Assembly (NCBI GenBank): GCA_011174845.1 | Contig: DUEW01000080.1 | Location: 1,536 to 65,535, forward strand | Length of the DNA: 64,000 bases | From: Anaerolineae bacterium | GTDB lineage: Bacteria; Chloroflexota; Anaerolineae; Anaerolineales; E44-bin32 | Direction: 5' to 3' | In this document: piece after piece, positions 1-64,000 of the stretch | Numbering within the stretch: position 1 is the first letter of the stretch | Layout of the letters: each line of letters begins with the position of its first letter | Position numbers and translations under genes: made by a program | The notes under the pieces: generated by a model | The model's database searches: none | What the model was told of the DNA's origin: nothing | The model's input: only the letters and a program-made list of their open reading frames with translations

Positions 1-467
1 CCATCCTCGCCAAATATCCTGACGACAGGAAGCGCTCTGCGGTACTGCCGTTGATGTATCTGGCACAGTGTGAGTACGGTTCGGTCACTTTGGAAGCAAT
101 GATAGAGATTGCTGATTTGCTCGACATCGATGTCACCCAAGTGGCTTCGCTGATAGGTTTTTACACCTTGCTCTGGGATAGACCCGGTGGTAAATATCGT
201 ATCCAGATCTGTACCGACCTTCCTTGTGCCTTACAGGGTGCCGAGGAATTTGCTCATCAGTTATGCGAGAAATTAGGTATCCAATTGGGCGGGACGACGC
301 CCGATGGGATGATCAGCGTCGAAGGCGTCATGTGCCTGGCTGCGTGTAACGGTGCACCCATGTTCCAGGTACAAGGCCCGGATGGGATCCAATACCACGA
401 ACGTCAGACTGTGGAATCGGCATTGGCGTTAATCGATGAGCTTCGTAAGAGGGACGACAGTGGCTGA
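1..467 (+). CDS. nuoE: NADH-quinone oxidoreductase subunit E (2Fe-2S, 24 kDa-type); 5-prime end lies upstream of the window
   Basis: Reading frame is open from base 3 (ILAKYPDDRKRSAVLPLMYLAQ... precedes the first Met of supplied ORF 51..467). Thioredoxin-like 2Fe-2S cysteine pattern CTDLPC ... CLAACNGAP. Immediately followed by nuoF. Confidence 0.9.
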   Translation, partial: ILAKYPDDRKRSAVLPLMYLAQCEYGSVTLEAMIEIADLLDIDVTQVASLIGFYTLLWDRPGGKYRIQICTDLPCALQGAEEFAHQLCEKLGIQLGGTTPDGMISVEGVMCLAACNGAPMFQVQGPDGIQYHERQTVESALALIDELRKRDDSG

Positions 468-1716
468 TCATATTCTGCTCCGCCATCGTGACATCCCTGA
501 TCTCGATCAATTGGAGGTCTACCTCGAGCATGGTGGGTTCGAGGCGTTTAAACAGGCCGTCACCGGGATGACCCCCCAGGAAGTCATCGACGTTGTAAAA
601 GCTTCCGGGCTGCGCGGTCGTGGTGGGGCTGGTTTCCCGGCCGGTGTGAAGTGGGGTTTTCTCGCCCCAGGCGTCTTTCCTCGCTACGTTGTCGCAAACG
701 CCGATGAGTCGGAGCCAGGTACGTTCAAGGATCGTGAAATTCTAGAACGCAATCCATACCAATTTCTCGAAGGAGTGGCCATTTGCTCATACGCTGCGCA
801 GGCGAACACAGCGTATGTTTACTGTCGTGGTGAGTTCTGGGACCTCGCTCATGAACTTGAACACAAAATAGATGCGTTACATGAAGCAGGGCTGCTCGGT
901 GAAGGGATCTTTAGCACCGATTATTCCCTTAAGATCCACATTCACTTGGGCGCCGGTGCTTACATCTGCGGTGAGGAGACGGCTCTCCTTGATTCGATGG
1001 AAGGGAAACTTGGGCAACCGCGCTTGAGACCCCCATTCCCCGCTGCTCAGGGGCTTTTCGCCAAGCCAACAGTTGTCAATAACGTCGAAACACTGACAAA
1101 CCTGCCTCCGATCCTTAACCGGGGTGCGGATTGGTATCGCAGCATTGGGACCGAAAAAAGCGCGGGTCCGAAGGTGTTTTGTCTCTCCGGTTGTGTTGCG
1201 CGTCCCGGGAATTATGAATTGCCTCTCGGCACTCCTTTCCGCCAGTTGATTTTCGAACATGGAGGAGGTATTCCGGGAGGGCGGTCGATCAAGGCCATCC
1301 TACCTGCTGGTGCTTCGGCGCCTCTTCTGCCAGCAACGGATGAGGTGCTTGATACGCCGATGGATTATGAATCTGTTCCTAAAATCGGCTCGCAGTTGGG
1401 TTCAGCATCGATCATCGTGATCGATGAGACGGTCAATATCGCTTGGCTGGTCCATAAAACTACTCGCTTTTTCGAACATGAATCCTGTGGAAAGTGTACG
1501 CCCTGCCGTGAGGGTACCTATTGGATGCACCATCTTCTTCAGAGGATTGAGCGAGGAGAGGCCGATCTGGAGGATATCGATCTCTTAGAAGCTGTGGCGC
1601 GGGGAATGCAAGGAAAGTGCCTCTGCGCGTTAGGTGAGTTCGCAATCATGCCGGTGATTTCTGGGATCCAACATTTCCGGGCTGACTTTGAGGCTCGCGT
1701 CAGGAATGGGCGATGA
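436..1716 (+). CDS. nuoF: NADH-quinone oxidoreductase subunit F (FMN/NADH-binding, 51 kDa-type)
   Basis: 426-aa ORF. Glycine-rich NADH/FMN motif GLRGRGGAGFPAGVKW and 4Fe-4S motif ESCGKCTPCREG. Start ambiguous: ATG 436 or GTG 460; both overlap the nuoE stop at 465-467. Confidence 0.95.
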   Translation: MSFVRGTTVADHILLRHRDIPDLDQLEVYLEHGGFEAFKQAVTGMTPQEVIDVVKASGLRGRGGAGFPAGVKWGFLAPGVFPRYVVANADESEPGTFKDREILERNPYQFLEGVAICSYAAQANTAYVYCRGEFWDLAHELEHKIDALHEAGLLGEGIFSTDYSLKIHIHLGAGAYICGEETALLDSMEGKLGQPRLRPPFPAAQGLFAKPTVVNNVETLTNLPPILNRGADWYRSIGTEKSAGPKVFCLSGCVARPGNYELPLGTPFRQLIFEHGGGIPGGRSIKAILPAGASAPLLPATDEVLDTPMDYESVPKIGSQLGSASIIVIDETVNIAWLVHKTTRFFEHESCGKCTPCREGTYWMHHLLQRIERGEADLEDIDLLEAVARGMQGKCLCALGEFAIMPVISGIQHFRADFEARVRNGR

Positions 1717-4235
1717 CGAAATCGTTGGTAACCTTGACCATCGACGGAATTGAAGTCTCGGTGCCCGAAGGCACGTTGATCGTAGATGCCGCGAAGAAGG
1801 TGGGGATCGATATACCGGTCTTCTGTTACCACCCTAAACTCCATCCGGTTGGTATGTGCCGTATGTGCTTGGTGGAAATTGGACGTCCGGCGCGTGATCG
1901 ATCCACAGGGGAGCCGATCTTCGACGAGGACGGCCAGCAGGTGATCCATTTCGGCCCTAATTTGGAGACCTCTTGCACGACACCGGTTGGTGAGGGCTGG
2001 GTCATTCGGGTAAATAGTGAAAAAGCACGTGAGGGTCGCAAGCAAATTGTGGAGTACCTATTAACCTCACACCCGCTCGATTGCCCGATATGTGATAAGG
2101 GTGGAGAGTGCCCGTTGCAGAACCTCACCATGGAGCATGGGCCAGGAACAAGCCGGTTTTTATTCGACGAGAAGATCGACCTCGACAAGCATGTACCGCT
2201 GGGTGAGTTGATTTTCCTTGACCGTGAGCGTTGCATCCAGTGTGCTCGGTGTGTTCGCTTCCAGGAAGAAGTGGTCGATGATCCGGTCCTCGGATTCACA
2301 AATCGTGGACGACGATTAGAGATCATAACCTCTTCAGACCCTGGTTTTGATTCTTATTTCTCGGGAAATACAACCGATATATGCCCTGTCGGTGCATTGA
2401 CAACGGCCGACTTTCGTTTTGGCGCACGTCCATGGGAGCTCAACAGAGCTGCTTCGATCTGCCCTCACTGCCCGGTAGGTTGTAATCTCACACTCAATAC
2501 CCGTCGCGAAGCACGAGCGGAGGGGCGGGACGTGATCAAACGTGTGATGCCGCGTCAGAATGAGCATGTGAACGAGATCTGGATTTGTGACAAAGGTCGC
2601 TTCGCTCACCACTTTGCCTCCAGTATCGAACGTCTTACGAAGCCGATGGTGCGAGTAAATGGCGATCTTGTTCAGGTCGGATGGGATGAGGCGTTGGTTC
2701 GAGCGACGGAGGGATTGAAGGATGCCCTCGGCCGGTCGAAAGGAGGGTTGGTTGGGATCGCTGGAGGACGCGCCTCCAACGAAGACCTCTATGTATTCCG
2801 CCGATTTATCGAGGGATTGGACGGTCACACAGTCTTAGACGACAATCTAGCCGGTGGTGATTTGACGCGTGAAATGGGTGTTGGTAGGGGCACCGATTTA
2901 GGCCAAATAGGTCCCGGGGATGTGATCCTGGTGATCGCTTCTGACCTTCACGAGGAAGCGCCCATCTGGTGGCTGCGGTTAAAGCAGGCAGTTGAAAGAG
3001 GGGCCGAATTAATTGTGGCCAATGCCCGGGCTACCCGTTTGGATCGATATGCGGCTCACATCATTCGATATCCGTACCGCCGCGCCGTTCAAACCGCGCT
3101 GGGTCTTCTTCACGCCGTGACAAAAAGAGCTGACCTGAGCCCGTTCGTTGGTGATAAAAGCCTTCAAAAAGTTGCCAAGCTCTTCATGAAGGCAGAGAAC
3201 GCGATCATCTTCTACGGCAGGGAAGGACTGGATTACAAAGCTTCAGAAGCCTTGGCTCAAGCATGCGCTAGCCTACTAACTTCCACGGACCACGTTGGGC
3301 GTGCGAATAACGGTTTGATCGCAGTCTGGCCGCGAGTCAATACCCAGGGAGCGTGGGACATGGGTTTACAACCCATTCCTTCCGGCCTCGGTGAGATTTT
3401 GGAGCAGGCTTCGGCTGTCTACGTGATGGCTTCAGATCCAGTGGCCGATGACGCATCATTGGAGACGCTCCTGCGGGAGGACACTTTCCTCGTCGTCCAG
3501 GAACTCTTCATGACGCCAACGGCGGAATTGGCTGACGTGGTATTCCCGGCTCGATCTTTCATCGAGCGGGAGGGAACCTATACCTCAGGGGAACATCGAG
3601 TGCAGCGCTTCTACCCTGCGGTTCTACCGCTCGGTGGGACGAAATCGGATTGGCGTATTGTGACATCGCTTGCGAACGCGATGGGGATTGAATTGAACTT
3701 CCCCTCTGCGGCTGCGGTGATGCTGGCGATTGCTGAGAGCGTTCCTAATTATTCGGATTTGACCTACCAAGCTCTGACAATAGCAGAATCCCAATGGCCG
3801 CATGTTGGAGGGGAGAGCCTGTATTTCGGCGGGAACGCGTTCAAGAATTCTCAAGGTCTTGGTGTCCAGGTAGGACCAGCAGCTGAACCTGGGGAGCCAA
3901 GTGAGGTAGCACTGACGATGCCTGTTGAAGAGTCTGAGGAGGACGGCTTATTGCTGGTACCGATCACACGTCTCTACGATCGGGGCACCACAGTGCTTCC
4001 TTCTAAAGTGCTTCATCCACGTCTTGAAAGGTTGCACATCGAATTGAACCCCAAGGACGCCAGTCACTTGGGAGTAATCGATGGTGCTCAAGTTGAATTT
4101 CGTATGAATGGGAAACGTTTTCAGCTTCCGGCTCGATTAGTGGCTACGGTACCAGAGGGTATTGCATTGATGCCACGCAGCCTCGGAGTTTCAGTGGTTA
4201 ATCCGATTCCCGTCCAGATTTCGTCGGTTGAATAG
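1713..4235 (+). CDS. nuoG: NADH-quinone oxidoreductase subunit G (75 kDa-type, molybdopterin-oxidoreductase-like C-terminus)
   Basis: 840-aa ORF with a 4-nt overlap on nuoF. N-terminal 2Fe-2S motif CYHPKLHPVGMCRMCLV, then CPICDKGGECPLQN and CIQCARCVRF cluster motifs. Ends with TAG at 4233-4235. Confidence 0.92.
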   Translation: MTKSLVTLTIDGIEVSVPEGTLIVDAAKKVGIDIPVFCYHPKLHPVGMCRMCLVEIGRPARDRSTGEPIFDEDGQQVIHFGPNLETSCTTPVGEGWVIRVNSEKAREGRKQIVEYLLTSHPLDCPICDKGGECPLQNLTMEHGPGTSRFLFDEKIDLDKHVPLGELIFLDRERCIQCARCVRFQEEVVDDPVLGFTNRGRRLEIITSSDPGFDSYFSGNTTDICPVGALTTADFRFGARPWELNRAASICPHCPVGCNLTLNTRREARAEGRDVIKRVMPRQNEHVNEIWICDKGRFAHHFASSIERLTKPMVRVNGDLVQVGWDEALVRATEGLKDALGRSKGGLVGIAGGRASNEDLYVFRRFIEGLDGHTVLDDNLAGGDLTREMGVGRGTDLGQIGPGDVILVIASDLHEEAPIWWLRLKQAVERGAELIVANARATRLDRYAAHIIRYPYRRAVQTALGLLHAVTKRADLSPFVGDKSLQKVAKLFMKAENAIIFYGREGLDYKASEALAQACASLLTSTDHVGRANNGLIAVWPRVNTQGAWDMGLQPIPSGLGEILEQASAVYVMASDPVADDASLETLLREDTFLVVQELFMTPTAELADVVFPARSFIEREGTYTSGEHRVQRFYPAVLPLGGTKSDWRIVTSLANAMGIELNFPSAAAVMLAIAESVPNYSDLTYQALTIAESQWPHVGGESLYFGGNAFKNSQGLGVQVGPAAEPGEPSEVALTMPVEESEEDGLLLVPITRLYDRGTTVLPSKVLHPRLERLHIELNPKDASHLGVIDGAQVEFRMNGKRFQLPARLVATVPEGIALMPRSLGVSVVNPIPVQISSVE

Positions 4236-5242
4236 TGGGAAGTCCTATGGACATCTTTTTGCTCTTGGAATGGACAATCAAGTCGGTGGTGATCATATTG
4301 ATCATACTGGGTGGGTTCGCGTATCTCACTCTTTATGAGAGACGAGCGAATGCTCGTATCCAAACCCGGATTGGCCCTAACCGAGCCGGACCGTGGGGTT
4401 TGCTTCAACCCATCGCGGATGCCATCAAGCTCATATTCAAAGAAGAGCTGATCCCCGAGAAATCCGATAAAGTGCTCTTCATCTTGGCGCCGGTGATCAC
4501 CGTCGTGCCAGCCATGATCCTGTTGGCCGTCATTCCTATGGGGCCGGACATTTTAGGGTTCAAGATTGGGCTCGCCGACGGTATCAATGTAGGTGTGCTT
4601 TATATTATGGCCGTCGCATCCATCGCTGTGTATGGTATTGTGATTGCAGGTTGGGCGTCGAATAACAAGTACGCGTTGCTGGGCGGATTGCGTGCTACGG
4701 CGCAAATGGTCAGCTACGAGCTCTCACTTGCTTTGGCGTTGGTGGGCCCCATTATGCTCGCAAATACAATGAACATCCGCGAAATCGTCGTGGCTCAGAA
4801 GGGACTTTGGTATATTATCTTGCAGCCGCTTGGGTTTCTCATCTATTTTATAGCCGCAGTGGCTGAGGTCAACCGGGCTCCCTTTGATATGCCGGAGGCG
4901 GAGCAGGAGCTCATCGCCGGCTACCACGTCGAATATTCTGGCATGAAATTCGCCCTGTTCTTTATGGCCGAGTACGGCAAGATGATCGTCATCTGTTTTA
5001 TCGGAGCCACACTCTTCCTGGGTGGGTATTGGGGACCTTTCGTAGATCAAGTTCCTCTTTTAGGACCGATCTATCTCTTTGTCAAAGTTGTCATTTTACT
5101 TTTCGTATTGATTTGGATTCGAGCGACATTTCCACGCATTCGCTATGATCGTCTTATGGCTTTTGGTTGGAAGATCATGCTTCCCGCAGCGTTGTTCAAT
5201 GTGGTGGTTACTGCTGCGATCGTGTTGTTGTTGGAAGGCTGA
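4235..5242 (+). CDS. nuoH: NADH-quinone oxidoreductase subunit H (ND1-type membrane subunit)
   Basis: 335-aa polytopic ORF. Conserved region RAPFDMPEAEQELIAGYHVEYSGMKFALFFMAEY. Position in the nuo operon. Confidence 0.93.
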   Translation: MGSPMDIFLLLEWTIKSVVIILIILGGFAYLTLYERRANARIQTRIGPNRAGPWGLLQPIADAIKLIFKEELIPEKSDKVLFILAPVITVVPAMILLAVIPMGPDILGFKIGLADGINVGVLYIMAVASIAVYGIVIAGWASNNKYALLGGLRATAQMVSYELSLALALVGPIMLANTMNIREIVVAQKGLWYIILQPLGFLIYFIAAVAEVNRAPFDMPEAEQELIAGYHVEYSGMKFALFFMAEYGKMIVICFIGATLFLGGYWGPFVDQVPLLGPIYLFVKVVILLFVLIWIRATFPRIRYDRLMAFGWKIMLPAALFNVVVTAAIVLLLEG

Positions 5243-5245
5243 GGT

Positions 5246-5755
5246 ATGAGGAAGAACCCGTTAGAACTGCTGCGTGGGCTATGGACGACCTTCCGGAGTA
5301 TGCTTGAGAGTCCGGTGACTTATCAATACCCGGAGATCAAACGTCCGGTAAGGGAACGTTTCCGGGGTCGACATGAGTTGAAGCGCTACGAAAACGGGTT
5401 GGAGAAATGCATTGGATGTGCACTCTGCGCCGCAGCTTGTCCTGCCGATGCGATTTTTGTAGAGGCGGCCGAAAACACCGACGAAGAGCGTTATTCTCCG
5501 GGTGAGCGCTACGCGAGCACCTATGAGATCAACTTGCTTCGTTGCATATTCTGTGGTTTTTGCGAAGATTCATGCCCAACCGAAGCCATTGTGCTTGAGC
5601 AGAACTACGAGGTTTCCTTCACCAGTCGGAGACAAGCCATATATACAAAGGACCTGTTGCTCGTACCCGTTCCAACAAACGGTCGTCAAACACCGATGAA
5701 GGTTCCGCCTGGATCTTTTGAACGGGCTGTTCCTGAGATGGAAGATGCGAAATGA
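5246..5755 (+). CDS. nuoI: NADH-quinone oxidoreductase subunit I (2x 4Fe-4S ferredoxin-type)
   Basis: 169-aa ORF with two CxxCxxCxxxCP motifs (CIGCALCAAACP, CIFCGFCEDSCP). Operon position. Confidence 0.95.
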   Translation: MRKNPLELLRGLWTTFRSMLESPVTYQYPEIKRPVRERFRGRHELKRYENGLEKCIGCALCAAACPADAIFVEAAENTDEERYSPGERYASTYEINLLRCIFCGFCEDSCPTEAIVLEQNYEVSFTSRRQAIYTKDLLLVPVPTNGRQTPMKVPPGSFERAVPEMEDAK

Positions 5756-5760
5756 TATCC

Positions 5761-5834
5761 GGCACCAAGGACCAAGCATTATCAGGTGGTTTCTTCATCT
5801 CCCAGGTGCCTAATTGCCTTGATGCCTCGGTGCC
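5761..5834. repeat. Mini inverted array of degenerate 8-mers (GGCACCAA GGACCAAG ... AGGTGCC TAATTGCC TTGATGCC TCGGTGCC) in the nuoI-nuoJ spacer
   Basis: Read directly. Two GGNNCCAA-type units at 5761-5776, and four units ending in TGCC at 5804-5834. GGCACC (5761-5766) is the exact complement of GGTGCC (5805-5810 and 5829-5834). Same motif class as the large arrays at 46107-46352. Confidence 0.6.
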
Positions 5835-5852
5835 CTTAGAAGTGAACAAATT

Positions 5853-6371
5853 ATGACCCTAGATCTCATCCTTTTCTTCGGTATCGCCTTTATCGCGGTG
5901 GTCTCAGCGATAAGCATGTTAATCAGCCGTAACGCGATCTACTCGGCCTTGTTTCTGGTGCTGAATTTTGTCGCCATCGCTTCACTCTATTTGTTACTTA
6001 ATGCAGCCTTTATCGCGATGGTTCAGGTAACAGTGTACGCAGGGGCTATCATGGTCTTGTTCCTCTTCGTGATCATGTTGCTTGGGGCTGAGAGGGTCGA
6101 GACCAGTCCGAGCCTTCCGTGGCAGCTACCGGTGGCGATCCTCCTAGGTTTGGTGCTCGTGGCAGAGTTTGCCTACGTGCTCTTTGGTAAAGTAGCACAA
6201 GCGGGCGGCGAATTAACGGGCGTGGGGGAGGGATTTGGCAGCCCTGCTTCAGTAGGGCGTATGTTGTTTGACCAATATCTCATTCCTTTCGAAGTGACGT
6301 CAATCTTGTTGCTGGTCGCCATGGTGGGCGCCATTGTGCTAACACGTGATGATCGAAAGGGGAGCCGATGA
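5853..6371 (+). CDS. nuoJ: NADH-quinone oxidoreductase subunit J
   Basis: 172-aa hydrophobic ORF (5 predicted TM stretches by eye). Conserved [19 protein letters not shown] region. Operon position between nuoI and nuoK. Confidence 0.88.
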
Positions 6372-6685
6372 ACATCGCGACAGATTACATCCTGGCTCTC
6401 TCGGGCGTACTATTTGTCATCGGAGTTTTAGGTGTTTTAGTCCGACGTAACGCGATCGTGATTTTCATGTCCATCGAGTTGATGTTGAACTCAGCCAATC
6501 TGGCCCTGATCGCGTTTGCACGTGCCATGGCACCAGCAGCCGAAGCGCTGCGTGGGCATGTATTGGTGTTTTTCGTCATCGCTGTCGCGGCAGCAGAAGT
6601 CGCAGTTGGTCTGGCGTTGATCGTAGCGATCTTCAGAACCAAGCACAGCATCGACGTCGATCAGGTGAGCAGCCTGCAAGGCTGA
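6368..6685 (+). CDS. nuoK: NADH-quinone oxidoreductase subunit K
   Basis: 105-aa, 3-TM ORF with a 4-nt overlap on nuoJ. Typical [15 protein letters not shown] and [13 protein letters not shown] segments. Confidence 0.92.
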
Positions 6686-6706
6686 TCTCAGTGACGGAGG
6701 GTGTGA

Positions 6707-8791
6707 ATGTCCTTTAGTGAAGTCCTGCAGGGTGGAAGCTTATTCGCCTATGCACCTCTGATCATTGCTTTCCCCCTTCTCGGCTTGCTGATCAATATGA
6801 TTTTTGGGCGTCGTCTAGGCGAACGGGCTGTCGGTATCATCGCCAGTAGCGCTGTAGGACTCTCGTTCGTTATTGCGATACTGCAATTCTTCGCTTTGAG
6901 TACACACCCTGAGGGCACAAGCGTTCCGATTGCGGATTGGATCACCATTGGGCAGCTGGCCGTTCCTTGGTCGCTGAAGGTCGACACGCTTTCCGTGACG
7001 ATGATGTTGATGGTCACAGGTGTCAGCGCGTTGATCCATGTCTATGCCATCGGCTACATGCACGAAGATGTTCGCTTTCAGGGCGATCCGGGTCGCTTCA
7101 CGCGTTTCTTCGTTTTCTTCAATCTTTTCGTTGCCACGATGATGGTGTTAGTGACGGCCGACAATTTCCTCATGATGTTCGTCGGTTGGGAGGGTGTTGG
7201 TCTCTGTTCTTACCTCCTGATCGGTTTCTGGTTTGAGAAAGGCGAAGATGGGATCGGTAACGCGATCGCCGGGAAGAAGGCATTCATCACGAATCGCATC
7301 GGAGACTTCGGCTTCTTGATCGCCATGTTTTTAATCTTTGGAGCCGTAGGAAGCCTGCAATTTGCCGATGTTTTCCATTGGGCTCACGAGCACGGTCTTG
7401 AAAACGTCGATGTGATCACGGCGATCACGCTCTTTCTGCTGCTTGGTGCGACGGGCAAATCGGCTCAAATTCCACTCTTTGTCTGGCTGCCAGATGCGAT
7501 GGCAGGTCCTACACCGGTTTCAGCCCTCATCCATGCCGCCACCATGGTCACAGCTGGCATCTACATGATTGCACGCAACCAAGCGTTATATGATGTGGCA
7601 GGACTTTCATCGAACTTGGTGGCGTTGATCGGCGCTGCTACGGCGTTGTTCGCAGCGACGATCGCTGTCGGGCAATTTGACATTAAGCGCGTCTTGGCTT
7701 ATTCGACGATCAGCCAATTGGGTTTCATGCTCGCCGCTGTTGGCGTCGGCGCGCAAGTGGCAGGCATGTTCCATTTGGTTACCCACGCGTTCTTCAAGGC
7801 TTTACTTTTCCTCTCCGCAGGATCTGTTATTCAAGGCATAGAGCATGGTCATCATCATCTCGAGCATGTTGGGGCGAACCCTGGAGGGGGAGAAGCATTT
7901 GATCCAAACGATATGCGGAATATGGGTGGTCTGCGATCAAAAATGAAGATCACCTTCTGGGTGTATCTGATCGGTGCGCTTGCGCTCTCTGGCATCTTCC
8001 CACTGGCAGGATTTTGGTCAAAAGATGAAATCCTGGCTGATGCAAATCATGAAAGCATTGTGATCTTCCTGCTGCTCACTGTTGCAGCTTTCTTCACTGC
8101 TTTTTATATGGGCCGCCAGATCCTAATGGTCTTTTTCGGTCAGCCGCGCAGCGAAGCAGCTAAACATGCACCTGAGAATCCACCTGTCATGACCGTGCCC
8201 CTGATCCTGCTGGCAGTAGGCGCAATCCTTGGAGGTGTTCTCAACCTCCCCGGGATGCATACGTTAACAGATTGGCTAGAGCATACGCTGCATGTGCATG
8301 TTACCGAATTCAATCCCGTGGTTGCGGGTTTATCGACCCTGTTAGCTCTCCTGGCGATCGGTATCGCTTGGTTCGTGTATGGTCGTCAACCCATGGGCAA
8401 GGGTAGTCCCGATCCGCTGCGTCGGATGTTAGGACCGATTTTCGTTGGCATGGAGAATAAATGGTGGGTGGACGAATTGTATCAATTTCTGATCGTGCGA
8501 CCTTATATCGCACTTGCGGACGTTCTTGCCGATGTAATCGATTGGCGATTTTGGCATGATTGGTTCCACGATACGGTTCTCGCCCGAACATTCCGCGAAG
8601 GGACGCGGTGGCTGAATGACGCATTCGATTTGAGGGTCATTGACGGTATCGCAAATGGTCTAGGAAATCTGACCCAAGCAATCTCTGGGCGCATGCGTTT
8701 CCTTCAAACGGGTTATGTGCGTAATTACGCGCTCTCGTTCTTGGTTGGGGTGCTTCTGGTTTTGAGCTACTTTATTTTTGGATCAAGCTAG
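6707..8791 (+). CDS. nuoL: NADH-quinone oxidoreductase subunit L (antiporter-like)
   Basis: 694-aa polytopic ORF. Conserved FVGWEGVGLCSYLLIGFW and AGPTPVSALIHAATMVTAGIY motifs. Ends with TAG. Confidence 0.93.
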   Translation: MSFSEVLQGGSLFAYAPLIIAFPLLGLLINMIFGRRLGERAVGIIASSAVGLSFVIAILQFFALSTHPEGTSVPIADWITIGQLAVPWSLKVDTLSVTMMLMVTGVSALIHVYAIGYMHEDVRFQGDPGRFTRFFVFFNLFVATMMVLVTADNFLMMFVGWEGVGLCSYLLIGFWFEKGEDGIGNAIAGKKAFITNRIGDFGFLIAMFLIFGAVGSLQFADVFHWAHEHGLENVDVITAITLFLLLGATGKSAQIPLFVWLPDAMAGPTPVSALIHAATMVTAGIYMIARNQALYDVAGLSSNLVALIGAATALFAATIAVGQFDIKRVLAYSTISQLGFMLAAVGVGAQVAGMFHLVTHAFFKALLFLSAGSVIQGIEHGHHHLEHVGANPGGGEAFDPNDMRNMGGLRSKMKITFWVYLIGALALSGIFPLAGFWSKDEILADANHESIVIFLLLTVAAFFTAFYMGRQILMVFFGQPRSEAAKHAPENPPVMTVPLILLAVGAILGGVLNLPGMHTLTDWLEHTLHVHVTEFNPVVAGLSTLLALLAIGIAWFVYGRQPMGKGSPDPLRRMLGPIFVGMENKWWVDELYQFLIVRPYIALADVLADVIDWRFWHDWFHDTVLARTFREGTRWLNDAFDLRVIDGIANGLGNLTQAISGRMRFLQTGYVRNYALSFLVGVLLVLSYFIFGSS

Positions 8792-8830
8792 TGTTGTTTT
8801 ATGATGAAATTTTTGCTCTGTTGGAGATAA

Positions 8831-8921
8831 GTCATCCTGAGCTTGTCGAAGGATGACGCCAAAGCTGTGAACGCACCCTTCGACCCCTCAACGGGCTCGG
8901 GGCAATGCAGGCTCAGGGTGC
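8831..8921. repeat. Bipartite palindromic intergenic element, family A, compact copy, inside the nuoL-nuoM spacer
   Basis: Hairpin 1 GTCATCC-N13-GGATGAC (8831-8857). Hairpin 2 GCACCCT...AGGGTGC (8873-8921). Same termini and order as the larger copy at 36701-36870. Confidence 0.8.
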
Positions 8922-8972
8922 TTCAATTGCTGTTGTTTATAAAATCTTGGTTGATACAGCATTAATTGAGGA

Positions 8973-10487
8973 ATGGCTATGATTTCTTTCACATCGATTT
9001 TAACTTGGGTGACCTTCTTCCCGCTCCTTGGCGTATTGGTGATCCTCTTCATTCCTAGGGATCGTCCTAACGCCATTCGCTGGACCGCGCTGATCGCCTC
9101 GACGGCTACCTTTATGATCTCCCTGGTGATGTTGTCACAGTTCGATGGTGCCGATCCGGGCTTGCAGCTGGCTGTGCGTCGACCTTGGTTCCAATTAGCG
9201 GGAGTCGAAATTGAATACTCTCTCGGCGTAGACGGTTTGAGCATCCTGCTCATCTTACTAACGACCTTGCTCACCCCGATCTCTATCCTTTCGACATGGA
9301 CAGCGGTGGAAGAGCGAGTGAAGGAGTTCATGGCGTTCTTCCTTCTGCTCGAGGTCGGCATGGTCGGGGTTTTTGTCGCGCTTGATCTGTTTCTCTTCTA
9401 CATCTTCTGGGAGTTTACGTTGGTGCCTATGTACTTCCTGATAGGCATCTGGGGTGGTCCGCGCCGGACCTATGCTGCGATTAAGTTTTTCCTCTACACC
9501 ATGGCCGGTTCGATTCTAATGCTCCTTGCTATCTTGTGGCTCGGTTTACGATTTGAGACTTTCTCTGTGCCGGATCTCATTGCTCAAGGCAATATCCCTG
9601 CTGATATCCAGACATGGTTGTTCCTGGCTTTTGCCGCAGCGTTTGCGATCAAAGTTCCTATGTGGCCGCTCCATTCCTGGCTTCCAGATGCTCATGTTGA
9701 AGCACCAACGGCTGGTTCTGTGATCCTTGCTGGTGTCTTGCTGAAAATGGGGACCTATGGCTTCCTTCGTTTCAATATTCCTCTGTTTCCCGAGGCAGCT
9801 GCACGCTATGCGCCGTGGATGGCCGTTCTAGCGGTAATCGGGATCCTTTACGGTGCAGCAGTTTCCTACGCTCAGAGAGATGTTAAGAAACTTGTCGCCT
9901 ACTCGTCGGTCAGCCACCTCGGTTTTGTTGTACTGGGCTTGTTCGCTTTAAACTCCCAGGGTATCCAAGGCGGCATCTTGCAGATGGTGAACCACGGGTT
10001 GAGCACAGGCGCTTTGTTTATCATCGTAGGCATGATCTACGAGCGTCGACATACGCGCGAGATGGACGATTTCGGGGGGTTATGGCGGGTGATGCCCGTA
10101 TATGCCGCGTTGACCCTGGTTGTCACCTTATCGTCAATGGGGCTACCTGGTCTGAATGGCTTTGTCGGTGAGTTCACCATCCTGCTTGGCTCTTTTGGGT
10201 CAGAAGCCATCGGGTCGAGTTGGTTTGCAGGCCTAGCGGCGGCAGGGGTGATCTTGGCGGCCATTTACTTGCTCTTCATGTTCCAAAAGCTCTTTCTCGG
10301 TCCATTGGACAAGGAAGAGAACAAAACACTAAAAGACTTAAATTGGCGCGAAGTGGTTACCTTGGTGCCGCTGATTCTGCTCATCTTCTGGATTGGACTC
10401 TATCCGAGACCATTCTTCAACCTGATAGCGCCGGCGGTGGATAAACTCGTGGCCACCCTTCAAGCAGCCGCATTTGTGGTTCATTAA
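8973..10487 (+). CDS. nuoM: NADH-quinone oxidoreductase subunit M (antiporter-like)
   Basis: 504-aa polytopic ORF. Conserved WLPDAHVEAPTAGSVILAGVLLKMGTYG motif. Operon position. Confidence 0.93.
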   Translation: MAMISFTSILTWVTFFPLLGVLVILFIPRDRPNAIRWTALIASTATFMISLVMLSQFDGADPGLQLAVRRPWFQLAGVEIEYSLGVDGLSILLILLTTLLTPISILSTWTAVEERVKEFMAFFLLLEVGMVGVFVALDLFLFYIFWEFTLVPMYFLIGIWGGPRRTYAAIKFFLYTMAGSILMLLAILWLGLRFETFSVPDLIAQGNIPADIQTWLFLAFAAAFAIKVPMWPLHSWLPDAHVEAPTAGSVILAGVLLKMGTYGFLRFNIPLFPEAAARYAPWMAVLAVIGILYGAAVSYAQRDVKKLVAYSSVSHLGFVVLGLFALNSQGIQGGILQMVNHGLSTGALFIIVGMIYERRHTREMDDFGGLWRVMPVYAALTLVVTLSSMGLPGLNGFVGEFTILLGSFGSEAIGSSWFAGLAAAGVILAAIYLLFMFQKLFLGPLDKEENKTLKDLNWREVVTLVPLILLIFWIGLYPRPFFNLIAPAVDKLVATLQAAAFVVH

Positions 10488-10490
10488 GCC

Positions 10491-11942
10491 ATGGATACCC
10501 GTGATTTGATCTCCATACTCCCATTGCTTGTCCTGGCAGGTTGGGCATGTCTCTTGTTGTTAATCGATCTTTTTGTGCCTCGCGATCGAAAAAGTATCAC
10601 TGCGATCCTAGCTGCGATAGGCATATCGGTAGCTCTAGTTATTAATTTGATGCAATTAGGCGAAGTTAGGCAGGCCTTCAATGGGATGATCGTTCTCGAT
10701 GGTTTCGCCTCTCTTCTAATTACGCTTTTCCTGGCTGTCGGTTTAATCGCCATTGCGCAGGCTTATGACTACATAAAACGACGTGGTATCGAGCGCGGAG
10801 AGTATTACTCGCTATTACTCTTCACGCTGTGCGGGATGTTGCTGATGGCGACTGCAGGCGACCTCATTGTGGTCTTTTTAGCGCTTGAGCTGCTCTCGAT
10901 CCCGCTGTATGTATTGGCGGGCTTCGCACGTCCTCAGTTGGAATCGGAAGAAGCGGCGATTAAGTACTTCCTGCTAGGCGCCTTCGCTTCCGGCTTTGTG
11001 GTCTACGGTATTGCGCTTATCTTCGGCGCGACGGGTACAACGGCATTAGATGGCATCGTAGCTTCCTTTGCCGCGACTCAGGAAAACCCAGTATTACTCT
11101 TAGTCGGCTCCGGAATGATCCTCGTCGGATTGGGTTTCAAAGTTGCGGTCGTTCCGTTTCACATGTGGACGCCGGATGTTTATCATGGTGCGCCTACGGC
11201 GGTAACGGCTTTCATGTCTGTAGGAGCCAAGGCAGGGGGCTTTGCGGCTTTGCTGCGCGTATTTCTGGCTGCGTTCCCGGAACTTTCAGCTGCTTGGGCG
11301 CCTATGGCGATGTGGATCGCCGCCCTGACGATGGCCTGGGGCAACATAGCTGCCATCGCTCAAAAGAACATCAAGCGCATGTTAGCCTACTCGAGTATTG
11401 CTCATGCCGGGTATATATTAATGGCGCTACCGGCGGCGGCTAATCCTACAGTAGCACCTGAGGCCCTACGAGCGGTGTTGTTCTATCTTTTCGGCTATGC
11501 CATCACCAATCTTGGGGCTTGGGGTGTGGTAGTAGCGATGGAAAAAGCTGAGGGAGGAGGTTTGGCGATCGAGGATTATTCTGGTCTAAGCAACCGGCGA
11601 CCAGGTTTTGCTCTCGCCATGGCTCTCTTTATGCTCTCATTAACTGGCATGCCACCTACAGTAGGCTTCATCGGTAAGTTTTACATCTTCCGAGCGGTTA
11701 TCGACGCTGATCTCATCTGGCTGGCGCTAGTGGGTGTGATCACATCCTTGATCTCCGCTTATTACTATCTGCGTGTAATCGTTGTGATGTATATGCGATC
11801 CGGGGAGCCGGAGACTCGTTCGGAAAGTTGGCTGAACGCCACCGTGTGGCTGACCGGGCTTGGGACGATCGTATTTGGCATCGTACCAGGACCCTTGTTG
11901 GCATTGGCAAGCCAGTCGTGGTTGTCCTCGCTGGTGCCGTAA
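10491..11942 (+). CDS. nuoN: NADH-quinone oxidoreductase subunit N (antiporter-like)
   Basis: 483-aa polytopic ORF. Conserved FHMWTPDVYHGAPTAVTAF and KRMLAYSSIAHAGY motifs. Last gene of the operon. Confidence 0.92.
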   Translation: MDTRDLISILPLLVLAGWACLLLLIDLFVPRDRKSITAILAAIGISVALVINLMQLGEVRQAFNGMIVLDGFASLLITLFLAVGLIAIAQAYDYIKRRGIERGEYYSLLLFTLCGMLLMATAGDLIVVFLALELLSIPLYVLAGFARPQLESEEAAIKYFLLGAFASGFVVYGIALIFGATGTTALDGIVASFAATQENPVLLLVGSGMILVGLGFKVAVVPFHMWTPDVYHGAPTAVTAFMSVGAKAGGFAALLRVFLAAFPELSAAWAPMAMWIAALTMAWGNIAAIAQKNIKRMLAYSSIAHAGYILMALPAAANPTVAPEALRAVLFYLFGYAITNLGAWGVVVAMEKAEGGGLAIEDYSGLSNRRPGFALAMALFMLSLTGMPPTVGFIGKFYIFRAVIDADLIWLALVGVITSLISAYYYLRVIVVMYMRSGEPETRSESWLNATVWLTGLGTIVFGIVPGPLLALASQSWLSSLVP

Positions 11943-11966
11943 AAATACTTCCTGCAGAAAATCTTT

Positions 11967-11996
11967 CGCAGGTGTTAACCTGCGATGGTTTTTTTT
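11967..11996 (+). terminator. Putative intrinsic terminator of the nuo operon
   Basis: Stem CGCAGG / CCTGCG with loop TGTTAA (11967-11984), followed by ATGG and a T8 run (11889 is not meant; the T run is 11989-11996). Located 25 nt after the nuoN stop. Confidence 0.5.
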
Positions 11997-12133
11997 CTAT
12001 CGGTTTTGCAAATTAGCGACTTTGAGATCTCGTATACACCAAACCGATGTTTGCGAGATAAGTAACTTGGCCACTTTCCCCATTAACCTGTCCCATGTAC
12101 ACTTTTTGGTCTAAGTGATAACATAACCACCTC

Positions 12134-13213
12134 ATGCGAAAGCTTATTTTCGGCCTTCTGTTACTGCTAACCTTCTACTACTTGTCCACACATTATGAAG
12201 AACTAAAACAAGTTCTCGAAGTGTTCAGAGAAGGTGATGGACGCTGGTTATGGGCCGCTATTGGTGTGCAACTCCTCTGGACGGCGAATATCGCCGCTGC
12301 CTTCCAGGCATGCTACGACATCATGGGGATAAGGGAGCGTTTAGCCAGGTTAGTGGTCTTAACCTCAGCAGCGATCTTCGTCAACGTCGTCGTTCCCACG
12401 TATGGAGTTGGAACCGTAGCAGTTCTGGTCACAGATGGTCATCAACGTGGCAGGCCGGCTGGGAAGGTCTGGACGGCAGTCTTTTTATATACCTTATTTG
12501 ACTACCTTGGCTTTATGGTTGTATTATTGCCGGCGATGATCATTCTGGATCAGCTTGGTGCGATGAACATTGTGTTCATCACTGCGGGGCTCTTCGCGGT
12601 AGCGGTAGCAGTCGTGCTGATTGCTATGACATTCCTGGGAATTTGGTCCGAGTCGAAGATGGTGGGGACAGTGTCTACCTTGGTAACACTACTGAACAAA
12701 GCCCTGCACCCTTTACTTCGACGTGATCTGATTAATCCTTTTCGAGCGCAGATCTTCGCGCATGAAATGTCGGATGGGCTGAGACAGATTCGGCGCTCAC
12801 CAAGGGGTCTTATCGCCCCCGGCGCTTTAGCGCTGACTCGAAAAGTACTGATGATGACGATCCTATATATGGTCTCTAAGGCTTTTCATCATCCGCTTCC
12901 TCTCGACGCACTCTTGGCCACTTTTGGCATTAGTTATTTATTTTCGGTCGCCTCGCTTACCCCATCAGGTGTTGGCATCGTAGAAGGTGCGATGGTGGTC
13001 ACACTGGTTGCTTTGAACGTTCCCCTGGCCACTGCGGTGGCGATCGCGCTCGCTTACCGCGGTATTACACTTTGGCTCAGATTAGCTTATGGCGGTCTGG
13101 CAGTGCTGTGGTTTGGCTACAAGCCAATCACAGCAGTACAAGAAAGTGCGGTCATAGGCAATCCATCCTCGCAAGACCATACTCATTCCTCCCAGGACAT
13201 GGACCAGAGCTAG
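12134..13213 (+). CDS. Polytopic membrane protein, UPF0104 / lysylphosphatidylglycerol-synthase-TM-region-like (flippase-like) family
   Basis: 359-aa ORF with about 8 hydrophobic segments and a general resemblance to TIGR00374-type proteins. Family assignment is by eye only. Confidence 0.5.
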   Translation: MRKLIFGLLLLLTFYYLSTHYEELKQVLEVFREGDGRWLWAAIGVQLLWTANIAAAFQACYDIMGIRERLARLVVLTSAAIFVNVVVPTYGVGTVAVLVTDGHQRGRPAGKVWTAVFLYTLFDYLGFMVVLLPAMIILDQLGAMNIVFITAGLFAVAVAVVLIAMTFLGIWSESKMVGTVSTLVTLLNKALHPLLRRDLINPFRAQIFAHEMSDGLRQIRRSPRGLIAPGALALTRKVLMMTILYMVSKAFHHPLPLDALLATFGISYLFSVASLTPSGVGIVEGAMVVTLVALNVPLATAVAIALAYRGITLWLRLAYGGLAVLWFGYKPITAVQESAVIGNPSSQDHTHSSQDMDQS

Positions 13214-13350
13214 TTTGCTGAACCAGAATGTAACAGCAAGATCGCCTTCCCGTACCTGACTGTAAGCCACCAGATGCGATCCCCCTGAATTTGTCCTTCG
13301 AATCTCATTAAAGAGTGCACTGAAAAAACTACACTCGAGAACTAGGGAGA

Positions 13351-13395
13351 GGTATATGTGGGGGTGCGGGCGCAGCCTGCGCCCCCACATATACC
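13351..13395. terminator. Long GC-rich hairpin between convergent genes (TGTGGGG...CCCCACA hairpin family)
   Basis: GGTATATGTGGGGG ... CCCCCACATATACC forms a perfect 14-bp stem around a GC-rich loop (TGCGGGCGCAGCCTGCG). A T7 run follows at 13417-13424. Lies between the 12134..13213(+) and 13487..14332(-) genes. Confidence 0.6.
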
Positions 13396-13486
13396 GATCC
13401 TCTTCTCGCGGTTGACTTTTTTTCAGGGGAGTCAATAAAGAGAAATTGTTTTGATTTTAGTTCAGAGTAATCATTGGGGATGGCGA

Positions 13487-14332
13487 TTAAGTAGAATGAG
13501 CGTCCGCCCACTCGCTACAAGTGATGAATCTGGTTTTCTGCTGTACCAATTTTCCTAGAAGGATGTGGATGATCTTGATCGCCTCCTCGCCCATGTTCCT
13601 GCCCGTTAAGTCGGCAGGGGTCGTTGATCGACCGGTCACAAAATCCCAATACCCTCTAAGGAGGTCGTACTTCATTTTCGTTTGATGGACCGCATTTCCT
13701 CTTCTTGAAAGATCCTGGGATGCAGGTCCCATCCTGTCCAACTCCCAGCTGTGGAAGTAGAAATTATTTACCGTTTCAGGTATGTATTTCACGAATCTCG
13801 TCGGGCCTAGTAGGCGCAAGGAGGAGAGAGAGAGGGGTAGGTTCAAAGCGGTAAAGGTTTGAATTGGGATTTCGATGATACCTTCGACTTTCATGTTTGT
13901 AAACGGATAAACAAGTTTCTCCGCGATAAAGAGGCTATTAACCTGACTGGAATCGTAGAGAAAACCATGTTCGCTCAAGACCTGTCCCAGGTTAGCAGGG
14001 ATGACCAAGTGGGGGCAACGGAAACCTGAGCACACCATGCCAATCCTTTGGAACGCCTCATGAGTCATTCTGATCTCTTGTTTTAATTCGTGAGATTTTA
14101 GCCTCCTTAAGTTGCGGTGAAAGTATCCATGAGCGGCGACCTCATGATCCTGGGCTATCCGCTTAACGAGATCCTGATTTTCTATCACCGATTCACCGCA
14201 GATAAAGAAAGTACCGCGGACGCCGTATTCGTTAAACAGTTCCAATACCCGTTCGATGTGATTGCGGGACTTGATGGGATCGAACTGGTTGATTTGATCG
14301 ACGTCGACGGTGATACAGGTCAGGTTACTCAT
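13487..14332 (-). CDS. Polysaccharide deacetylase (NodB-homology domain)
   Basis: 281-aa ORF. NodB motif 1 TVDVD and motif 2 HGYFH, with FFICGE between them. 4-nt overlap with the upstream esterase gene. Confidence 0.75.
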   Translation of the reverse strand: MSNLTCITVDVDQINQFDPIKSRNHIERVLELFNEYGVRGTFFICGESVIENQDLVKRIAQDHEVAAHGYFHRNLRRLKSHELKQEIRMTHEAFQRIGMVCSGFRCPHLVIPANLGQVLSEHGFLYDSSQVNSLFIAEKLVYPFTNMKVEGIIEIPIQTFTALNLPLSLSSLRLLGPTRFVKYIPETVNNFYFHSWELDRMGPASQDLSRRGNAVHQTKMKYDLLRGYWDFVTGRSTTPADLTGRNMGEEAIKIIHILLGKLVQQKTRFITCSEWADAHST

Positions 14333-15087
14333 AGTCTTCGGATAAAGTCTGCAACGACTTTAAATACTGCTTCGCGATCTACATCTAAAACAACGACATG
14401 ACCGGAATTCTCCGCGTAGTATAGTTCTTTGACTTCCGAGCTGACAGCCTCGAGAATTAATTCCGCACCTTTTGGATCGACCCGGTTGTCATATTTCGCC
14501 TGGACGACCAGGATAGGAGCGGTGATCTTTGAGAGGTTTTCTCGCACAAACCGTGCGAGAACCATGCCGTGGTAGGTAAAGTGTGAAGGTAACTTTCTAA
14601 ATCTTGGAAGATCCTTAGCTAACGTCCAATCCCTCACCATCTGATAATCGAAACGGGGCAGATACTTAAATCTTTGGCTGAGCCATCGAAAGACCTTCTC
14701 ATGATCCATGTACCTAAAGATTGAAAATCCTGGAATGATCGGTGGACATATGGTGATTAATCCATCCGGTTTCTGGGTAATGGCTAAGTAGGATGCCAAC
14801 GATCCTCCGTTGCTGATCCCGCCTACGTAGATCTTGCGGAACTTCGAAAGTTTGGCATAAGCATTCTCGGCATCTTTTTTCCAGACCTCGATATTTGATT
14901 TCTCTAGATCCTTTAAATCACGGCTTTGGTGAAAAGAGAGGGTAGGCGCATAGACGGTTAGACCCTCATGGTGGAGGTGTTCGGCTAAGCCACGAACTTC
15001 AAAGGAGGTTCCCGCCAGTCCGTGGATAAGAAGGACGGCCTTATCTCCTTCGTTCTCAAGCCATATCGGACGGACATCAATTTCCAT
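14329..15087 (-). CDS. Alpha/beta-hydrolase (carboxylesterase / lysophospholipase-like)
   Basis: 252-aa ORF. HGLAGT oxyanion region, nucleophile elbow G-I-S-N-G-G, and a C-terminal SGHVV histidine region. Confidence 0.75.
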   Translation of the reverse strand: MEIDVRPIWLENEGDKAVLLIHGLAGTSFEVRGLAEHLHHEGLTVYAPTLSFHQSRDLKDLEKSNIEVWKKDAENAYAKLSKFRKIYVGGISNGGSLASYLAITQKPDGLITICPPIIPGFSIFRYMDHEKVFRWLSQRFKYLPRFDYQMVRDWTLAKDLPRFRKLPSHFTYHGMVLARFVRENLSKITAPILVVQAKYDNRVDPKGAELILEAVSSEVKELYYAENSGHVVVLDVDREAVFKVVADFIRRL

Positions 15088-15717
15088 GGTCGACTCCTAA
15101 AGATGATGATTAAGATGGTCCACTATTGTGTGAAAGCAAAACGCCGGTCCGTGTCATGGATGATCGAAGCTGCATGATGAGATGTCCCTTGAACCGGCGA
15201 TTTTTATCCGCGTGTCTACGACACCGCTTTTGACTCCATCAAGACTATATAGTGAGAACGTATCGGTGTCAATTTCATTTGCTGACTCTCAGACTTGGAT
15301 TTGTGTAATCTAGAGAAACCACTTCCCTAGTTGGTTTGAAACTCTGATTGATCATCAGAGGCGATCTTCGGTCTGAGGTTGCACGTTGAGCATATCGAAC
15401 CGTCAGTCGAGTGGTTTGGTAGCCTTTCCTGCAGATGGATGTCTGTGGATAATTCTATCCTCAATCGGTAGCGTTGGGGCGCAATTCAAGTCCGCCTCTA
15501 CTCATTCTACGTCAAGTTGATTGGGGTGGGTTTATGTCATGATGAACTCGGTGAGGTGCGACGAATCCCATTCATTCGCGGGCCTCGAAAACATCATAAG
15601 GATCCTTCCTTTCACTCAGGATGACTTTGGAATTTCAAACATCCCATGTGATTTACGCTCGTGAGATACGTGAGCTTGTTGTATATTTGAGGAAGTGGCT
15701 TGACCAATAGGAGAGAT

Positions 15718-16014
15718 ATGATGGCGGCAACGCGAGCACATCTTTGGATCACCGGTCTCGTCCAGGGGGTGAACTTCAGATATTATACGCGGGCAGAAGC
15801 ACTTCGTTTGCATCTCACAGGTTGGGTCCGAAACCTATGGGATGGACGAGTGGAAGCGGTGTTCGAGGGTGAAGAAGAGTCCGTTCGCAAAATGGTGGAG
15901 TGGTGCCATGTAGGACCTCCTTCGGCTCGGGTTGTCGACGTGGAAATTGAGTGGGAAACGCCGTTAGGGAATTTCAATGATTTCGACATCCGAATGAGTG
16001 GGAGGGGAGGTTGA
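15718..16014 (+). CDS. acyP: Acylphosphatase
   Basis: Signature motifs GLVQGVNFRYYT and GWVRNLWDGRVEAVFEG. ATG 15718 is preferred over the upstream TTG 15700 because AGGAG sits at 15709-15713. Confidence 0.9.
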   Translation: MMAATRAHLWITGLVQGVNFRYYTRAEALRLHLTGWVRNLWDGRVEAVFEGEEESVRKMVEWCHVGPPSARVVDVEIEWETPLGNFNDFDIRMSGRGG

Positions 16015-16370
16015 CGGCCATGGTCAAACCGAGGATCGATGCATATCGCTTCGGTCGGATTGAGATTAATGGCCAAGTTTACCATCGGGATGTAATTATC
16101 CTACCTGACCGGGTACTGCCGAATTGGTGGCGTGTCGAGGGTCACACCTTGAAGTATGAGGATTTACAGCAGGCTTTGGGATGCAAACCTAGCGTCCTTG
16201 TGATCGGCCTAGGATCCTACAGTCGTGTTCACGTGCCAGAAGATACAAGAAATGAGATCGAAGGTGCTGGAATCAAGTTGATCGCTCTTCCCACCGGCGA
16301 GGCTTGTGAAACCTACAATCAATTGCGCGAGGAAGAGCGCGTTGTGGCCGCGTTGCACTTGACATGTTAA
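16011..16370 (+). CDS. Mth938-like domain protein (DUF498 / NDUFAF3-like)
   Basis: 119-aa ORF with an ATGA-type overlap on acyP. Pattern IDAYRFGRIEINGQVYHRDVIILPD ... VLVIGLGSYSRVHVPEDTRNEIEGAGIKLIALPTGEACETYNQL is typical of the Mth938 fold family. Confidence 0.7.
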   Translation: MTAMVKPRIDAYRFGRIEINGQVYHRDVIILPDRVLPNWWRVEGHTLKYEDLQQALGCKPSVLVIGLGSYSRVHVPEDTRNEIEGAGIKLIALPTGEACETYNQLREEERVVAALHLTC

Positions 16371-16414
16371 ACCTACGATGTAGAAGGAAGGAGGCTTTGC
16401 GTCGTACTGAAAAC

Positions 16415-16445
16415 GGTAGCGCCCGGTCTTAAACCGGGCGCTACC
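16415..16445. terminator. Bidirectional terminator hairpin
   Basis: Perfect 12-bp stem GGTAGCGCCCGG / CCGGGCGCTACC with a 7-nt loop. Lies between the convergent genes 16011..16370(+) and 16480..16734(-). Confidence 0.65.
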
Positions 16446-16479
16446 ATCTTCGGGTCATTGTTGTATCGGAGGTTGCCAT

Positions 16480-16734
16480 TTATACCAGGACGAGGCAAAT
16501 GATCCCATACGCAACAGCGAGAACGCTGCTCAGCGCAAGAGCGAGCTTCGAGAGGGATAGAAATTCGCTCTTCCCCTGAACGGAGATGTCTCGATCTAGT
16601 TGTGCTGCTTTCAAGAGAAGTTCTTGTCGAGCTTTGGCAAGGCGCAAGTTATCCGTCATGGAGTTCTCCCAGTGCTTTAGGTACGTTGAAAGGAAATGCT
16701 CACTATAGCTCATTGGATGGATTTGATTCATCAT
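16480..16734 (-). CDS. Hypothetical small tail-anchored membrane protein
   Basis: 84-aa ORF. Helical N-terminal part and a single C-terminal hydrophobic segment LALALSSVLAVAYGIICLVLV. No recognisable family. Confidence 0.4.
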   Translation of the reverse strand: MMNQIHPMSYSEHFLSTYLKHWENSMTDNLRLAKARQELLLKAAQLDRDISVQGKSEFLSLSKLALALSSVLAVAYGIICLVLV

Positions 16735-16832
16735 TTGGGATACCGGCTCCCTGCTGGTTGTTTCTCTCGGGCTGTATCCCCCTTATGCCCGGGGCACTAG
16801 CAGGGAGCCGATTCCACACTAGGAGGCTAGTT

Positions 16833-17135
16833 TTACTTGGGCACTGCGTTTGATCCACCCCCATCGGAACTGATGTCACTGTAGCTTAGTTCAGCTTGCA
16901 GAAGTTCCTCACCGCTCATGACTTCGACCGAGCGTTCCACTGCATCATCGACGACCGGGCGATTGTCGAAAGCTGCTGGCCCAACGGCCTGGATGACCAT
17001 CAAACTTGCCAAGGTCACGGTCATGAGTGCCATGATTAAGTTTCGGCTGATTACACTGGTTCGGCGGCTCGCCCTCTCGCGGCTGGTTACTCGCCTTACA
17101 TCTCCCCATTGTGTCGTGCTGATGCTGATGTTCAT
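16833..17135 (-). CDS. Hypothetical single-pass membrane protein
   Basis: 100-aa ORF. Basic N-terminus, one TM (LIMALMTVTLASLMVIQAV), and an acidic C-terminal tail. Divergent from the SARP regulator gene. Confidence 0.4.
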   Translation of the reverse strand: MNISISTTQWGDVRRVTSRERASRRTSVISRNLIMALMTVTLASLMVIQAVGPAAFDNRPVVDDAVERSVEVMSGEELLQAELSYSDISSDGGGSNAVPK

Positions 17136-17493
17136 CTTGTCCTCCCCCGCCCTCTGTTTTGATTCTTTGTCCTGGTTTTGTTCTCGTTGGTCCGTTTTCT
17201 TGGCTTAAGATTAGCAAGTCGACGTTTCGCCAGTGTGGGAGCGATCGTTTATTCAGCGTGTTTTCTGTGGGAAAAAGGCAGAATCAAGGGGAGAAACCGG
17301 ATTTTAACGGGGTAAAATCTTCATTAAGCGTGGCTAAATGCCTGCTTTGGGTGTTATAAGAGTGCGGGGACGATTTCCAAACTCGACATGGCTTTGCATC
17401 CTTCTGATGCTATACTCGTAAATACCTGCGTCGTTTGCGTAAGTATCCTTCCTTTCGTCGAGTACAACGCAAAGATCCAATGGTGACTAGAGG

Positions 17494-19455
17494 ATGTTAG
17501 AGATCCGCTTACTAGGGGAATTCGATGTGCGTCTGAATGGAAAGCCCGTCGAGATCCCCTCGCGCCCAGCGCAATCGCTCCTGGCTTACCTCGTCCTGAA
17601 TGCCGAAACCAAACACCGTAGAGAGAAGTTAGCTGGCTTGCTGTGGCCGGATTCGGAGGAGGCCAACGCTCGCAGTAACCTACGCCACGCGCTTTGGCGG
17701 CTCCGCAAAGCGATCGGCGAGGAGCTCTTTTACACTGACAAAGTAACAATTGTCTTCAGAGCCCTAGACGATTGTGAGATTGATGTCTATTGTCTAGAAG
17801 ACGAACCCCTGGAATCGGGGGCTTTAGAAGATTTAATCAGCGCGGCATCCGTTTATGGGGGCGATCTTCTGCCGGGTTTTTATGAAAGTTGGGTCGTTCT
17901 CGAAAGGGAGCGGTTGCGATCCGCGTTCGAACATGTGGTCCAGCGATTGTTGGATTTACTGGTTGAGAAGGGATCTTGGCTCGAAGTCCTTGAGTGGGGA
18001 GAAAGATGGATTGCACTAGGGCATGTGCCTGAACCCGCTTATCGAGCGTTGATGAGCGCTCATAGCGCGTTAGGGGATTCAGCAGGTTTGGCTGCAGTCT
18101 ACCAGCGTTGCTGCGATGCGCTAAGAGGAGAGCTCGGTGTTGAGCCCTCGGAGCAGACACGATCGACGTACGAGTGGCTCAGCGAGGGAGGAGATCCTAC
18201 GGCGGTTGAACAAGCTTACGTAGAGCGGGAGGTGTCCTCAGCGACCGCGATACGGACGTTGCTCAAGCAATGGCGCCAAAAGGGTGTGGAAGTTCTCGAG
18301 TTAGCCAGTCTAGCGATGGTCCACGCGGCTAGGACAGATGAACCCTATGACCCGGAGGATGCTAGGCTGTTGGTTCGCAGCGCACTGCACCATGAGGTCG
18401 AGGTCGAACCATGGCTGAAGCGAGCCGGATCCCCACAGGTCGCCGTAGCAGCGATGGATGAAGTGCTTGAGACTTATCCCAGACCACGCGTGCGGATGAG
18501 AATTGTCGAAGCTCTCAGAGGTTTGAAAGGTGAGGAGGCGGACGAGACGTTACTGCGCATCGCTGTTAGCGATGATTCGAGTGAGGTACGTTCCGAAGCT
18601 GCCGTAGCCGCATCCCGGCGAGGTAAACACGAAGCCGTGACAAAGCATTTGGTAGAAGAGATCAACACCAGCGGAGATGCAGCGGCGTTATCAGCCTTTG
18701 TATCTGTTATCGATGAAGTGGGTCTTCCAGTGGTTGTGGGTCCCTATCCAAAACTCTCGGTTGCGGTTGCGCTTGCGCAAAGACGTTGGCGTGCGAATCG
18801 AATTGGAATTCTGAGGCAAGTAGCACGCGCAACTTTGGGTGGTGCAGTTGCGATGGGGATCATCTCCGTGATTTCACTTATACAACTACAGATAGTGTTA
18901 CCGGAAGAATTACGTGAAGCGACGGAATTTGTGCCTTTGCCTGTGTGGATTTTTACGAACGCACTGCTCGGTTTGGTATGGGGAGGTTTACAGGGAGCAT
19001 CGACGGGGTTAGTAACCGGATTAGCGGACGCTTTTTGGCGAGGTAAATCCTGGAAGCGGATGCGAATTCTGTTAGCAAGCCTCGCAGGTCTGGTTCATTC
19101 TGGTTTTGTCCTCTTCACGGCATCCACAAGCGATGTTTGGGCCAGCGAAGGTCCATCCGTCTACGTTCCCGTATACCTTATTTACGGTCTCATCGTGGGC
19201 GCGGCATTCTCGCTTGTTGTTCCCAGGCTAAACTTATCGACTTCATTGAGACAAGAACTATTCCAATCAATACGTGCCTCATTGATTCTGATTTTGTTCG
19301 GAATGATAAGTGTTTTCATTGCCTATGGTGGAAATTTGGATGACAGAACTTTCCGATTAGACCTGTTTATGTTCATCGTTACGGCATTGCTTTTCCCATT
19401 GGGGTTCGCATTGGCATTTAGCCGAAGAAAGGGTGAAGACACAGGATCTCGTTGA
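17494..19455 (+). CDS. SARP/BTAD-family transcriptional regulator fused to HEAT-like repeats and a C-terminal ~6-TM membrane domain
   Basis: 653-aa ORF. N-terminal OmpR-type winged-helix plus BTAD (MLEIRLLGEFDVRLNGKPVEIPSRPAQSLLAYLVLN ... LWPDSEEANARSNLRHALWRLRKAIG ... EPAYRALMSAHSALGDSAGLAAVYQRCCDALRGELGVEPSEQT). HEAT-like segment VRMRIVEALRGLKGEEADETLLRIAVSDDSSEVRSEAAVAA. Six hydrophobic helices from about residue 440 to 645. Confidence 0.8.
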   Translation: MLEIRLLGEFDVRLNGKPVEIPSRPAQSLLAYLVLNAETKHRREKLAGLLWPDSEEANARSNLRHALWRLRKAIGEELFYTDKVTIVFRALDDCEIDVYCLEDEPLESGALEDLISAASVYGGDLLPGFYESWVVLERERLRSAFEHVVQRLLDLLVEKGSWLEVLEWGERWIALGHVPEPAYRALMSAHSALGDSAGLAAVYQRCCDALRGELGVEPSEQTRSTYEWLSEGGDPTAVEQAYVEREVSSATAIRTLLKQWRQKGVEVLELASLAMVHAARTDEPYDPEDARLLVRSALHHEVEVEPWLKRAGSPQVAVAAMDEVLETYPRPRVRMRIVEALRGLKGEEADETLLRIAVSDDSSEVRSEAAVAASRRGKHEAVTKHLVEEINTSGDAAALSAFVSVIDEVGLPVVVGPYPKLSVAVALAQRRWRANRIGILRQVARATLGGAVAMGIISVISLIQLQIVLPEELREATEFVPLPVWIFTNALLGLVWGGLQGASTGLVTGLADAFWRGKSWKRMRILLASLAGLVHSGFVLFTASTSDVWASEGPSVYVPVYLIYGLIVGAAFSLVVPRLNLSTSLRQELFQSIRASLILILFGMISVFIAYGGNLDDRTFRLDLFMFIVTALLFPLGFALAFSRRKGEDTGSR

Positions 19456-19500
19456 GTACAACGTCGTAATATACATTTTTCCACAAGCGAGGAGGAAGAA

Positions 19501-19728
19501 ATGGACCGGCAATTCTCAGATCGAATGAAGAAGGTACAAAAGCTCATTAAAATGGCCAAGGTTGACAAAGAAATCCAGGAAAAATTAAAAAGCGGCGACA
19601 AGGAACTGGTGATGCCGGTGCTCAAGGAAGCAGGTTTGAGCGAAAAGGATGTGGAAGAACTCGTAGGCGATCTAGATACAATTTCTACTTCCGTAACAGC
19701 CTTGGGTTTCTGGAGATTTGGGGCTTAG
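19501..19728 (+). CDS. Nif11-type leader-like small peptide with a Trp-containing C-terminal tail (candidate RiPP/pheromone precursor)
   Basis: 75-aa ORF with a strong RBS (GAGGAGGAAGAA directly upstream of the ATG). KVQKLIKMAKVDKEIQEKLKSGDKELVMPVLKEAGLSEKDVEEL matches the Nif11 pattern (compare prochlorosin leaders: LKAFIAKVQADTSLQEQLKAEG..VVAIAKAAGFSIT.EDLE). Tail is TISTSVTALGFWRFGA, with the Trp codon at 19711-19713. There is no GG cleavage motif. Confidence 0.6.
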   Translation: MDRQFSDRMKKVQKLIKMAKVDKEIQEKLKSGDKELVMPVLKEAGLSEKDVEELVGDLDTISTSVTALGFWRFGA

Positions 19729-19775
19729 GAGAAGGGAAAACGTCAGCTAGTCACTGAATCATCCGATATTGCCTG

Positions 19776-20807
19776 TTGAATGTCAGTGCTAATCCTGAGA
19801 GAGGGTTTCCTCGGAGGGATTTCTTTGTGCATGCAAAGTACCTAAGAAGCCGCCGAGCGAAGAGACTCTTTGATGACTTGGACGAACTCTACTTCCAATT
19901 TGCCTCCCAGCTGCCTTCCCCGCTGGATGCCCTTGCTCAATTAAACAGCACGTATGAAGGGGATAATGAACAAAAACCCTTTGAGAGCCTGCGAGGTTTA
20001 AACCCCGTTCTCGTAGGCACACCATGGCTCTTTTGGGAGACATTTGAAGGGCTTTCTGATAAAACTTTCCTTCTCATAGCCGAGGCTGGCACGTACTACG
20101 TGTTGGCCTCGGTTGTTATGGATCACATCTTGGATGGACAAGCCAAACCAATAGAAGCCATGGGTCTGTTTCATCAGGCACTTTATGAAAGAGGGATTGC
20201 CAAGTATCGCCAGGCGTTTTCCACTTCATCTTCGTTCTGGGATCACTTTGAGAGGTTGGCGATCGATCACTTGGCAGGTCTATCGGAAGAGTATGTACTT
20301 CAATCCCATCCCCAACGGATAGATCGAGAGGCTCTCATTAAAATGGCACATGGAAAGGTATCCCCCATTGTCACCACAATTGTTGGTTTGGCGGAGACCT
20401 TGGATAAAACGGCTGTGATCGTGCCTATTGAGGCCTCTCTAAAACACATAGCTGTGGCTTCGCAACTGTTGGACGATATTGGGGATTGGAAACACGATCT
20501 ACAAGTTGGTCATATGACATATTATTTATCTTGTCTCACTCCGAACGCAGCTGGGTTGTTAACTGAACGATCTTCCTTGGATGAACATCAACGCAAGATT
20601 GACGCTGAATGGTTAGATGTTGAACAAATGGGTGAGGTGATCGAAGGGCTGAACCGTTCGCTTGAGGCCGTAAGGGATGTTGATTGCCCGGCATGGATCG
20701 ATTATGTAAATGGTTATAAGACTCTAGCAAATGAGCACATGACAGGATTTGTGGCCCGACATATCATGCGAATACTTCAACAATTAGACATAAATCCAAA
20801 TGATTAA
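19776..20807 (+). CDS. Polyprenyl-synthase-fold (class I isoprenoid enzyme) protein, ComQ-like candidate peptide prenyltransferase
   Basis: 343-aa ORF starting 47 nt after the small peptide gene. Degenerate first Asp motif VVMDHILDG (20121-20135). Second motif ASQLLDDIGDWKHD (20472-20498) resembles the polyprenyl synthase SARM FQxxDDxxD. The two motifs are about 117 residues apart. Start codon uncertain (TTG 19776 or a downstream GTG). Confidence 0.5.
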   Translation: MNVSANPERGFPRRDFFVHAKYLRSRRAKRLFDDLDELYFQFASQLPSPLDALAQLNSTYEGDNEQKPFESLRGLNPVLVGTPWLFWETFEGLSDKTFLLIAEAGTYYVLASVVMDHILDGQAKPIEAMGLFHQALYERGIAKYRQAFSTSSSFWDHFERLAIDHLAGLSEEYVLQSHPQRIDREALIKMAHGKVSPIVTTIVGLAETLDKTAVIVPIEASLKHIAVASQLLDDIGDWKHDLQVGHMTYYLSCLTPNAAGLLTERSSLDEHQRKIDAEWLDVEQMGEVIEGLNRSLEAVRDVDCPAWIDYVNGYKTLANEHMTGFVARHIMRILQQLDINPND

Positions 20808-20985
20808 GAGTTGCACAGAAGAAGGACGATATCAATGGTATCAACAGGATCTGAATGAACTAAGGTGCCTAGCTGATTTTCTGCCCATCCATGCCATCGA
20901 GCCGCTCATACAATCGCAAGGAGAGTGATTGATCCGTAGATCATTCGAGAATAGAGGTGATTTTCTTGGCTTGTTATTAATAGAA

Positions 20986-21012
20986 CAGCGCCGAGCTACC
21001 GGCGCTGCTTTT
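20986..21012. terminator. Terminator hairpin (copy A of the duplicated fmdB 3-prime flank)
   Basis: Stem CAGCGCCG / CGGCGCTG with loop AGCTAC, followed by CTTTT. Lies between the convergent 19776..20807(+) gene and the fmdB fragment. Confidence 0.55.
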
Positions 21013-21043
21013 AGATTTCAAAAGAATTCTTCAAAATATTCTT

Positions 21044-21185
21044 CTATATCCCGCAAGACGAACAATGATGAGTGCTGCAGGTATTGCAGGCGTTCCCCGC
21101 GCCCGCAGCTTCACATCCCTCGCTATGCGCAGCGAAAAGCGAGATTGTACGTGAGGTATTCTCGCTCTATCAATTTCACATGACT
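21044..21185 (-). pseudogene. Truncated paralogous fragment of the FmdB-family zinc-ribbon gene (C-terminal ~40 codons only)
   Basis: The minus strand of 21044-21166 translates to SENTSRTISLFAAHSEGCEAAGAGNACNTCSTHHCSSCGI-stop. This compares with ...SEHTSRTISLFAAHSEGRVVAGAGNACNTCSTHHCSSCGI-stop of the intact gene at 23746..23970. In-frame TGA TAG stops lie immediately upstream, and nucleotide similarity decays by about 21185. Confidence 0.8.
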
Positions 21186-21195
21186 GTACTAGTGT

Positions 21196-23136
21196 CTAAA
21201 AATATACGCTGTAAGTTTTTAAAAGAAGATAGGCAGTTATCAATTGCACAGCCGTTCCGACTTTTATAATCTTGATATTAAAACCAAAAATATACTTTAA
21301 CTCATCGATGGCGAGAAGGATAAATCCTGGAACAAGGAAGATCCACAATCTACCGACCTCGCCTCGTGTCTGACCCAAAAGGTTCAGGAGGAAATAGGTA
21401 ACGAAAAAGGATATGGCCACGAGATCGATGTCCCTCATACGTTCCTTGAGCAGCCTCATTCCTGCCCTCAACCACCTCGATATCGCAAGTAGAAAAATCG
21501 GTGCACCTACCCAAAATACAAACTCTAAATTGTTCTGCACGACAGCTAAGAACACTTGCTGAAGATCTGGTTGAAGTAATTTCACACTTCGATGGACGGC
21601 GAGGGCTTTCGAATACCGCAGGAAGGGATCATAACCAAAACCAATGTAGAAAAGAACTCCCGTTAGAATGACGCTAATAGCAACCCCTGCAGATACGTAA
21701 AACAACCTTTTACTAACGCCATGTTTTCTTTGCTTCCACATTCTCAACCCAAGTAGGGTGAATGTCATCGCCAACAGAGCGATGAGAGAGAAGCTTGTGA
21801 ACACTGACACATAGATAAAACCACCAGAAAGCATGCCAATCCAGAATGATTCACTCGTCACTGTCTTCCAAGCCAGAAAGATTCCGATCATAAAAAGCAA
21901 GGGGTACAGGAATTGATCTAGCAGAAGCGTTTGCAAAGCAAAGCATGGGACTAGGCTTAGGATCAAAGAGGGTGTCCAGCTCTCATGTTTCTCAAGAAAT
22001 TCCCTACCGAGAAGATACAAAACACACAAACCTAAAAGTGAAAACACCGGAAAAGTAAGTGTAGCGAATCTGACGAGGTTTTCTCGACGTTCTTCATAAC
22101 TCGCCCGAGGGTCGCTCAAATTGGAGATCTTTTCCATAAAGATGTAGAAGACAAGAGCCCCTGGTGGTTTCGTTCTGAGGGTTTCATCAGTCCCATAGCG
22201 CTCCTCGTATTTGACTATCGCTCGACTGAGATTGAGATTGGGTCCAGCGTTGACAAGATAGCGGACTTGATTGGACTGATATAGTGGCGTCTGGAGGGAG
22301 TCGAAGCTTCCTCCTCGGATGAACGCAAAAGACACCTGAGTGACATAACCCAGGACTAAGATCAGGATCAGATGTCGATAACCCTTTATAGAAAAGGTCT
22401 TCATCCGCCCAACCACCCACAGCGCAAAGAATATCAAGCCAAGAAAAAGAAGGTCTCTAAGCGAAAAGGGTTGGACGTTGAACCATCCCCACCAATAAGG
22501 GAAATGGAAGAGAACACTTTCGCGAAGGACTAGGATCAATATGTGCAACAGGGTGAAGGAGACGATCACGAGGCCCCACAAATACCGCAGGATCATACGA
22601 GTTGTGAAGGTTTTCACCTTTTCCCTGATTGAGTGGTATGCGACAAAGATGAATGCCAAAGTTTGAGCAGTTGCTAGAGTCCCCCACCGGATAATGGAGA
22701 ACGATCGATCATAAACAGCACGGAGTGAACCGAAGTACTCTCCCAGAGGTAAAGCAAAGATGAGCTCGATCAGAACGCCCAAGATCGTTATATATGCAAT
22801 TATCAGCATGCTGATTGCTATTCGATCTGATTTCTGAATGTATTCCTCCAGCGTAAACAAAATGTCTTCAAACCAGGAGTGGTTTGTAAATGACTTCACC
22901 GAAAGATAGGTCAGGAGCAGTAGCAGGAGGAGAGCAATTCCCCCCAGAACGATACGTTCCGGAGAAAAGCCGAAAAGAAAGGCGCTATCTCTATCTGAAT
23001 GGATTCGAAATAGGAGGATGAAAGCGGGGATTCCTTCGATTGTGGTAAGGATTAAGAGGACCTGCATCAAATGCTTTTTGTACAGAGATGGGGTTTCCCT
23101 CAATTCCTCCAGCATTTGGGTGATTCTATTACCCAT
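21196..23136 (-). CDS. Large polytopic membrane protein, possible GT-C (ArnT/PMT-like) glycosyltransferase
   Basis: 646-aa ORF with more than 15 hydrophobic segments. The loop motif RTKPPGALVFYIF is reminiscent of the KPPL motif of GT-C enzymes. Visibly more AT-rich than neighbouring genes. The functional call is weak. Confidence 0.4.
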   Translation of the reverse strand: MGNRITQMLEELRETPSLYKKHLMQVLLILTTIEGIPAFILLFRIHSDRDSAFLFGFSPERIVLGGIALLLLLLLTYLSVKSFTNHSWFEDILFTLEEYIQKSDRIAISMLIIAYITILGVLIELIFALPLGEYFGSLRAVYDRSFSIIRWGTLATAQTLAFIFVAYHSIREKVKTFTTRMILRYLWGLVIVSFTLLHILILVLRESVLFHFPYWWGWFNVQPFSLRDLLFLGLIFFALWVVGRMKTFSIKGYRHLILILVLGYVTQVSFAFIRGGSFDSLQTPLYQSNQVRYLVNAGPNLNLSRAIVKYEERYGTDETLRTKPPGALVFYIFMEKISNLSDPRASYEERRENLVRFATLTFPVFSLLGLCVLYLLGREFLEKHESWTPSLILSLVPCFALQTLLLDQFLYPLLFMIGIFLAWKTVTSESFWIGMLSGGFIYVSVFTSFSLIALLAMTFTLLGLRMWKQRKHGVSKRLFYVSAGVAISVILTGVLFYIGFGYDPFLRYSKALAVHRSVKLLQPDLQQVFLAVVQNNLEFVFWVGAPIFLLAISRWLRAGMRLLKERMRDIDLVAISFFVTYFLLNLLGQTRGEVGRLWIFLVPGFILLAIDELKYIFGFNIKIIKVGTAVQLITAYLLLKTYSVYF

Positions 23137-23684
23137 TAGAATCCCTTAAAATAAAACGATTCTCATGTGTACGGAAGAAAACAATCGCGAACTCCGCGTC
23201 CCGTCGTGTAAGGAGTATAACCGTGATTCGTTCTATTCCAACTGATAATGCTCAACCCTATGTTTCATTGAAAAGCATGTTCGCCCGGATTAGTCGTTTT
23301 CCAGTCTGAACGCTCATCACGCGAATACAGCTGGACTTGAACGCTTGTCCAGTTTAACCGAACCCTAAGAAGGTGTTTTCCCTCAACTCCGTAGCGAGAC
23401 GAACCAACGAATTGATACCATGAAGGAGTAACATCTACCACTGCACCGGCAGTCCACTCCAGAGAACAATCGCAAGAAGCGCAGGATGAATACTTCCTTG
23501 GGCTGCGATGTTACAGATACTGCTCGTAATCCCTTATCTTCCACATATATACTTCATTTATTGAGAGAATTATGGCCAATCAGAGGCCTGATTTAGACCG
23601 TTCCATCCTTTCTATTCAAGTGGAGACTAATCGATCTAAAAAGTAGCTAAGATAGTATTAATTTACTCACTGTAATGTTCGAAC

Positions 23685-23707
23685 AAAAAGCGCCGGTATA
23701 CCGGCGC
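23685..23707 (-). terminator. Intrinsic terminator of fmdB (copy B of the duplicated flank)
   Basis: Stem GCGCCGG / CCGGCGC with loop TATA (23690-23707). On the minus strand it is followed by T5 (A5 at 23685-23689). Located 39 nt after the fmdB stop. Confidence 0.6.
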
Positions 23708-23745
23708 CAAGTATCTCAGATACGAGACGATTTTAAATTTTCTCC

Positions 23746-23970
23746 TTATATCCCGCAAGATGAGCAATGATGCGTGCTGCAGGTATTGCAGGCGTTCCCC
23801 GCACCTGCAACGACACGCCCCTCACTATGCGCAGCGAAGAGCGAGATCGTTCGTGAGGTATGCTCGCTCTGGCAGTATTCACAACAGATGGGGGCGTCCG
23901 CCTCGCTCATCGAACGAAGAGCGTCAAATTTCTTATCACAATCCAAGCAGATGTACTCATAAATCGGCAT
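23746..23970 (-). CDS. FmdB-family zinc-ribbon putative regulatory protein
   Basis: 74-aa ORF MPIYEYICLDCDKKFDALRSMSEADAPICCEYCQSEHTSR... with the CxxC...CxxC zinc ribbon and a Gly/Cys/Ser-rich tail typical of the CxxC_CxxC_SSSS family. Confidence 0.85.
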   Translation of the reverse strand: MPIYEYICLDCDKKFDALRSMSEADAPICCEYCQSEHTSRTISLFAAHSEGRVVAGAGNACNTCSTHHCSSCGI

Positions 23971-24106
23971 ACCAATCCTCTGGGGATTTCTACTTTAAAA
24001 GGATTCTATCGATAGTAAAGCTAATGGTCAATGGCAAAGTTGTGGCACTCAAGTCCAAGGATGGCGTATATACCCTAGCTCATGGGTGGGGGGATGCTTG
24101 ATTCTC

Positions 24107-25030
24107 CTACGATTTGCGACGACGAATTTCGAATCGGTCGAAATCCTTAACAACCGCTACGTTGGGAAAGATCGCGCTCGCCTCTTCGAGCACCTCATTT
24201 GCACGGTAGCGGCGTGAGATATGGGTCAGGTACAAGTGCCCTACCTTCGCCTGCTGTGCCAATTCGGCGGCTTGTTGTGCGGTGAGATGGCCGAATTTAC
24301 GAGCCAGGTCCGCCTCCGCTTCCAGGTAGGTGGCTTCGATAACCAATCCGTCAGCCTCGTGGCATGTCTCAACCAGGTTGTCCGCACGACCGCAATCACC
24401 GACATGGACCAAGCGAGTACCAGGCCGTGGTGGCCCAAGGACATCTTCAGGTGTCACGATGCGACCATCGGGCAGCGATACGCTTTGACCTTTTACCAGG
24501 TCGCCCCGGATAGGACCGGGGGGAATGTTCAACTCTTCAGCACGCTCTGGAAGAAATGGGCGGTGAGGCAGCTCCTCAAAAACAAAGCCAAAACAACCCG
24601 GGCCCCGATGCGTAACCGGGAAAGCGGAGAGACGCATGCCGTTCTCGTCCAGGAGAACCCCGGGCTCTATCGGTTTCATTTGGATCTTCATTGGAGGACG
24701 AGCGCCGCGCAAGACCACTCCGAATAACAAATCCTCGATCCGCTCCGTTGCCCATTCACCGGCCCATATCTCCAGATCGTCGATCGCTTCCCATCGAGAA
24801 AAGGTTGAAAGTAATCCGGCCAACCCTAGAATGTGATCCAGGTGTCCATGGGTGATGAGGATCCGTTTCAGACGACGGAACCCGATCCCAGAACGCAAGA
24901 TTTGCCGCTGTGTACCTTCACCACAGTCGATGAGGAAGCGTTGATGACGATAGCTGACCACCTGCGAGGTGAGTCCCCGATGGACGGATGGGGCTGAAGC
25001 GGAAGTGCCAAGAAAGATAAGTTCAAACAA
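24107..25030 (-). CDS. rnz: Ribonuclease Z (tRNA 3-prime endonuclease, metallo-beta-lactamase fold)
   Basis: 307-aa ORF. N-terminus MFELIFLGTSASAPSVHRGLTS, then FLIDCGEGTQRQ and the HxHxDH motif ITHGHLDHILGLAGL. Confidence 0.9.
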   Translation of the reverse strand: MFELIFLGTSASAPSVHRGLTSQVVSYRHQRFLIDCGEGTQRQILRSGIGFRRLKRILITHGHLDHILGLAGLLSTFSRWEAIDDLEIWAGEWATERIEDLLFGVVLRGARPPMKIQMKPIEPGVLLDENGMRLSAFPVTHRGPGCFGFVFEELPHRPFLPERAEELNIPPGPIRGDLVKGQSVSLPDGRIVTPEDVLGPPRPGTRLVHVGDCGRADNLVETCHEADGLVIEATYLEAEADLARKFGHLTAQQAAELAQQAKVGHLYLTHISRRYRANEVLEEASAIFPNVAVVKDFDRFEIRRRKS

Positions 25031-25102
25031 GGGTAACCCTGGCTTCTAATAAGCTGAACCCGGCGGTCGGGTGGTCCATTGTACCTTAAACGAGATGGTT
25101 CT

Positions 25103-25552
25103 TCAGGACAAGCGGAGGGAAGTTTGCCAGGAGGCAAACCCTGCCAGGCAAGCAGGGATGGAGATGAGAATCGGCTCAAAGGTTCGTGTTTCCAAAATCG
25201 TGCTGACACCCCAAAGAACGACGAGAGCTAACGCAACGGTGAAATAACGGTGACCGAAAGTCCGTCGCCAAATCATCGATGGGAGCCACCTTGGCTGAAT
25301 GATACTTAGTATCGTTATGGTAAATCCTATGCTGACCAGGCTGATACGACCGGAGATCGGCCAATCTGGGTGGCCAAGCAACAGAATCGATGTGGGGAGG
25401 AAGAAAAGCAATCCGTGAGCAATTGCCAATTCCAAATAGGGGTGTCGATGGAGCTTGGAAAAGGCTCGCCTGAGCAGTATGCCCATGACGGCACTAAATC
25501 CAATATAGAGGGTGATGGTACTCATCCAAAAGGATGCTTGCTGGAAGACCAC
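25103..25552 (-). CDS. Hypothetical membrane protein (about 5 TM)
   Basis: 149-aa hydrophobic ORF with no recognisable motif. Confidence 0.45.
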   Translation of the reverse strand: MVFQQASFWMSTITLYIGFSAVMGILLRRAFSKLHRHPYLELAIAHGLLFFLPTSILLLGHPDWPISGRISLVSIGFTITILSIIQPRWLPSMIWRRTFGHRYFTVALALVVLWGVSTILETRTFEPILISIPACLAGFASWQTSLRLS

Positions 25553-25794
25553 GGTTTCTCTTGTCCTTTTTTAGGTTTGAGTTATGAGGGGTGCAAGTTG
25601 TATGCCCGAGGAAGTAATAAAAAGGGGATTTTAGCCCATTTTTGAGTTTCGCAAACCAAGTTTCAATAAACCATAGCTATAGATGCGCCTTGAGTATGCA
25701 TTCGACGCACACAATGATGGCATACATGTGAAGCCTTAAACCAGGGTAAGAATCCAAACTGGCAGTAACTCTTTCCCCATGTATGATCACGATA

Positions 25795-26904
25795 TCAAGT
25801 ACCGGGTGCTGGGGTATCAGAAGGCAATGGGGTTGGTGTCGCAGAGGGGGTGGGCGGAGCAGGTGTTGGCTCTTCGGATGGGGTGCCTCCTGGTGTAGGC
25901 GTATCAGTAGGTGTACGGGTTACCGGTGGTGGTGCGAGGGCCGTCTCGCAGATATGAGCCGCTTCGGTCGCAGTTGGGAAACGCACGTCCCACTCCCATC
26001 TTGACAAGGATCTGTCATACTGCTCCATTGCAGCACAAGGCTCGGAAGCCGCCATCAATTGATCGCCGAAATACCAGGCCGCCTCGCCAAACTTGTAGCA
26101 GGAATCAATCGTGGCGCCTTGCGCGCAAAGCGTCTCAAACAAATCAGCTGCTCGTTCCCAGTTCAAACCGAAGTAGCTATTGGCGAACAGATATTGTTCC
26201 GCCAGTGTCCGCCGGTAAGAGGCATCCCGATCCAGCGGTCCAAAACGCTCGGCTAGGCTGAGATCGTAAAGTCCTTCCTCCATAAAACCTTGAGCGATGA
26301 GTTCCATACCCCGATTGCGCAGGGCAATGTACATCATCCCGTCGGCTTCCACTGAGCGGTAGGTGGGATCCTTAGCCCGTAAGACCAACAGTTTGTTTAT
26401 CACCGTGGTCCAATCACCCTCGGCGAGCGCTGTTCGAGCGTGATCGAACAGTTCCTCCGGTGGGGAGGGATCGGGGGTCATGGTGGGTTCAAAGGTGGAG
26501 GTAATGGTGGGTACATTGAGAACTACGTAGATTTGGGTGAGGATCTCCTGGATACCGGGGAAGGAGGGATCATAGCGTGCGATGGCCTCGAAACGCTGCC
26601 TGGCTAACTCGTATTGTCCTGCGTTCAGGTCCTGGATTCCTAGTTCAAATTGCTCCTGTAGGAATTGTGCAACTTGATCTTGTTGACGTGTCTGCTGTGC
26701 GCTCTGCCCTTGGAGGAAAGCGATACCTCCTACCACCAAGACGACCAACAGGTAAAAAAGAACAAACCAGGGCCATCGTAGCCGCTTAGGACGGTCGTTT
26801 GGTGATTCCATAACTTCCGTGGACAGGATGGATTGTGGAACACTTGCCGTAGGTTGGGTATCTTCGTGTTCCTTTGGGGATTGGCTTGAGAGCATGGAGG
26901 GCAT
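25795..26904 (-). CDS. Membrane-anchored TPR-like protein with a Pro/Thr-rich C-terminal tail
   Basis: 369-aa ORF. Single TM WPWFVLFYLLVVLVVGGIAFL, helical-repeat body, and the tail PPVTRTPTDTPTPGGTPSEEPTPAPPTPSATPTPLPSDTPAPGT. Confidence 0.6.
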   Translation of the reverse strand: MPSMLSSQSPKEHEDTQPTASVPQSILSTEVMESPNDRPKRLRWPWFVLFYLLVVLVVGGIAFLQGQSAQQTRQQDQVAQFLQEQFELGIQDLNAGQYELARQRFEAIARYDPSFPGIQEILTQIYVVLNVPTITSTFEPTMTPDPSPPEELFDHARTALAEGDWTTVINKLLVLRAKDPTYRSVEADGMMYIALRNRGMELIAQGFMEEGLYDLSLAERFGPLDRDASYRRTLAEQYLFANSYFGLNWERAADLFETLCAQGATIDSCYKFGEAAWYFGDQLMAASEPCAAMEQYDRSLSRWEWDVRFPTATEAAHICETALAPPPVTRTPTDTPTPGGTPSEEPTPAPPTPSATPTPLPSDTPAPGT

Positions 26905-27135
26905 TATACCCTAATTGGAGTGCCTCCCACAGAAATTCGCGCACATGAAAGGGTAGAGAGGAATAAGAGTTTGGGCGACGGCTTTCTCGATGCACAATTC
27001 CCTACGCTCACTCCAGAGATAAGTCGCGCCGATGGAATTAGAAAACACCGCCTTTAAATGCTGTTCTTGACGATGGTCGGGAAGGGATGGTAAGATGCAG
27101 TACTTTGTCCACTATGGTCGGATTTGTGAAATGCT

Positions 27136-28407
27136 ATGTATCTCCGCGGTAGCAAATGGGATTTGCGCAAGAAACGGCGCCCTTCTCGGCCATGGCGGAT
27201 ATTGCTGCTTCTGATCCTGATTGTAGGGACGGTTTACGTTTGGCAGATTTATATTCCCAACGTTCCGCCGTTGTTCATACCCACATTAACCCCAACCCGT
27301 AGCCCCGCCTCCTTTGTGCTCGAAGCTGAGAGTTTATTCCAGGCTGGAAAATTATCTCAAGCCGAAGAATCCTATCAAGAGGCGATCGCCGTCAACCCAC
27401 GTGAGGCGAATTATTACATCGAGCTGGCACGGATACGGGTGTTTGCTGGGAATTATGCCGCGGCTGAGACCGCGGCTCGAGATGCATTGGTGATTGACCC
27501 GAATTCGGCGCTTGCTCATGCCGTGCTCGGCTGGTCCATGGATTTCCAGGCCGCACAGGAGCAGGATCCTGCGAAATCATCTGAACTCCTCGATGCTGCG
27601 ATGGAGGAGGCCGAAAAAGCCTTGAAACTCAACCCAAGTTCAGCCTTGGTGCGGGCATACTACGCTGAAATTTTGATCGATAACAATATCGCCGAATATG
27701 AACGCGCTCTGGAGGAAGCACAGCGGGCGATAGAGCTGGATCCGAATTTGTTGGAAGGACACCGGGCGATGGGATATGTCTGGGAGTTGACTGGCAACCG
27801 ACAACAGGCCCTCGAGTCCTATCAGGCAGCGATGTTGATCAACCCTAACCTCCCCAGGTTGCACATCGATATTGGTAACATGCAACGAGCGTTGGGCGAT
27901 ATCGAAGGCGCCCGTGATAGCTATCTGAACGCCGTAGCACTTGCACCAACCAGCACCGAACCTCTGTCGCTTCTCGTGCAACTCTATGCTGGGATCGGGG
28001 AATTCGGCAGGGCCAGCCAATATGCAAGTAACGCTGTGGATTTGGATCCGACCAATGCTCGTCTTCATGGCAACCTTGGCCGCATGTATTATCACAATAA
28101 TGCCTTGGAAGAAGCGATTATTCAATTGGAATTAGCCATTCGCGGAGGACCGACGGAGGACGGCGCTTGGGTCGAGGGATTACCTTTGAACCCAGGGGAT
28201 GAGCGAATAATCGAGTTTTATTACACCTATGGATTAGCCTTAGCCAAGATGGGCCGATGCGAGGAAGCGGTACCGATCTTTGAGGCTTTACTGCGCGGGG
28301 TTCCCGAAAACGAGGTCGCCATCTATAACGCTCAAGAAGGTTTGATTCTATGCGGTCAGCTTGAACGGACCCCGACACCGGAAAATGAAGAAACCCCTTC
28401 ACCTTAA
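27136..28407 (+). CDS. Membrane-anchored tetratricopeptide-repeat protein
   Basis: 423-aa ORF. Basic N-terminus, TM ILLLLILIVGTVYVWQIYI, and a PTLTPTRSP linker. Multiple 34-residue TPR units (e.g. AEESYQEAIAVNPREANYYIELARI), then the tail RTPTPENEETPSP. Confidence 0.75.
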   Translation: MYLRGSKWDLRKKRRPSRPWRILLLLILIVGTVYVWQIYIPNVPPLFIPTLTPTRSPASFVLEAESLFQAGKLSQAEESYQEAIAVNPREANYYIELARIRVFAGNYAAAETAARDALVIDPNSALAHAVLGWSMDFQAAQEQDPAKSSELLDAAMEEAEKALKLNPSSALVRAYYAEILIDNNIAEYERALEEAQRAIELDPNLLEGHRAMGYVWELTGNRQQALESYQAAMLINPNLPRLHIDIGNMQRALGDIEGARDSYLNAVALAPTSTEPLSLLVQLYAGIGEFGRASQYASNAVDLDPTNARLHGNLGRMYYHNNALEEAIIQLELAIRGGPTEDGAWVEGLPLNPGDERIIEFYYTYGLALAKMGRCEEAVPIFEALLRGVPENEVAIYNAQEGLILCGQLERTPTPENEETPSP

Positions 28408-28428
28408 TGAAACAAGAGATGACGGTCG

Positions 28429-30093
28429 ATGCGGCTAAAAGGTGAAAGATTACGTTTGAGCCGTACTGGAAAACATTCGAATCCCTGGCGGATGTTGGTA
28501 TATATCATCATCATCGCCGGGGGAGTGTTGATCCTTCGTTTGGAACAGATTGGGGAGGTGCAGCCATTCTTTCTACCTACACCAGGTCCAACGCGTGGTG
28601 CAGGATCTTACGCTGAGGAGGCGGAGGTTCACTTTTTCGCTGGAGATCTTCAGGCAGCTATAGATGCCTACCAGGCTGCCACTGTAATGGAACCTGGCAA
28701 CGCAGAACTGTTTACCAAACTCGCCCGCCTCCAAACTTACTCAAGCAGTCTGTTGACGACTCTCGAAGACCGACGGGCACGTTTGGCAGAGGCCAGAGAT
28801 ACCATAGACCACGCGGTTGAGATCAGGTCCGATAGCGCCACCGTACACGCGATTCGCGCCCTGGTCTATGATTGGTCCGCAACCGCTGAAGTCAAGGATA
28901 CGCTCGTGGTTGGAGATGTCGTCAGGGTGCAGGCTACTCTAGACGATACTGGAGTTATGGTCGCCCGGATCATCGAATCAGAGGACACCATCGAACCCGG
29001 AAGCAGCGAAGGGATGGTAGAAGAGGGAACAACGTTCATCTTTTCCGGAATGGTGGAGGAGAAGGATCAAGATGAGTGGACGGTGGGAGGGCGGACGATT
29101 GTGGTAACCCCTCTGACCTTGATCCGAAATCCAAACCGCAGGGATGAGTTCCTTACCGAAGCTGAAAATGCCGCGAATCGGGCTTCTACTCTCGATCCAG
29201 GTAACATCCTCGCACAAGCCTTCAAAGCTGAGGTTCAGACCGACCAGGGGGAATTTGCCCTGGCGCTCGATAATGCCCAGCAAGCCGCAGAGGCAATGGA
29301 GAGCATTGGTGGTCAGTACGAGTACGCCATGGACGTCCATCGCGTTTACGCGACTGTACTGGAGAATCACGCGTATTACCTGCAGGCGATCAATGAATAC
29401 CAGAAAGCGGTAGAAATCAGCCCCAATCTGACATTCCTTTACCTGCAAATCGGTGCCAATTACCGGGAACTTCAGGATATCGAAACAGCTCTGTATTACT
29501 TTGATAAAGCGGTCAAGATCAACGAACAACTCGGCGTTTTGGACCCGACGCCCTATCTGGCCATTGGAAGGACCTACCAATGGGAGGGAGAGTTCTTTAT
29601 CTCTGCCATCAACATCGAACGCGCGCTAAAGATTGACCACGGAAACCCCGATATTTACGGTCGTCTCGGCATTGTCTATTTTATGGCTCGCAATTACGAG
29701 AGCGCGATCGACATCTTGAAGTGTGCCGTTCGCGGTTGCAGCGTCGAAGAAAATCGTGAGCGTTTCTGCAAATTTGTCTATCGCGTGGACGATCCTGAGT
29801 GTGACGAAGCGCAGGAGAAAATCAACGAGGCAGTGCCGGGTCTTGAGCTCGGACCGAAAAGCGTCGAGTATTATTACACCTACGGCTCCGTGCTGGCTGC
29901 CTTTTATGGTCATCCGGACTATCCCGGTATTTGCATCGAGGCCGAAGAAATCTTCACTGAACTGATGACCCAGTATAGCAACGATGCGCTCGTTGTAGCT
30001 ATTGTGGAACAAGGGCGAGCGATTTGTGAAGGTCCGGTTATCTCCCCAGAAGTCACCCCTGAACCAACCCCTACCCTCAGCGAATCCCCTTGA
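28429..30093 (+). CDS. Membrane-anchored tetratricopeptide-repeat protein with an inserted beta-rich segment
   Basis: 554-aa ORF. TM MLVYIIIIAGGVLILRL, a PTPGPTRG linker, and TPR units. A non-TPR insert occurs around VVGDVVRVQATLDDTGVMVARIIES ... EWTVGGRTIVVTPLT. Tail is SPEVTPEPTPTLSESP. Confidence 0.7.
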   Translation: MRLKGERLRLSRTGKHSNPWRMLVYIIIIAGGVLILRLEQIGEVQPFFLPTPGPTRGAGSYAEEAEVHFFAGDLQAAIDAYQAATVMEPGNAELFTKLARLQTYSSSLLTTLEDRRARLAEARDTIDHAVEIRSDSATVHAIRALVYDWSATAEVKDTLVVGDVVRVQATLDDTGVMVARIIESEDTIEPGSSEGMVEEGTTFIFSGMVEEKDQDEWTVGGRTIVVTPLTLIRNPNRRDEFLTEAENAANRASTLDPGNILAQAFKAEVQTDQGEFALALDNAQQAAEAMESIGGQYEYAMDVHRVYATVLENHAYYLQAINEYQKAVEISPNLTFLYLQIGANYRELQDIETALYYFDKAVKINEQLGVLDPTPYLAIGRTYQWEGEFFISAINIERALKIDHGNPDIYGRLGIVYFMARNYESAIDILKCAVRGCSVEENRERFCKFVYRVDDPECDEAQEKINEAVPGLELGPKSVEYYYTYGSVLAAFYGHPDYPGICIEAEEIFTELMTQYSNDALVVAIVEQGRAICEGPVISPEVTPEPTPTLSESP

Positions 30094-30129
30094 CATCCTC
30101 ACCCAGATTGGGTAAACTTGCGTAGCAAT

Positions 30130-30156
30130 TTAGCACTCTCAGTCAGCGAGTGCTAA
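30130..30156. promoter_or_regulatory. CIRCE operator (HrcA binding site) upstream of groES
   Basis: Perfect consensus TTAGCACTC-N9-GAGTGCTAA read directly. The palindrome extends to GCAATTTAGCACTC...GAGTGCTAAATTGC (30125-30161). Located 52 nt upstream of the groES ATG. Confidence 0.95.
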
Positions 30157-30207
30157 ATTGCTGTGCATGTTCGAACATCATGAATCCATTGTAGGAGGAG
30201 GACCCGC

Positions 30208-30504
30208 ATGTCATTAAAAATTAAACCTATGGCCGACCGCTTGCTTGTCAAGCCCCTCGAGGAAGAGGAGGTGACGCCGGGCGGTATCGTGCTGCCAGAG
30301 ACGGCGAAGTAGAAGCCGCAGAAGGGCGAGGTTTTAGCAGTGGGACCGGGTGCCCGCGATGATGAAGGCAATCGCATCGCCATGGACGTTTCCGTTGGGG
30401 ACAAGGTCCTCTTTGCTAAGTATGGAGGGACGGAAATTAAAATGGACGGCGACAAGCTGCTGATCCTACGCGAGAGTGACATTCTCGCCATTCTCGAGGA
30501 TTAG
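30208..30504 (+). pseudogene. groES: Co-chaperonin GroES interrupted by an in-frame TAG at codon 35 (30310-30312)
   Basis: Not in the supplied ORF track because it is split. Translation from ATG 30208 (RBS GGAGGAGG) gives [34 protein letters not shown][67 protein letters not shown]. The stop replaces the Glu of the conserved AKEKPQ motif (GAG to TAG is a single-base difference). Identity as groES is firm. Whether the stop is real is open. Confidence 0.85.
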
Positions 30505-30570
30505 CGTTGCCTGGAACGAGATCATGATTTCTCGAAAGAATAATAAATTATGAATAGGAGCGAATGAGCA

Positions 30571-32202
30571 ATGACTGCTAAGCAAATCGCATTTTCAGAG
30601 GATGCCCGTAGGCGTCTCAAAGCCGGTGTTGATGTACTGGCCAGAGCCGTGGCCACCACGCTGGGACCTAAAGGACGCAACGTGGCCCTTGATCGCAAGT
30701 TCGGTTCACCCACGATTACCCATGATGGGGTAACTGTGGCCAAGGAAATTGAATTGGAAGACCCATACGAGAACATGGGTGCACAGCTGCTTAAAGAGGC
30801 GGCCACAAAAACCAATGACATCGCTGGTGATGGCACGACGACCTCAACCGTATTGGCCCATGCCATCGTGACCGATGGCCTGAAGAGCCTGGCGGCGGGT
30901 TCCAATCCCATGCTGCTCAAGCGCGGGATCGAGAAGGCTGCCAAGGCGGTAGCGGAGGCCATCGCCAAGCAGGCGATCGAAGTGACGACCAAGGAAGAAA
31001 TCGCCGCCGTCGCAGCCATTTCTGCCCAGGATAGAGAGATCGGTGAATTGATCGCCGAAGTGATGGACAAAGTTGGCAAAGACGGCGTGATCACGGTCGA
31101 GGAATCCAAGGGCTTGGAATTCGAGACGGAATATGTCGAAGGAATGCAGTTCGACCGTGGATACATCTCGGCATACTTCGTCACCGACCCCGAGAACATG
31201 GAAGCTGTGGTCGAGGAACCCTATATCCTGCTTCATGACAAGAAGATCTCGGCGGCAACCGATATTGTCCCCATCTTGGAAAAGCTGGTCCAGGTGGGCA
31301 AACGCGAGCTAGTTCTGATCTCCGAAGATATCGATGGCGAGGCTTTAGCGACCTTGGTCCTCAACAAGCTACGAGGCATGCTCAACGTGGTAGCGGTCAA
31401 AGCCCCCGGTTTTGGCGATAGGCGCAAGGCCATGCTTCAGGATATGGCCATCCTCACCGGTGGCACAGTGATCACCGAAGAATTGGGACGCAAACTCGAG
31501 ACGGTCACCATTAATGATCTAGGTAAAGCAGGTAAAGTGGTGGTCACGAAGGATGACACCACAATCATCGAGGGCGCGGGTGAAGCCGATCGCATCAAGG
31601 GCCGCATTGAAGAGATCAAAGTTGAGATCGATCGCTCAACCAGCGATTACGATAAAGAGAAGCTCCAAGAACGATTGGCGAAGCTTGCTGGTGGCGTGGC
31701 CGTGATTGGGGTTGGCGCGGCTACAGAAACGGAGCTCAAGGAGAAGAAGCACCGTGTCGAGGACGCCCTCTCCGCTACACGAGCGGCGGTCGAGGAAGGG
31801 ATCGTCCCTGGTGGTGGCGTGGCGTTGCTCAACGTTTTAGATGCCATCAAGAAGCTGAAGATGGACGACGAAGACGCGAACATTGGCATTAACATTGTGC
31901 GCAATTCGCTTGTGAAGCCGATGAACGGCATAGTAGAGAATGCCGGCAAAGACGGCGCCGTAGTCATCGAGAACGTGCGCCGCAAGCACATCGAGGAGAA
32001 AAATAAAAACATCGGCTTTGATGTCCTCGAGGAAGAGTATGTGGACATGATAGAGGCTGGGATCATCGACCCCGCAAAGGTTACCAAAGGAGCGTTGGAA
32101 AACGCCGCTTCTATCGCGGCCATGATCTTGACAACCGAGGCGTTGATCACCGATGTGCCTCAGGAGGAGAGGCCACCTGCTCCGCCGATGCCTGAGTATT
32201 AG
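30571..32202 (+). CDS. groEL: Chaperonin GroEL (60 kDa)
   Basis: 543-aa ORF. Motifs [44 protein letters not shown] and [17 protein letters not shown]. Lies downstream of groES. Confidence 0.97.
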
Positions 32203-32229
32203 AACACGCCTGTTTGATTGCACTTGACA

Positions 32230-32257
32230 GGGGCTGTCTGAAAGGGCAGCCCCTTTT
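32230..32257 (+). terminator. Intrinsic terminator of groESL
   Basis: Stem GGGGCTG / CAGCCCC (32230-32253) followed by TTTT. Located 28 nt after the groEL stop. Confidence 0.7.
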
Positions 32258-32466
32258 CCATTGATCGATGTCTGGCAAGAGGGGGGATGCATTTAACTGG
32301 GATATCCATATGCAACCTTGTGGGTCACTGGACGTATATAACGATGTAGGTAGAACCTAATTTAAGACATGAGGTGATTCTTTTCAGTTGTCTGTCAGTG
32401 TGATGTCACGATGGCTGACCCGAGTTGTGTATAAATGGACCAGGATATTAGGAGGTAAGTATCAAG

Positions 32467-32658
32467 ATGAACGATACACGCTTATTGAGACGCTCACGCA
32501 GTGATCGGATGATGGCTGGTGTGTGCGGAGGAATGGGGAAGTTCTTCGGGATAGATCCGGTTTGGTTCAGATTAGGGTTCGTGATCGCTGCTTTGCCCGG
32601 AGGCGTTCCAGGGATTGTGGCTTACTTGATCTGTTGGATCGTTATTCCGGAGGAATAA
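32467..32658 (+). CDS. PspC-domain small membrane protein
   Basis: 63-aa ORF with RBS AGGAGG. RSRSDRMMAGVCGGMGKFFGIDPVWFRLGFVIAAL matches the PspC domain pattern. Confidence 0.8.
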   Translation: MNDTRLLRRSRSDRMMAGVCGGMGKFFGIDPVWFRLGFVIAALPGGVPGIVAYLICWIVIPEE

Positions 32659-32785
32659 ACCCGATCCTCAATCAGCGCTCTTTTAGCTAACACGCTTTGT
32701 GATTCTATGGTGGAGTGAAGGGCATCGGTTGAGATGCCTTCGAGATCAAATCATTTGATCGATGGGAGAAATCTACCCTTATCCT

Positions 32786-33170
32786 ATCATTCTGAGCGTC
32801 CATCCTTACCAAAGGTGTAGAGGCAATTCATGCCGTCTCGCACCGGCGTGCCGCCGGTTTCACGGCACGAACGGTGAATTGCCCCTACGATTTGGCTCCC
32901 TTCAGCGAGTTCAGGACGAGTGTTAAGCGCGAGGAATCCCTATGGTTCTACAACATCAACAGTTTCATCATAGGGATTCCTCGCTCGCGGAGCCTGTCCT
33001 GAGCCCCTCAGCTTCGCTCGGGACCTTTGGCTCCGCCGAATGGCTCGCTCGAATGACACAAGAGAGTATGTCATTCTGAGCGCCGTTAGGCGCGACGATA
33101 TCGTACCCGAAGGGTGAGAATCCCTGTGATGTTGCTTCTAATTTCGCATCATCACAGGAATTCTTCGTCG
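32786..33170. repeat. Cluster of four consecutive palindromic repeat modules (includes a family B unit)
   Basis: Hairpins read directly. (1) 32817-32888: GTAGAGGCAATTCA...TGAATTGCCCCTAC. (2) 32929-32984: perfect 16-bp stem GCGAGGAATCCCTATG/CATAGGGATTCCTCGC. (3) 32996-33024: GTCCTGAGC...GCTCGGGAC, followed by CTTTGGCTCCGCCGAATGG, homologous to 54800-54858. (4) About 33115-33166: core CCTGTGATG/CATCACAGG. TCATTCTGAGCG is repeated at 32787 and 33071. Confidence 0.8.
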
Positions 33171-33280
33171 TAATGCCCCCCAGATTGACATTTATCTCTC
33201 AGCATCACCCCTTCGTTATACTGCCACTACGAAGATGATTTTATTCCACGCCATTTGCAACGTCTGTCACAGTAGTTGGC

Positions 33281-34207
33281 TCATCCCCCGATCGTTACCT
33301 TGAAACCGTGGGCTTGGATGATCTCCCGGAGCTGCTCGAGTTGATCTCGATCGGGCGGCTCCAATCTCTCTAGTTGGTACTCTCTGCCCAGCATTTGATA
33401 CTTGCCCATGCCCAATTTATGATATGGCAGGATATCGATTTGCTTCACCGATTCGAGCTTCTCGATGAAGTTCGCCATTTCGTTTATTTCCCCTGTGGTG
33501 TCGTTGATCCCTGGAAGAAGCGGTAAACGGATAATCAGGGGAATCCCTGCGTCGGACAACTTCTTCGCGTTCTGCATAATAACTTCGTTCGATGTACCCG
33601 TAAATTGTATGTGCTTATCGTTATTCACAAGTTTAATATCGTATAGCACGAGATCTACCACATCCATCAACGATTGTAGATTTTCCCAAGGCACGTTGCC
33701 GCAAGTATCTAATGTGACGTGGATTTGATCCCCTTTCAATTCCTGGGCGACCCTTCGCACGAAACGATGCTGCAAGGTGGGTTCACCACCTGAAAATGTG
33801 ACACCCCCACCAGATACTTCATAAAATATTCGATCTTTCATGAGTTCTGCTACGAGCTCGTCAACGGACATCGATCGACCGATTAACTCATATGCACCGG
33901 CAGGACAAACCTCTACACAAATGCCACAAGCAGTGCACACAGCGTGGTTGATGACATACTCGTCATGATCTTCGTAGATCGCATCTTCAGGGCATGTGAA
34001 GAAACATTCTCCGCAGTGAATGCATACCTTATGGTCTTTAAGGATCTCTTGGTGGGGGTTGATCAACTCTGGATTACAACACCACTCACATCGCATGGAA
34101 CAACCTTTGATGAAGACGGTCGTTCGGATGCCAGGACCATCCTTAATCGAATATCTTTGAATCCTTGATACGAGCCCGTGCTCGAGATCTTGTTCAGAAC
34201 CCGGCAT
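33281..34207 (-). CDS. Glycyl-radical enzyme activating protein (radical SAM, with two auxiliary 4Fe-4S motifs)
   Basis: 308-aa ORF. Motifs RYSIKDGPGIRTTVFIKGCSMRCEWCCNPE (CxxxCxxC), CIHCGECFFTCP and CTACGICVEVCP. Overlaps the 3-prime end of the GRE gene by 14 nt. Confidence 0.9.
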   Translation of the reverse strand: MPGSEQDLEHGLVSRIQRYSIKDGPGIRTTVFIKGCSMRCEWCCNPELINPHQEILKDHKVCIHCGECFFTCPEDAIYEDHDEYVINHAVCTACGICVEVCPAGAYELIGRSMSVDELVAELMKDRIFYEVSGGGVTFSGGEPTLQHRFVRRVAQELKGDQIHVTLDTCGNVPWENLQSLMDVVDLVLYDIKLVNNDKHIQFTGTSNEVIMQNAKKLSDAGIPLIIRLPLLPGINDTTGEINEMANFIEKLESVKQIDILPYHKLGMGKYQMLGREYQLERLEPPDRDQLEQLREIIQAHGFKVTIGG

Positions 34208-36650
34208 ATTCTGTTCTTTTGATGATGTCTTCTTGTACTTCGGGCATTAATGAAGTGAAGAGGGCGCAGTAACCGGCGACCCTGACCATCAGATTGGGAT
34301 ACTTGTGTGGGTTTTCCTTGGCATCGATGAGGATGTCTAGATCGATGACGTTAAACTGGACGTGAAAACCACCGATCTGACGGAAAGCCTCGAGGAAGTA
34401 CACAAATTTGTCCAGGTTATCGTCACCTTCTAACAAACCTGGGCTAAATTTCATGTTCAACAGTTGCCCGCCGGCCATCTTCGTATTTGGTAGCTTTGAG
34501 ATCGATTTTGCTGCGGCCGTTGGACCTTCTCTATCCGCTCCGCGGCACATCGAAGCGCCTTCGTTCAATGGCTCTCCTGCCAACCTGCCATCTGGCGTGG
34601 CCCCGACATCCATCCCATAGGGGACATTAGAAGAGATGTTGGAAGTTGACATGGTGTAGCCGCATCCGATCGGACCTCTGCCGTAGCGCTCATTTTGATA
34701 TCCGGGCAAGAGCTCTAGATAGGATTCGTACACTGAGACCACGATCTCATCCACATAATCTTCATCGTTGCCGAATTTTGGGGCTGATTTGGCCATCTTC
34801 TGTATCTTGCGTGCTTGAACTCCCTGCCAATTCTCAGCCATTGCCTGCTTGAGTTCGTCTAGGGTCAGGACTTCATCGTCGAAAACTAATTTCTTGATCG
34901 CGGCCAAGGAATCGCCTACAGTTGTAGGTCCGACCGTGGAGTGGCTGATGTAATCATAGGTCGCGCCTCCGTCTTTGAGGGTTGAACCTCGTTCAAGACA
35001 ATCGTCCACGAGAGAAGATGCGAAGGGATCCTTGTCGTGCTTTTGGAGTGATCGATCGCAGATTCGATCGCTCTCGACAGCCAGATCGGTGTAAAACTTC
35101 AAGAATTTTTTCCAGGCCTTAAATAAATCATCGTAGGAATAGAATTCTGCCTGTTGATCCTTCTCGCCGTCGACGCTGATGAGCTGGAGCCCGGTCTTGG
35201 GATCGACGCCGTTGTTCAACACCAGTTCGAGGATCTTTCCCATGTTAATGTAGGTCATACCTGTCGCTCGATGTGTCCACTTTCCTGGAATGCCGACCTC
35301 CACACACCCGATGGAGGCGTAGTCGCGAGCCACCTTTACAGGTATGTCAATGTAGCTTAATGCCTTGATCACCGTCTCGTCTCCAAACAAGGAGGGCATT
35401 CCGAAGCCTTTTCGGATAAGTGTGGCGGATTCAACGAGCAGTCGTCTCGGGCTACCTTCCCAGTAGCGAACCGAGAAGTTGGGCTCGGGCAATCGGACCT
35501 GATCGACGGCTTGGATGCAGAGGTAAGAGAGTGAATTGGTCCCGTCTGTGCCGTCGGGTTTGATGCCGCCGACCATGAGGTTTGAATAGAGAGGATAGCC
35601 GACTCCGAATTCGGTATGATCCCATGGCCTTACCTTGTTTAACACATTCAGCTTAATGAAAAAGAGCGACAAGAGTTCTAACGCTTCTTCCTGCCCCAGT
35701 TTCCCTTCTTCGATATCAGCCTGATAGAAGGGGCACATGTATTGATCAAACCTGCCAAACGAGAAGGAATGGCCGTTGCTTTCGATCATCATGATCAGGT
35801 GGCAGAAATACACCATTTGTAGGGCTTCGTGGAATGATGTCGGAGCGTTCTCCGGGATCCGGTCGCAGATGTGAGCGATGGTTTCCAGCTCCTGTCTTCT
35901 TCTCGCATCCTTCTCCTCAACGGCTCGTTTTCTTGCCTCATCGGCATATCTCTTTGCGAACTTAATCGAGGCATTGAGTGCGATGACCGCCGCTTGGTAG
36001 AACTCCTTCTTGCTTTCTGCAGTTGGATCGGATTTATCGAGCTCGGAAAGCTTTTTTTCTGCCTCATCGATGTACCATCCCAATCCCTTGGTTAGGATCT
36101 TCTTGTGGTTAGGGATGATGTGACCATCGCCTGACATACTGATTCCGCCGCGATGAATGACACCCTGTCTTTCGGCAAGCTCATTGGTTGGGGTCATAGT
36201 CCGGGAGACTTCATCCTGGTGTGTTTTCCCTTTCCAATACGCATGAATGCTCTTAAGACTTTCTTTTGTCCTATTGCTTATCGCGAATACATCCCCTGGG
36301 CGTTTATCGAAGGTGTCCAATTCCTCGATGATCCATTCGATCGAATATTCGGGGAAGATCGGCGCTGCTCTTCCCCTGCTGGCTTGATTCCCCACGATCA
36401 ATTGATCGTCTTCGATATAGATCGACATTTCACTCAAGATTCTGTTCAACGCTTTTGCTCTCCTGAGGATCATCGGAAGCCCTTCGGTCTCTTTGTAGGC
36501 CTCGGTGATGATCGCGGCTCTCTCGGGACAGATCATAGGCGTGAGGCGCATCAGGTCCTCTCGAACCTTCGCAACCCGTTTCAGTCTCTTAGTCTCGCGA
36601 TCACGCACAAGAGCAGGTTGAGCGTTCATAACATTTATCCTCGCGTCCAT
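34194..36650 (-). CDS. Glycyl radical enzyme of the dehydratase/lyase (GCVE) clade, substrate unknown
   Basis: 818-aa ORF. C-terminal glycyl radical motif RVAGYCALF and thiyl loop SIGCVEVG (Cys-x-Glu as in glycerol dehydratase/CutC/HypD, not the CC of PFL). ESNGHSFSFGRFDQYMCPFY and the N-terminal ERAAIITEAYKETEGLPMILRRAKAL resemble B12-independent diol dehydratases. Confidence 0.85.
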   Translation of the reverse strand: MDARINVMNAQPALVRDRETKRLKRVAKVREDLMRLTPMICPERAAIITEAYKETEGLPMILRRAKALNRILSEMSIYIEDDQLIVGNQASRGRAAPIFPEYSIEWIIEELDTFDKRPGDVFAISNRTKESLKSIHAYWKGKTHQDEVSRTMTPTNELAERQGVIHRGGISMSGDGHIIPNHKKILTKGLGWYIDEAEKKLSELDKSDPTAESKKEFYQAAVIALNASIKFAKRYADEARKRAVEEKDARRRQELETIAHICDRIPENAPTSFHEALQMVYFCHLIMMIESNGHSFSFGRFDQYMCPFYQADIEEGKLGQEEALELLSLFFIKLNVLNKVRPWDHTEFGVGYPLYSNLMVGGIKPDGTDGTNSLSYLCIQAVDQVRLPEPNFSVRYWEGSPRRLLVESATLIRKGFGMPSLFGDETVIKALSYIDIPVKVARDYASIGCVEVGIPGKWTHRATGMTYINMGKILELVLNNGVDPKTGLQLISVDGEKDQQAEFYSYDDLFKAWKKFLKFYTDLAVESDRICDRSLQKHDKDPFASSLVDDCLERGSTLKDGGATYDYISHSTVGPTTVGDSLAAIKKLVFDDEVLTLDELKQAMAENWQGVQARKIQKMAKSAPKFGNDEDYVDEIVVSVYESYLELLPGYQNERYGRGPIGCGYTMSTSNISSNVPYGMDVGATPDGRLAGEPLNEGASMCRGADREGPTAAAKSISKLPNTKMAGGQLLNMKFSPGLLEGDDNLDKFVYFLEAFRQIGGFHVQFNVIDLDILIDAKENPHKYPNLMVRVAGYCALFTSLMPEVQEDIIKRTEYAGF

Positions 36651-36700
36651 GAATTACCTAGTACTAGCTCACGATGAAAACGATGCATCCCAAAAATGAA

Positions 36701-36877
36701 GTCATCCTGAACCCTTCGACAAGCTCCCTTCGGCGAGCTCAGGACAAGCAGGACATAGCCAGTCGAAGGATGACGCATAACTGTTGTGTGCACCCTTCAA
36801 CCCTTCGACAAGCTCCCTTCGGCGAGCTCAGGACAAGCAGGACAGGCAGGGCAATGCAGGCTCAGGGTGCTTTTTTT
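36701..36877. repeat. Bipartite palindromic element, family A, expanded copy with a 44-bp module inserted in each hairpin
   Basis: GTCATCC (36701-36707) pairs with GGATGAC (36768-36774). GCACCCT (36790-36796) pairs with AGGGTGC (36864-36870), followed by T7. The 44-bp module CCCTTCGACAAGCTCCCTTCGGCGAGCTCAGGACAAGCAGGACA is present twice, identically, at 36712-36755 and 36801-36844. Confidence 0.85.
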
Positions 36878-37187
36878 GCGGTTATGAAACAAATCTGAGC
36901 TGACAAAGCACTAGTGTGTTCCTCTCTTGATTGACCTTAGTGAAGCATGTGCCTCCATGATCAATTCGCAGTTTACATGGATGTTTCATCGTCCACACGC
37001 TCAAGTATAGACCACGATATCCAATTCCTATCCATGAGGGTGTAATACGATGGGAAGTAGGTCGAGATGTATGGGTCAAATGGCCACCGCTAAGGATGGT
37101 GTAGGTCATCGAAAAGGAATCTCTTGAGGAGATTGGAGGAACCGAAATGTTAGGATTGGTCGGACAGGGTTAAACACATCCCAAGAC

Positions 37188-37358
37188 TTATCGAAGTATC
37201 AACCATACAATCGCTCCAAGCGCCAATATGGAGATGCATCCACAGGTAAAAAAGCGCATGGTGAAGCGAAGCAAGAACTTCAGGATGATCCAGGCGACAC
37301 CCAAGCCGACCAGGATCAGAACGGCATATAGGAGGTTAGATCCTTCAAGTAGATTCAT
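37188..37358 (-). CDS. Hypothetical 56-aa two-TM membrane peptide, translationally coupled to hutI
   Basis: Below the ORF-track cutoff. The minus-strand ATG at 37358 overlaps the hutI TGA (ATGA overlap). Translation: MNLLEGSNLLYAVLILVGLGVAWIILKFLLRFTMRFFTCGCISILALGAIVWLILR. Confidence 0.35.
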   Translation of the reverse strand: MNLLEGSNLLYAVLILVGLGVAWIILKFLLRFTMRFFTCGCISILALGAIVWLILR

Positions 37359-38638
37359 ATGATCTCCTCGCCTCCCCGTGAGAATACAATCTTACCGCGT
37401 TTTATGACCGTCATAACCAAGTTTACCCCGAAGCGGTAGCCTAAATGTCGGTAGTCTGGTGCTTCTACGATTAAGACGTCCGCTTGTTTGCCAGGTTCCA
37501 AACTCCCGATCCTGTCTGCTCGTGCGATCGCCGCCGCAGCGTTGATCGTTGCTGCGGCGATGGCTTGCGCCGGAGTGAGGTGCATATAGCGACAGGCCAA
37601 AGCGATCGGGAACTGCATACTCTCACACCATGCAGTGCCAGGATTGAGGTCGGTAGCCAGGGCGAGAATCCCTCCCGCCTCGAGAATGGCTTTTGCGGGT
37701 GTATAGACGTTTTCGGCCAAGCCGAAAGGCGTACAGGGGAGTGAGACGGCCACCGTTTGAGACGATCCGAGGGCTTCGATATCGCCCTGCGGGGTATGGA
37801 CGAGATGGTCGGCCGAGGTCGATCCCAATTCGACCGCAAGAAGCGTGCCGCCGAGGCCGTCAAACTCATCGGCATGAATCTTTAAGGGGAATCCCAATTC
37901 CTTGGCGCGTTCCAAGATGCGTCGGCTTTGGTCGAGGTCGAATGCGCCGGTTTCACAAAACACGTCGACGAAAGGCAGCGGTCGCTCGGCAGCGTTCTCC
38001 TCCCACCAGTTCACCAGCCTAGTCAGCATCTCATTGCAGATCAGATCGATGTAGTCTTCTGTTTGGCCAGAGTATTCAGCCGGTATTGCGTGGGCACCGA
38101 GGAAAGTTGGGATCAATTCTACGGCGTGCTCGTCGTCGAGGCGAAGGATCGCCTCCAGCATCCGCAATTCAGTTTCGGTCTCGAGTCCATACCCGGTCTT
38201 TACTTCTGCGGTCGTCGTGCCGTGCGACAACATGCGATTTAATCGCCCTCGCGCCTGAGCGACGAGATCGTCGACGCTTGCGGCACGAGTTTGGCGTACA
38301 GTTGAGAGGATCCCACCGCCGGCGTTCATGATTTCCATATAGCTGGCGCCTGCCAGACGCATTTCGAACTCCGCCGCCCGATCGCCGGCCCAGACGAGGT
38401 GGGTGTGGGGATCTACAAAGCCGGGCATGACCACCCGACCTGTCGCGTCGATTTCCTGTGCCGCTTGATATTGCTTACCCAATTTGGGGGATGGACCGAG
38501 GGCGATGATTTTCTCGCCCACGATAGCAACGGCTCCGTTCTCAATGATCCTGAGCTCTCCTAATTTCTGGCCGCTTTGTGGGCCGCCGGTTAATGTAAGG
38601 ATTTGTGAAGCGTTATGGATTAACAGGTCTGCGTTCAT
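37355..38638 (-). CDS. hutI: Imidazolonepropionase
   Basis: 427-aa ORF. Amidohydrolase motifs MPGFVDPHTHLVWAGDRAAEFEMRLAGASYMEI, KIHADEF and TDLNPGT. Confidence 0.88.
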   Translation of the reverse strand: MNADLLIHNASQILTLTGGPQSGQKLGELRIIENGAVAIVGEKIIALGPSPKLGKQYQAAQEIDATGRVVMPGFVDPHTHLVWAGDRAAEFEMRLAGASYMEIMNAGGGILSTVRQTRAASVDDLVAQARGRLNRMLSHGTTTAEVKTGYGLETETELRMLEAILRLDDEHAVELIPTFLGAHAIPAEYSGQTEDYIDLICNEMLTRLVNWWEENAAERPLPFVDVFCETGAFDLDQSRRILERAKELGFPLKIHADEFDGLGGTLLAVELGSTSADHLVHTPQGDIEALGSSQTVAVSLPCTPFGLAENVYTPAKAILEAGGILALATDLNPGTAWCESMQFPIALACRYMHLTPAQAIAAATINAAAAIARADRIGSLEPGKQADVLIVEAPDYRHLGYRFGVNLVMTVIKRGKIVFSRGGEEII

Positions 38639-39030
38639 GGTGGTTTATATAGATTCGATCTCGGCCTAGCCGTTCCATTTGATTTGGGTAAAGGTAGTAC
38701 CGTTGATAATTGTACCTTTAGGATGTGTCCAAGCAACTCTCGTGATGGCTGTTCGGCGTTAGTTCAGAAATTCTAAAGCACCTGCTATCCAGGTAGGGGA
38801 TTGTCGAAGCATTAGGGCAATCAGGCCTCACGAGAGGTTGGATAGATGTTACATTCCGCTTAACAGGAACGGGTAGGATTGCGCATATAATAGGGTTTGT
38901 TTTAATCGCGTGAAGAACCCAAGGATCGAACGGATTTCCACCCTTTGAACGATGGTGATATCCTAAGGTGATGGGTTTCAGATTGGAACACATGCAACGA
39001 TCTCAAACAATTTTTAAACCGGAGGAATGA

Positions 39031-40368
39031 ATGGTAAGAAGACGAGTGATCATCATTGGTGCAGCTGGTAGGGACTTTCATAATTTCAACACCTTCTATC
39101 GCGACAACGACCGTTACGAGGTTGTCGCCTTTACTGCCGCTCAAATTCCGGACATCGAAGATCGCAGGTATCCACCTGACTTGGCTGGAAAGTTGTATCC
39201 GGAGGGCATCCCCATTCATGCGGAGGGGGATCTTCCAAAGCTGATCAAGGAGATGGACATCGACGAATGTGTTTTTTCTTATAGTGACGTCTCTTATCAG
39301 CATGTGATGTCCGTTGGTGCCATCGTGGAGGCTGCCGGAGCGAGCTTTGTGATGCTGGGCCCCAAGGACACGCAAATCGAGAGCTCGAAACCGGTCATTT
39401 CCGTCGGCGCGGTTCGGACGGGCTGCGGCAAAAGCCAGACCGCACGCAGGATCATTGAGATTCTGATGGAGAAGGGCTTGAAGGTTGTGGCGATTCGCCA
39501 CCCCATGCCCTATGGCGACCTTGTAGCGCAACGAGTGCAACGATTTGCAGAACTGGCCGACTTGGATAAGCATAAATGCACCATCGAGGAGATGGAGGAG
39601 TATGAACCGCACATCGTTCGTGGCAACGTTATCTACGCCGGCGTCGATTATGAGGCCATCTTGAGAGAAGCCGAGCGTGACCCTCGAGGCTGTGATGTGA
39701 TCGTGTGGGATGGCGGCAATAACGATTTCCCGTTCTACAACTCCGATCTTCATGTGACGGTGGTCGATCCGCATCGGCCGGGTCATGAAATAACCTACTA
39801 CCCGGGAGAGATCACATTAAGGATCGCCGATGTCGTCGTCATCAACAAAATGGACAGCGCAAACCCTGCCGATGTCGAGACCGTGCGCAGAAACATCGCT
39901 TCAAGAAACCCCGCTGCGACGGTCATCGATGCCGCATCAGACCTTACGATCGACGATCCCTCTGTAGTCAAAGGAAAGACTGTCCTAGCGATCGAGGACG
40001 GACCAACCCTCACCCACGGGGGGATGAAGGTCGGTGCGGCTGTTGTTGCTGCACAACGGTTTGGCGCCATTGGTTTCGTTGACCCGCGACCGTATACAGT
40101 GGGCACACTTACCGAGACATTTGAAATCTATCCGGAGATCGGAATGGTATTGCCAGCCATGGGGTATGGCGAACAACAGTTAAAAGACCTTGAAACAACG
40201 ATAAACAACATCGAATGTGATGCGGTGGTCATTGGCACGCCCATCGATCTCAGTCGTATCATCGACATCAAGAAGCCATACACGCGTGTTTACTATAACC
40301 TGCAGGAGATCGGACGACCGAACCTGATCGACGTGCTGCAGAAGTTTATCAGGGAGAAAATCAGTTAA
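39031..40368 (+). CDS. P-loop protein of the COG2403 / cyclic 2,3-diphosphoglycerate-synthetase-like family
   Basis: 445-aa ORF. N-terminal Rossmann-like RVIIIGAAGRDFHNF and a P-loop-like VRTGCGKSQT. General resemblance to the predicted-GTPase/cDPG synthetase family. Function unknown. Confidence 0.5.
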   Translation: MVRRRVIIIGAAGRDFHNFNTFYRDNDRYEVVAFTAAQIPDIEDRRYPPDLAGKLYPEGIPIHAEGDLPKLIKEMDIDECVFSYSDVSYQHVMSVGAIVEAAGASFVMLGPKDTQIESSKPVISVGAVRTGCGKSQTARRIIEILMEKGLKVVAIRHPMPYGDLVAQRVQRFAELADLDKHKCTIEEMEEYEPHIVRGNVIYAGVDYEAILREAERDPRGCDVIVWDGGNNDFPFYNSDLHVTVVDPHRPGHEITYYPGEITLRIADVVVINKMDSANPADVETVRRNIASRNPAATVIDAASDLTIDDPSVVKGKTVLAIEDGPTLTHGGMKVGAAVVAAQRFGAIGFVDPRPYTVGTLTETFEIYPEIGMVLPAMGYGEQQLKDLETTINNIECDAVVIGTPIDLSRIIDIKKPYTRVYYNLQEIGRPNLIDVLQKFIREKIS

Positions 40369-40565
40369 GCGTATTCAGTAATCGATCAGTTTCTTAGAAC
40401 GCAAATATCTTCGTCTATGGAACAGGATTTATCCTAGCTTTTAAATAAATGTGTGTGTAGCTTGATAGAAACCTTCTCAGTTTCATCAGGAAAATGTGTC
40501 GTAAGTAACTTTTATGTCCCAAGCTTTATAAACGATACTTCAAATACACGCCGGAGGCCAGGATC

Positions 40566-41513
40566 ATGCCGTCGAAAAAAGTGGCAGTCGTAGCCGTTGG
40601 GGGAAACTCGCTCATCAAAGACAAAAGCCATCAAACGGTTCCCGATCAGTATGCCGCATCGGCTGAGTCAATGGCTCACATCGCGGATATGATTGAAGCG
40701 GATTGGGATGTCGTCATTACACATGGTAACGGTCCACAGGTTGGCTTCATCCTCAGACGATCAGAACTTGCTTTGCACGAGCTGCATCCTGTTCCGCTTG
40801 ATTACTGTGGTGCAGATACGCAAGGCGCGATAGGCTATATGTTCCAGCAGGCGCTCTACAATGAGTTTCGTCAGCGCGGGATGGATAAACAAGCTGCGAC
40901 GGTCGTGACTCAGGTATTGGTAGACAGCAAGGACCCTGCTTTTGTACATCCTACCAAGCCCATCGGATCATTCATGGATGAATCCGCCGCTGTCAAACAC
41001 CGCGACAAAGAAGGATGGTCGGTGGTGGAGGATGCCGGACGAGGCTGGCGGCGGGTGGTCCCCTCACCGATCCCGGTGAGAATCGTCCAACGAGATGCCA
41101 TCCTGGCCTTGATCAAAGCCGGCTTTGTGGTCATTGGGGTAGGGGGTGGTGGGATCCCGGTTGTTGAAGATGAGAAAGGTAATCTTATCGGTGTCGAGGC
41201 GGTGATCGACAAGGATTTTGCCTCCGCGTTATTAGCGTCAAGCATCCAGGCGGATCTGTTCTTGATCTCAACCGCGATCGAGAAAGTGGCCCTCAACTTC
41301 AACAAACCGGATCAAAGTTGGTTGGATCGGGTCACGTTGGTTGAAGCTAAGCGATACCTTGTCGAGGGGCACTTTGCAAAGGGAAGCATGGAACCTAAAG
41401 TTCAGGCCATCATCGGTTATTTGGAGGATGGTGGAAAACAAGCGATCGTGACAACCCCAGAGAACATCGGCCGGGCGTTGGCTGGCGAGACGGGCACTCA
41501 TTTCGTTCCATAA
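40566..41513 (+). CDS. arcC: Carbamate kinase
   Basis: 315-aa ORF. Motifs KVAVVAVGGNSL, ITHGNGPQVG and GGGGIPVV, plus the typical amino-acid-kinase fold layout. Confidence 0.88.
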   Translation: MPSKKVAVVAVGGNSLIKDKSHQTVPDQYAASAESMAHIADMIEADWDVVITHGNGPQVGFILRRSELALHELHPVPLDYCGADTQGAIGYMFQQALYNEFRQRGMDKQAATVVTQVLVDSKDPAFVHPTKPIGSFMDESAAVKHRDKEGWSVVEDAGRGWRRVVPSPIPVRIVQRDAILALIKAGFVVIGVGGGGIPVVEDEKGNLIGVEAVIDKDFASALLASSIQADLFLISTAIEKVALNFNKPDQSWLDRVTLVEAKRYLVEGHFAKGSMEPKVQAIIGYLEDGGKQAIVTTPENIGRALAGETGTHFVP

Positions 41514-41593
41514 ACCAGATAGCCAAGACAGAAATACGACACGTAAACATTTTTATCGAGAGCGAGCGCATTGGATCAGGAGGTCGTGACCAC

Positions 41594-42262
41594 GTGAAAC
41601 TTATTTGTGGATTGTGCAAAATCCATGCCTGTCGTTTCGGATCTGGCGCGAGTGATCTTCCTAAGTACTGCGTGATGCTGGAAAAGGATGAGGAGATCGA
41701 GACGATCTTCCGAGAGGCAAGCCAGGCCTATATGACGGAGGGTGAGTCTCGCACATTGGCTTTGGCTGCGGCGAGAACGGAAGCAGCAGGCTACCTACGT
41801 TGGCCACGAGTTCAGGAAGTGATGGATTTTGCTTGGCGGATTCAAGCAAATCACCTAGGGATCGCCAGCTGTATCGGTCTCATCGAAGAGGCCGGTATCC
41901 TCCATCGACTGCTCGAGGCGAACGGCTTCCGAGTCTCCAGCGTATGCTGCAAGGTAGGGTCGATCCCAAAGACCGAGGTCGGCCTTACGCTTGATGAGAC
42001 CCTTCGTTCAGACGAGTCCGAACCACTTTGCAATCCAATTGGTCAGGCGCAGTTATTAAACGCGGCAGGTACGGATTTGAACATCTTGGTCGGGCTCTGT
42101 GTCGGGCATGATACGTTGTTCTTGAGAAATTCGCGAGCGCCGGCTACGGTGTTGGTTGTCAAAGACCGAGTAACGGGTCACAATCCGGCTGCGGCTCTTT
42201 ATACAAGTCATTCCTATTATCAGCGTCTTGGTCAGTGGAAGAACGATAGGGATAAGGAGTGA
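41594..42262 (+). CDS. Cys-rich DUF1847-like metal-binding protein
   Basis: 222-aa ORF (GTG start). N-terminal CGLCKIHAC, later SCIGLIEE, VCCKVGS and LVGLCVGHD, a pattern typical of DUF1847. Assignment is by eye. Confidence 0.5.
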   Translation: MKLICGLCKIHACRFGSGASDLPKYCVMLEKDEEIETIFREASQAYMTEGESRTLALAAARTEAAGYLRWPRVQEVMDFAWRIQANHLGIASCIGLIEEAGILHRLLEANGFRVSSVCCKVGSIPKTEVGLTLDETLRSDESEPLCNPIGQAQLLNAAGTDLNILVGLCVGHDTLFLRNSRAPATVLVVKDRVTGHNPAAALYTSHSYYQRLGQWKNDRDKE

Positions 42263-42644
42263 GGAATAATCCCCTTGATAATCCCAGTATGTTGTTTTAC
42301 TTGCTTGCATTTGGCAGGTTGGATCTCGGTACCACGAAAATACAATTCCAATCCGAGGAGTACGCCCAATAGACCTTGGAAGAGAGATCACCGTCAAGGG
42401 AATGAGTTCTCTAGACGGATGTGGATCTGGTGTGTGAGGTAGCGGTAAAGGATCAACAAGCTGAATGGGCTTCCTATACTTGCTTGAGGCAGGGGAGAGT
42501 TGAACAAGACTTGCTAAGCCACTTCATAGAAAGAGGCAGAAATTGTGGTGAACCGTTTAATCCTCCCCGATGACTGCAAAATGTGGTGACAATCTATAAT
42601 GTGATAAGTTCTCGGCAATGGCTTTTTTGACAGGAGAGATAGAG

Positions 42645-44033
42645 ATGTCAAGAGTAGAACAAAAGATCAAAGATCTCGCCCGGCATACATACGGTACCTG
42701 GAGAAGACAGGACTTATGGAAACAGCCTCTGCTCATCGAAGATGCAGAGGGTATCTATATGTATGATGCCAACAGCAAGCGCTACATGGATTTCTCGTCT
42801 CAGTTGATGTGCTCCAACCTTGGCCACAAGAACAAAGCTGTCATGGAAGCTATCGTCAAGCAAGCAGAAAAGCTTCCCTACATTGCGCCGGGTTTCACGA
42901 CGCAGGCCTCTATTGACGCAGTGGAGGCTTTACGCACTGTCATGCCGAAGGGCTTGGAGATGTTCTTCTTCTCCACTTCTGGCACCGAGGCAAATGAAGC
43001 AGCGCTCAAAATGGTGAGGCAGTGCAAGGCGCCTAACTACAAGATTCTGTCGCGCTATCGCTCCTATCACGGTGCCACGGTCGCAAGTCTTACTTTCACC
43101 GGAGATACAAGGAGAATCTTGGCTGAAAGAGCAAGATGTACCATCGATGGGGTGCGGTTTGCCCCCGATGCTTACTGCTACCGCTGTCCCTTTAACTTGA
43201 AACACCCCACTTGCGGCATTCAATGTGCACGTTATGTGGATTACATGATCCGGGAAGAAGGCAATGTTGCAGCCATCATTGTCGAACCTGTGGTTGGGAC
43301 AAATGGCAGGATCGTTCCACCACCTGAATATTTCCCCCTTCTGCGAGAGATCTGTGACGAGAACGATGTTCTCCTCATCGTAGATGAGGTGATGACTGGC
43401 TGGTATCGGACCGGAAAGGCATTTGCCATTGAACATTGGAACGTCACACCCGATATATTAACTATGGCAAAGGGATGCACGGCGGCTTATGCACCTGCAG
43501 GTGTTACCGTAACAACGAGAGCGATCGCAGATTTCTTTGAAGAAGAAACCTTCGATCATGGACACACCTATGCCTATCATCCGTTGGTTCTCTCGGCTAT
43601 CCCAGCAGCGGTGGCGGAATACGAAAAGCTCGTGAAAAGCGGTCACCCCCAGCGCGTCAGTGACCACCTGAAAAATAAGCTTTTCGAACTCGGTGAAGGT
43701 CATCCATGTATCGGTGATGTTCGCGGAATAGGGCACTTTTGGGCGCTCGAACTCGTGAAGAACCGGGAAACGAAGGAGCCCTTTAATGTGAAAGCGGACA
43801 AGTTCAGCAGGAAGATCCTGGTCACGAACAAAGTCGCCGCGGATGCAATGGACCAAGGTTTATATGTGCTCGCATGGTATGACACCATGATCGTCGCACC
43901 ACCGCTGATCATCACCGAGGCCGAAGTGGATGAAGCGATTAGGATCCTGGACAAGTCGCTTACGATCGCAGACGAAGAGACTGTGACCACCGACGTTCCT
44001 CTATCGAAAAGTAGTGAATTCGTGACAATCTAA
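42645..44033 (+). CDS. Class-III (omega) aminotransferase, PLP-dependent
   Basis: The ORF is open from 42618, but ATG 42645 has the RBS AGGAGA 8 nt upstream. Motifs SGTEANEAALKM and LLIVDEVMTGWYRTGKAFA, plus MAKG containing the PLP lysine. Confidence 0.85.
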   Translation: MSRVEQKIKDLARHTYGTWRRQDLWKQPLLIEDAEGIYMYDANSKRYMDFSSQLMCSNLGHKNKAVMEAIVKQAEKLPYIAPGFTTQASIDAVEALRTVMPKGLEMFFFSTSGTEANEAALKMVRQCKAPNYKILSRYRSYHGATVASLTFTGDTRRILAERARCTIDGVRFAPDAYCYRCPFNLKHPTCGIQCARYVDYMIREEGNVAAIIVEPVVGTNGRIVPPPEYFPLLREICDENDVLLIVDEVMTGWYRTGKAFAIEHWNVTPDILTMAKGCTAAYAPAGVTVTTRAIADFFEEETFDHGHTYAYHPLVLSAIPAAVAEYEKLVKSGHPQRVSDHLKNKLFELGEGHPCIGDVRGIGHFWALELVKNRETKEPFNVKADKFSRKILVTNKVAADAMDQGLYVLAWYDTMIVAPPLIITEAEVDEAIRILDKSLTIADEETVTTDVPLSKSSEFVTI

Positions 44034-44056
44034 ATCGGACGACAAGGAGAATGGTC

Positions 44057-45511
44057 ATGGCACCCCAAGTATTAAAGAATTACATCGACGGAGAGTGGGA
44101 AGAATCGAAATCTAAAGAGATGCTGGATGTAAGAAATCCTGCAACGGCTGAAGTGATTGCCAAAGTACCACTTTCGACCACGGATGAAGTGGACAGGGTT
44201 GTGCAAGCAGCCAGGGAGGCATTCCAAGGGTGGCGAGAGACCACACCTTACACACGTGCCCGCTATATGTTCGAATTGAAGAACCAGATGGAGGAGCGGT
44301 TTGAGGATCTCGCCGCGGTCATTGTAAAGGAGCATGGCAAGATCATCGACGAGGCGAGAGGGGAGGTCCGTCGATCGATCGAGAACGTCGAGGTAGCTGC
44401 AGGGATTCCCTCGCTCATGACAGGCTACAACCTAGAAGATGTCTCTCATGGGATCGATGAAGATTGTGTATACCAGCCGGTTGGCGTTTTTTGCTGTGTC
44501 ACCCCTTTCAATTTCCCTCTTATGGTCCCGCTATGGTTCATGCCATATGCGATCGCCTGTGGCAACACCTATATTGTCAAACCCTCTGAAATATGTCCGG
44601 TCAGTCAAATGGTGTTATTTGAACTTTTGGATGAAATCGACTTACCTCCCGGCGTTGTCAATATGATCAACGGAGATAAAAGGGTGGTAGATGCCTTGCT
44701 GGAAAACCCCGATGTTGATGGGCTCTCTTTTGTTGGCTCAACCCCGGTGGGCAAGTATTTGTACGCCAAGGCGGCCGCGCACGGTAAGCGAGCTCAGTGC
44801 CAGGCTGGAGCTAAGAACTGTTTGGTGGTCATGCCGGATGCGGTATTAACCCAATCGGTGCCCGCCATCATGAGCTCGGTATTCGGGACGGCTGGACAAC
44901 GATGCTTGGCTGGTGCGCTCGTGGTCGCGGTTGGTGATGTATACGAGCCATTGGAGGAGATGCTCGTCGAGGCGGCTTCAAACCTCAATGTCGGTGACGG
45001 AATGGATGAAACGATCCATATGGGGCCGGTTGTCACCCAGCGATCGCTTGATAGAATTCGAGGCTATATTGAGAAGGGAATTGAGGAAGGAGCAACGTTG
45101 CTGTTGGACGGTCGCGATGTCCAAGTGAAGGATTATCCGGATGGGTATTTCATCGGCCCGACGATCTTCACCGATGTGACACCTGGTATGGCCATTGCGC
45201 GTGAAGAAATTTTCGGTCCTGTCATGGGGATCGTACGTGTCGACGATTTTGATCAGGCGCTAGAAGTGATCCACGGCTCACCCTATGGCAATGCGGCGTC
45301 GCTCTTCACGACAAGCGGAAAGTGGGCGCGAGAGTTCGAGTATCGTGTCCAAGCCGGCAACCTGGGAATTAACATCGGCATAGCCGCCCCAATCGCTTCC
45401 TTTCCCTTTAGCGGGATGAAGGATTCCTTCTTCGGTGATCTACATGGACAAGGCCGAGATGCGATCGAATTCTTCACAGATCGGAAAGTGGTCATCACCC
45501 GTTGGTTCTAA
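44057..45511 (+). CDS. mmsA: CoA-acylating methylmalonate/malonate-semialdehyde dehydrogenase-like aldehyde dehydrogenase
   Basis: N-terminus VLKNYIDGEWEES...LDVRNPATAEVIAKVPLSTTDEV and catalytic-Cys loop FGTAGQRCLAG are typical of the MMSDH subfamily. ATG 44057 is favoured over 44051 by its spacing from AAGGAG (44044-44049). Confidence 0.8.
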   Translation: MAPQVLKNYIDGEWEESKSKEMLDVRNPATAEVIAKVPLSTTDEVDRVVQAAREAFQGWRETTPYTRARYMFELKNQMEERFEDLAAVIVKEHGKIIDEARGEVRRSIENVEVAAGIPSLMTGYNLEDVSHGIDEDCVYQPVGVFCCVTPFNFPLMVPLWFMPYAIACGNTYIVKPSEICPVSQMVLFELLDEIDLPPGVVNMINGDKRVVDALLENPDVDGLSFVGSTPVGKYLYAKAAAHGKRAQCQAGAKNCLVVMPDAVLTQSVPAIMSSVFGTAGQRCLAGALVVAVGDVYEPLEEMLVEAASNLNVGDGMDETIHMGPVVTQRSLDRIRGYIEKGIEEGATLLLDGRDVQVKDYPDGYFIGPTIFTDVTPGMAIAREEIFGPVMGIVRVDDFDQALEVIHGSPYGNAASLFTTSGKWAREFEYRVQAGNLGINIGIAAPIASFPFSGMKDSFFGDLHGQGRDAIEFFTDRKVVITRWF

Positions 45512-45562
45512 TACAATGCGTCCGCTGAAAAAGCAGCAGCCAAGAGGAAAAGAGGCATGCGT

Positions 45563-45592
45563 GTGGGGTGTGGGCAAAGCCTATACCCCACA
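45563..45592 (+). terminator. Hairpin of the TGTGGGG...CCCCACA family downstream of mmsA
   Basis: TGTGGGGT / ACCCCACA 8-bp stem with loop GTGGGCAAAGCCTAT. Same termini and loop core (GGGC..AGCCT) as the hairpin at 13351-13395. Confidence 0.5.
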
Positions 45593-45665
45593 TAGATTGT
45601 TCTCCTTCAGGCAAATGGGCTTTTTTCTGTGCGGTCATGAAATGTGGTATCAAGGAGAGTGAAGT

Positions 45666-46079
45666 ATGGAGTTGGCTACCTTCGGGGCGATCATGACCTT
45701 TGCTCTGGAGTTGGAACAGCGAGCAGCTGTTTTTTATGAGGAGGCTGCGCACGGATCTTTACAAGAACCTTTTTCGGATCTGGCCAAGATGGCACACAAG
45801 CGTGCGAAGAGGATCGAACGTACGCGTCGAGAAGGCATCGCTGAGATGATCTTGGAGCCGATCACAGGGATGAATGGTGAAGACTATTTGGTGGAGCTTG
45901 TGCCTGGAAGAGATGAAATCGAACGACTGAGTCAAGCAATCAGATTGGCAGAAACATCCATCCGGTTTTACCAGGACGCGGCGGAAAAAATACCGGTGAA
46001 AGAAGTTGCACGAACCTGCCAGCGAATGGCGACGGAGAGCGAAAAACAGAAAGCTGAATTGCTAAGGCTACAAGTCTGA
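45666..46079 (+). CDS. Hypothetical ferritin-like / rubrerythrin-like four-helix protein
   Basis: 137-aa all-helical ORF (ALELEQRAAVFYEEAA ... AIRLAETSIRFYQDAAEK). The family call is tentative. Confidence 0.35.
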   Translation: MELATFGAIMTFALELEQRAAVFYEEAAHGSLQEPFSDLAKMAHKRAKRIERTRREGIAEMILEPITGMNGEDYLVELVPGRDEIERLSQAIRLAETSIRFYQDAAEKIPVKEVARTCQRMATESEKQKAELLRLQV

Positions 46080-46106
46080 AGATCGATCTTATTTCTCCAA
46101 AACATG

Positions 46107-46186
46107 GGCGCCACGGCACTTGGGCGCTAAGGCCCAAAGGCACCTGGGCGCCTTGGCATTAAGGTACTCGGGCACTTAGGACCTTT
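46107..46186. repeat. Array of ten degenerate 8-mers (GGCNCNNN), left arm
   Basis: Read directly: GGCGCCAC GGCACTTG GGCGCTAA GGCCCAAA GGCACCTG GGCGCCTT GGCATTAA GGTACTCG GGCACTTA GGACCTTT, with strict 8-nt periodicity. Confidence 0.85.
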
Positions 46187-46244
46187 AATGTATATGATTT
46201 TCACACCGTTGAGGGATACCGTGCTGTGTGGAAATTAGCTATCT

Positions 46245-46352
46245 AAATAGCCCTGATCCCGAGTGCCATGGTGCCTATGTGCCATGGTGCCTATATGACC
46301 TGGCACCAAAGTGTCCCGCCGCCCAATCACCTGATCCCTAATCCCTAAGCCC
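46245..46352. repeat. Array of about fourteen degenerate 7-9-mers ending in CC (complement orientation), right arm
   Basis: ...TAGCCC TGATCCC GAGTGCC ATGGTGCC TATGTGCC ATGGTGCC TATATGACC TGGCACC AAAGTGTCC CGCCGCCC AATCACC TGATCCC TAATCCC TAAGCCC. The reverse complement gives GGNNNNNN units such as GGCACCAT and GGCACTCG, like the left arm. Abuts the hutU stop codon. Confidence 0.85.
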
Positions 46353-46355
46353 TAT

Positions 46356-48008
46356 CTACTCAAGCATCGGCATCTTAATCCCATATCGTCGTGCGGCCTC
46401 AATCGCTTCACTGTAACCTGCGTCGGCGTGCCGTACGATCCCCAAGCCGGGATCGGTGGTCAGCACCCGCTCCAACCGTCGTGCGGCTTCTGGTGTACCG
46501 TCAGCGACGATCACTTGACCCGCATGTTGGCTGAAACCGATGCCTACGCCTCCTCCATGGTGGAAAGAGACCCATGTCGCCCCACCGACAGCGTTGAGAA
46601 GGGCGTTTAACAACGGCCAATCGCTCACGGCATCCGATCCGTCAAGCATTCCTTCGGTCTCCCGATTGGGTGAGGCTACGGATCCAGAATCCAGATGGTC
46701 TCGACCGATCACGATCGGTGCTTGGAGCTCACCGTTGGCAACCATTTCGTTGAACCTAAGACCAGCCTTTGCGCGTTCTCCATATCCCAGCCAGCAAATA
46801 CGGGCTGGTAATCCCTGAAATGGTATCTTCTCCCGCGCCATTTCCAACCAGCGATGGAGATGATCGTCCTCGGGGAATAGCTCCATGATCGCAGCGTCGG
46901 TGCGGAAGATATCTTCAGGTTCACCTGAGAGCGCCACCCATCGAAAGGGGCCTTTCCCCAGGAAAAACAGGGGTCGTATGTACGCCGGGACGAATCCAGG
47001 GTATGCAAAAGCCTCTTTAACACCTGCGTCATAAGCCCGTTGGCGCAAGTTGTTCCCATAGTCAAACACCTCTGCCCCCCGTCGTTGAAAGGCCAACATC
47101 GCTTCAACGTGGCGGGCCATTGATTCCATCGAGCGGCGGGCGAATTCCTGCGGATCGGTAGCCCGCATTGCTTCGGCGTCTTCGATGCTTATACTGTGGG
47201 GAATATATTCGAGAACGTCATGGGCTGGGGTTTGGTCCGTGACCACATCCGGGGTCACCCCTCTGATGACGAGCTCGGGGTAGAGATCTGCCGCGTTGCC
47301 GATGAGGCCGATTGAGCGAGGTTCTTCCGACTCGATGGCTTCTTCGACCAATGTCATCGCCTCTTCCATTTCATCGACAACCATGTCGATATAGCCGGTC
47401 TCAAACCTTCGTTGAGCGCGCGCAGGGTCTACCTCAATGATGAGCCCTACCCCCTCGTTCATTGTGATGGCCAGGGGTTGAGCACCACCCATCCCGCCTA
47501 ATCCCGCGGAAAGCACAAACTTGCCCTTTAGGGAGCGCCAACCTTTTTGTCTGGCGAGCGAGCCGAGAGTTTCGTAGGTGCCCTGGAGGATCCCTTGCGT
47601 GCCGATGTAGATCCAGGATCCGGCTGTCATTTGGCCGTACATCATCAACCCTTTAGCGGCGAGTTCGTCAAAATGCTCTTGGGTAGCCCAGTGTGGTACC
47701 AAATTTGAGTTGGCGAGAAGTACGCGCGGAGCATCAGGGTGAGTTTGAAAGATCGCAACGGGTTTACCTGATTGGATGAGTAAGGTTTCGTTCTCCTCCA
47801 ACTCTTTGAGTGAATTGAGGATCGCGTCCAAGCTGGCCCAATCGCGCGCCGCCTGACCGCGTCCACCGTAGACCACCAAATCTTCAGGTCGTTCGGCAAC
47901 CTCTGGATCGAGGTTGTTTTGGATCATGCGGAAAGCAGCTTCTGTGAGCCACGATTTGCACGTGAGCTCAGTCCCACGTGGGGCACGGATGGTGCGTGGG
48001 GTCGTCAT
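46356..48008 (-). CDS. hutU: Urocanate hydratase
   Basis: 550-aa ORF. Motifs [42 protein letters not shown] and [13 protein letters not shown] are typical urocanase motifs. Confidence 0.93.
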
Positions 48009-48116
48009 CTATCCCTCCGGAGTGTGTCACTCGTATTGGTGAATGGAAAAGAAAACGGTCATGCTCTCTTTGTGGGCGTTCGCAATCATTGCTCGTTATT
48101 CGTATTTGTGATCCTA

Positions 48117-48650
48117 TCACGCATCGCGATCAGGTTCTCGCCAGTGATCGAAGTGCACTGTGTCGGAAAATGATCGCCGTCCACCAGCTTTTGGCGGCAA
48201 GCTTAAAATCTGTGGGTCGGCGGGATAACCAAAGGATATCGCAGCGTTCAGATGCAGGTCTTTTGGGAATCCGAGCAGCTCACGCGCAGCTTCAGGCTCG
48301 TAGATAGTTGCCAAGCACGATCCGACTCCCAATTCCCATGCAGCTAATTGCATATAAGCAGCGGCTTGACCACCGTCGAACAGGATTGAGTAACGTTGGG
48401 AAGGATTCGGCGTTAAGATCGCGACCCCCAATGCAGCACCTTGAAGATGCCCGGCGTAGGTGCCTAAATGAGAGAGCGCTTCTAAGATTTCAGGGTCGAG
48501 GATGGCAATGAAGTGCCATGGCTGTGTGTTCTTCGCAGATTGCGCGCGTCGACCGGCGTTAAGGATATGGTGGATGATCTCCTCTGGGATCGGTCGTTGA
48601 GCAAACTGACGCACTGCGCGCTTCATGCGGATACTTTCAGACACATCCAT
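48117..48650 (-). CDS. Nitroreductase-family flavoprotein
   Basis: 177-aa ORF. IRMKRAVRQFAQRPIPEEIIHHILNAGRRAQSAKNTQPWHF is the classical nitroreductase N-terminal pattern. Confidence 0.8.
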   Translation of the reverse strand: MDVSESIRMKRAVRQFAQRPIPEEIIHHILNAGRRAQSAKNTQPWHFIAILDPEILEALSHLGTYAGHLQGAALGVAILTPNPSQRYSILFDGGQAAAYMQLAAWELGVGSCLATIYEPEAARELLGFPKDLHLNAAISFGYPADPQILSLPPKAGGRRSFSDTVHFDHWREPDRDA

Positions 48651-48836
48651 GTTCTCCTCCCTTGTCGTTCGTACATTATAGGATGGCTGGATGTATCTTC
48701 AAATGGCGGAGAGCAGGAATTCAGTGGAGATTCCGAAGGTTAAGCCCCAGAGGTGGTGATCAGTGAACTGGCGCGAATTTGTGAGATGCTCCCCTGAACC
48801 TCTATGGCCCATCTTGAGGACCTTAGCTGGAGATCC

Positions 48837-49094
48837 TTATTCGATGGTAGGACGAGGGGGCTCAGGAAGTGGTCTTAGGTATACCAGGCGATTGGTGTAC
48901 GATACCACGCGTCCGAGGTCTTTCAGCCTTTCCAAATCGCTATCCGTGACCGCTCCGCCATAATCGGTTTCCTTAAATTCGAAAAAATCACCGGTTAGTA
49001 TGTCCTGAACTCGACCTTCGCCCCAATCTACCACAATCTCGCCGGTTTGAAGTATGAACACCAAGCCTCTTGCGACAGGTGTGCCACTGGTCAT
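48837..49094 (-). CDS. Hypothetical protein
   Basis: 85-aa ORF with no recognisable motif. Located between the nitroreductase and the Rrf2 regulator. Confidence 0.3.
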   Translation of the reverse strand: MTSGTPVARGLVFILQTGEIVVDWGEGRVQDILTGDFFEFKETDYGGAVTDSDLERLKDLGRVVSYTNRLVYLRPLPEPPRPTIE

Positions 49095-49249
49095 GATGCC
49101 TCCTCAAGGCTGTCCTTTACTGTGCCAAAAAAACGAAAAAACCGCAACCCTCATTCACTTGATGTTCAGTGGGGTAGGTTGCGGCTCGAGAACCTAACTT
49201 TGTTTGGTTGGAGCATCAGAGGAGATCGAGTTCAGGAACTTGATCCGTT

Positions 49250-49648
49250 CTACGAAACAAGCGTGTCAAAGTTAGTGAGCTCTAATCTTTTAATGAGATC
49301 AGCTTGAGCCTCAAGCCATATCTTGTGTACGGTACAATCCTCACCAAAAGGACAGATGCTGGGGTCTGGCACACATTCGTTCAAGGTGATCGGACCGTCG
49401 ATGGCTTCAATAACTTCGAGCAGGCTGATCTCATTAGAAGGACGGGCAAGCGAGACCCCGCCTCGTGCGCCGCGCGAGGTTTGGACTACACCGGCTACAG
49501 AAAGCTGCGAGACGATCTTCGCCAAGAATGAGGAGGGGATGTTCTGCTCACGTGCGATCTTGCTTGTTGGTGCACGGGTTCCATTGCTCAAACTGGCCAG
49601 GTACAGCACCGCACGGACTGCGTAATCCGCCTGCCGAGTAATCTGCAT
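49250..49648 (-). CDS. Rrf2-family transcriptional regulator (three-Cys, possibly Fe-S binding)
   Basis: MQITRQADYAVRAVLYLA... winged-helix N-terminus. Cys cluster CVPDPSICPFGEDC. ATG 49648 is preferred (RBS GAGGAGG 6 nt upstream) over the TTG at 49666. Confidence 0.85.
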   Translation of the reverse strand: MQITRQADYAVRAVLYLASLSNGTRAPTSKIAREQNIPSSFLAKIVSQLSVAGVVQTSRGARGGVSLARPSNEISLLEVIEAIDGPITLNECVPDPSICPFGEDCTVHKIWLEAQADLIKRLELTNFDTLVS

Positions 49649-49859
49649 GGCAACCTCCTCTATCAACTCCTTACTTGTACCATCAAGATAGGAGTTATCT
49701 AGTTCACATGAAGTGTATGCTTAGGCTTGTAGGACGGCAAGTGAAATGTGTCACCGTGCAAGCATGACCTTTTACGAAGAGTGGGTATTGCTTGGTTTCC
49801 TAAGCATGGTATTATTGCTCGACATGTTACAGAGTATCACCGTTTAGAAAGGATGAGGC

Positions 49860-51215
49860 GTGAAAAACATCATAGTGGTAGGAGCCGGTTATGTTGGCTT
49901 GGTGACAGCAGCCTGCTTCGCCGATCTAGGTAACCGAGTGATTGTTTTGGACATCGATAAATCAAAGATCGAAGGACTTAAGAAGGGAGTATTGCCCATA
50001 TACGAGCCCGGGCTTGAGGAGATGGTCTCCCGTAATACCACGGCCAAACGTATGGATTTCACCACATCTTATCCCCAGGCTTTACGGGAGGCTGAATACG
50101 TGTTCATCGCAGTGGGTACGCCTTCTGGAGTGGACGGGGAAGCCGATTTGAAGCACGTTCAACAAGCAGCCGAGGCGATTGCAGAGGCGATGACAGGACC
50201 TTTGATCGTGGTTAACAAGTCAACCGTCCCAGTAGGAACTGGCGACTGGGTGGCCGACATCATCCGCGCCCATCAATCAAAGCCTATTCCCTTTGCGGTG
50301 GTTTCTAACCCCGAATTCTTACGAGAGGGCTCCGCGATTCTTGATTTCATGAATCCTGCCCGTACCGTGCTGGGATCTCTCGATCCTGAAGCGGTGGAGA
50401 AAGTAGCCCAATTACATTTACCGCTTCGGGCTCCGATTGTTGTCACCGATCTGCGTACGGCTGAGATGATCAAATATGCTTCCAATGCCTTTCTGGCGAC
50501 TCGTATTTCATTCATCAATGAGATCGCCAACATCTGTGAGGCGCTCGGTGCTGATGTAAAAGAAGTCGCTAATGGCATGGGCTATGATCCGCGGATTGGC
50601 CGTACCTTTTTGGAAGCGGGTATGGGATATGGAGGTTCATGCTTTCCTAAAGATGTGCAGGCACTCGCACATATGGCGGCTGAAAAGGGGCGCAATCCAC
50701 AATTACTTCAAGCCGTGATGGACATCAACGCTGATCGAACGCGGCTGCTCATGGAGAGGGTTCACGAACTGCTCGGTGACCTAGCCGGGAAAGATATTGG
50801 GCTGTTGGGTCTTACATTTAAACCAAACACCGACGATATGCGAGAAGCGCCCTCTTTAGAGATCGCGCGTCGATTGGTGAAGAAGGGTGTTGTTGTTCAC
50901 GCATATGACCCAGTAGGTATGGAGCGCGCCAGGGACATGATGCCTGAGCTGATCATGGCGGAAGATCCGTATGCGTTAGCTGAAGGATGCGATGCTTTGA
51001 TCGTGTGCACGGATTGGAATGAGTTCAAGCACTTAGATTTGTCGCGTATCCTCCAAATGATGAAACAGCCTGTGATCGTTGATGGTCGTAATATCTACGA
51101 CCCGGTGGTATTGACTAGACTCGGTTTTAGGTATCGTGGTATTGGTCGTGGGTATGGCCCGGATGGATCACCCATAGAGGAGGTCGAAACCGAAGCCAAG
51201 GTAAGCGAGAAATGA
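49860..51215 (+). CDS. ugd: UDP-glucose 6-dehydrogenase
   Basis: 451-aa ORF (GTG start). Motifs [19 protein letters not shown] and GGSCFPKD (catalytic Cys), plus the UDPG/GDP-mannose dehydrogenase layout. Confidence 0.9.
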
Positions 51216-52510
51216 CGCAAGGTCGAGATACCGTACTTCGCACACGCCTCCGCAATGGTTTAGAGATCCGCCTAAAGGAAATCCATACAGCCCCCCTCAT
51301 CAGCAGCTGGATTTGGTATCGCGTCGGCTCACGTAACGAATACGCGGGCATTACCGGCATCTCCCACTGGGTTGAACATATGCAATTCAAGGGGACGCCG
51401 ACGTTCCCTGCCGGGGTGCTTGATAGAGCGATCTCGCGCGATGGTGGATATTGGAACGCTTTGACCTGGATAGATTGGACATCCTATTTTGAAACTATGC
51501 CCGCCGACCGCATCAATCTCGCGCTACAGTTGGAGGCGGATCGCATGCTCCAAAGTGAGTTTGATCCCTCGGAGGTCAAATCCGAGCGGACGGTAATCAT
51601 CTCTGAACGTCAGGGGCACGAGAACGAGCCTACCTTTAGATTATATGAGGAGGTTCAAGCAGCTGCCTTCCGCGTCCACTCTTATCATCACACTGTGATA
51701 GGGGATATGGCTGACCTACAGGTGATGACCCGAGATAGCCTCTACGAACATTACCGTCGGTTCTATGTCCCCAACAACGCGGTGTTAGCCATTGCTGGTG
51801 ACTTCCGTACGCGACCGATGCTCAAGCGCATTCGAGAATTGTTCGGTCCGATCCCTCGTGGGCCACGACCGGAGTTCCAACCTCGCCCAGAACCAGCACA
51901 GAATGGTGAACGACGCGTGACGGTTGAAGGACCGGGTGAGACCCCCTTCCTCAATGTTGTGTACCACGTGCCTCCTGGAGTCGATTCTGATTTCTTTCCC
52001 TTGACCGTTTTAGATAGTGTTCTAACCGGGGCCTCAAATTTGAACTTTTTCGGAGGAAGTATTTCAAATAAAACCTCTCGCCTCTATCGAGCATTGGTTG
52101 AGGGCGAGCTAGCCGCCTCGGTCCGTGGGGGATTATCTGCAACGATCGATCCCTACTTGTATTCGATCAATGTGGTAGTTCGTCCTGACCACACTGCGGA
52201 AGAGGCGTTGGATGTTGTCGATAGCGAATTAACAAAGCTGATAGACCAACCTATTGAGATGGAGGAGTTGATCAAGGCCATGAAACAAGCTCGAGCCTTG
52301 TTCGCATATAACTCCGAAAGCATCACCAACCAAGCTTTCTGGTTGGGTTTCAGTGAGATGTTTGCTAACCATATATGGTTTGAGACTTACCTGGATCGAT
52401 TGGCTGAGGTTACCCCCGAGCACGTCCTGGAGGTGGCCCATAAGTATCTATCGCCAACGAATCGTGTAGTAGGAATCTATCGTCCACAGCCGGAGATACG
52501 AGGTGGTTGA
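51212..52510 (+). CDS. M16-family zinc peptidase (active subunit, HxxEH)
   Basis: 432-aa ORF. Inverted zinc motif [14 protein letters not shown]. 4-nt overlap with ugd. Confidence 0.85.
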
Positions 52511-53813
52511 AATCGATTTCTCCCTTCCCAAGTTGGATATTCGGAGTCTACCTGGGCCAGATTCCATTTTGCGACGTGAGCTATCGAATGGCATCGTGAT
52601 CCTGGCAAAAGAAAATTTTGCCAGCCCTTCTGTTGTGATATCCGGCTACCTGGTTGTCGGTTCCTTAGGCGAGACCCGTCAAGAGGCCGGACTGGCACAT
52701 CTGACGGCACTGTCCTTGATGCGAGGGACAAAAGAACGTTCCTTCAACCAAATCTTTGAATCGATCGAATCGATTGGCGCTCTCCTCAACATCGGAGCAG
52801 GTACACATATAACACTCGTGCAGGGAAAGGCGCTAGCTGAAGACCTGAACGTTCTCCTTGATCTACTATCCGAAGTATTGCGTAATCCAACCTTTCCCAA
52901 GTCGCAGATCGAGCGATTGAAGGCTGAACAGCTAACAGCGCTGGCAATTCGCGACCAAGATACAGGCGCTCGTGCACAGCTTGCCTTTGATGAACTGGCT
53001 TACAAAGACCATCCTTACAGCCTATCATCGGTTGGATATAAAGACACCACTAGCGAGTTTACGACCACCACCATCCGAACTTTTCACCGTCAGCGTTATG
53101 GACCTCAGGGTATGGTCATTGTAGTGGTAGGCGCGGTTGAAGCTAAGGCAGCCTTCACGGCAGTTGAGGAAGCACTCGGTAGCTGGACCAACCCACGACG
53201 AGTCTCCGCTCCTGATTTACCAGCGATCGAGAAACCTATAGGCTTACTTCGGAAGGCAGTTCATCTTGCTGGGAAGAGCCAATGTGATATCGTTCTCGGT
53301 ACACCGGGTCCGAGTCGTTTCGACGAGGATTATATGGCCGCTTCTCTTGGCAACAGCATCCTCGGTCGATTCGGGATGTACGGCCGGATCGGTGATGCGG
53401 TTCGAGAATCAGCTGGGTTGGCTTATTACGCCTACAGCACTGTGAGTGGCGGTCCTGGACCAGGACCATGGCAAGTCATTGCCGGGGTTAATCCAACTGG
53501 GGTAGAGAAGGCAATCGATTTAATCCGAAATGAAATTCGAGATTTGGTTACCCGCCGCGTGACCAAACGGGAATTGCTTGAAAATCAAGCAAATTTCATC
53601 GGTCGGTTGCCGTTGCACCTTGAATCAAATGAAGGCGTCGCTAGTGCGTTACTTCATATCGAACGGTACAGTTTGGGGTTAGATTATTATCAGCGTTATC
53701 CCGAGCTTGTCGCGGCTGTTACACGCGATGATGTTATCCGAACTGCAAAGCGTTTCCTTGATCCTGATCACTTAGCCATTGCCATCGCTGGCCCAATCGG
53801 AGAGGAGGCGTAA
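52503..53813 (+). CDS. M16-family peptidase, non-catalytic partner subunit
   Basis: 436-aa ORF (GTG start) with an 8-nt overlap on the preceding M16 gene. M16 fold pattern, but the HxxEH position reads GLAHLTALSLMRGT (no Glu/His pair). Confidence 0.8.
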   Translation: MVEIDFSLPKLDIRSLPGPDSILRRELSNGIVILAKENFASPSVVISGYLVVGSLGETRQEAGLAHLTALSLMRGTKERSFNQIFESIESIGALLNIGAGTHITLVQGKALAEDLNVLLDLLSEVLRNPTFPKSQIERLKAEQLTALAIRDQDTGARAQLAFDELAYKDHPYSLSSVGYKDTTSEFTTTTIRTFHRQRYGPQGMVIVVVGAVEAKAAFTAVEEALGSWTNPRRVSAPDLPAIEKPIGLLRKAVHLAGKSQCDIVLGTPGPSRFDEDYMAASLGNSILGRFGMYGRIGDAVRESAGLAYYAYSTVSGGPGPGPWQVIAGVNPTGVEKAIDLIRNEIRDLVTRRVTKRELLENQANFIGRLPLHLESNEGVASALLHIERYSLGLDYYQRYPELVAAVTRDDVIRTAKRFLDPDHLAIAIAGPIGEEA

Positions 53814-53816
53814 GAA

Positions 53817-54206
53817 GTGATTCGTTCGGGGGTCGATTTAATCGAAGTCGATCGCATCGATCGCGCGATCCTTCGACACGGTCAACGCTTCTTCGATCGT
53901 TTTTTCACCACTCAAGAATTGATCGATGCTCGTGGGCACACACCTGCGCTCGCGGCGCGCTTTGCCGCTAAAGAAGCTGTGGCAAAGGCACTGGGGACTG
54001 GAATTGGGGATGTCAGATGGAAGGATATTGAGATTATCAATGGACCTCGCCGCCAACCTGTGCTTCAACTCTATGGTCGAGCGCAAGAACTGGCTGGATT
54101 ACTGCGAGTGACACATTGGGCCCTCAGCCTCAGTCATACTCATGAGCACGCAGTAGCAGTTGTCATAGCCCTCCAAACCCCATCAGAGCCCAGTAAGGCT
54201 GCATGA
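53817..54206 (+). CDS. acpS: Holo-[acyl-carrier-protein] synthase
   Basis: 129-aa ORF (GTG start). GVDLIEVDRI and FAAKEAVAKALGTG are typical AcpS motifs. Confidence 0.9.
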   Translation: MIRSGVDLIEVDRIDRAILRHGQRFFDRFFTTQELIDARGHTPALAARFAAKEAVAKALGTGIGDVRWKDIEIINGPRRQPVLQLYGRAQELAGLLRVTHWALSLSHTHEHAVAVVIALQTPSEPSKAA

Positions 54207-54637
54207 GGGACGAGCGCGTGAAGCTGTTATCCTCCATCAAAATTGGGTTGATCACGGAAGCTACTGAGGAAGTTACCCCCGAGTTGACCGCGCCCCATAT
54301 TGGTAGTGGTAGTCTTTCCGTTTATGCCACCCCGGCCATGGCAGCTCTTGTGGAGCACACCTGCGCCTCTATGATTAGCAAGTTGCTGCCGGAAGGTCAT
54401 ACTTCTGTAGGCGTAGAGATTCATGTCCGCCATCTAGCACCCACACCGGTGAATGGAGTGGTGCGCATCCGGGCAGAGATTGTTGCCGTTGAAAAACAAC
54501 AGATCTCTTTTACTGCCAAGATCTTTGACGAACTGGAGTTGGTTGGTGAGGCGGACCACCGTCGCGCGGTGATCGATGTCGATCGATTCCTTAAACGAGT
54601 GGATGCGAAGGTATCCAGGCTGTCATCAACTACATGA
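54203..54637 (+). CDS. Hotdog-fold thioesterase (FlK/COG5496-like)
   Basis: 144-aa ORF with an ATGA overlap on acpS. HIGSGSLSVYATPAMAALVEHTC ... TSVGVEIHVRHLAPTPVNGVV resembles the fluoroacetyl-CoA-thioesterase-like family. Confidence 0.6.
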   Translation: MRDERVKLLSSIKIGLITEATEEVTPELTAPHIGSGSLSVYATPAMAALVEHTCASMISKLLPEGHTSVGVEIHVRHLAPTPVNGVVRIRAEIVAVEKQQISFTAKIFDELELVGEADHRRAVIDVDRFLKRVDAKVSRLSSTT

Positions 54638-54799
54638 TCGGATTGCTTCCTATCTGTCCCGCAATATTCTAAATTCGGTACTTCCATATAGATCTCCTTT
54701 GATAACCATGGAATGTTGACATAGTTACCTTCTTCTGTGTGTCATATACCCCAAACCAATTTCTTGCTGCTAATTCCAGTAGAGGCGGCTTGCGTGCTT

Positions 54800-54858
54800 G
54801 TCCTGAGCCCTTCGACTTCGCTCGGGACCTGCGGTTCCGCCGAAGGGTTGTCATACGA
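54800..54858. repeat. Palindromic intergenic element, family B
   Basis: GTCCTGAGC CCTTCGACTTC GCTCGGGAC (54800-54828), followed by CTGCGGTTCCGCCGAAGGGTTGTCAT. Homologous by eye (about four fifths of positions) to 32996-33056. Confidence 0.75.
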
Positions 54859-55090
54859 CCGGGCATGGTAGTCCTGTCGGTTGGTTAATGGTTCATGGGA
54901 GCCTGGCCTGCTGGTAAATTGTGCATTGGTGCATAACCTGCAGGAGAAATGGTGGAGAAATACGTTGGATTGGGTACAGAAAACCAACCAATAACAAGAT
55001 TTAGTTGCACCCGCAAGGAGCCGTGTGTTAGCGCAGGCTAAAGCCTGCGGCTACAGAGTCCCTTTGTATAGGTAGTGCGCTCAATAGCCA

Positions 55091-55121
55091 CCTCCCCGCG
55101 AGCTTAAAACTCGCGGGGAGG
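55091..55121 (+). terminator. Strong orphan hairpin with a U-rich tail (terminator-like), no annotated upstream gene nearby
   Basis: Perfect 12-bp stem CCTCCCCGCGAG / CTCGCGGGGAGG with loop CTTAAAA, followed by TATTTT. The nearest upstream plus-strand CDS ends at 54637. Confidence 0.4.
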
Positions 55122-55146
55122 TATTTTGACAGCTTGCAGTATGTTT

Positions 55147-55223
55147 CTTGCGACTTGAATCTTGTGACTTGCGTCTTGTGACTTGAGACTTGCGACTTGA
55201 GACCTGAAGCCTGAACCCTACCC
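55147..55223. repeat. Array of eleven degenerate heptamers (CTTGNGA-type)
   Basis: Read directly: CTTGCGA CTTGAAT CTTGTGA CTTGCGT CTTGTGA CTTGAGA CTTGCGA CTTGAGA CCTGAAG CCTGAAC CCTACCC, with strict 7-nt periodicity. Located about 200 nt upstream of rpsB. Confidence 0.85.
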
Positions 55224-55419
55224 CGTTTCCTTTGACGAATGACTGCGGTCGTGTTATACTCCACCCGCTCCCGCCAGGGTTGCATAGCTGGCGGGATAAT
55301 TCTGCCCTTATGGGGCAAATACGCACGTCTCCCGACCAGATTAGGCGTGCCGGTTAGCCAGCTGGTTCTGATCTGGAACGAAGGAGACGGAGGTCAAACG
55401 CATTGGAGGTAAGGCTCAC

Positions 55420-56586
55420 ATGGCTGTTGTTTCGATGAAAGCTCTCTTGGAAACGGGGGTGCATTTCGGCCACCGCACGCGAAAATGGAACCCCCGCATG
55501 AAATCGTACATCTTCACTGAGCGAAATGGCATTCATATCATTGATTTGCAACAAACTCTGGAGGCACTTGAAACCGTGTATGCCATAGTCCGGGATACCG
55601 TCGCGGCAGGTAAACGAATTTTATTCATTGGGACCAAACGTCAGGCTCAGGAAACGATCGAGTTAGAAGCCAAGCGATGTAGGATGCCGTATGTCAATGC
55701 ACGTTGGCTTGGTGGAACGCTCACCAACTGGCGGACGATTCGCAGCCGAATTGATGAGTTGGAGACTTTAGAACGGCGGCGCGATTCGGGCGAGTTTGAA
55801 CGTCTTACGAAGAAGGAAGCCATGAGTTTAACGCGTAGAATCGATAAACTCGAAGCGCGATTGGGGGGAATCCGTGAGATGGTTTCGGTCCCTGATTTGC
55901 TGTTTGTCGTCGATGTGAGGCGTGAGGAAACTGCCATTCATGAAGCCAACCTTCTCAACATCCCTGTCATCGCGTTGGTGGACACCAATTGTGATCCGAC
56001 CCATGTTGACTATGTAATCCCCTCAAACGACGATGCCATTCGCGCCATCAAACTCATGACCTCCAAAATTGCAGATGCGGTGCTTGAGGGATTGGCAATC
56101 CGCAAGGATGAGGAGGAAGAGCTCGTTGCTGAAGGTTTACCCTTAGAACTGGAAGCGCTGGCCGCGGTCGAGATGACCGACGAGGAGCTTCTAGGGGAAG
56201 CGACGCTCGCTAAGCTCATGAGTGGTGAGTTTGATGAAAAATCCGCACCGGATGAACTAGAGATCGTAGACCGGGAGGACGAGGACGAACTCGAAATCGA
56301 AGTTGTGGATGAGGAAGATGCCCTATTGTTGGAAGAGACCGAAGTAGCCGGGAATGATGATGAGATGGAGGTAGAGGCCGAGATCGATGAAGCCCCGGAA
56401 GGCGCGAAGGAAGATGAGATGGAGGTAGAGGCCGAGATCGATGAAGCCCCGGAAGATGCGAAGGAAGATGAGATGGAGGTAGAGGCCGAGATCGATGAAG
56501 CCCCGGAAGATGCGAAGAAAGATGAGATGGAGGTAGAGGCCGAGATCGATGAAACCTCGGAAGGTGCGAAGGAAGATGAGGCGTGA
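55420..56586 (+). CDS. rpsB: 30S ribosomal protein S2 with a long acidic repeat-containing C-terminal extension
   Basis: 388-aa ORF. Motifs [22 protein letters not shown] and IHIIDLQQT, with RBS GGAGGT. The conserved S2 core ends at about residue 235; the remainder is an Asp/Glu-rich tail. Confidence 0.95.
56359..56586 (+). repeat. In-frame 54-bp tandem repeat, 4.2 copies, encoding [14 protein letters not shown](G/D)AK(E/K)
   Basis: Units start at 56359, 56413, 56467 and 56521, with a partial fifth at 56575. Copies differ at only a few positions. The repeat lies within the rpsB 3-prime end. Confidence 0.9.
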
Positions 56587-57185
56587 CAATCTCAATTGAC
56601 TTGATTAAGGAACTGAGGGAGAGCACGGGAGCAGGTGTGCTTGCCTGCCGTGAAGCGCTAGAAGAGAGTGACGGCAACCTGGAGAAAGCGGTCGCCTTTC
56701 TGCATGAACGAGGTTTGGTGGCCGCCGCGAAAAAAGCAGATCGTGAAACCCATGACGGCGTGTTGGATTTGTACAACCATGGTGACGGACGAGTAGGGGT
56801 GATCGTAGAAGTCAATTGCGAAACGGATTTCGTCGCTCGCACAGAAGAATTCAAGCATTTTGCACATGAGATGGCACTTCAGATTGCAGCCAATTCGCCA
56901 CGCTGGATCCGAGCTGAAGACATCCCGCAAGAGGTCATCGAGGAGGAGCGTCAAAACACCCGCGCATGGGCGCTTGAGAGCGGCAAGCCTGAAAATGTGA
57001 TTGACCGCATCGTCGAGGGGCAATTGGAAAAGTTCTTCAATGATAGCTGTTTGCTTCGTCAAATCTATATTCGAGACGATTCGAAAACGGTTGATGAATT
57101 ACTCAAGGAGATGATCGTTGCCACCGGCGAAAACATCACTATCCGGCGCTTTGTGCGTTGGACAGTGGGGGAAGAGCTTGAGTAG
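56583..57185 (+). CDS. tsf: Elongation factor Ts (short form)
   Basis: 200-aa ORF (GTG start, GTGA overlap with the rpsB stop). [33 protein letters not shown] is the UBA-like N-terminus, and [12 protein letters not shown] is the Ts signature. Confidence 0.93.
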
Positions 57186-57965
<780 letters not shown>

Positions 57966-58177
57966 GGGAATGGGATCAGCAGTAGGTGTATGAAAGCTTG
58001 ACCAATCCATGCTCCGCAGATCCATCGGGAGCATAATATTCATCAGGTGGTTGGTTTAATTACAATCACGGGGGTAGCCTGTCTCGCAGGACGGACATCG
58101 CATTTTCCCTGGTTTTGCGCTATCCTATAGGGGCATTACTCCAATGGCTTTGTTAACCTTGTCTGAGGAGTGTCGCT

Positions 58178-58735
58178 ATGGTCATAGATGCTCTGAAAGA
58201 GGCTGAAGCTCGAATGAAAGGTGCGGTTCGCTCCTTGGATGATGATCTGGGAGTGATCCGTACAGGTCGTGCTTCACCAGCGCTCGTTGAGCGTCTATCG
58301 GTGGAATACTATGGCAATCCGACGCCTCTGATGCAACTTGCCACGATCTCGGCCCCAGAACCGCGTTTATTGGCGATTCGACCGTTCGATCCCGCAAGTC
58401 TCAAGGACATTGAGCGAGCTATTTTAACTTCTGATTTGGGACTGACCCCGAATAACGATGGAAAGATGATCCGCTTAAATATTCCACCCCTCACTGAGGA
58501 ACGACGTCACGATTTAGTCCGAGTCGTCCGCAATCGCACCGAGGAAGGGAGAATTGCCGTCCGTAATATTCGCCGCGACACCCTGAACGATTTGCGGGAG
58601 TTTGAGCGAGAGAAGATCATCTCAGAAGACGAACTCAGACGCGGCGAAAGCGATTTGCAGGACTTAACCGATCGATACATTGACAGCATCAACGAACAAG
58701 GGCGACGTAAGGAGACCGAGGTCCTCGAGGTTTGA
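58178..58735 (+). CDS. frr: Ribosome recycling factor
   Basis: 185-aa ORF. LGVIRTGRASPALVE, IRLNIPPLTEERR and VRNIRRD are typical RRF motifs. Confidence 0.95.
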   Translation: MVIDALKEAEARMKGAVRSLDDDLGVIRTGRASPALVERLSVEYYGNPTPLMQLATISAPEPRLLAIRPFDPASLKDIERAILTSDLGLTPNNDGKMIRLNIPPLTEERRHDLVRVVRNRTEEGRIAVRNIRRDTLNDLREFEREKIISEDELRRGESDLQDLTDRYIDSINEQGRRKETEVLEV

Positions 58736-58753
58736 AAGATAGTCTCTCGTGCG

Positions 58754-59491
58754 ATGGCCAAATCGAACGGAACAAAGTTGCCTGAAAATATTCCAACGCA
58801 TATAGCCATTATCATGGACGGGAATGGCCGCTGGGCACGCGCCCGAGGGCTTCCTCGTTTGGCAGGACATCGCGCGGGTGTTGAGAATCTGCGCCGTGTG
58901 ATTGAAGCCTGTGTCGAATTTGGCGTCCAATACTTAACGATCTATGCCTTCTCAACGGAAAATTGGGAGCGACCTCGTGATGAGGTTCGCGGACTGATTA
59001 ACATCCTTGAGGATGTCATCGATCGCGAATTAGAGGAACTGCACGAAAAGGGTGTGCAACTACGGCACATCGGCCAATTGGACCCCTTGAGCCCTAAGCT
59101 GCAGGAAAAGGTGCGACACGCCATTGATTTAACCAGCAATAATCGCAGGTTGGTGTTAAACGTAGCATGGAACTATGGTGGTCGAGCTGAGATCGTATGC
59201 GCGATCCAGAAGATGCTTGCTGATGGCGTCTCAATGGGAGAGGTGGACGAAGAGTTAGTCAGTCGCTACCTCTTTACCGCCGAATCTCCCGATCCAGATC
59301 TCATGATCCGTACTTCTGGAGAACTACGAGTGAGCAATTTCTTGATCTGGCAGAGCGCCTACGCTGAATGGTATATCACGCCTACATATTGGCCAGATTT
59401 TGGCAGGGAAGAACTTCTTGAGGCGTTGCGCGCATACGCGCAACGTGAACGTCGCTTCGGACGAGTTCCCGGAGCTGTTTCGCAAAAATAG
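58754..59491 (+). CDS. uppS: Undecaprenyl-diphosphate synthase (cis-prenyltransferase)
   Basis: 245-aa ORF. Motifs HIAIIMDGNGRWA, YAFSTENWERP, RTSGELRVSNFLIWQSAYAE. Confidence 0.93.
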   Translation: MAKSNGTKLPENIPTHIAIIMDGNGRWARARGLPRLAGHRAGVENLRRVIEACVEFGVQYLTIYAFSTENWERPRDEVRGLINILEDVIDRELEELHEKGVQLRHIGQLDPLSPKLQEKVRHAIDLTSNNRRLVLNVAWNYGGRAEIVCAIQKMLADGVSMGEVDEELVSRYLFTAESPDPDLMIRTSGELRVSNFLIWQSAYAEWYITPTYWPDFGREELLEALRAYAQRERRFGRVPGAVSQK

Positions 59492-59492
59492 C

Positions 59493-60311
59493 ATGCTACG
59501 CGAACGCGTCGCAGTCATCCTCATTATCCTACCGTTTATACTTTGGGTGGTTGTAGGCGGCGGATGGTTGTATTTACTCGCCATCTTAACTGTGCTCTGC
59601 TTGGCTGTGGTTGAATTCGGTTTGATGTTTCGCGGCCATGGGCTGAGGCCGGCATTGCCATTGCTCGTCTCAGGCGTTGCCATCTTGGTAGTAGCTCGCT
59701 TTCTCTTCGGCTTCAAGCACACACCACTTCTCTTGGCCAGCTTCTGTCTCATCAGTCAGGTATGGCATCTCGTAGACTATGAACGAGGTGCGACCCACTC
59801 TGGGACGGATTTTGCCATCACGATCGCTGGTGTTATGTACGTGGGTTTCGTCGGATCATACTTGATCTCCCTTCGTCTATTGCCTGAAGGTCTCTGGTGG
59901 CTGCTTGTAGCGTTACCCTCGATCTGGATGGCCGACGCAGCTGCCTATGTGTTTGGGCGGGTATTCGGGCGGCACAAGTTATCTCAACGCATTAGCCCGA
60001 AGAAAACGTGGGAGGGTTATCTGTCAGGCGTCGTGATAGGCGCGCTAGGGACAGCAGGGTTGACAATGCTGTGGCGAACCTGTGCTGGATCGGAATCAAC
60101 CCTTACCCCTGTAAGGGGTTTGATCGTGGGTCTCACGATTAGTAGCCTAGCCCCCTTAGGAGATCTCGGGATCAGCATGATCAAGCGAGAGTTTCAGGCT
60201 AAGGACACAGGTTCGTTGTTACCAGGCCACGGAGGAGTGCTCGATCGTTTGGACTCAATGGTGTGGGCAGGTGTGCTTGGCTTCTATGTCATTTCCTGGC
60301 TAATAAGCTAA
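59493..60311 (+). CDS. cdsA: Phosphatidate cytidylyltransferase
   Basis: The ORF is open from 59400, but ATG 59493 follows the uppS stop (59489-59491). CDS signature SMIKREFQAKDTGSLLPGHGGVLDRLDS. Polytopic. Confidence 0.88.
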   Translation: MLRERVAVILIILPFILWVVVGGGWLYLLAILTVLCLAVVEFGLMFRGHGLRPALPLLVSGVAILVVARFLFGFKHTPLLLASFCLISQVWHLVDYERGATHSGTDFAITIAGVMYVGFVGSYLISLRLLPEGLWWLLVALPSIWMADAAAYVFGRVFGRHKLSQRISPKKTWEGYLSGVVIGALGTAGLTMLWRTCAGSESTLTPVRGLIVGLTISSLAPLGDLGISMIKREFQAKDTGSLLPGHGGVLDRLDSMVWAGVLGFYVISWLIS

Positions 60312-60416
60312 GATCTTCTCAAACCGGAATTTATGAAAACATCTTGACGCCGTGTTTGCGGATCCAGTGTCTAATTTATGCATCTACAAACTCATAAATC
60401 CTTTAGGAGAGGATGA

Positions 60417-61412
60417 ATGAAAGAGCTACCGTCACGGAATTTAGCACTAGAGTTGACGCGCGTGACAGAGGCGGCAGCTTTGGCGGCCGCCAGATATATG
60501 GGGCGTGGAAATAAAGAAGCCGGTGATCAAGCCGCGGTTGACGCTATGCGCTTGGTGCTCAACTCGATCGAGATGGACGGTGTTGTGGTCATAGGTGAGG
60601 GAGAAAAGGACGAAGCCCCTATGCTTTACAACGGCGAAAAGCTTGGCACGGGGGAGCCACCTCAGGTGGATATCGCGGTTGATCCGGTCGATGGCACTCG
60701 CCTCTTAGCGCAGGGGAGAGCCAACTCCATCTCGACCGTAGCTCTCGCAGAAAGGGGATCGATGTTTGATCCCGGCCCACTTGTCTATATGCACAAAATT
60801 GCTGTGGGTCCGGAAGCAAAGGGAAGTATCGATATTGATGCGCCCATCATGGAAAATATCAAGGCCGTAGCGCGGGCAAAAAATGCCGATGTGGACGATC
60901 TCACAGTGGTCATCCTTGATCGTCCACGGCACAAGGAGTTCATCGAAGAGATTCGACAGACTGGGGCTCGAATCCGTTTGATAACCGACGGAGATGTGAG
61001 TGGTGCCCTCATGACCGCATGGCCAGACTCCGGTATTGACATGTTGATCGGTGTGGGTGGAACACCCGAAGGGGTTTTAGCCGCCTGTGCTCTTAAATGT
61101 ATGGAAGGCGAGATACAAGGTCGTCTCTACCCTCGTAATGAAGAAGAGGCATCTTTGGCGCGTGAGATGGGTTACGAGCTGGAGCAGGTGCTTACAATCG
61201 ACGATCTTGTGGGCAGCGATGAAATATTTTTCTCCGTCACAGGTATCACGGATGGAGAATTGGTCCAGGGTGTTAAGTTCTTCGGAACCGGCGCGAGAAC
61301 CCATAGCCTGGTGATGAGGGCTCAATCAGGAACGGTGCGAGAGATCACAGCAACCCACCGCTGGGAAAAGTTAATGGCGTACAGTCAAATTCCATACGAT
61401 CCATCAAGATAG
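60417..61412 (+). CDS. glpX: Fructose-1,6-bisphosphatase class II (GlpX-type)
   Basis: 331-aa ORF. Motifs LALELTRVTEAAALAAARYMGRG, VVIGEGEKDEAPML, DPVDGT, GVGGTPEGV. Confidence 0.92.
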   Translation: MKELPSRNLALELTRVTEAAALAAARYMGRGNKEAGDQAAVDAMRLVLNSIEMDGVVVIGEGEKDEAPMLYNGEKLGTGEPPQVDIAVDPVDGTRLLAQGRANSISTVALAERGSMFDPGPLVYMHKIAVGPEAKGSIDIDAPIMENIKAVARAKNADVDDLTVVILDRPRHKEFIEEIRQTGARIRLITDGDVSGALMTAWPDSGIDMLIGVGGTPEGVLAACALKCMEGEIQGRLYPRNEEEASLAREMGYELEQVLTIDDLVGSDEIFFSVTGITDGELVQGVKFFGTGARTHSLVMRAQSGTVREITATHRWEKLMAYSQIPYDPSR

Positions 61413-61841
61413 ATAGGCAAGGGAGTGCGTGGTAGTAAGCCAGATAAGTCATCTGTTCTAGAGAAGCTCTACCGTTATCGAGTAAGAGGTGGGAGGAAGA
61501 TCATACACCCTTTCGGGAAGCTACCTTACCAGATTTTTGGTTGATGTGGTTTTGGTTTCTCTCTGGAAACGAGATTATCTTCTTATCCATCTGAAGCAGT
61601 GAGATATTTCCCATGCTAGGAAATAGGTCCTCATTCATCTGCTTGCGGGGGTACTCGCGGCATGCTATAATGAAATATCCCGAAAACTCGGTTGTCCTAG
61701 GACAACACCCCCACTGCCAAATCCAGACTCGACGATTGCGTAATTTCATTTGTTTGATTGCGTACGTTTTATGATGTGAATAATGATATCGACGCCTGAC
61801 AGCGTCTTGATTGACGGTTCATTTCCCTTGGGAGTTTTCCA

Positions 61842-63122
61842 ATGAATATAGCTCAACTTGAAGCGATGACCCTCGCTGATTTGCGTTCCATGTCAAGGGA
61901 TCTGGAGATCCCTGGCGCCAGTCGGTTGAAAAAAGAGGATCTCATCATACGAATCATGCAAACAGATGCTGAACGACGAGGCCTGGAGTTGCGAGGCGGC
62001 ATTCTTGAGATCATGAACGAAGGGATGGGGTTTCTGCGTGCTGACCATTACCTTCCAGGGCCGAACGATATTTACGTCTCACAATCTCAGATCCGTCGAT
62101 TTAGCCTTCGGACAGGAGACATGGTCATTTGGCAGGTCCGGCCCCCGAAGGAATCCGAGAAGTACTTCGGCTTGCTGAGGGTGGAATCGATCAACGGCAT
62201 GGACCCAGAGGAGGCATGGGAACGACCGACATTTGAAAGCATGACCCCGATCTTCCCTGAGGAACGTTTTGATCTTGAAACTGATCGGCACACACTCGCT
62301 ACACGGATGTTGAACTTAATCGCTCCCATAGGTCATGGACAGCGAGGTTTGATCGTCTCGCCCCCAAAGGCAGGAAAAACAACCGTCTTAAAGCAGATCG
62401 CGAATGCCATTTCGACCAATTACCCCAAAGTTCATTTGATGGTGGCGTTAATCGGAGAGCGCCCGGAAGAGGTGACTGATATGGATCGCTCAGTCGAAGC
62501 GGAAGTGATCGCTTCCACTTTTGATGAGCCCGTCACTGCTCATGTCCGGACAGCGGAAATGGCGCTTGCGCGCGCGAAGCGTTTAGTGGAATGCGGGCGT
62601 GACGTGGTGATCTTGATGGATTCGATCACGCGACTTTCCCGCGCCTACAATCTAATGGTCACGCCATCTGGCCGTACGTTATCAGGTGGTATCGACCCTG
62701 CGGCGCTCTACCCGCCCAAGCGTTTCTACGGAGCCGCTCGCAATATCGAGGAGGGTGGGTCGTTGACCATTATCGCTACCTGTCTGGTTGACACCGGCTC
62801 CCGCATGGATGACGTGGTGTATGAGGAGTTCAAGGGCACTGGGAACATGGAACTTCATCTCTCCCGTCGTTTGCAGGAGCGGCGTATTTTCCCGGCTTTT
62901 GACATCGATCGTTCGTCAACCCGGCGCGAGGAACTGCTCTTAGGACCCGATATCACTGAGCGGGTCTGGTTGATACGCCGGATGTTCTCCCATATGATCA
63001 CACCTCCTCCAAACGGCGCAGGGATGGACATCACCAACGCGACTGAAGCCATCATTCAACGAATTTCGCGAACCGAAAACAACCAAGAATTTCTAGAAAC
63101 GCTGACGGATGAAGAATTCTGA
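61842..63122 (+). CDS. rho: Transcription termination factor Rho
   Basis: 426-aa ORF. N-terminal [25 protein letters not shown], Walker A PPKAGKTT, and the RNA-binding and ATPase core pattern. Confidence 0.95.
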
Positions 63123-64000
63123 GGCGACTGAACCATCTATAAAAGCCTGGACGCAGCGATTTCAAAGGATTGCCCCGCTCATTCTGGGCCTTGTCGGTTT
63201 GTTTGCTGCTATATGGGCTGTTAGGTTGAACCTGAACCCAGCACTTGCTGGGGCCCCCTCATTCCCCACTGAATCTCTTGACCTTGCTGATCCCTCCCAT
63301 GAAATCGAGGTTACCCTTCCGGATTACAAATCTATAGATCTCAGCGATACCATTTCACGCTGGGCTGACCTTTATACGCTTTTCCCTCATCGTTCACGAG
63401 TTGATATCCTGCGATATACGGTTCAACCAGGTGATGCCATCTTTGGCATCGCTCGCAAATTCAACCTTGAACCGGAGACCATATTGTGGGGGAATTACGA
63501 AGTTTTAAACGATGATCCCCACATGCTTCGCGTTGGTCAAGAGCTGAATATCCTTCCTGTTGACGGCACATATTATCAATGGGAAGACGGAGACAGTTTA
63601 GAAACCGTAGCAGATCTCTTTGAAGTGGACAAGGAAGCGATCATCGATTGGCCTGGGAATGGGATAGATTTCATAGACCCTGTGATTGAACCTGGGACTT
63701 GGTTAGTGGTTCCCGGGGGTAGACGGGAACTTCGCCGCTGGCTTGTCCCAACCATCGCACGTGGTCAGGCTGGCGTAGGTACTGCGCTCGGTCCTGGCGG
63801 CTGTACCGGGGATTACTCGGACGGTATCGTTGGAACAGGAGGCTTCATCTGGCCTACTGCCAACCACTACGTATCTGGTAATGATTATTGGTCTGGCCAC
63901 TTAGCGATCGACATCGCCGCGGGTTATGGGGCAGCAATCTGGGCTGCAGATAGTGGGGTAGCTGTGTTCGCTGGATATTCCACCGTCGGATACGGTTACA
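63109..64000 (+). CDS. LysM-domain M23 peptidase, membrane-anchored; 3-prime end beyond the window
   Basis: Not in the ORF track because there is no stop inside the window. ATG 63109 overlaps the rho 3-prime end by 14 nt. TM LILGLVGLFAAIWAV, LysM YTVQPGDAIFGIARKFNLEPETILWGN and a second LysM-like YYQWEDGDSLETVADLF. M23 HxxxD motif GHLAIDIAA near the window end. Confidence 0.8.
   Translation, partial: MKNSEATEPSIKAWTQRFQRIAPLILGLVGLFAAIWAVRLNLNPALAGAPSFPTESLDLADPSHEIEVTLPDYKSIDLSDTISRWADLYTLFPHRSRVDILRYTVQPGDAIFGIARKFNLEPETILWGNYEVLNDDPHMLRVGQELNILPVDGTYYQWEDGDSLETVADLFEVDKEAIIDWPGNGIDFIDPVIEPGTWLVVPGGRRELRRWLVPTIARGQAGVGTALGPGGCTGDYSDGIVGTGGFIWPTANHYVSGNDYWSGHLAIDIAAGYGAAIWAADSGVAVFAGYSTVGYGY

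Follow-up and report, generated by a model that had tools for sequence, protein, structure and literature searches.

A membrane-integrated SARP-type regulator linked to a precursor peptide and an IPPS-fold protein in Anaerolineae: a candidate peptide-sensing cassette

Can a DNA-binding regulator that ends in a polytopic membrane domain itself be the receptor for a modified peptide encoded directly downstream of it? The question is raised by a locus of an Anaerolineae bacterium, located within a 64 000-nt stretch of contig DUEW01000080.1 (hereafter the window), in which the gene of a SARP-type regulator (R) is followed by the genes of a small precursor peptide (X) and of a protein with isoprenyl-diphosphate-synthase fold (Q). 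The initial annotation had proposed these as a three-gene signalling module, with the membrane domain of R as receptor for the lipidated peptide. Comparison of the locus with its relatives, all of which were uncultured MAGs or metagenomes, favours, somewhat above even probability, the reading that R-X-Q is an autoinduction cassette in which the C-terminal six-TM (6TM) domain of R would sense a prenylated peptide, whereby prenylation, export and ligand contact are inferred steps. Coordinates are collected in Table 1.

Table 1. Features of the R-X-Q locus and its surroundings, in positions of the window.
Feature	Position	Strand	Remarks
100-aa single-TM protein, divergent	16833..17135	-	clade-specific neighbour, outside core module
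Candidate SARP-type operator AGTGTGGGAGCGATCGTTTATTCAGCGTGTTTTC	17232..17265	+	34-bp triple direct repeat
Possible weak -10, CAGAAT	17279..17284	+	13 nt past 3' repeat unit; read from sequence
Extended -10 TGCTATACT of R gene	17408-17416	+	TGnTAYAMT
R, 653-aa membrane-integrated SARP-type regulator	17494..19455	+	whole ORF, ATG start
SARP domain of R	17494..18174	+	OmpR-type winged helix ~residues 1-100, then BTAD 109-227
HEAT/ARM-like helical repeat domain of R	18238..18717	+	~residues 249-408
Six-TM C-terminal domain of R, proposed sensor	18829..19422	+	~residues 446-643
X, 75-aa precursor peptide, Nif11-like leader	19501..19728	+	core ends ...ALGFW71RFGA
Q, IPPS-fold protein, putative peptide Trp prenyltransferase	19776..20807	+	listed from TTG 19776
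Terminator-like hairpin + T-rich tail	20986..21017	+	~180 nt after Q; weak consensus scan

The R ORF, with an ATG start, was as initially called, and the claimed four-part layout was borne out: a SARP domain, a HEAT-like domain and six C-terminal TM helices were recognised, and kinase, receiver and ATPase families were absent from R in the Pfam search. HisKA, HATPase and receiver domains were likewise absent from the genes adjoining R. The BTAD domain (PF03704) scored 63 bits (cutoff 22.1, E-value 5e-17, Pfam), while Trans_reg_C at residues 27-77 of R was sub-threshold (17.3 vs 26.2 bits, Pfam) and reached 30.8 bits, over the limit, in homologue P0058. In the AlphaFold2 model of R (pLDDT 84.7), the N-terminal ca. 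250 residues superposed on the AfsR SARP domains 8k60 and 8hvr with target-normalised TM-scores of 0.74-0.76 (Foldseek), EmbR (2fez) being another fold match; by this model, the N-terminus of R is an OmpR-type winged-helix DNA-binding domain with an AfsR/EmbR-like fold. The following repeat domain was all-helical in the model, and HEAT_2 was matched at residues 324-390 with 28.6 bits, barely over the cutoff of 27.7 (Pfam). More than 100 homologues, with 38-90% identity and about 99% of the length covered, place R by sequence in a conserved Anaerolineae family of full-length proteins. The chance that the ORF is mis-called, or represents two genes fused by a sequencing error, is negligible: these homologues are independent, come from many assemblies and have identical length and architecture, and in the model an unbroken helix runs from the HEAT-like domain into TM1.

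Hydropathy and the AlphaFold2 model together resolved the hydrophobic stretch, previously given as about six helices at residues ca. 440-645, into TM helices at approximately residues 447-469, 479-511, 523-545, 554-577, 592-611 and 622-643. Segments rich in Lys and Arg precede TM1, lie between TM2 and TM3 and between TM4 and TM5, and form the C-terminus, so that N-in/C-in topology is predicted and the winged helix (wHTH), the location of which had been singled out for checking, is expected to be cytoplasmic by the positive-inside analysis. The external loops are only about 10-13 residues long and an extracytoplasmic domain is absent. Within the 6TM domain, D512, G532 and G569 are invariant and R524 and P577 nearly invariant, the conserved charged residues D512 and R524 being on the cytoplasmic side. 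No structural analogue of the TM domain was present among the PDB fold matches.

A profile of the 6TM domain retrieved just 98 representatives from 1.84 billion (1.84e9) proteins, in every one of which the module was C-terminal. The N-terminal outputs attached to it were BTAD, BTAD plus Ser/Thr kinase (STK), STK plus BTAD, STK, or class III nucleotidyl cyclase; the HEAT-like domain was kept in the kinase variants and in most of the cyclase variants, and X and Q were encoded downstream of the 6TM gene in every output variant looked at. A membrane module carried on swappable outputs, with X-Q adjoining throughout, behaves as would be expected of a ligand-sensing input domain. In addition, the TM domain of the window (BTAD output, X tail FWRFGA) was 55% identical to that of locus L082 (cyclase output, tail FWRFGAET), and at most 45% identical to those of other BTAD types with different X tails. 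The same degree of identity (55%) was found between L109 (STK) and L100 (BTAD), which share the tail LRFWWW. By sequence, the 6TM domains thus appear to group by X tail type and not by output, a pattern that organismal phylogeny could partly explain. The 6TM family is also about the size of the Q family, the two being essentially co-extensive.

The linkage of R, X and Q, claimed from the single locus, proved near-obligate across the family. Among regulator-centred loci, X and then Q followed R directly in 15 of 15, a set that covers loci without common flanks as well as the most divergent homologues (41-42% identity), and the order was retained where flanking synteny was lost (L004, L005, L007, L009). 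When Q was taken as the centre, a 6TM gene was located upstream in 35 of the 37 loci in which 640 nt or more of preceding sequence was available. The remaining two, L122 and L124, contain partial, weak Q matches, L122 being apparently rearranged, and they were set aside as uninformative. In these loci the BTAD-6TM architecture was never seen without an X-Q pair, which was the co-occurrence the initial annotation had proposed to search for. All evaluable loci had an X ORF separating R from Q; in the window it starts 45 nt past the R stop codon, and in most loci this spacer is 20-85 nt. These short spacers, together with the lack of terminator-like sites between R, X and Q in a weak consensus scan, fit a single operon, and the three genes are probably co-transcribed. 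The hairpin after Q possibly marks the end of the transcript, although the counts of the scan were not above those of shuffled sequences. An exporter or leader protease conserved in the module was not found; L080 is the sole locus with a C39-like lipoprotein peptidase, predicted as extracytoplasmic, directly after Q. In some loci tailoring enzymes are encoded, i.e. an SQHop-cyclase-like protein, a methyltransferase and a P450.

The X peptides are 70-140 aa long across the family, and in 15 aligned peptides the sole invariant residue other than Met was a Trp near the C-terminus, preceded by Phe or Trp; in the window its codon is at 19711-19713. By sequence, X therefore has the appearance of a small ComX-like precursor with Trp in its C-terminal part. 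Tails of the types FWRFGA, RFWL, WWSPLx, FWWW/WWWW and xFW occur. The label "Nif11-like" is a weak one: 5 of the 15 peptides match Nif11 models (PF07862/TIGR03798), Nif11 being the only family matched by more than one peptide, with best E-values of about 4e-4 (Pfam) and 1e-3 (TIGR03798), and 0.09 for X of the window (Pfam). A GG-type cleavage motif was not evident in X.

For Q, a public homologue of 99% identity starts 17 codons later, giving a protein of 326 aa. The AlphaFold2 model (pLDDT 89) indicates an all-alpha trans-isoprenyl-diphosphate-synthase (IPPS) fold: the best 50 PDB fold matches were all polyprenyl, GGPP or FPP synthases, with TM-scores of 0.5-0.72 and sequence identities of 12-16%. 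The single-sequence search against PDB returned nothing significant, Pfam (polyprenyl_synt included) gave no match, and a profile search of PDB was marginal, with FPPS matched at the K...QxxDDxxD region (E=0.007); the IPPS assignment consequently rests mainly on the fold search. Six residues are invariant (D116, D120, K194, Q230, D234 and D237). In the second Asp-rich motif, DDIGD, which is conserved, D233 is nearly invariant; the first is DHxxD in place of DDxxD, with His instead of the second Asp. "ComQ-like", as Q was first labelled, thus holds for fold and motifs and not at the level of Pfam families or overall identity, and by analogy Q is a putative peptide Trp prenyltransferase.

Upstream of R, the extended -10 already suggested for this gene turned out to be real and conserved: TGnTAYAMT was present in 22 of the 28 loci scanned, at 71-79 nt before the R start codon in 17 of these 22. 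The 11-bp-phased direct repeats typical of SARP boxes, for which a search had also been suggested, were detected upstream of R, and the 45-nt R-X spacer and the X-Q spacer were without anything repeat-like; in most loci the intergenic spacers are too short for an independent promoter. The box upstream of R consists of the units xGTGx / CGTTTAT / CGTGTTT, phased by 12 and 11 bp. Its 20-nt core, defined from other loci (L007/L110), has one match in the window, with 0 mismatches against 0.00 matches expected, and in about 20 BTAD-type loci (43-90% aa identity) R is preceded by the box in unchanged orientation. It was not detected in the BTAD-type loci L003, L006, L100 and L106, nor near L080 and L081, and it also precedes BTAD paralogues with other C-termini. 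The box therefore seems to travel with the BTAD module, and alone it would not tie R to X-Q.

According to the known SARP rule, direct repeats are 11 or 22 bp apart, with the 3' repeat near the -10 and overlapping the -35 (PMC10936776). The 11-bp phasing fits this rule, and so does the arrangement in L009, L090 and L094, where the box is followed after 12 nt by a TATAAT hexamer. The distance from the box to the strong extended -10 varies (21, 46 or about 154 nt) and is 154 nt in the window, where the box would need a hypothetical weak -10. The CAGAAT hexamer may be such an element; L125-L127 have nnGAAT or TAGAAA hexamers at the matching offset, and to regard CAGAAT as an activator-dependent promoter is speculative. 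With these reservations, we consider the repeat a candidate SARP box for autoregulation, to which R may bind.

These observations can be combined into the following model. By analogy with ComQ, PalQ and StheQ, Q would attach a prenyl group to the invariant Trp that X has close to its C-terminus; X would be processed and released by other factors, and the lipidated peptide would partition into the membrane, where the 6TM domain, with its short external loops, could sense it. The long helix continuous with TM1 and then the HEAT-like domain would relay the signal to the SARP domain on the cytoplasmic side; this domain would act while tethered to the membrane, as in ToxR, CadC and BcrR. Bound to the triple direct repeat in front of the R gene, the SARP domain would increase R-X-Q transcription on top of the basal extended -10 promoter, which amounts to positive feedback. 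Of this model, we infer prenylation, export and ligand-receptor contact, as well as the binding of R to the box and the positive direction of the control.

A different reading, which we hold to be unlikely, makes R the cluster-situated activator of a RiPP cluster, in which X-Q (with the cyclase, methyltransferase and P450) would yield a prenylated peptide product, while the 6TM domain would sense envelope or membrane stress or an isoprenoid or lipid intermediate, or provide only feedback or immunity sensing. SARPs are classically pathway-specific activators (PMC10936776), an exporter is not conserved, and the presence of the box near paralogues as well would make autoregulation a family trait. 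The tailoring genes of several loci would also look more at home in a natural-product cluster than in a pheromone locus. The variants that lack a DNA-binding domain speak against it: the 6TM gene is directly upstream of X-Q also where its only output part is a cyclase or Ser/Thr kinase, and X-Q as a mere transcriptional target is then hard to explain. Neither the grouping of the TM domain with peptide tail type nor the near-identical extent of the 6TM and Q families agrees with this reading.

Two further explanations concern the route of the peptide. The 6TM domain might process or export prenylated X in a way comparable to AgrB or a CaaX protease, the attached cytoplasmic domain only coupling regulation to secretion flux. 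AgrB-type membrane peptidases have a topology resembling the 6TM domain with its short loops, and a separate exporter or protease is not conserved; against this, Pfam gave no protease or transporter family in R, the conserved residues listed above include no catalytic-type His, Glu or Cys, and it is sensor domains, not enzymes, that are typically fused to kinases, cyclases and transcription factors, which makes such a role very unlikely. Sensing could alternatively be cell-autonomous, full-length prenylated X staying inside the producer, anchored in the inner leaflet, and modulating R from the cytoplasm, so that isoprenoid supply or membrane state would be reported instead of cell density. We rate this as improbable: X carries Nif11-like leaders, a class normally cut off upon export, the peptidase of L080 is extracytoplasmic, and ComX and PalX are processed, ComX being an extracellular pheromone. 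In its favour are the absence of an evident exporter and GG-type motif for X, the cytoplasmic side of D512 and R524, and the tight binding of full-length StheX by StheQ (bioRxiv 10.64898/2026.08.29.745113).

Among known systems, R-X-Q would on the favoured reading be a variant of ComQXPA/PalPXQ signalling and of ToxR/BcrR-type regulators. In ComQXPA of Bacillus, ComX, once prenylated at a Trp by ComQ, is sensed by ComP, a polytopic kinase, and ComA responds. As in that system, the gene for an IPPS-fold protein adjoins a small precursor with Trp near its C-terminus, the cluster includes the gene of a putative polytopic membrane sensor, and autoinduction is the likely logic. In contrast, R would combine sensor and DNA-binding output in one polypeptide with no histidine kinase or response regulator, its proposed TM sensor is C-terminal with short external loops and not N-terminal, Q lacks the Pfam polyprenyl_synt match, X has a long Nif11-like leader, and the gene order is sensor-X-Q. 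This order is shared with PalPXQ of Paenibacillus alvei (PMC10853753), where, however, PalP is a histidine kinase in place of SARP-HEAT-6TM or its kinase and cyclase variants. In the Chloroflexi, StheQ and StheX of Sphaerobacter thermophilus have been shown biochemically to be a peptide Trp-prenyltransferase and its precursor, and their receptor is unreported, the biological role being called unknown by the authors (bioRxiv 10.64898/2026.08.29.745113). PalPXQ and StheQX resemble the present locus in the NHLP/Nif11-class leader and C-terminal or penultimate Trp of the precursor and in a prenyltransferase of IPPS or isoprenoid-synthase fold; StheX ends in two Trp and one more residue, like the X tails here, and the QxxDDxxD spacing of Q parallels Q212/N215/D216/D219 of StheQ as compared by description. 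The DHxxD form of the first Asp-rich motif of Q, not DDxxD, sets it apart from both.

With the SARPs AfsR, DnrI, ActII-ORF4 and EmbR, R has in common the N-terminal OmpR-type wHTH plus BTAD, the AfsR/EmbR fold match; the candidate operator of 11-bp-phased direct repeats, near a -35 position, would be a further likeness. SARPs act on transcription through recruitment of RNA polymerase. Known SARPs are soluble, though, the small ones consisting of the SARP domain only and the large ones adding NOD/ATPase and TPR domains, whereas in R the additions are HEAT-like and six-TM domains, and the protein belongs to Chloroflexota instead of Actinomycetota. ToxR, CadC, TcpP and BcrR (Enterococcus) are membrane-integrated one-component regulators. 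ToxR and CadC possess one TM helix and a periplasmic sensor domain, and BcrR, with an XRE-type HTH, senses a peptide antibiotic via a polytopic (4-TM) C-terminal domain. R is like these regulators in its predicted cytoplasmic N-terminal DNA-binding domain and C-terminal TM tether and in its presumed action on DNA while membrane-bound, and unlike ToxR and CadC in having six TM helices and no periplasmic sensor domain. To our knowledge, BTAD+HEAT+6TM occurs in none of the four, nor does any of them have a cognate peptide-modification pair linked to it. The histidine kinase AgrC recognises a hydrophobic modified peptide from its own locus by means of an N-terminal short-loop sensor of six to seven helices; a putative short-loop membrane sensor and a peptide gene at one locus are seen here as well, but R has no histidine kinase, its putative sensor is C-terminal, and no sequence or fold relationship between R and AgrC was detected.

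Literature searches turned up neither the R architecture nor a receptor that recognises prenyl-peptides of Chloroflexi. For Firmicutes, signalling by Trp-prenylated peptides is well documented (ComQXPA, PalPXQ); in Chloroflexi the biochemical demonstration is recent (StheQ/StheX). The locus offers a candidate receptor conserved across Anaerolineae, a predicted operator and a compact three-gene unit for heterologous rebuilding. With a probability slightly short of even, HEAT-6TM would constitute a new receptor family for Trp-prenylated peptides and the missing receptor for StheQX-type systems, and R-X-Q the first peptide quorum sensing of Chloroflexota (Anaerolineae), as a plug-and-play core on a membrane-integrated SARP, Ser/Thr kinase or nucleotidyl cyclase, including the first membrane-embedded SARP. 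If so, a SARP, usually a soluble activator of antibiotic pathways, could itself serve in the membrane as a polytopic receptor of the one-component kind; a single sensor domain would have been rewired to transcription, phosphorylation or cyclic-nucleotide output, and the abundant uncultured Anaerolineae of sediments and bioreactors would communicate by lipopeptide. The diversified receptor/peptide pairs, with their different tails, could become orthogonal signalling parts.

Neighbouring elements were rejected as parts of the core module. Both small TM ORFs noted earlier as divergent from R exist, but only the 100-aa protein is conserved, and in the closest clades only: its homologues occur in L002, L097, L098 and L125-L127, and most R-X-Q loci are without it. 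The downstream 646-aa membrane protein is likewise not conserved with the module. A 15-nt repeat, TCGTYGAGTACAACG, precedes R (at 17455-17469) and X (at 19449-19463) by a short distance; these are its only two occurrences in the window, and the pattern itself was drawn from them. It is absent from L127 and more distant loci, is partly kept in close relatives, and was not retained as a module part; two-copy repeats of comparable length are many in the region.

The regulator gene R is a 653-amino-acid ORF with an ATG start, located exactly as described in the initial annotation, and its proposed make-up of a SARP (winged helix plus BTAD), a HEAT-like part and six transmembrane helices (6TM domain) was recovered by Pfam, structure modelling and hydropathy. 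Pfam placed BTAD at residues 109-227 (E=5e-17); its HEAT_2 match (residues 324-390) scored 28.6 bits, barely above the cutoff of 27.7, and Trans_reg_C (residues 27-77) was sub-threshold. Neither Pfam nor NCBIfam matched R to a kinase, receiver or ATPase family, in agreement with the earlier reading. The AlphaFold2 model, with 18 family members as input, had a mean pLDDT of 84.7, and its first ca. 250 residues superposed on EmbR as well as on the SARP domain of AfsR as resolved in two transcription complexes by cryo-EM (8k60, 8hvr; target-normalised TM-score 0.74-0.76 for AfsR). Over 100 relatives of 38-90% identity, nearly all from Anaerolineae/Anaerolineales MAGs, span ca. 99% of R, and the chance that the ORF is an artefact is therefore negligible.

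Features of the R-X-Q locus and its surroundings in the window
Feature	Position	Strand	Description
84-aa protein	16480-16734	-	tail-anchored
100-aa protein	16833-17135	-	single-TM, divergent from R
Direct-repeat box	17232-17265		AGTGTGGGAGCGAT-CGTTTATTCAG-CGTGTTTTC
20-nt core of box	17246-17265		CGTTTATTCAGCGTGTTTTC
Weak -10 (speculative)	17279-17284		CAGAAT
Extended -10	17408-17416		TGCTATACT
15-nt motif, first copy	17455-17469		TCGTYGAGTACAACG, in R 5′ leader, 25 nt ahead of R ATG
R	17494-19455	+	regulator (SARP, HEAT-like, 6TM)
15-nt motif, second copy	19449-19463		TCGTYGAGTACAACG, overlaps R stop codon, 37 nt ahead of X ATG
X	19501-19728		75-aa small peptide
Q	19776-20807		IPPS-fold protein, 3′ of X
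Terminator-like site	20986-21017		3′ of Q
646-aa protein	21196-23136	-	polytopic membrane protein, between Q and Zn-ribbon gene

Scanning a single genome for each species gave nine full-length R relatives; the other 70 loci held N-terminal BTAD paralogues only. The genes for the small peptide X and the IPPS-fold protein Q were directly 3′ of R in all eight scanned loci with downstream DNA. The linkage is not just neighbourhood synteny, because it was kept in four loci (L004, L005, L007 and L009) that share none of the flanking genes of the window. The same arrangement was present in close relatives (L125-L127), in the most divergent ones (L128 and L130, 41-42% identity) and in two kinase-bearing variants (L080, L081), so that X-Q was downstream in 15 of 15 evaluable R-centred loci. 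A Q-seeded metagenome scan returned 43 loci, 37 of them with 640 nt or more of sequence upstream of Q, and in 35 of these a 6TM domain was encoded there; the two exceptions were the weakest, partial Q matches. In the surveyed loci the architecture was thus tied to X-Q, as the initial annotation had anticipated, and was not found to be widespread apart from the peptide genes.

A homologue of X sits between R and Q at every locus. When 15 diverse X peptides were aligned, a Trp near the C-terminus (W71 in the window) was the sole invariant residue besides Met1, and it was always preceded by Phe or Trp; the tail classes were FWRFGA (window), RFWL, (R/Q)WWSP(L/I)x, (F/W)WWW and xFW. Nif11 was the only family matched by several X members (5/15, best E 4e-4), and the leader is therefore of a distant Nif11 type.

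Q returned no Pfam or NCBIfam match, and each of its 98 homologues is annotated as 'hypothetical'. Q itself has 99% identity to a protein of 'Anaerolineae bacterium SM23_63'. The top 50 PDB matches of its AlphaFold2 model (pLDDT 89) were exclusively trans-isoprenyl-diphosphate synthases (polyprenyl, octaprenyl, GGPP, FPP), with TM-scores up to 0.72 and 12-16% identity. In the family profile, a conserved Lys and QLLDDIGDW align with the second Asp-rich region of FPP synthase, K...FQxxDDxxD (E=0.007-0.03), and the invariant residues are D116 and D120 (DHxxD), G193-K194, Q230, D234, D237 and D241. Q-x-x-D-D-x-x-D is spaced as Q212/N215/D216/D219 are reported to be in StheQ. This Chloroflexi enzyme, characterised recently, attaches a prenyl group to the penultimate Trp of StheX, a peptide of 69 aa; according to the preprint, what modified StheX does is unknown (bioRxiv 10.64898/2026.08.29.745113).

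Hydropathy and the model concordantly placed the TM helices of R at ca. residues 447-469, 479-511, 523-545, 554-577, 592-611 and 622-643. Arg/Lys-rich stretches precede TM1 (AQRRWRANR), lie between TM2 and TM3 (WRGKSWKRMR) and between TM4 and TM5, and occur at the C-terminus, and the loops that alternate with these are acidic and short (10-13 residues). This charge distribution gives a predicted N-in/C-in topology and therefore a cytoplasmic DNA-binding domain, and not the placement outside the cytoplasm that, by the initial annotation, would have pointed to a mis-called ORF. Three residues of the 6TM domain, D512, G532 and G569, are invariant, and one Arg and one Pro are nearly so.

A profile of the 6TM domain alone matched just 98 proteins among 1.84 billion cluster representatives, always C-terminally, and the complete proteins had the architectures seen at Q-centred loci plus one with a CarboxypepD_reg-like segment. 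In P0227, a 738-aa protein from this search, CarboxypepD_reg/Big_6-like Ig-type domains replace a recognisable signalling output. At several Q-centred loci the upstream protein retains HEAT-6TM or 6TM alone and differs at its N-terminus, which is a Ser/Thr kinase in L109 and a class III nucleotidyl cyclase in L105/L119 and L082, joined directly to the 6TM part in the latter; BTAD plus kinase (P0058, P0107) and kinase plus BTAD (P0103) also occur. The TM domain of window R was 55% identical to that of the cyclase L082 (tail FWRFGAET), against at most 45% for BTAD-type proteins with other tails, and the kinase L109 (tail LRFWWW) was likewise 55% identical to the BTAD-type L100 with the same tail. 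By these identities, the 6TM domain sorts by peptide tail and not by output. A constant core of 6TM, X and Q with exchangeable cytoplasmic signalling domains is the pattern expected of a ligand-receptor pair.

The analysis establishes the anatomy, linkage, fold assignments, domain swapping and conserved cis-elements; the biochemical steps that follow are all inferred, and jointly are given a slightly better than even chance. W71 of X would be prenylated by Q, and X processed and released by other factors; the lipopeptide would enter the membrane and be recognised by the 6TM bundle of R. The signal would reach the SARP domain by way of an unbroken helix (420-468) and the HEAT-like part, and the SARP domain, still tethered, would bind a triple-repeat box and boost R-X-Q transcription. 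The interpretation made in the initial annotation, with R as the peptide receptor, is supported as far as comparative genomics reaches.

A RiPP cluster with a cluster-situated SARP, the TM domain sensing something else, is unlikely but the foremost of the alternatives. It would accord with the squalene-hopene cyclase-like protein that follows Q in L004, L005 and L117 and is fused to it in L127, and with the methyltransferases and a P450 in some loci; however, X-Q as a mere SARP transcriptional target is hard to reconcile with the cyclase and kinase versions, which have no DNA-binding domain. Cell-autonomous sensing of membrane-anchored, unprocessed X appears decidedly improbable, and a 6TM domain serving as a processing or export device marginally more so; its conserved residues include no catalytic-type constellation, which argues against a protease or transporter role.

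The extended -10 proposed upstream of R was confirmed: 22 of the 28 loci scanned have TGnTAYAMT upstream of R, and in 17 of these 22 its distance to the start codon is fixed at 71-79 nt. Alignment of upstream regions showed a second conserved element, first seen in the distant loci L007, L110 and L009, whose 20-nt core has a single, mismatch-free match in the 64 kb, where 0.00 matches are expected. The extended box consists of three direct repeats of (G/C)GT(G/T)T phased by 12 and 11 bp, and provides a candidate for the 11-bp-phased SARP box suggested in the initial annotation; its geometry is compatible with SARP targets, described as direct repeats at intervals of 11 or 22 bp, the 3′ one being near the -10 element (PMC10936776). 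The box was upstream of R in unchanged orientation in ca. 20 BTAD-type loci, and it was not found near the cyclase-only and kinase-only 6TM variants. A weight-matrix scan of all the retrieved DNA (1.1 Mb) also placed it upstream of ten BTAD paralogues that have other C-termini, at distances of 75-270 nt. It therefore travels with the wHTH-BTAD module, and the simplest reading is a candidate autoregulatory operator of the family. In L009/L090/L094 a TATAAT hexamer lies 12 nt past the box end; in the window clade the strong extended -10 is 154 nt downstream, and the window box would, speculatively, need its own weak -10.

R, X and Q are probably one transcription unit, because the R-X spacer is short (20-85 nt in most loci, 45 nt in the window) and no terminator-like site was found between the three genes in the window. 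Autoregulation of R would then also be autoinduction of X and Q. A 15-nt motif with exactly two copies in the 64-kb window, partly kept in the closest relatives L125 and L126 and not further out, could be either a leader element common to R and X or a coincidence.

The locus is functionally similar to ComQXPA but falls outside it, because ComP and ComA, the defining two-component pair, are missing. PalPXQ, with sensor-X-Q order, an NHLP-type precursor with C-terminal Trp and an IPPS-like enzyme (PMC10853753), is an especially good match in gene order and precursor type, although its histidine kinase is replaced here. R has the wHTH plus BTAD that structurally define SARPs, a family divided into 'small' members and 'large' ones that contain NOD and TPR domains (PMC10936776). 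A polytopic membrane domain is undescribed for SARPs. With ToxR/CadC, R shares the membrane-tethered one-component concept but not the anatomy of a single TM plus periplasmic domain. What we take to be the nearest conceptual analogue is BcrR, in which an HTH is combined with four TM helices and which senses a peptide antibiotic. In the literature searched there was no description of the R family, nor of a receptor for Chloroflexi prenyl-peptides; the locus would offer a new family of receptors and the first SARP architecture integrated into the membrane, in a compact and testable three-gene cassette.

The divergent 100-aa protein gene is a conserved neighbour of R in two clades, that of the window and that of L002/L097/L098 (46-74% identity), and, with the box between them, might share a regulatory region with R. 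The 84-aa protein is conserved in L126 and L127 only. The 646-aa protein, without a Pfam or NCBIfam match and with a homologue in L126 only (79% identity), seems to have been inserted into the syntenic block and not to belong to the module.

In L127 (6587-8317) Q carries a fused C-terminal domain of ca. 330 aa with DGSW/QW-like repeats, and loci of the WWSP-tail class encode, after Q, a separate protein of 333 aa (L005:9358-10359, L004:10544-11545, L117:6252-7325), sub-threshold against the squalene-hopene cyclase C-terminal domain (24.9 bits vs 26.1 cutoff). These partners suggest further prenyl-group processing in some lineages. A cytochrome P450 and SAM methyltransferases beside X-Q (L130:7023-8995, L004:9497-10465, L127:8368-9081) are possible tailoring enzymes, lending those loci a natural-product flavour. 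Directly after Q in the kinase+BTAD variant L080 (9213-10469), and not in the other loci with downstream genes inspected, lies a gene for a protein of 418 aa, predicted from its lipobox (LVAC) to be a lipoprotein. It has a Peptidase_C39_2 domain and is a candidate for a leader peptidase outside the cytoplasm.

The window cassette occupies a slot between acylphosphatase/DUF498 and Zn-ribbon/RNase Z. In L029 (5902-11731; also L061) the same slot holds a 1257-aa large AfsR-like SARP (BTAD, AAA ATPase, TPR), preceded by the same box, with a 655-aa protein alongside and no X-Q, which points to paralogue replacement at a conserved chromosomal site. Many further paralogues (L010-L079) occur in Anaerolineae and other Chloroflexota, several genomes having three or four loci; their wHTH-BTAD parts are 50-60% identical to that of R, their C-termini differ (STAND ATPase-TPR, kinases), and the same GCGTKT direct-repeat box precedes many of them, which suggests a large self-regulating family of SARP-like regulators outside Actinomycetota.

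Follow-up and report, generated by a model that had tools for sequence, protein, structure and literature searches.

The 64-kb stretch of DNA analysed here, which comes from an uncultured Anaerolineae bacterium and is referred to as the window, contains a groES-groEL operon with all the parts of a heat-shock locus and a single in-frame TAG at codon 35 of groES. The positions of the features are compiled in Table 1.

Table 1. Features of the groESL locus in the window
Feature	Position	Strand	Remarks
sigma-70-like promoter of groESL, TTGACA-17 nt-TAAACT	30090..30118	+	10/12 matches; kept in L081-L085
CIRCE operator, TTAGCACTC-N9-GAGTGCTAA	30130..30156	+	0 mismatches
groES ribosome-binding site (RBS), GGAGGAGG	30194..30201	+	GAGGAGG invariant in relatives
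groES (Cpn10) frame, 98 codons, broken at codon 35	30208..30504	+	PF00166
in-frame TAG, groES codon 35	30310..30312	+	T at 30310, G in every relative
groEL RBS, AGGAG, 10 nt before ATG	30556..30560	+	AATAGGAGCGAATGAGCAATG identical in L081-L085
groEL (Cpn60), intact, 543 aa, TAG-terminated	30571..32202	+	PF00118, 263 bits; HEY43825.1
terminator-like hairpin and T-rich tail after groEL	32229..32264	+	hairpin 32229-32254; 11-pair stem, 7 G-C pairs

The groESL locus and its interrupted frame

CIRCE denotes the inverted repeat to which HrcA binds in class I heat-shock operons. The match found ahead of groES is unique in the 64-kb window, while shuffled sequences gave an expectation of 0, and both of its arms are invariant in all seven aligned loci. 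The perfect operator and the ribosome-binding site that the preliminary description had reported were recovered at the positions given in Table 1. Beyond the operator itself, the palindrome comprises 5 additional bp on each side (GCAAT...ATTGC, 30125-30161), which are kept in the close relatives L081 to L085, while the locus L001 shows compensating changes (GCAAG...CTTGC). In the DNA alignment with the relatives, promoter, CIRCE, ribosome-binding site and coding sequence all line up. Judged by its sequence, the locus is to be regarded as an ordinary, functional CIRCE-groES-groEL operon of the class I heat-shock type. The assumption of a tight translational link between the two genes does not apply here, as groES and groEL are separated by a spacer of 66 nt and groEL is preceded by an AGGAG of its own, 10 nt ahead of its ATG.

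At the upstream border, the TGA stop codon (30091-30093) of the preceding gene, which encodes a TPR protein of 554 aa, lies inside the -35 hexamer TTGACA (30090-30095). The short ENA members in the cluster of this TPR protein (P0123-P0129) turned out to be unrelated peptides. At 33281-36650 on the minus strand, the gene of a glycyl-radical enzyme activating protein (HEY43827, 308 aa) overlaps the end of an 818-aa ORF by 14 nt; this ORF, located upstream on the same strand, presumably encodes the putative glycyl radical enzyme itself.

Translation of the groES frame from the ATG at 30208 to the terminal TAG at 30502-30504, where the product ends in ILED before the stop, confirmed that it is broken only by the TAG at 30310-30312 and comprises no frameshift on either side of this codon. 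With codon 35 read as Glu, the protein reaches 122.1 bits against the Cpn10 family PF00166 (cutoff of 21.1), and its residues 4-95 cover the profile positions 1-92 of 93. Apart from the stop it is therefore a full-length GroES, as had been described. As deposited, the frame is interrupted, since the TAG limits translation to 34 residues and lies inside the mobile loop, at the C-terminal end of which Glu35 is located. The alteration of codon 35 consists of a single substitution from GAG to TAG (G to T).

Exact-sequence look-ups identified the neighbouring proteins as NCBI entries HEY43823 to HEY43827 (locus tag G4O11_, "MAG TPA: Anaerolineae bacterium"). Since HEY43824 (TPR, upstream) and HEY43825 (GroEL) are consecutive accessions, the deposited annotation comprises no GroES protein. 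The missing record is consistent with a gene that was flagged or skipped because of its internal stop.

Behind the internal stop, a Shine-Dalgarno-like GAGG lies 8 nt before an in-frame GTG at 30340 (30328-30342), at which a C-terminal GroES fragment of 54 aa lacking the mobile loop could in principle be re-initiated. Since the coding sequence (KGEVLAV) already dictates these bases, the signal is probably meaningless.

Codon 35 and selection in related loci

For the comparison, one genome per species was scanned with the GroEL of the window, which yielded 80 Chloroflexota loci, mostly from Anaerolineae. All 74 loci covering the site encode Glu at codon 35, 49 of them by GAA and 25 by GAG. The preliminary description had placed the stop at a conserved Glu and had proposed a comparison with orthologous loci of close relatives; both the position and the single step from GAG to TAG are borne out by the alignment, in which the close relatives without exception show GAA or GAG. 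The contigs of the relatives are syntenic with the window in the order TPR, TPR, groES, groEL, pspC. L081 and L082 (about 90% DNA identity to the window) as well as L083 to L085 (about 80%) comprise GAG at codon 35, and the only peculiarity of the window at this codon is the T in place of G. The alignment of L081 with the window stops at about L081:10592, beyond which the neighbourhoods differ; an IS110-family transposase gene is found shortly downstream of pspC (L081:10926-11519).

A similar picture was obtained on the protein level. Many GroES proteins of 98 residues showed 93-99% identity to the window, the closest ones 97-99%, and nearly all of the best 120 matches listed were full-length with 98 residues. 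Glu35 was present in every GroES protein inspected among the matches of the protein search. In E. coli GroES, the equivalent of position 35 is presumably occupied by Ala, so that the site is not universally conserved. JGI proteins of 40 aa annotated as 'GroES', which are identical to the C-terminus of the window protein, were considered as products of truncated alleles and rejected; the one contig returned (L086) is cut by the contig end and not by a stop.

In comparison to L081, groES showed a dN/dS of 0.012 (Nei-Gojobori, with 20 synonymous differences and 1 non-synonymous difference), and in comparison to L083 a value of 0.016. Behind the stop, 11 synonymous and 0 non-synonymous differences to L081 were counted. 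Among the columns conserved to at least 97%, the GroES of the window departs at position 35 only, and its GroEL shows no deviation at the 187 columns conserved to at least 97% in 90 relatives. These values indicate an intense purifying selection on groES, in which no decay or relaxation is detectable. Since a signal of decay is missing in groES, the stop is either evolutionarily brand new or not real.

Meaning of TAG and search for recoding

Among the 41 large ORFs of the window, 18 end with TGA, 13 with TAA and 10 with TAG. The genes terminated by TAG include those of NuoG, NuoL, UppS, EF-Ts, GlpX, urocanase and GroEL, and most of the products have a Pfam match that extends to the C-terminus. 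At the ends of groES and groEL, the relatives show TGA or TAA in exactly the place of the terminal TAG. TAG is thus an ordinary terminator in this genome, and a genome-wide reassignment is unlikely, as had already been proposed on the basis of nuoG, nuoL and uppS. Neither an exclusion of TAG from termination nor its depletion at gene ends, as they would be expected for a recoded codon, can be seen in the window. An apparent further in-frame TAG in the gene at 25176-25919 on the minus strand was rejected; this gene is intact and matches its orthologue in L081.

The window contains no tRNA gene, and no match to an Rfam family was obtained for it. The conservation expected of a recoding site is likewise missing, as neither any of the 74 orthologous loci nor any close relative shows the stop. 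A scan of 241 million metagenome records for the degenerate site P-[D/E]-T-A-K-TAG-K-P-Q-x-G yielded a single match, a contig of an unrelated lineage (L091; JGI Ga0129297_10097673, 1-240). Its groES is intact except for a TAG at the same Glu codon (...GGIFLPDTAK*KPQKGTIVAVGPG..., the asterisk marking the TAG) and is followed by groEL. This record fits a sporadic error or mutation at a codon that is one step away from a stop, rather than a conserved recoding site.

The 38-mer of the window around codon 35, with N at 30310, had 0 exact matches in the metagenome collection, which thus supplied no contig of the same species. A set of about 15 billion predicted proteins contains neither of the two fragments (34 aa and 54 aa) to which the TAG allele would give rise. 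For the exact GroEL of the window and the 54-aa C-terminal fragment, no record was found in the contig index, which evidently omits the contig of the window. A search by tblastn revealed no second groES in the 64-kb window. The literature on groES pseudogenes and premature stops returned papers on endosymbionts and genome decay, none of them relevant to this case.

Same-strain contigs and origin of the T at 30310

The nearest GroES protein among the matches listed (P0005) is encoded on the ENA contig L090 from ERZ27275891. Over the 677 bp from 30091 to 30767, which span the promoter, CIRCE, the whole of groES, the spacer and the first 200 nt of groEL, this contig is identical to the window except for two positions. 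At 30310, the T of the window is replaced by G, resulting in GAG. At 30293 (L090:203), 17 nt upstream of the amber codon, the window shows T as do all relatives, while L090 shows G. The latter change converts CTG to CGG and introduces L29R into the conserved GGIVL of the mobile loop, where all other relatives comprise Leu (Ile in one case). Over 1003 bp (32038-33040), the window also shows 100% identity to L087, a further contig of that assembly. Since this identity includes intergenic DNA, the strain of the window is present in ERZ27275891. With an intact GAG allele on the same strain background in L090, the stop can at most be a polymorphism and is not fixed. Outside the identical regions, L090:678-2628 diverges by about 10% from 30768-32723 of the window, and the same holds true for L087:1-200 compared to 31839-32037. 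This mosaic structure suggests that related Anaerolineae populations co-occur in ERZ27275891 and that this assembly contains chimeric or recombinant contigs.

Since every relative, including the same-strain contig, comprises the normal codon, an artefact or a fleeting variant is the most likely origin of the T. The stop is thus most likely not a biological feature, and it is considered probable that the T at 30310 arose as an artefact of base calling or consensus building in the metagenome-assembled genome (MAG). The substitution and its uniqueness, the intact allele of the same strain and the lack of a decay or recoding signal are established, and we infer that the T represents such an artefact and not a real allele. 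It would constitute a lone G-to-T discrepancy in the metagenome-assembled consensus, which could originate from a sequencing or library-damage error or from a minority of the reads, whose path the assembler adopted where coverage was low. The true codon 35 of the organism would then be GAG (Glu), and GroES would be made normally.

The kind of the differences is in line with this explanation. Both differences between the window and L090 are radical coding changes (the stop and L29R) and G/T transversions, and none is synonymous. The natural differences between these lineages, in contrast, are overwhelmingly synonymous and consist of transitions to about 67%, while G/T and A/C together amount to only about 18-21%. 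The pattern therefore fits unselected noise rather than standing variation. In groES, stops are created by 13.5% of all possible G>T and 13.7% of all possible A>T changes, compared to 3.7% of all substitutions, so that these two classes are the most prone to produce a stop in this gene. Oxidative DNA damage during library preparation characteristically leaves G>T changes, and T>G miscalls adjoining GGC motifs are a known Illumina artefact; the change of L090 at 30293 follows directly after GGC on the opposite strand. The source of the window, a third-party-assembled (TPA) MAG, was also counted in favour of an artefact. Moreover, groES is essential in those bacteria in which this was tested, which makes it implausible a priori that a consensus genome would carry a groES without function.

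On the other hand, the T is not demonstrable as an error from the consensus sequence alone. The window is otherwise clean, with 0 deviations at the 187 columns of GroEL, an error-free overlap with L087 and no other broken gene noticed, and therefore the assembly is not generally error-prone. Wrong substitutions seldom reach the consensus of short-read assemblers, since these normally need to see a k-mer at least twice. If errors were spread uniformly, it would also be an odd coincidence that each of the only two assemblies of the strain has its own independent lesion in one 18-nt stretch of the mobile loop.

The main alternative is an explanation according to which the TAG is a real and very recent nonsense allele of groES that is not fixed and has not yet been purged by selection. 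Its carriers might survive because their genome comprises another co-chaperonin gene outside this locus, or via a low-level near-cognate readthrough of UAG-A, by which Gln, Tyr, Lys or Trp would be placed at position 35 of a full-length GroES. The T stands in the deposited consensus, and the surrounding assembly looks accurate. Because groEL has its own ribosome-binding site 66 nt downstream, a stop in groES need not abolish the synthesis of GroEL. The unrelated L091, in which groES-groEL is otherwise intact, comprises TAG at exactly the same Glu codon, which indicates that such alleles or errors recur sporadically. In addition, the L29R of L090 as another damaging change in the same loop could hint at a relaxed constraint on groES in this strain. 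However, a relaxation of selection is not detectable, the intact GAG occurs on an identical strain background, and no second groES is found within the 64 kb. The established essentiality of groES, the fact that both anomalies are G/T transversions where about 67% transitions would be natural, and the absence of fragments of the TAG allele from the 15 billion predicted proteins also speak against a real allele, which is altogether considered unlikely. Clearly more improbable is an extended form of this explanation, in which the amber codon is real in viable cells and the lesions of both assemblies reflect a genuine selection on, or relaxation of, the GroEL-binding loop, with GroES supplied by readthrough of UAG-A or by a second co-chaperonin. 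Phage pressure would be a possible cause of such lesions, since classical phage-resistance alleles of E. coli groES map to the mobile loop, and a replacement co-chaperonin could possibly be phage-derived.

A deliberate decoding of the amber codon, by programmed readthrough, an amber-suppressor tRNA or the insertion of pyrrolysine or another non-canonical amino acid, would also lead to a full-length GroES. The perfectly kept frame on both sides of the TAG is compatible with it, as is the A following the codon, UAG-A being a relatively leaky or suppressible context in E. coli, and one other metagenome contig (L091) shares the TAG. Nonetheless, the stop is confined to the window among the orthologous loci, the same strain comprises GAG, and TAG is the normal end of groES and groEL themselves. 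With neither a tRNA gene nor an Rfam element in the window, and with L091 as a single unrelated match in 241 million records that amounts to sporadic noise, this explanation is very improbable. Even less credit is given to the view that groES is an old paralogue in decay, which another groES or groESL copy has rendered redundant. Two or more chaperonin genes are found in many Chloroflexota, and NCBI lists no protein for this groES between HEY43824 and HEY43825. However, the dN/dS values of 0.012-0.016 and the lack of frameshifts and of non-synonymous changes behind the stop are opposed to any decay. Promoter, CIRCE, ribosome-binding site and groEL are intact and conserved, and the relatives carry an orthologous, intact groESL in the same syntenic place, between the TPR genes and pspC that also border the locus of the window. 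An old redundant paralogue is thus to be regarded as excluded, as the selection analysis effectively refutes it. The preliminary description had named an ordinary decaying paralogue as one variant, which is disfavoured by these data. Between its three options of a sequencing or consensus error, a recent tolerated nonsense mutation, and suppression or readthrough, it had made no choice; the intact GAG of the same strain and the lack of relaxed selection now favour the error, while suppression or readthrough finds no support from a stop that no relative shares and a window without tRNA genes.

If the stop were real and fixed, this would be notable, since a free-living bacterium would either lack a functional essential co-chaperonin or depend on amber readthrough. 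For practical purposes, the groES of this MAG should be taken to be intact. Where a highly conserved essential gene of a MAG shows a single in-frame stop, this is better treated as a quality flag than as biology as long as the reads are unchecked.

Compared to the CIRCE/HrcA-type groES-groEL operon of Bacillus subtilis and many other bacteria, the locus shows the same order of promoter, CIRCE, ribosome-binding site, groES, short spacer, groEL and terminator. In this layout, the sole difference to such a class I heat-shock operon is the T at 30310, which turns codon 35 into a stop. In relation to the intact operons of other Anaerolineae, the window is syntenic with a DNA identity of 75-91%. Amber mutants of essential genes in E. 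coli that are kept by suppression or readthrough resemble the present case in the one-step change from GAG to TAG and in the A after the stop, but here the window contains no suppressor tRNA, the stop is not conserved, and both the TAG allele and its expression are at most putative. A likeness also exists to the internal-stop 'pseudogenes' of MAGs, annotation artefacts that result from consensus base errors. While the window differs from these in being otherwise free of signs of poor base quality, it shares with them an essential gene that is perfectly conserved but for one substitution, the missing NCBI protein record and the intact allele in another assembly of the same strain.
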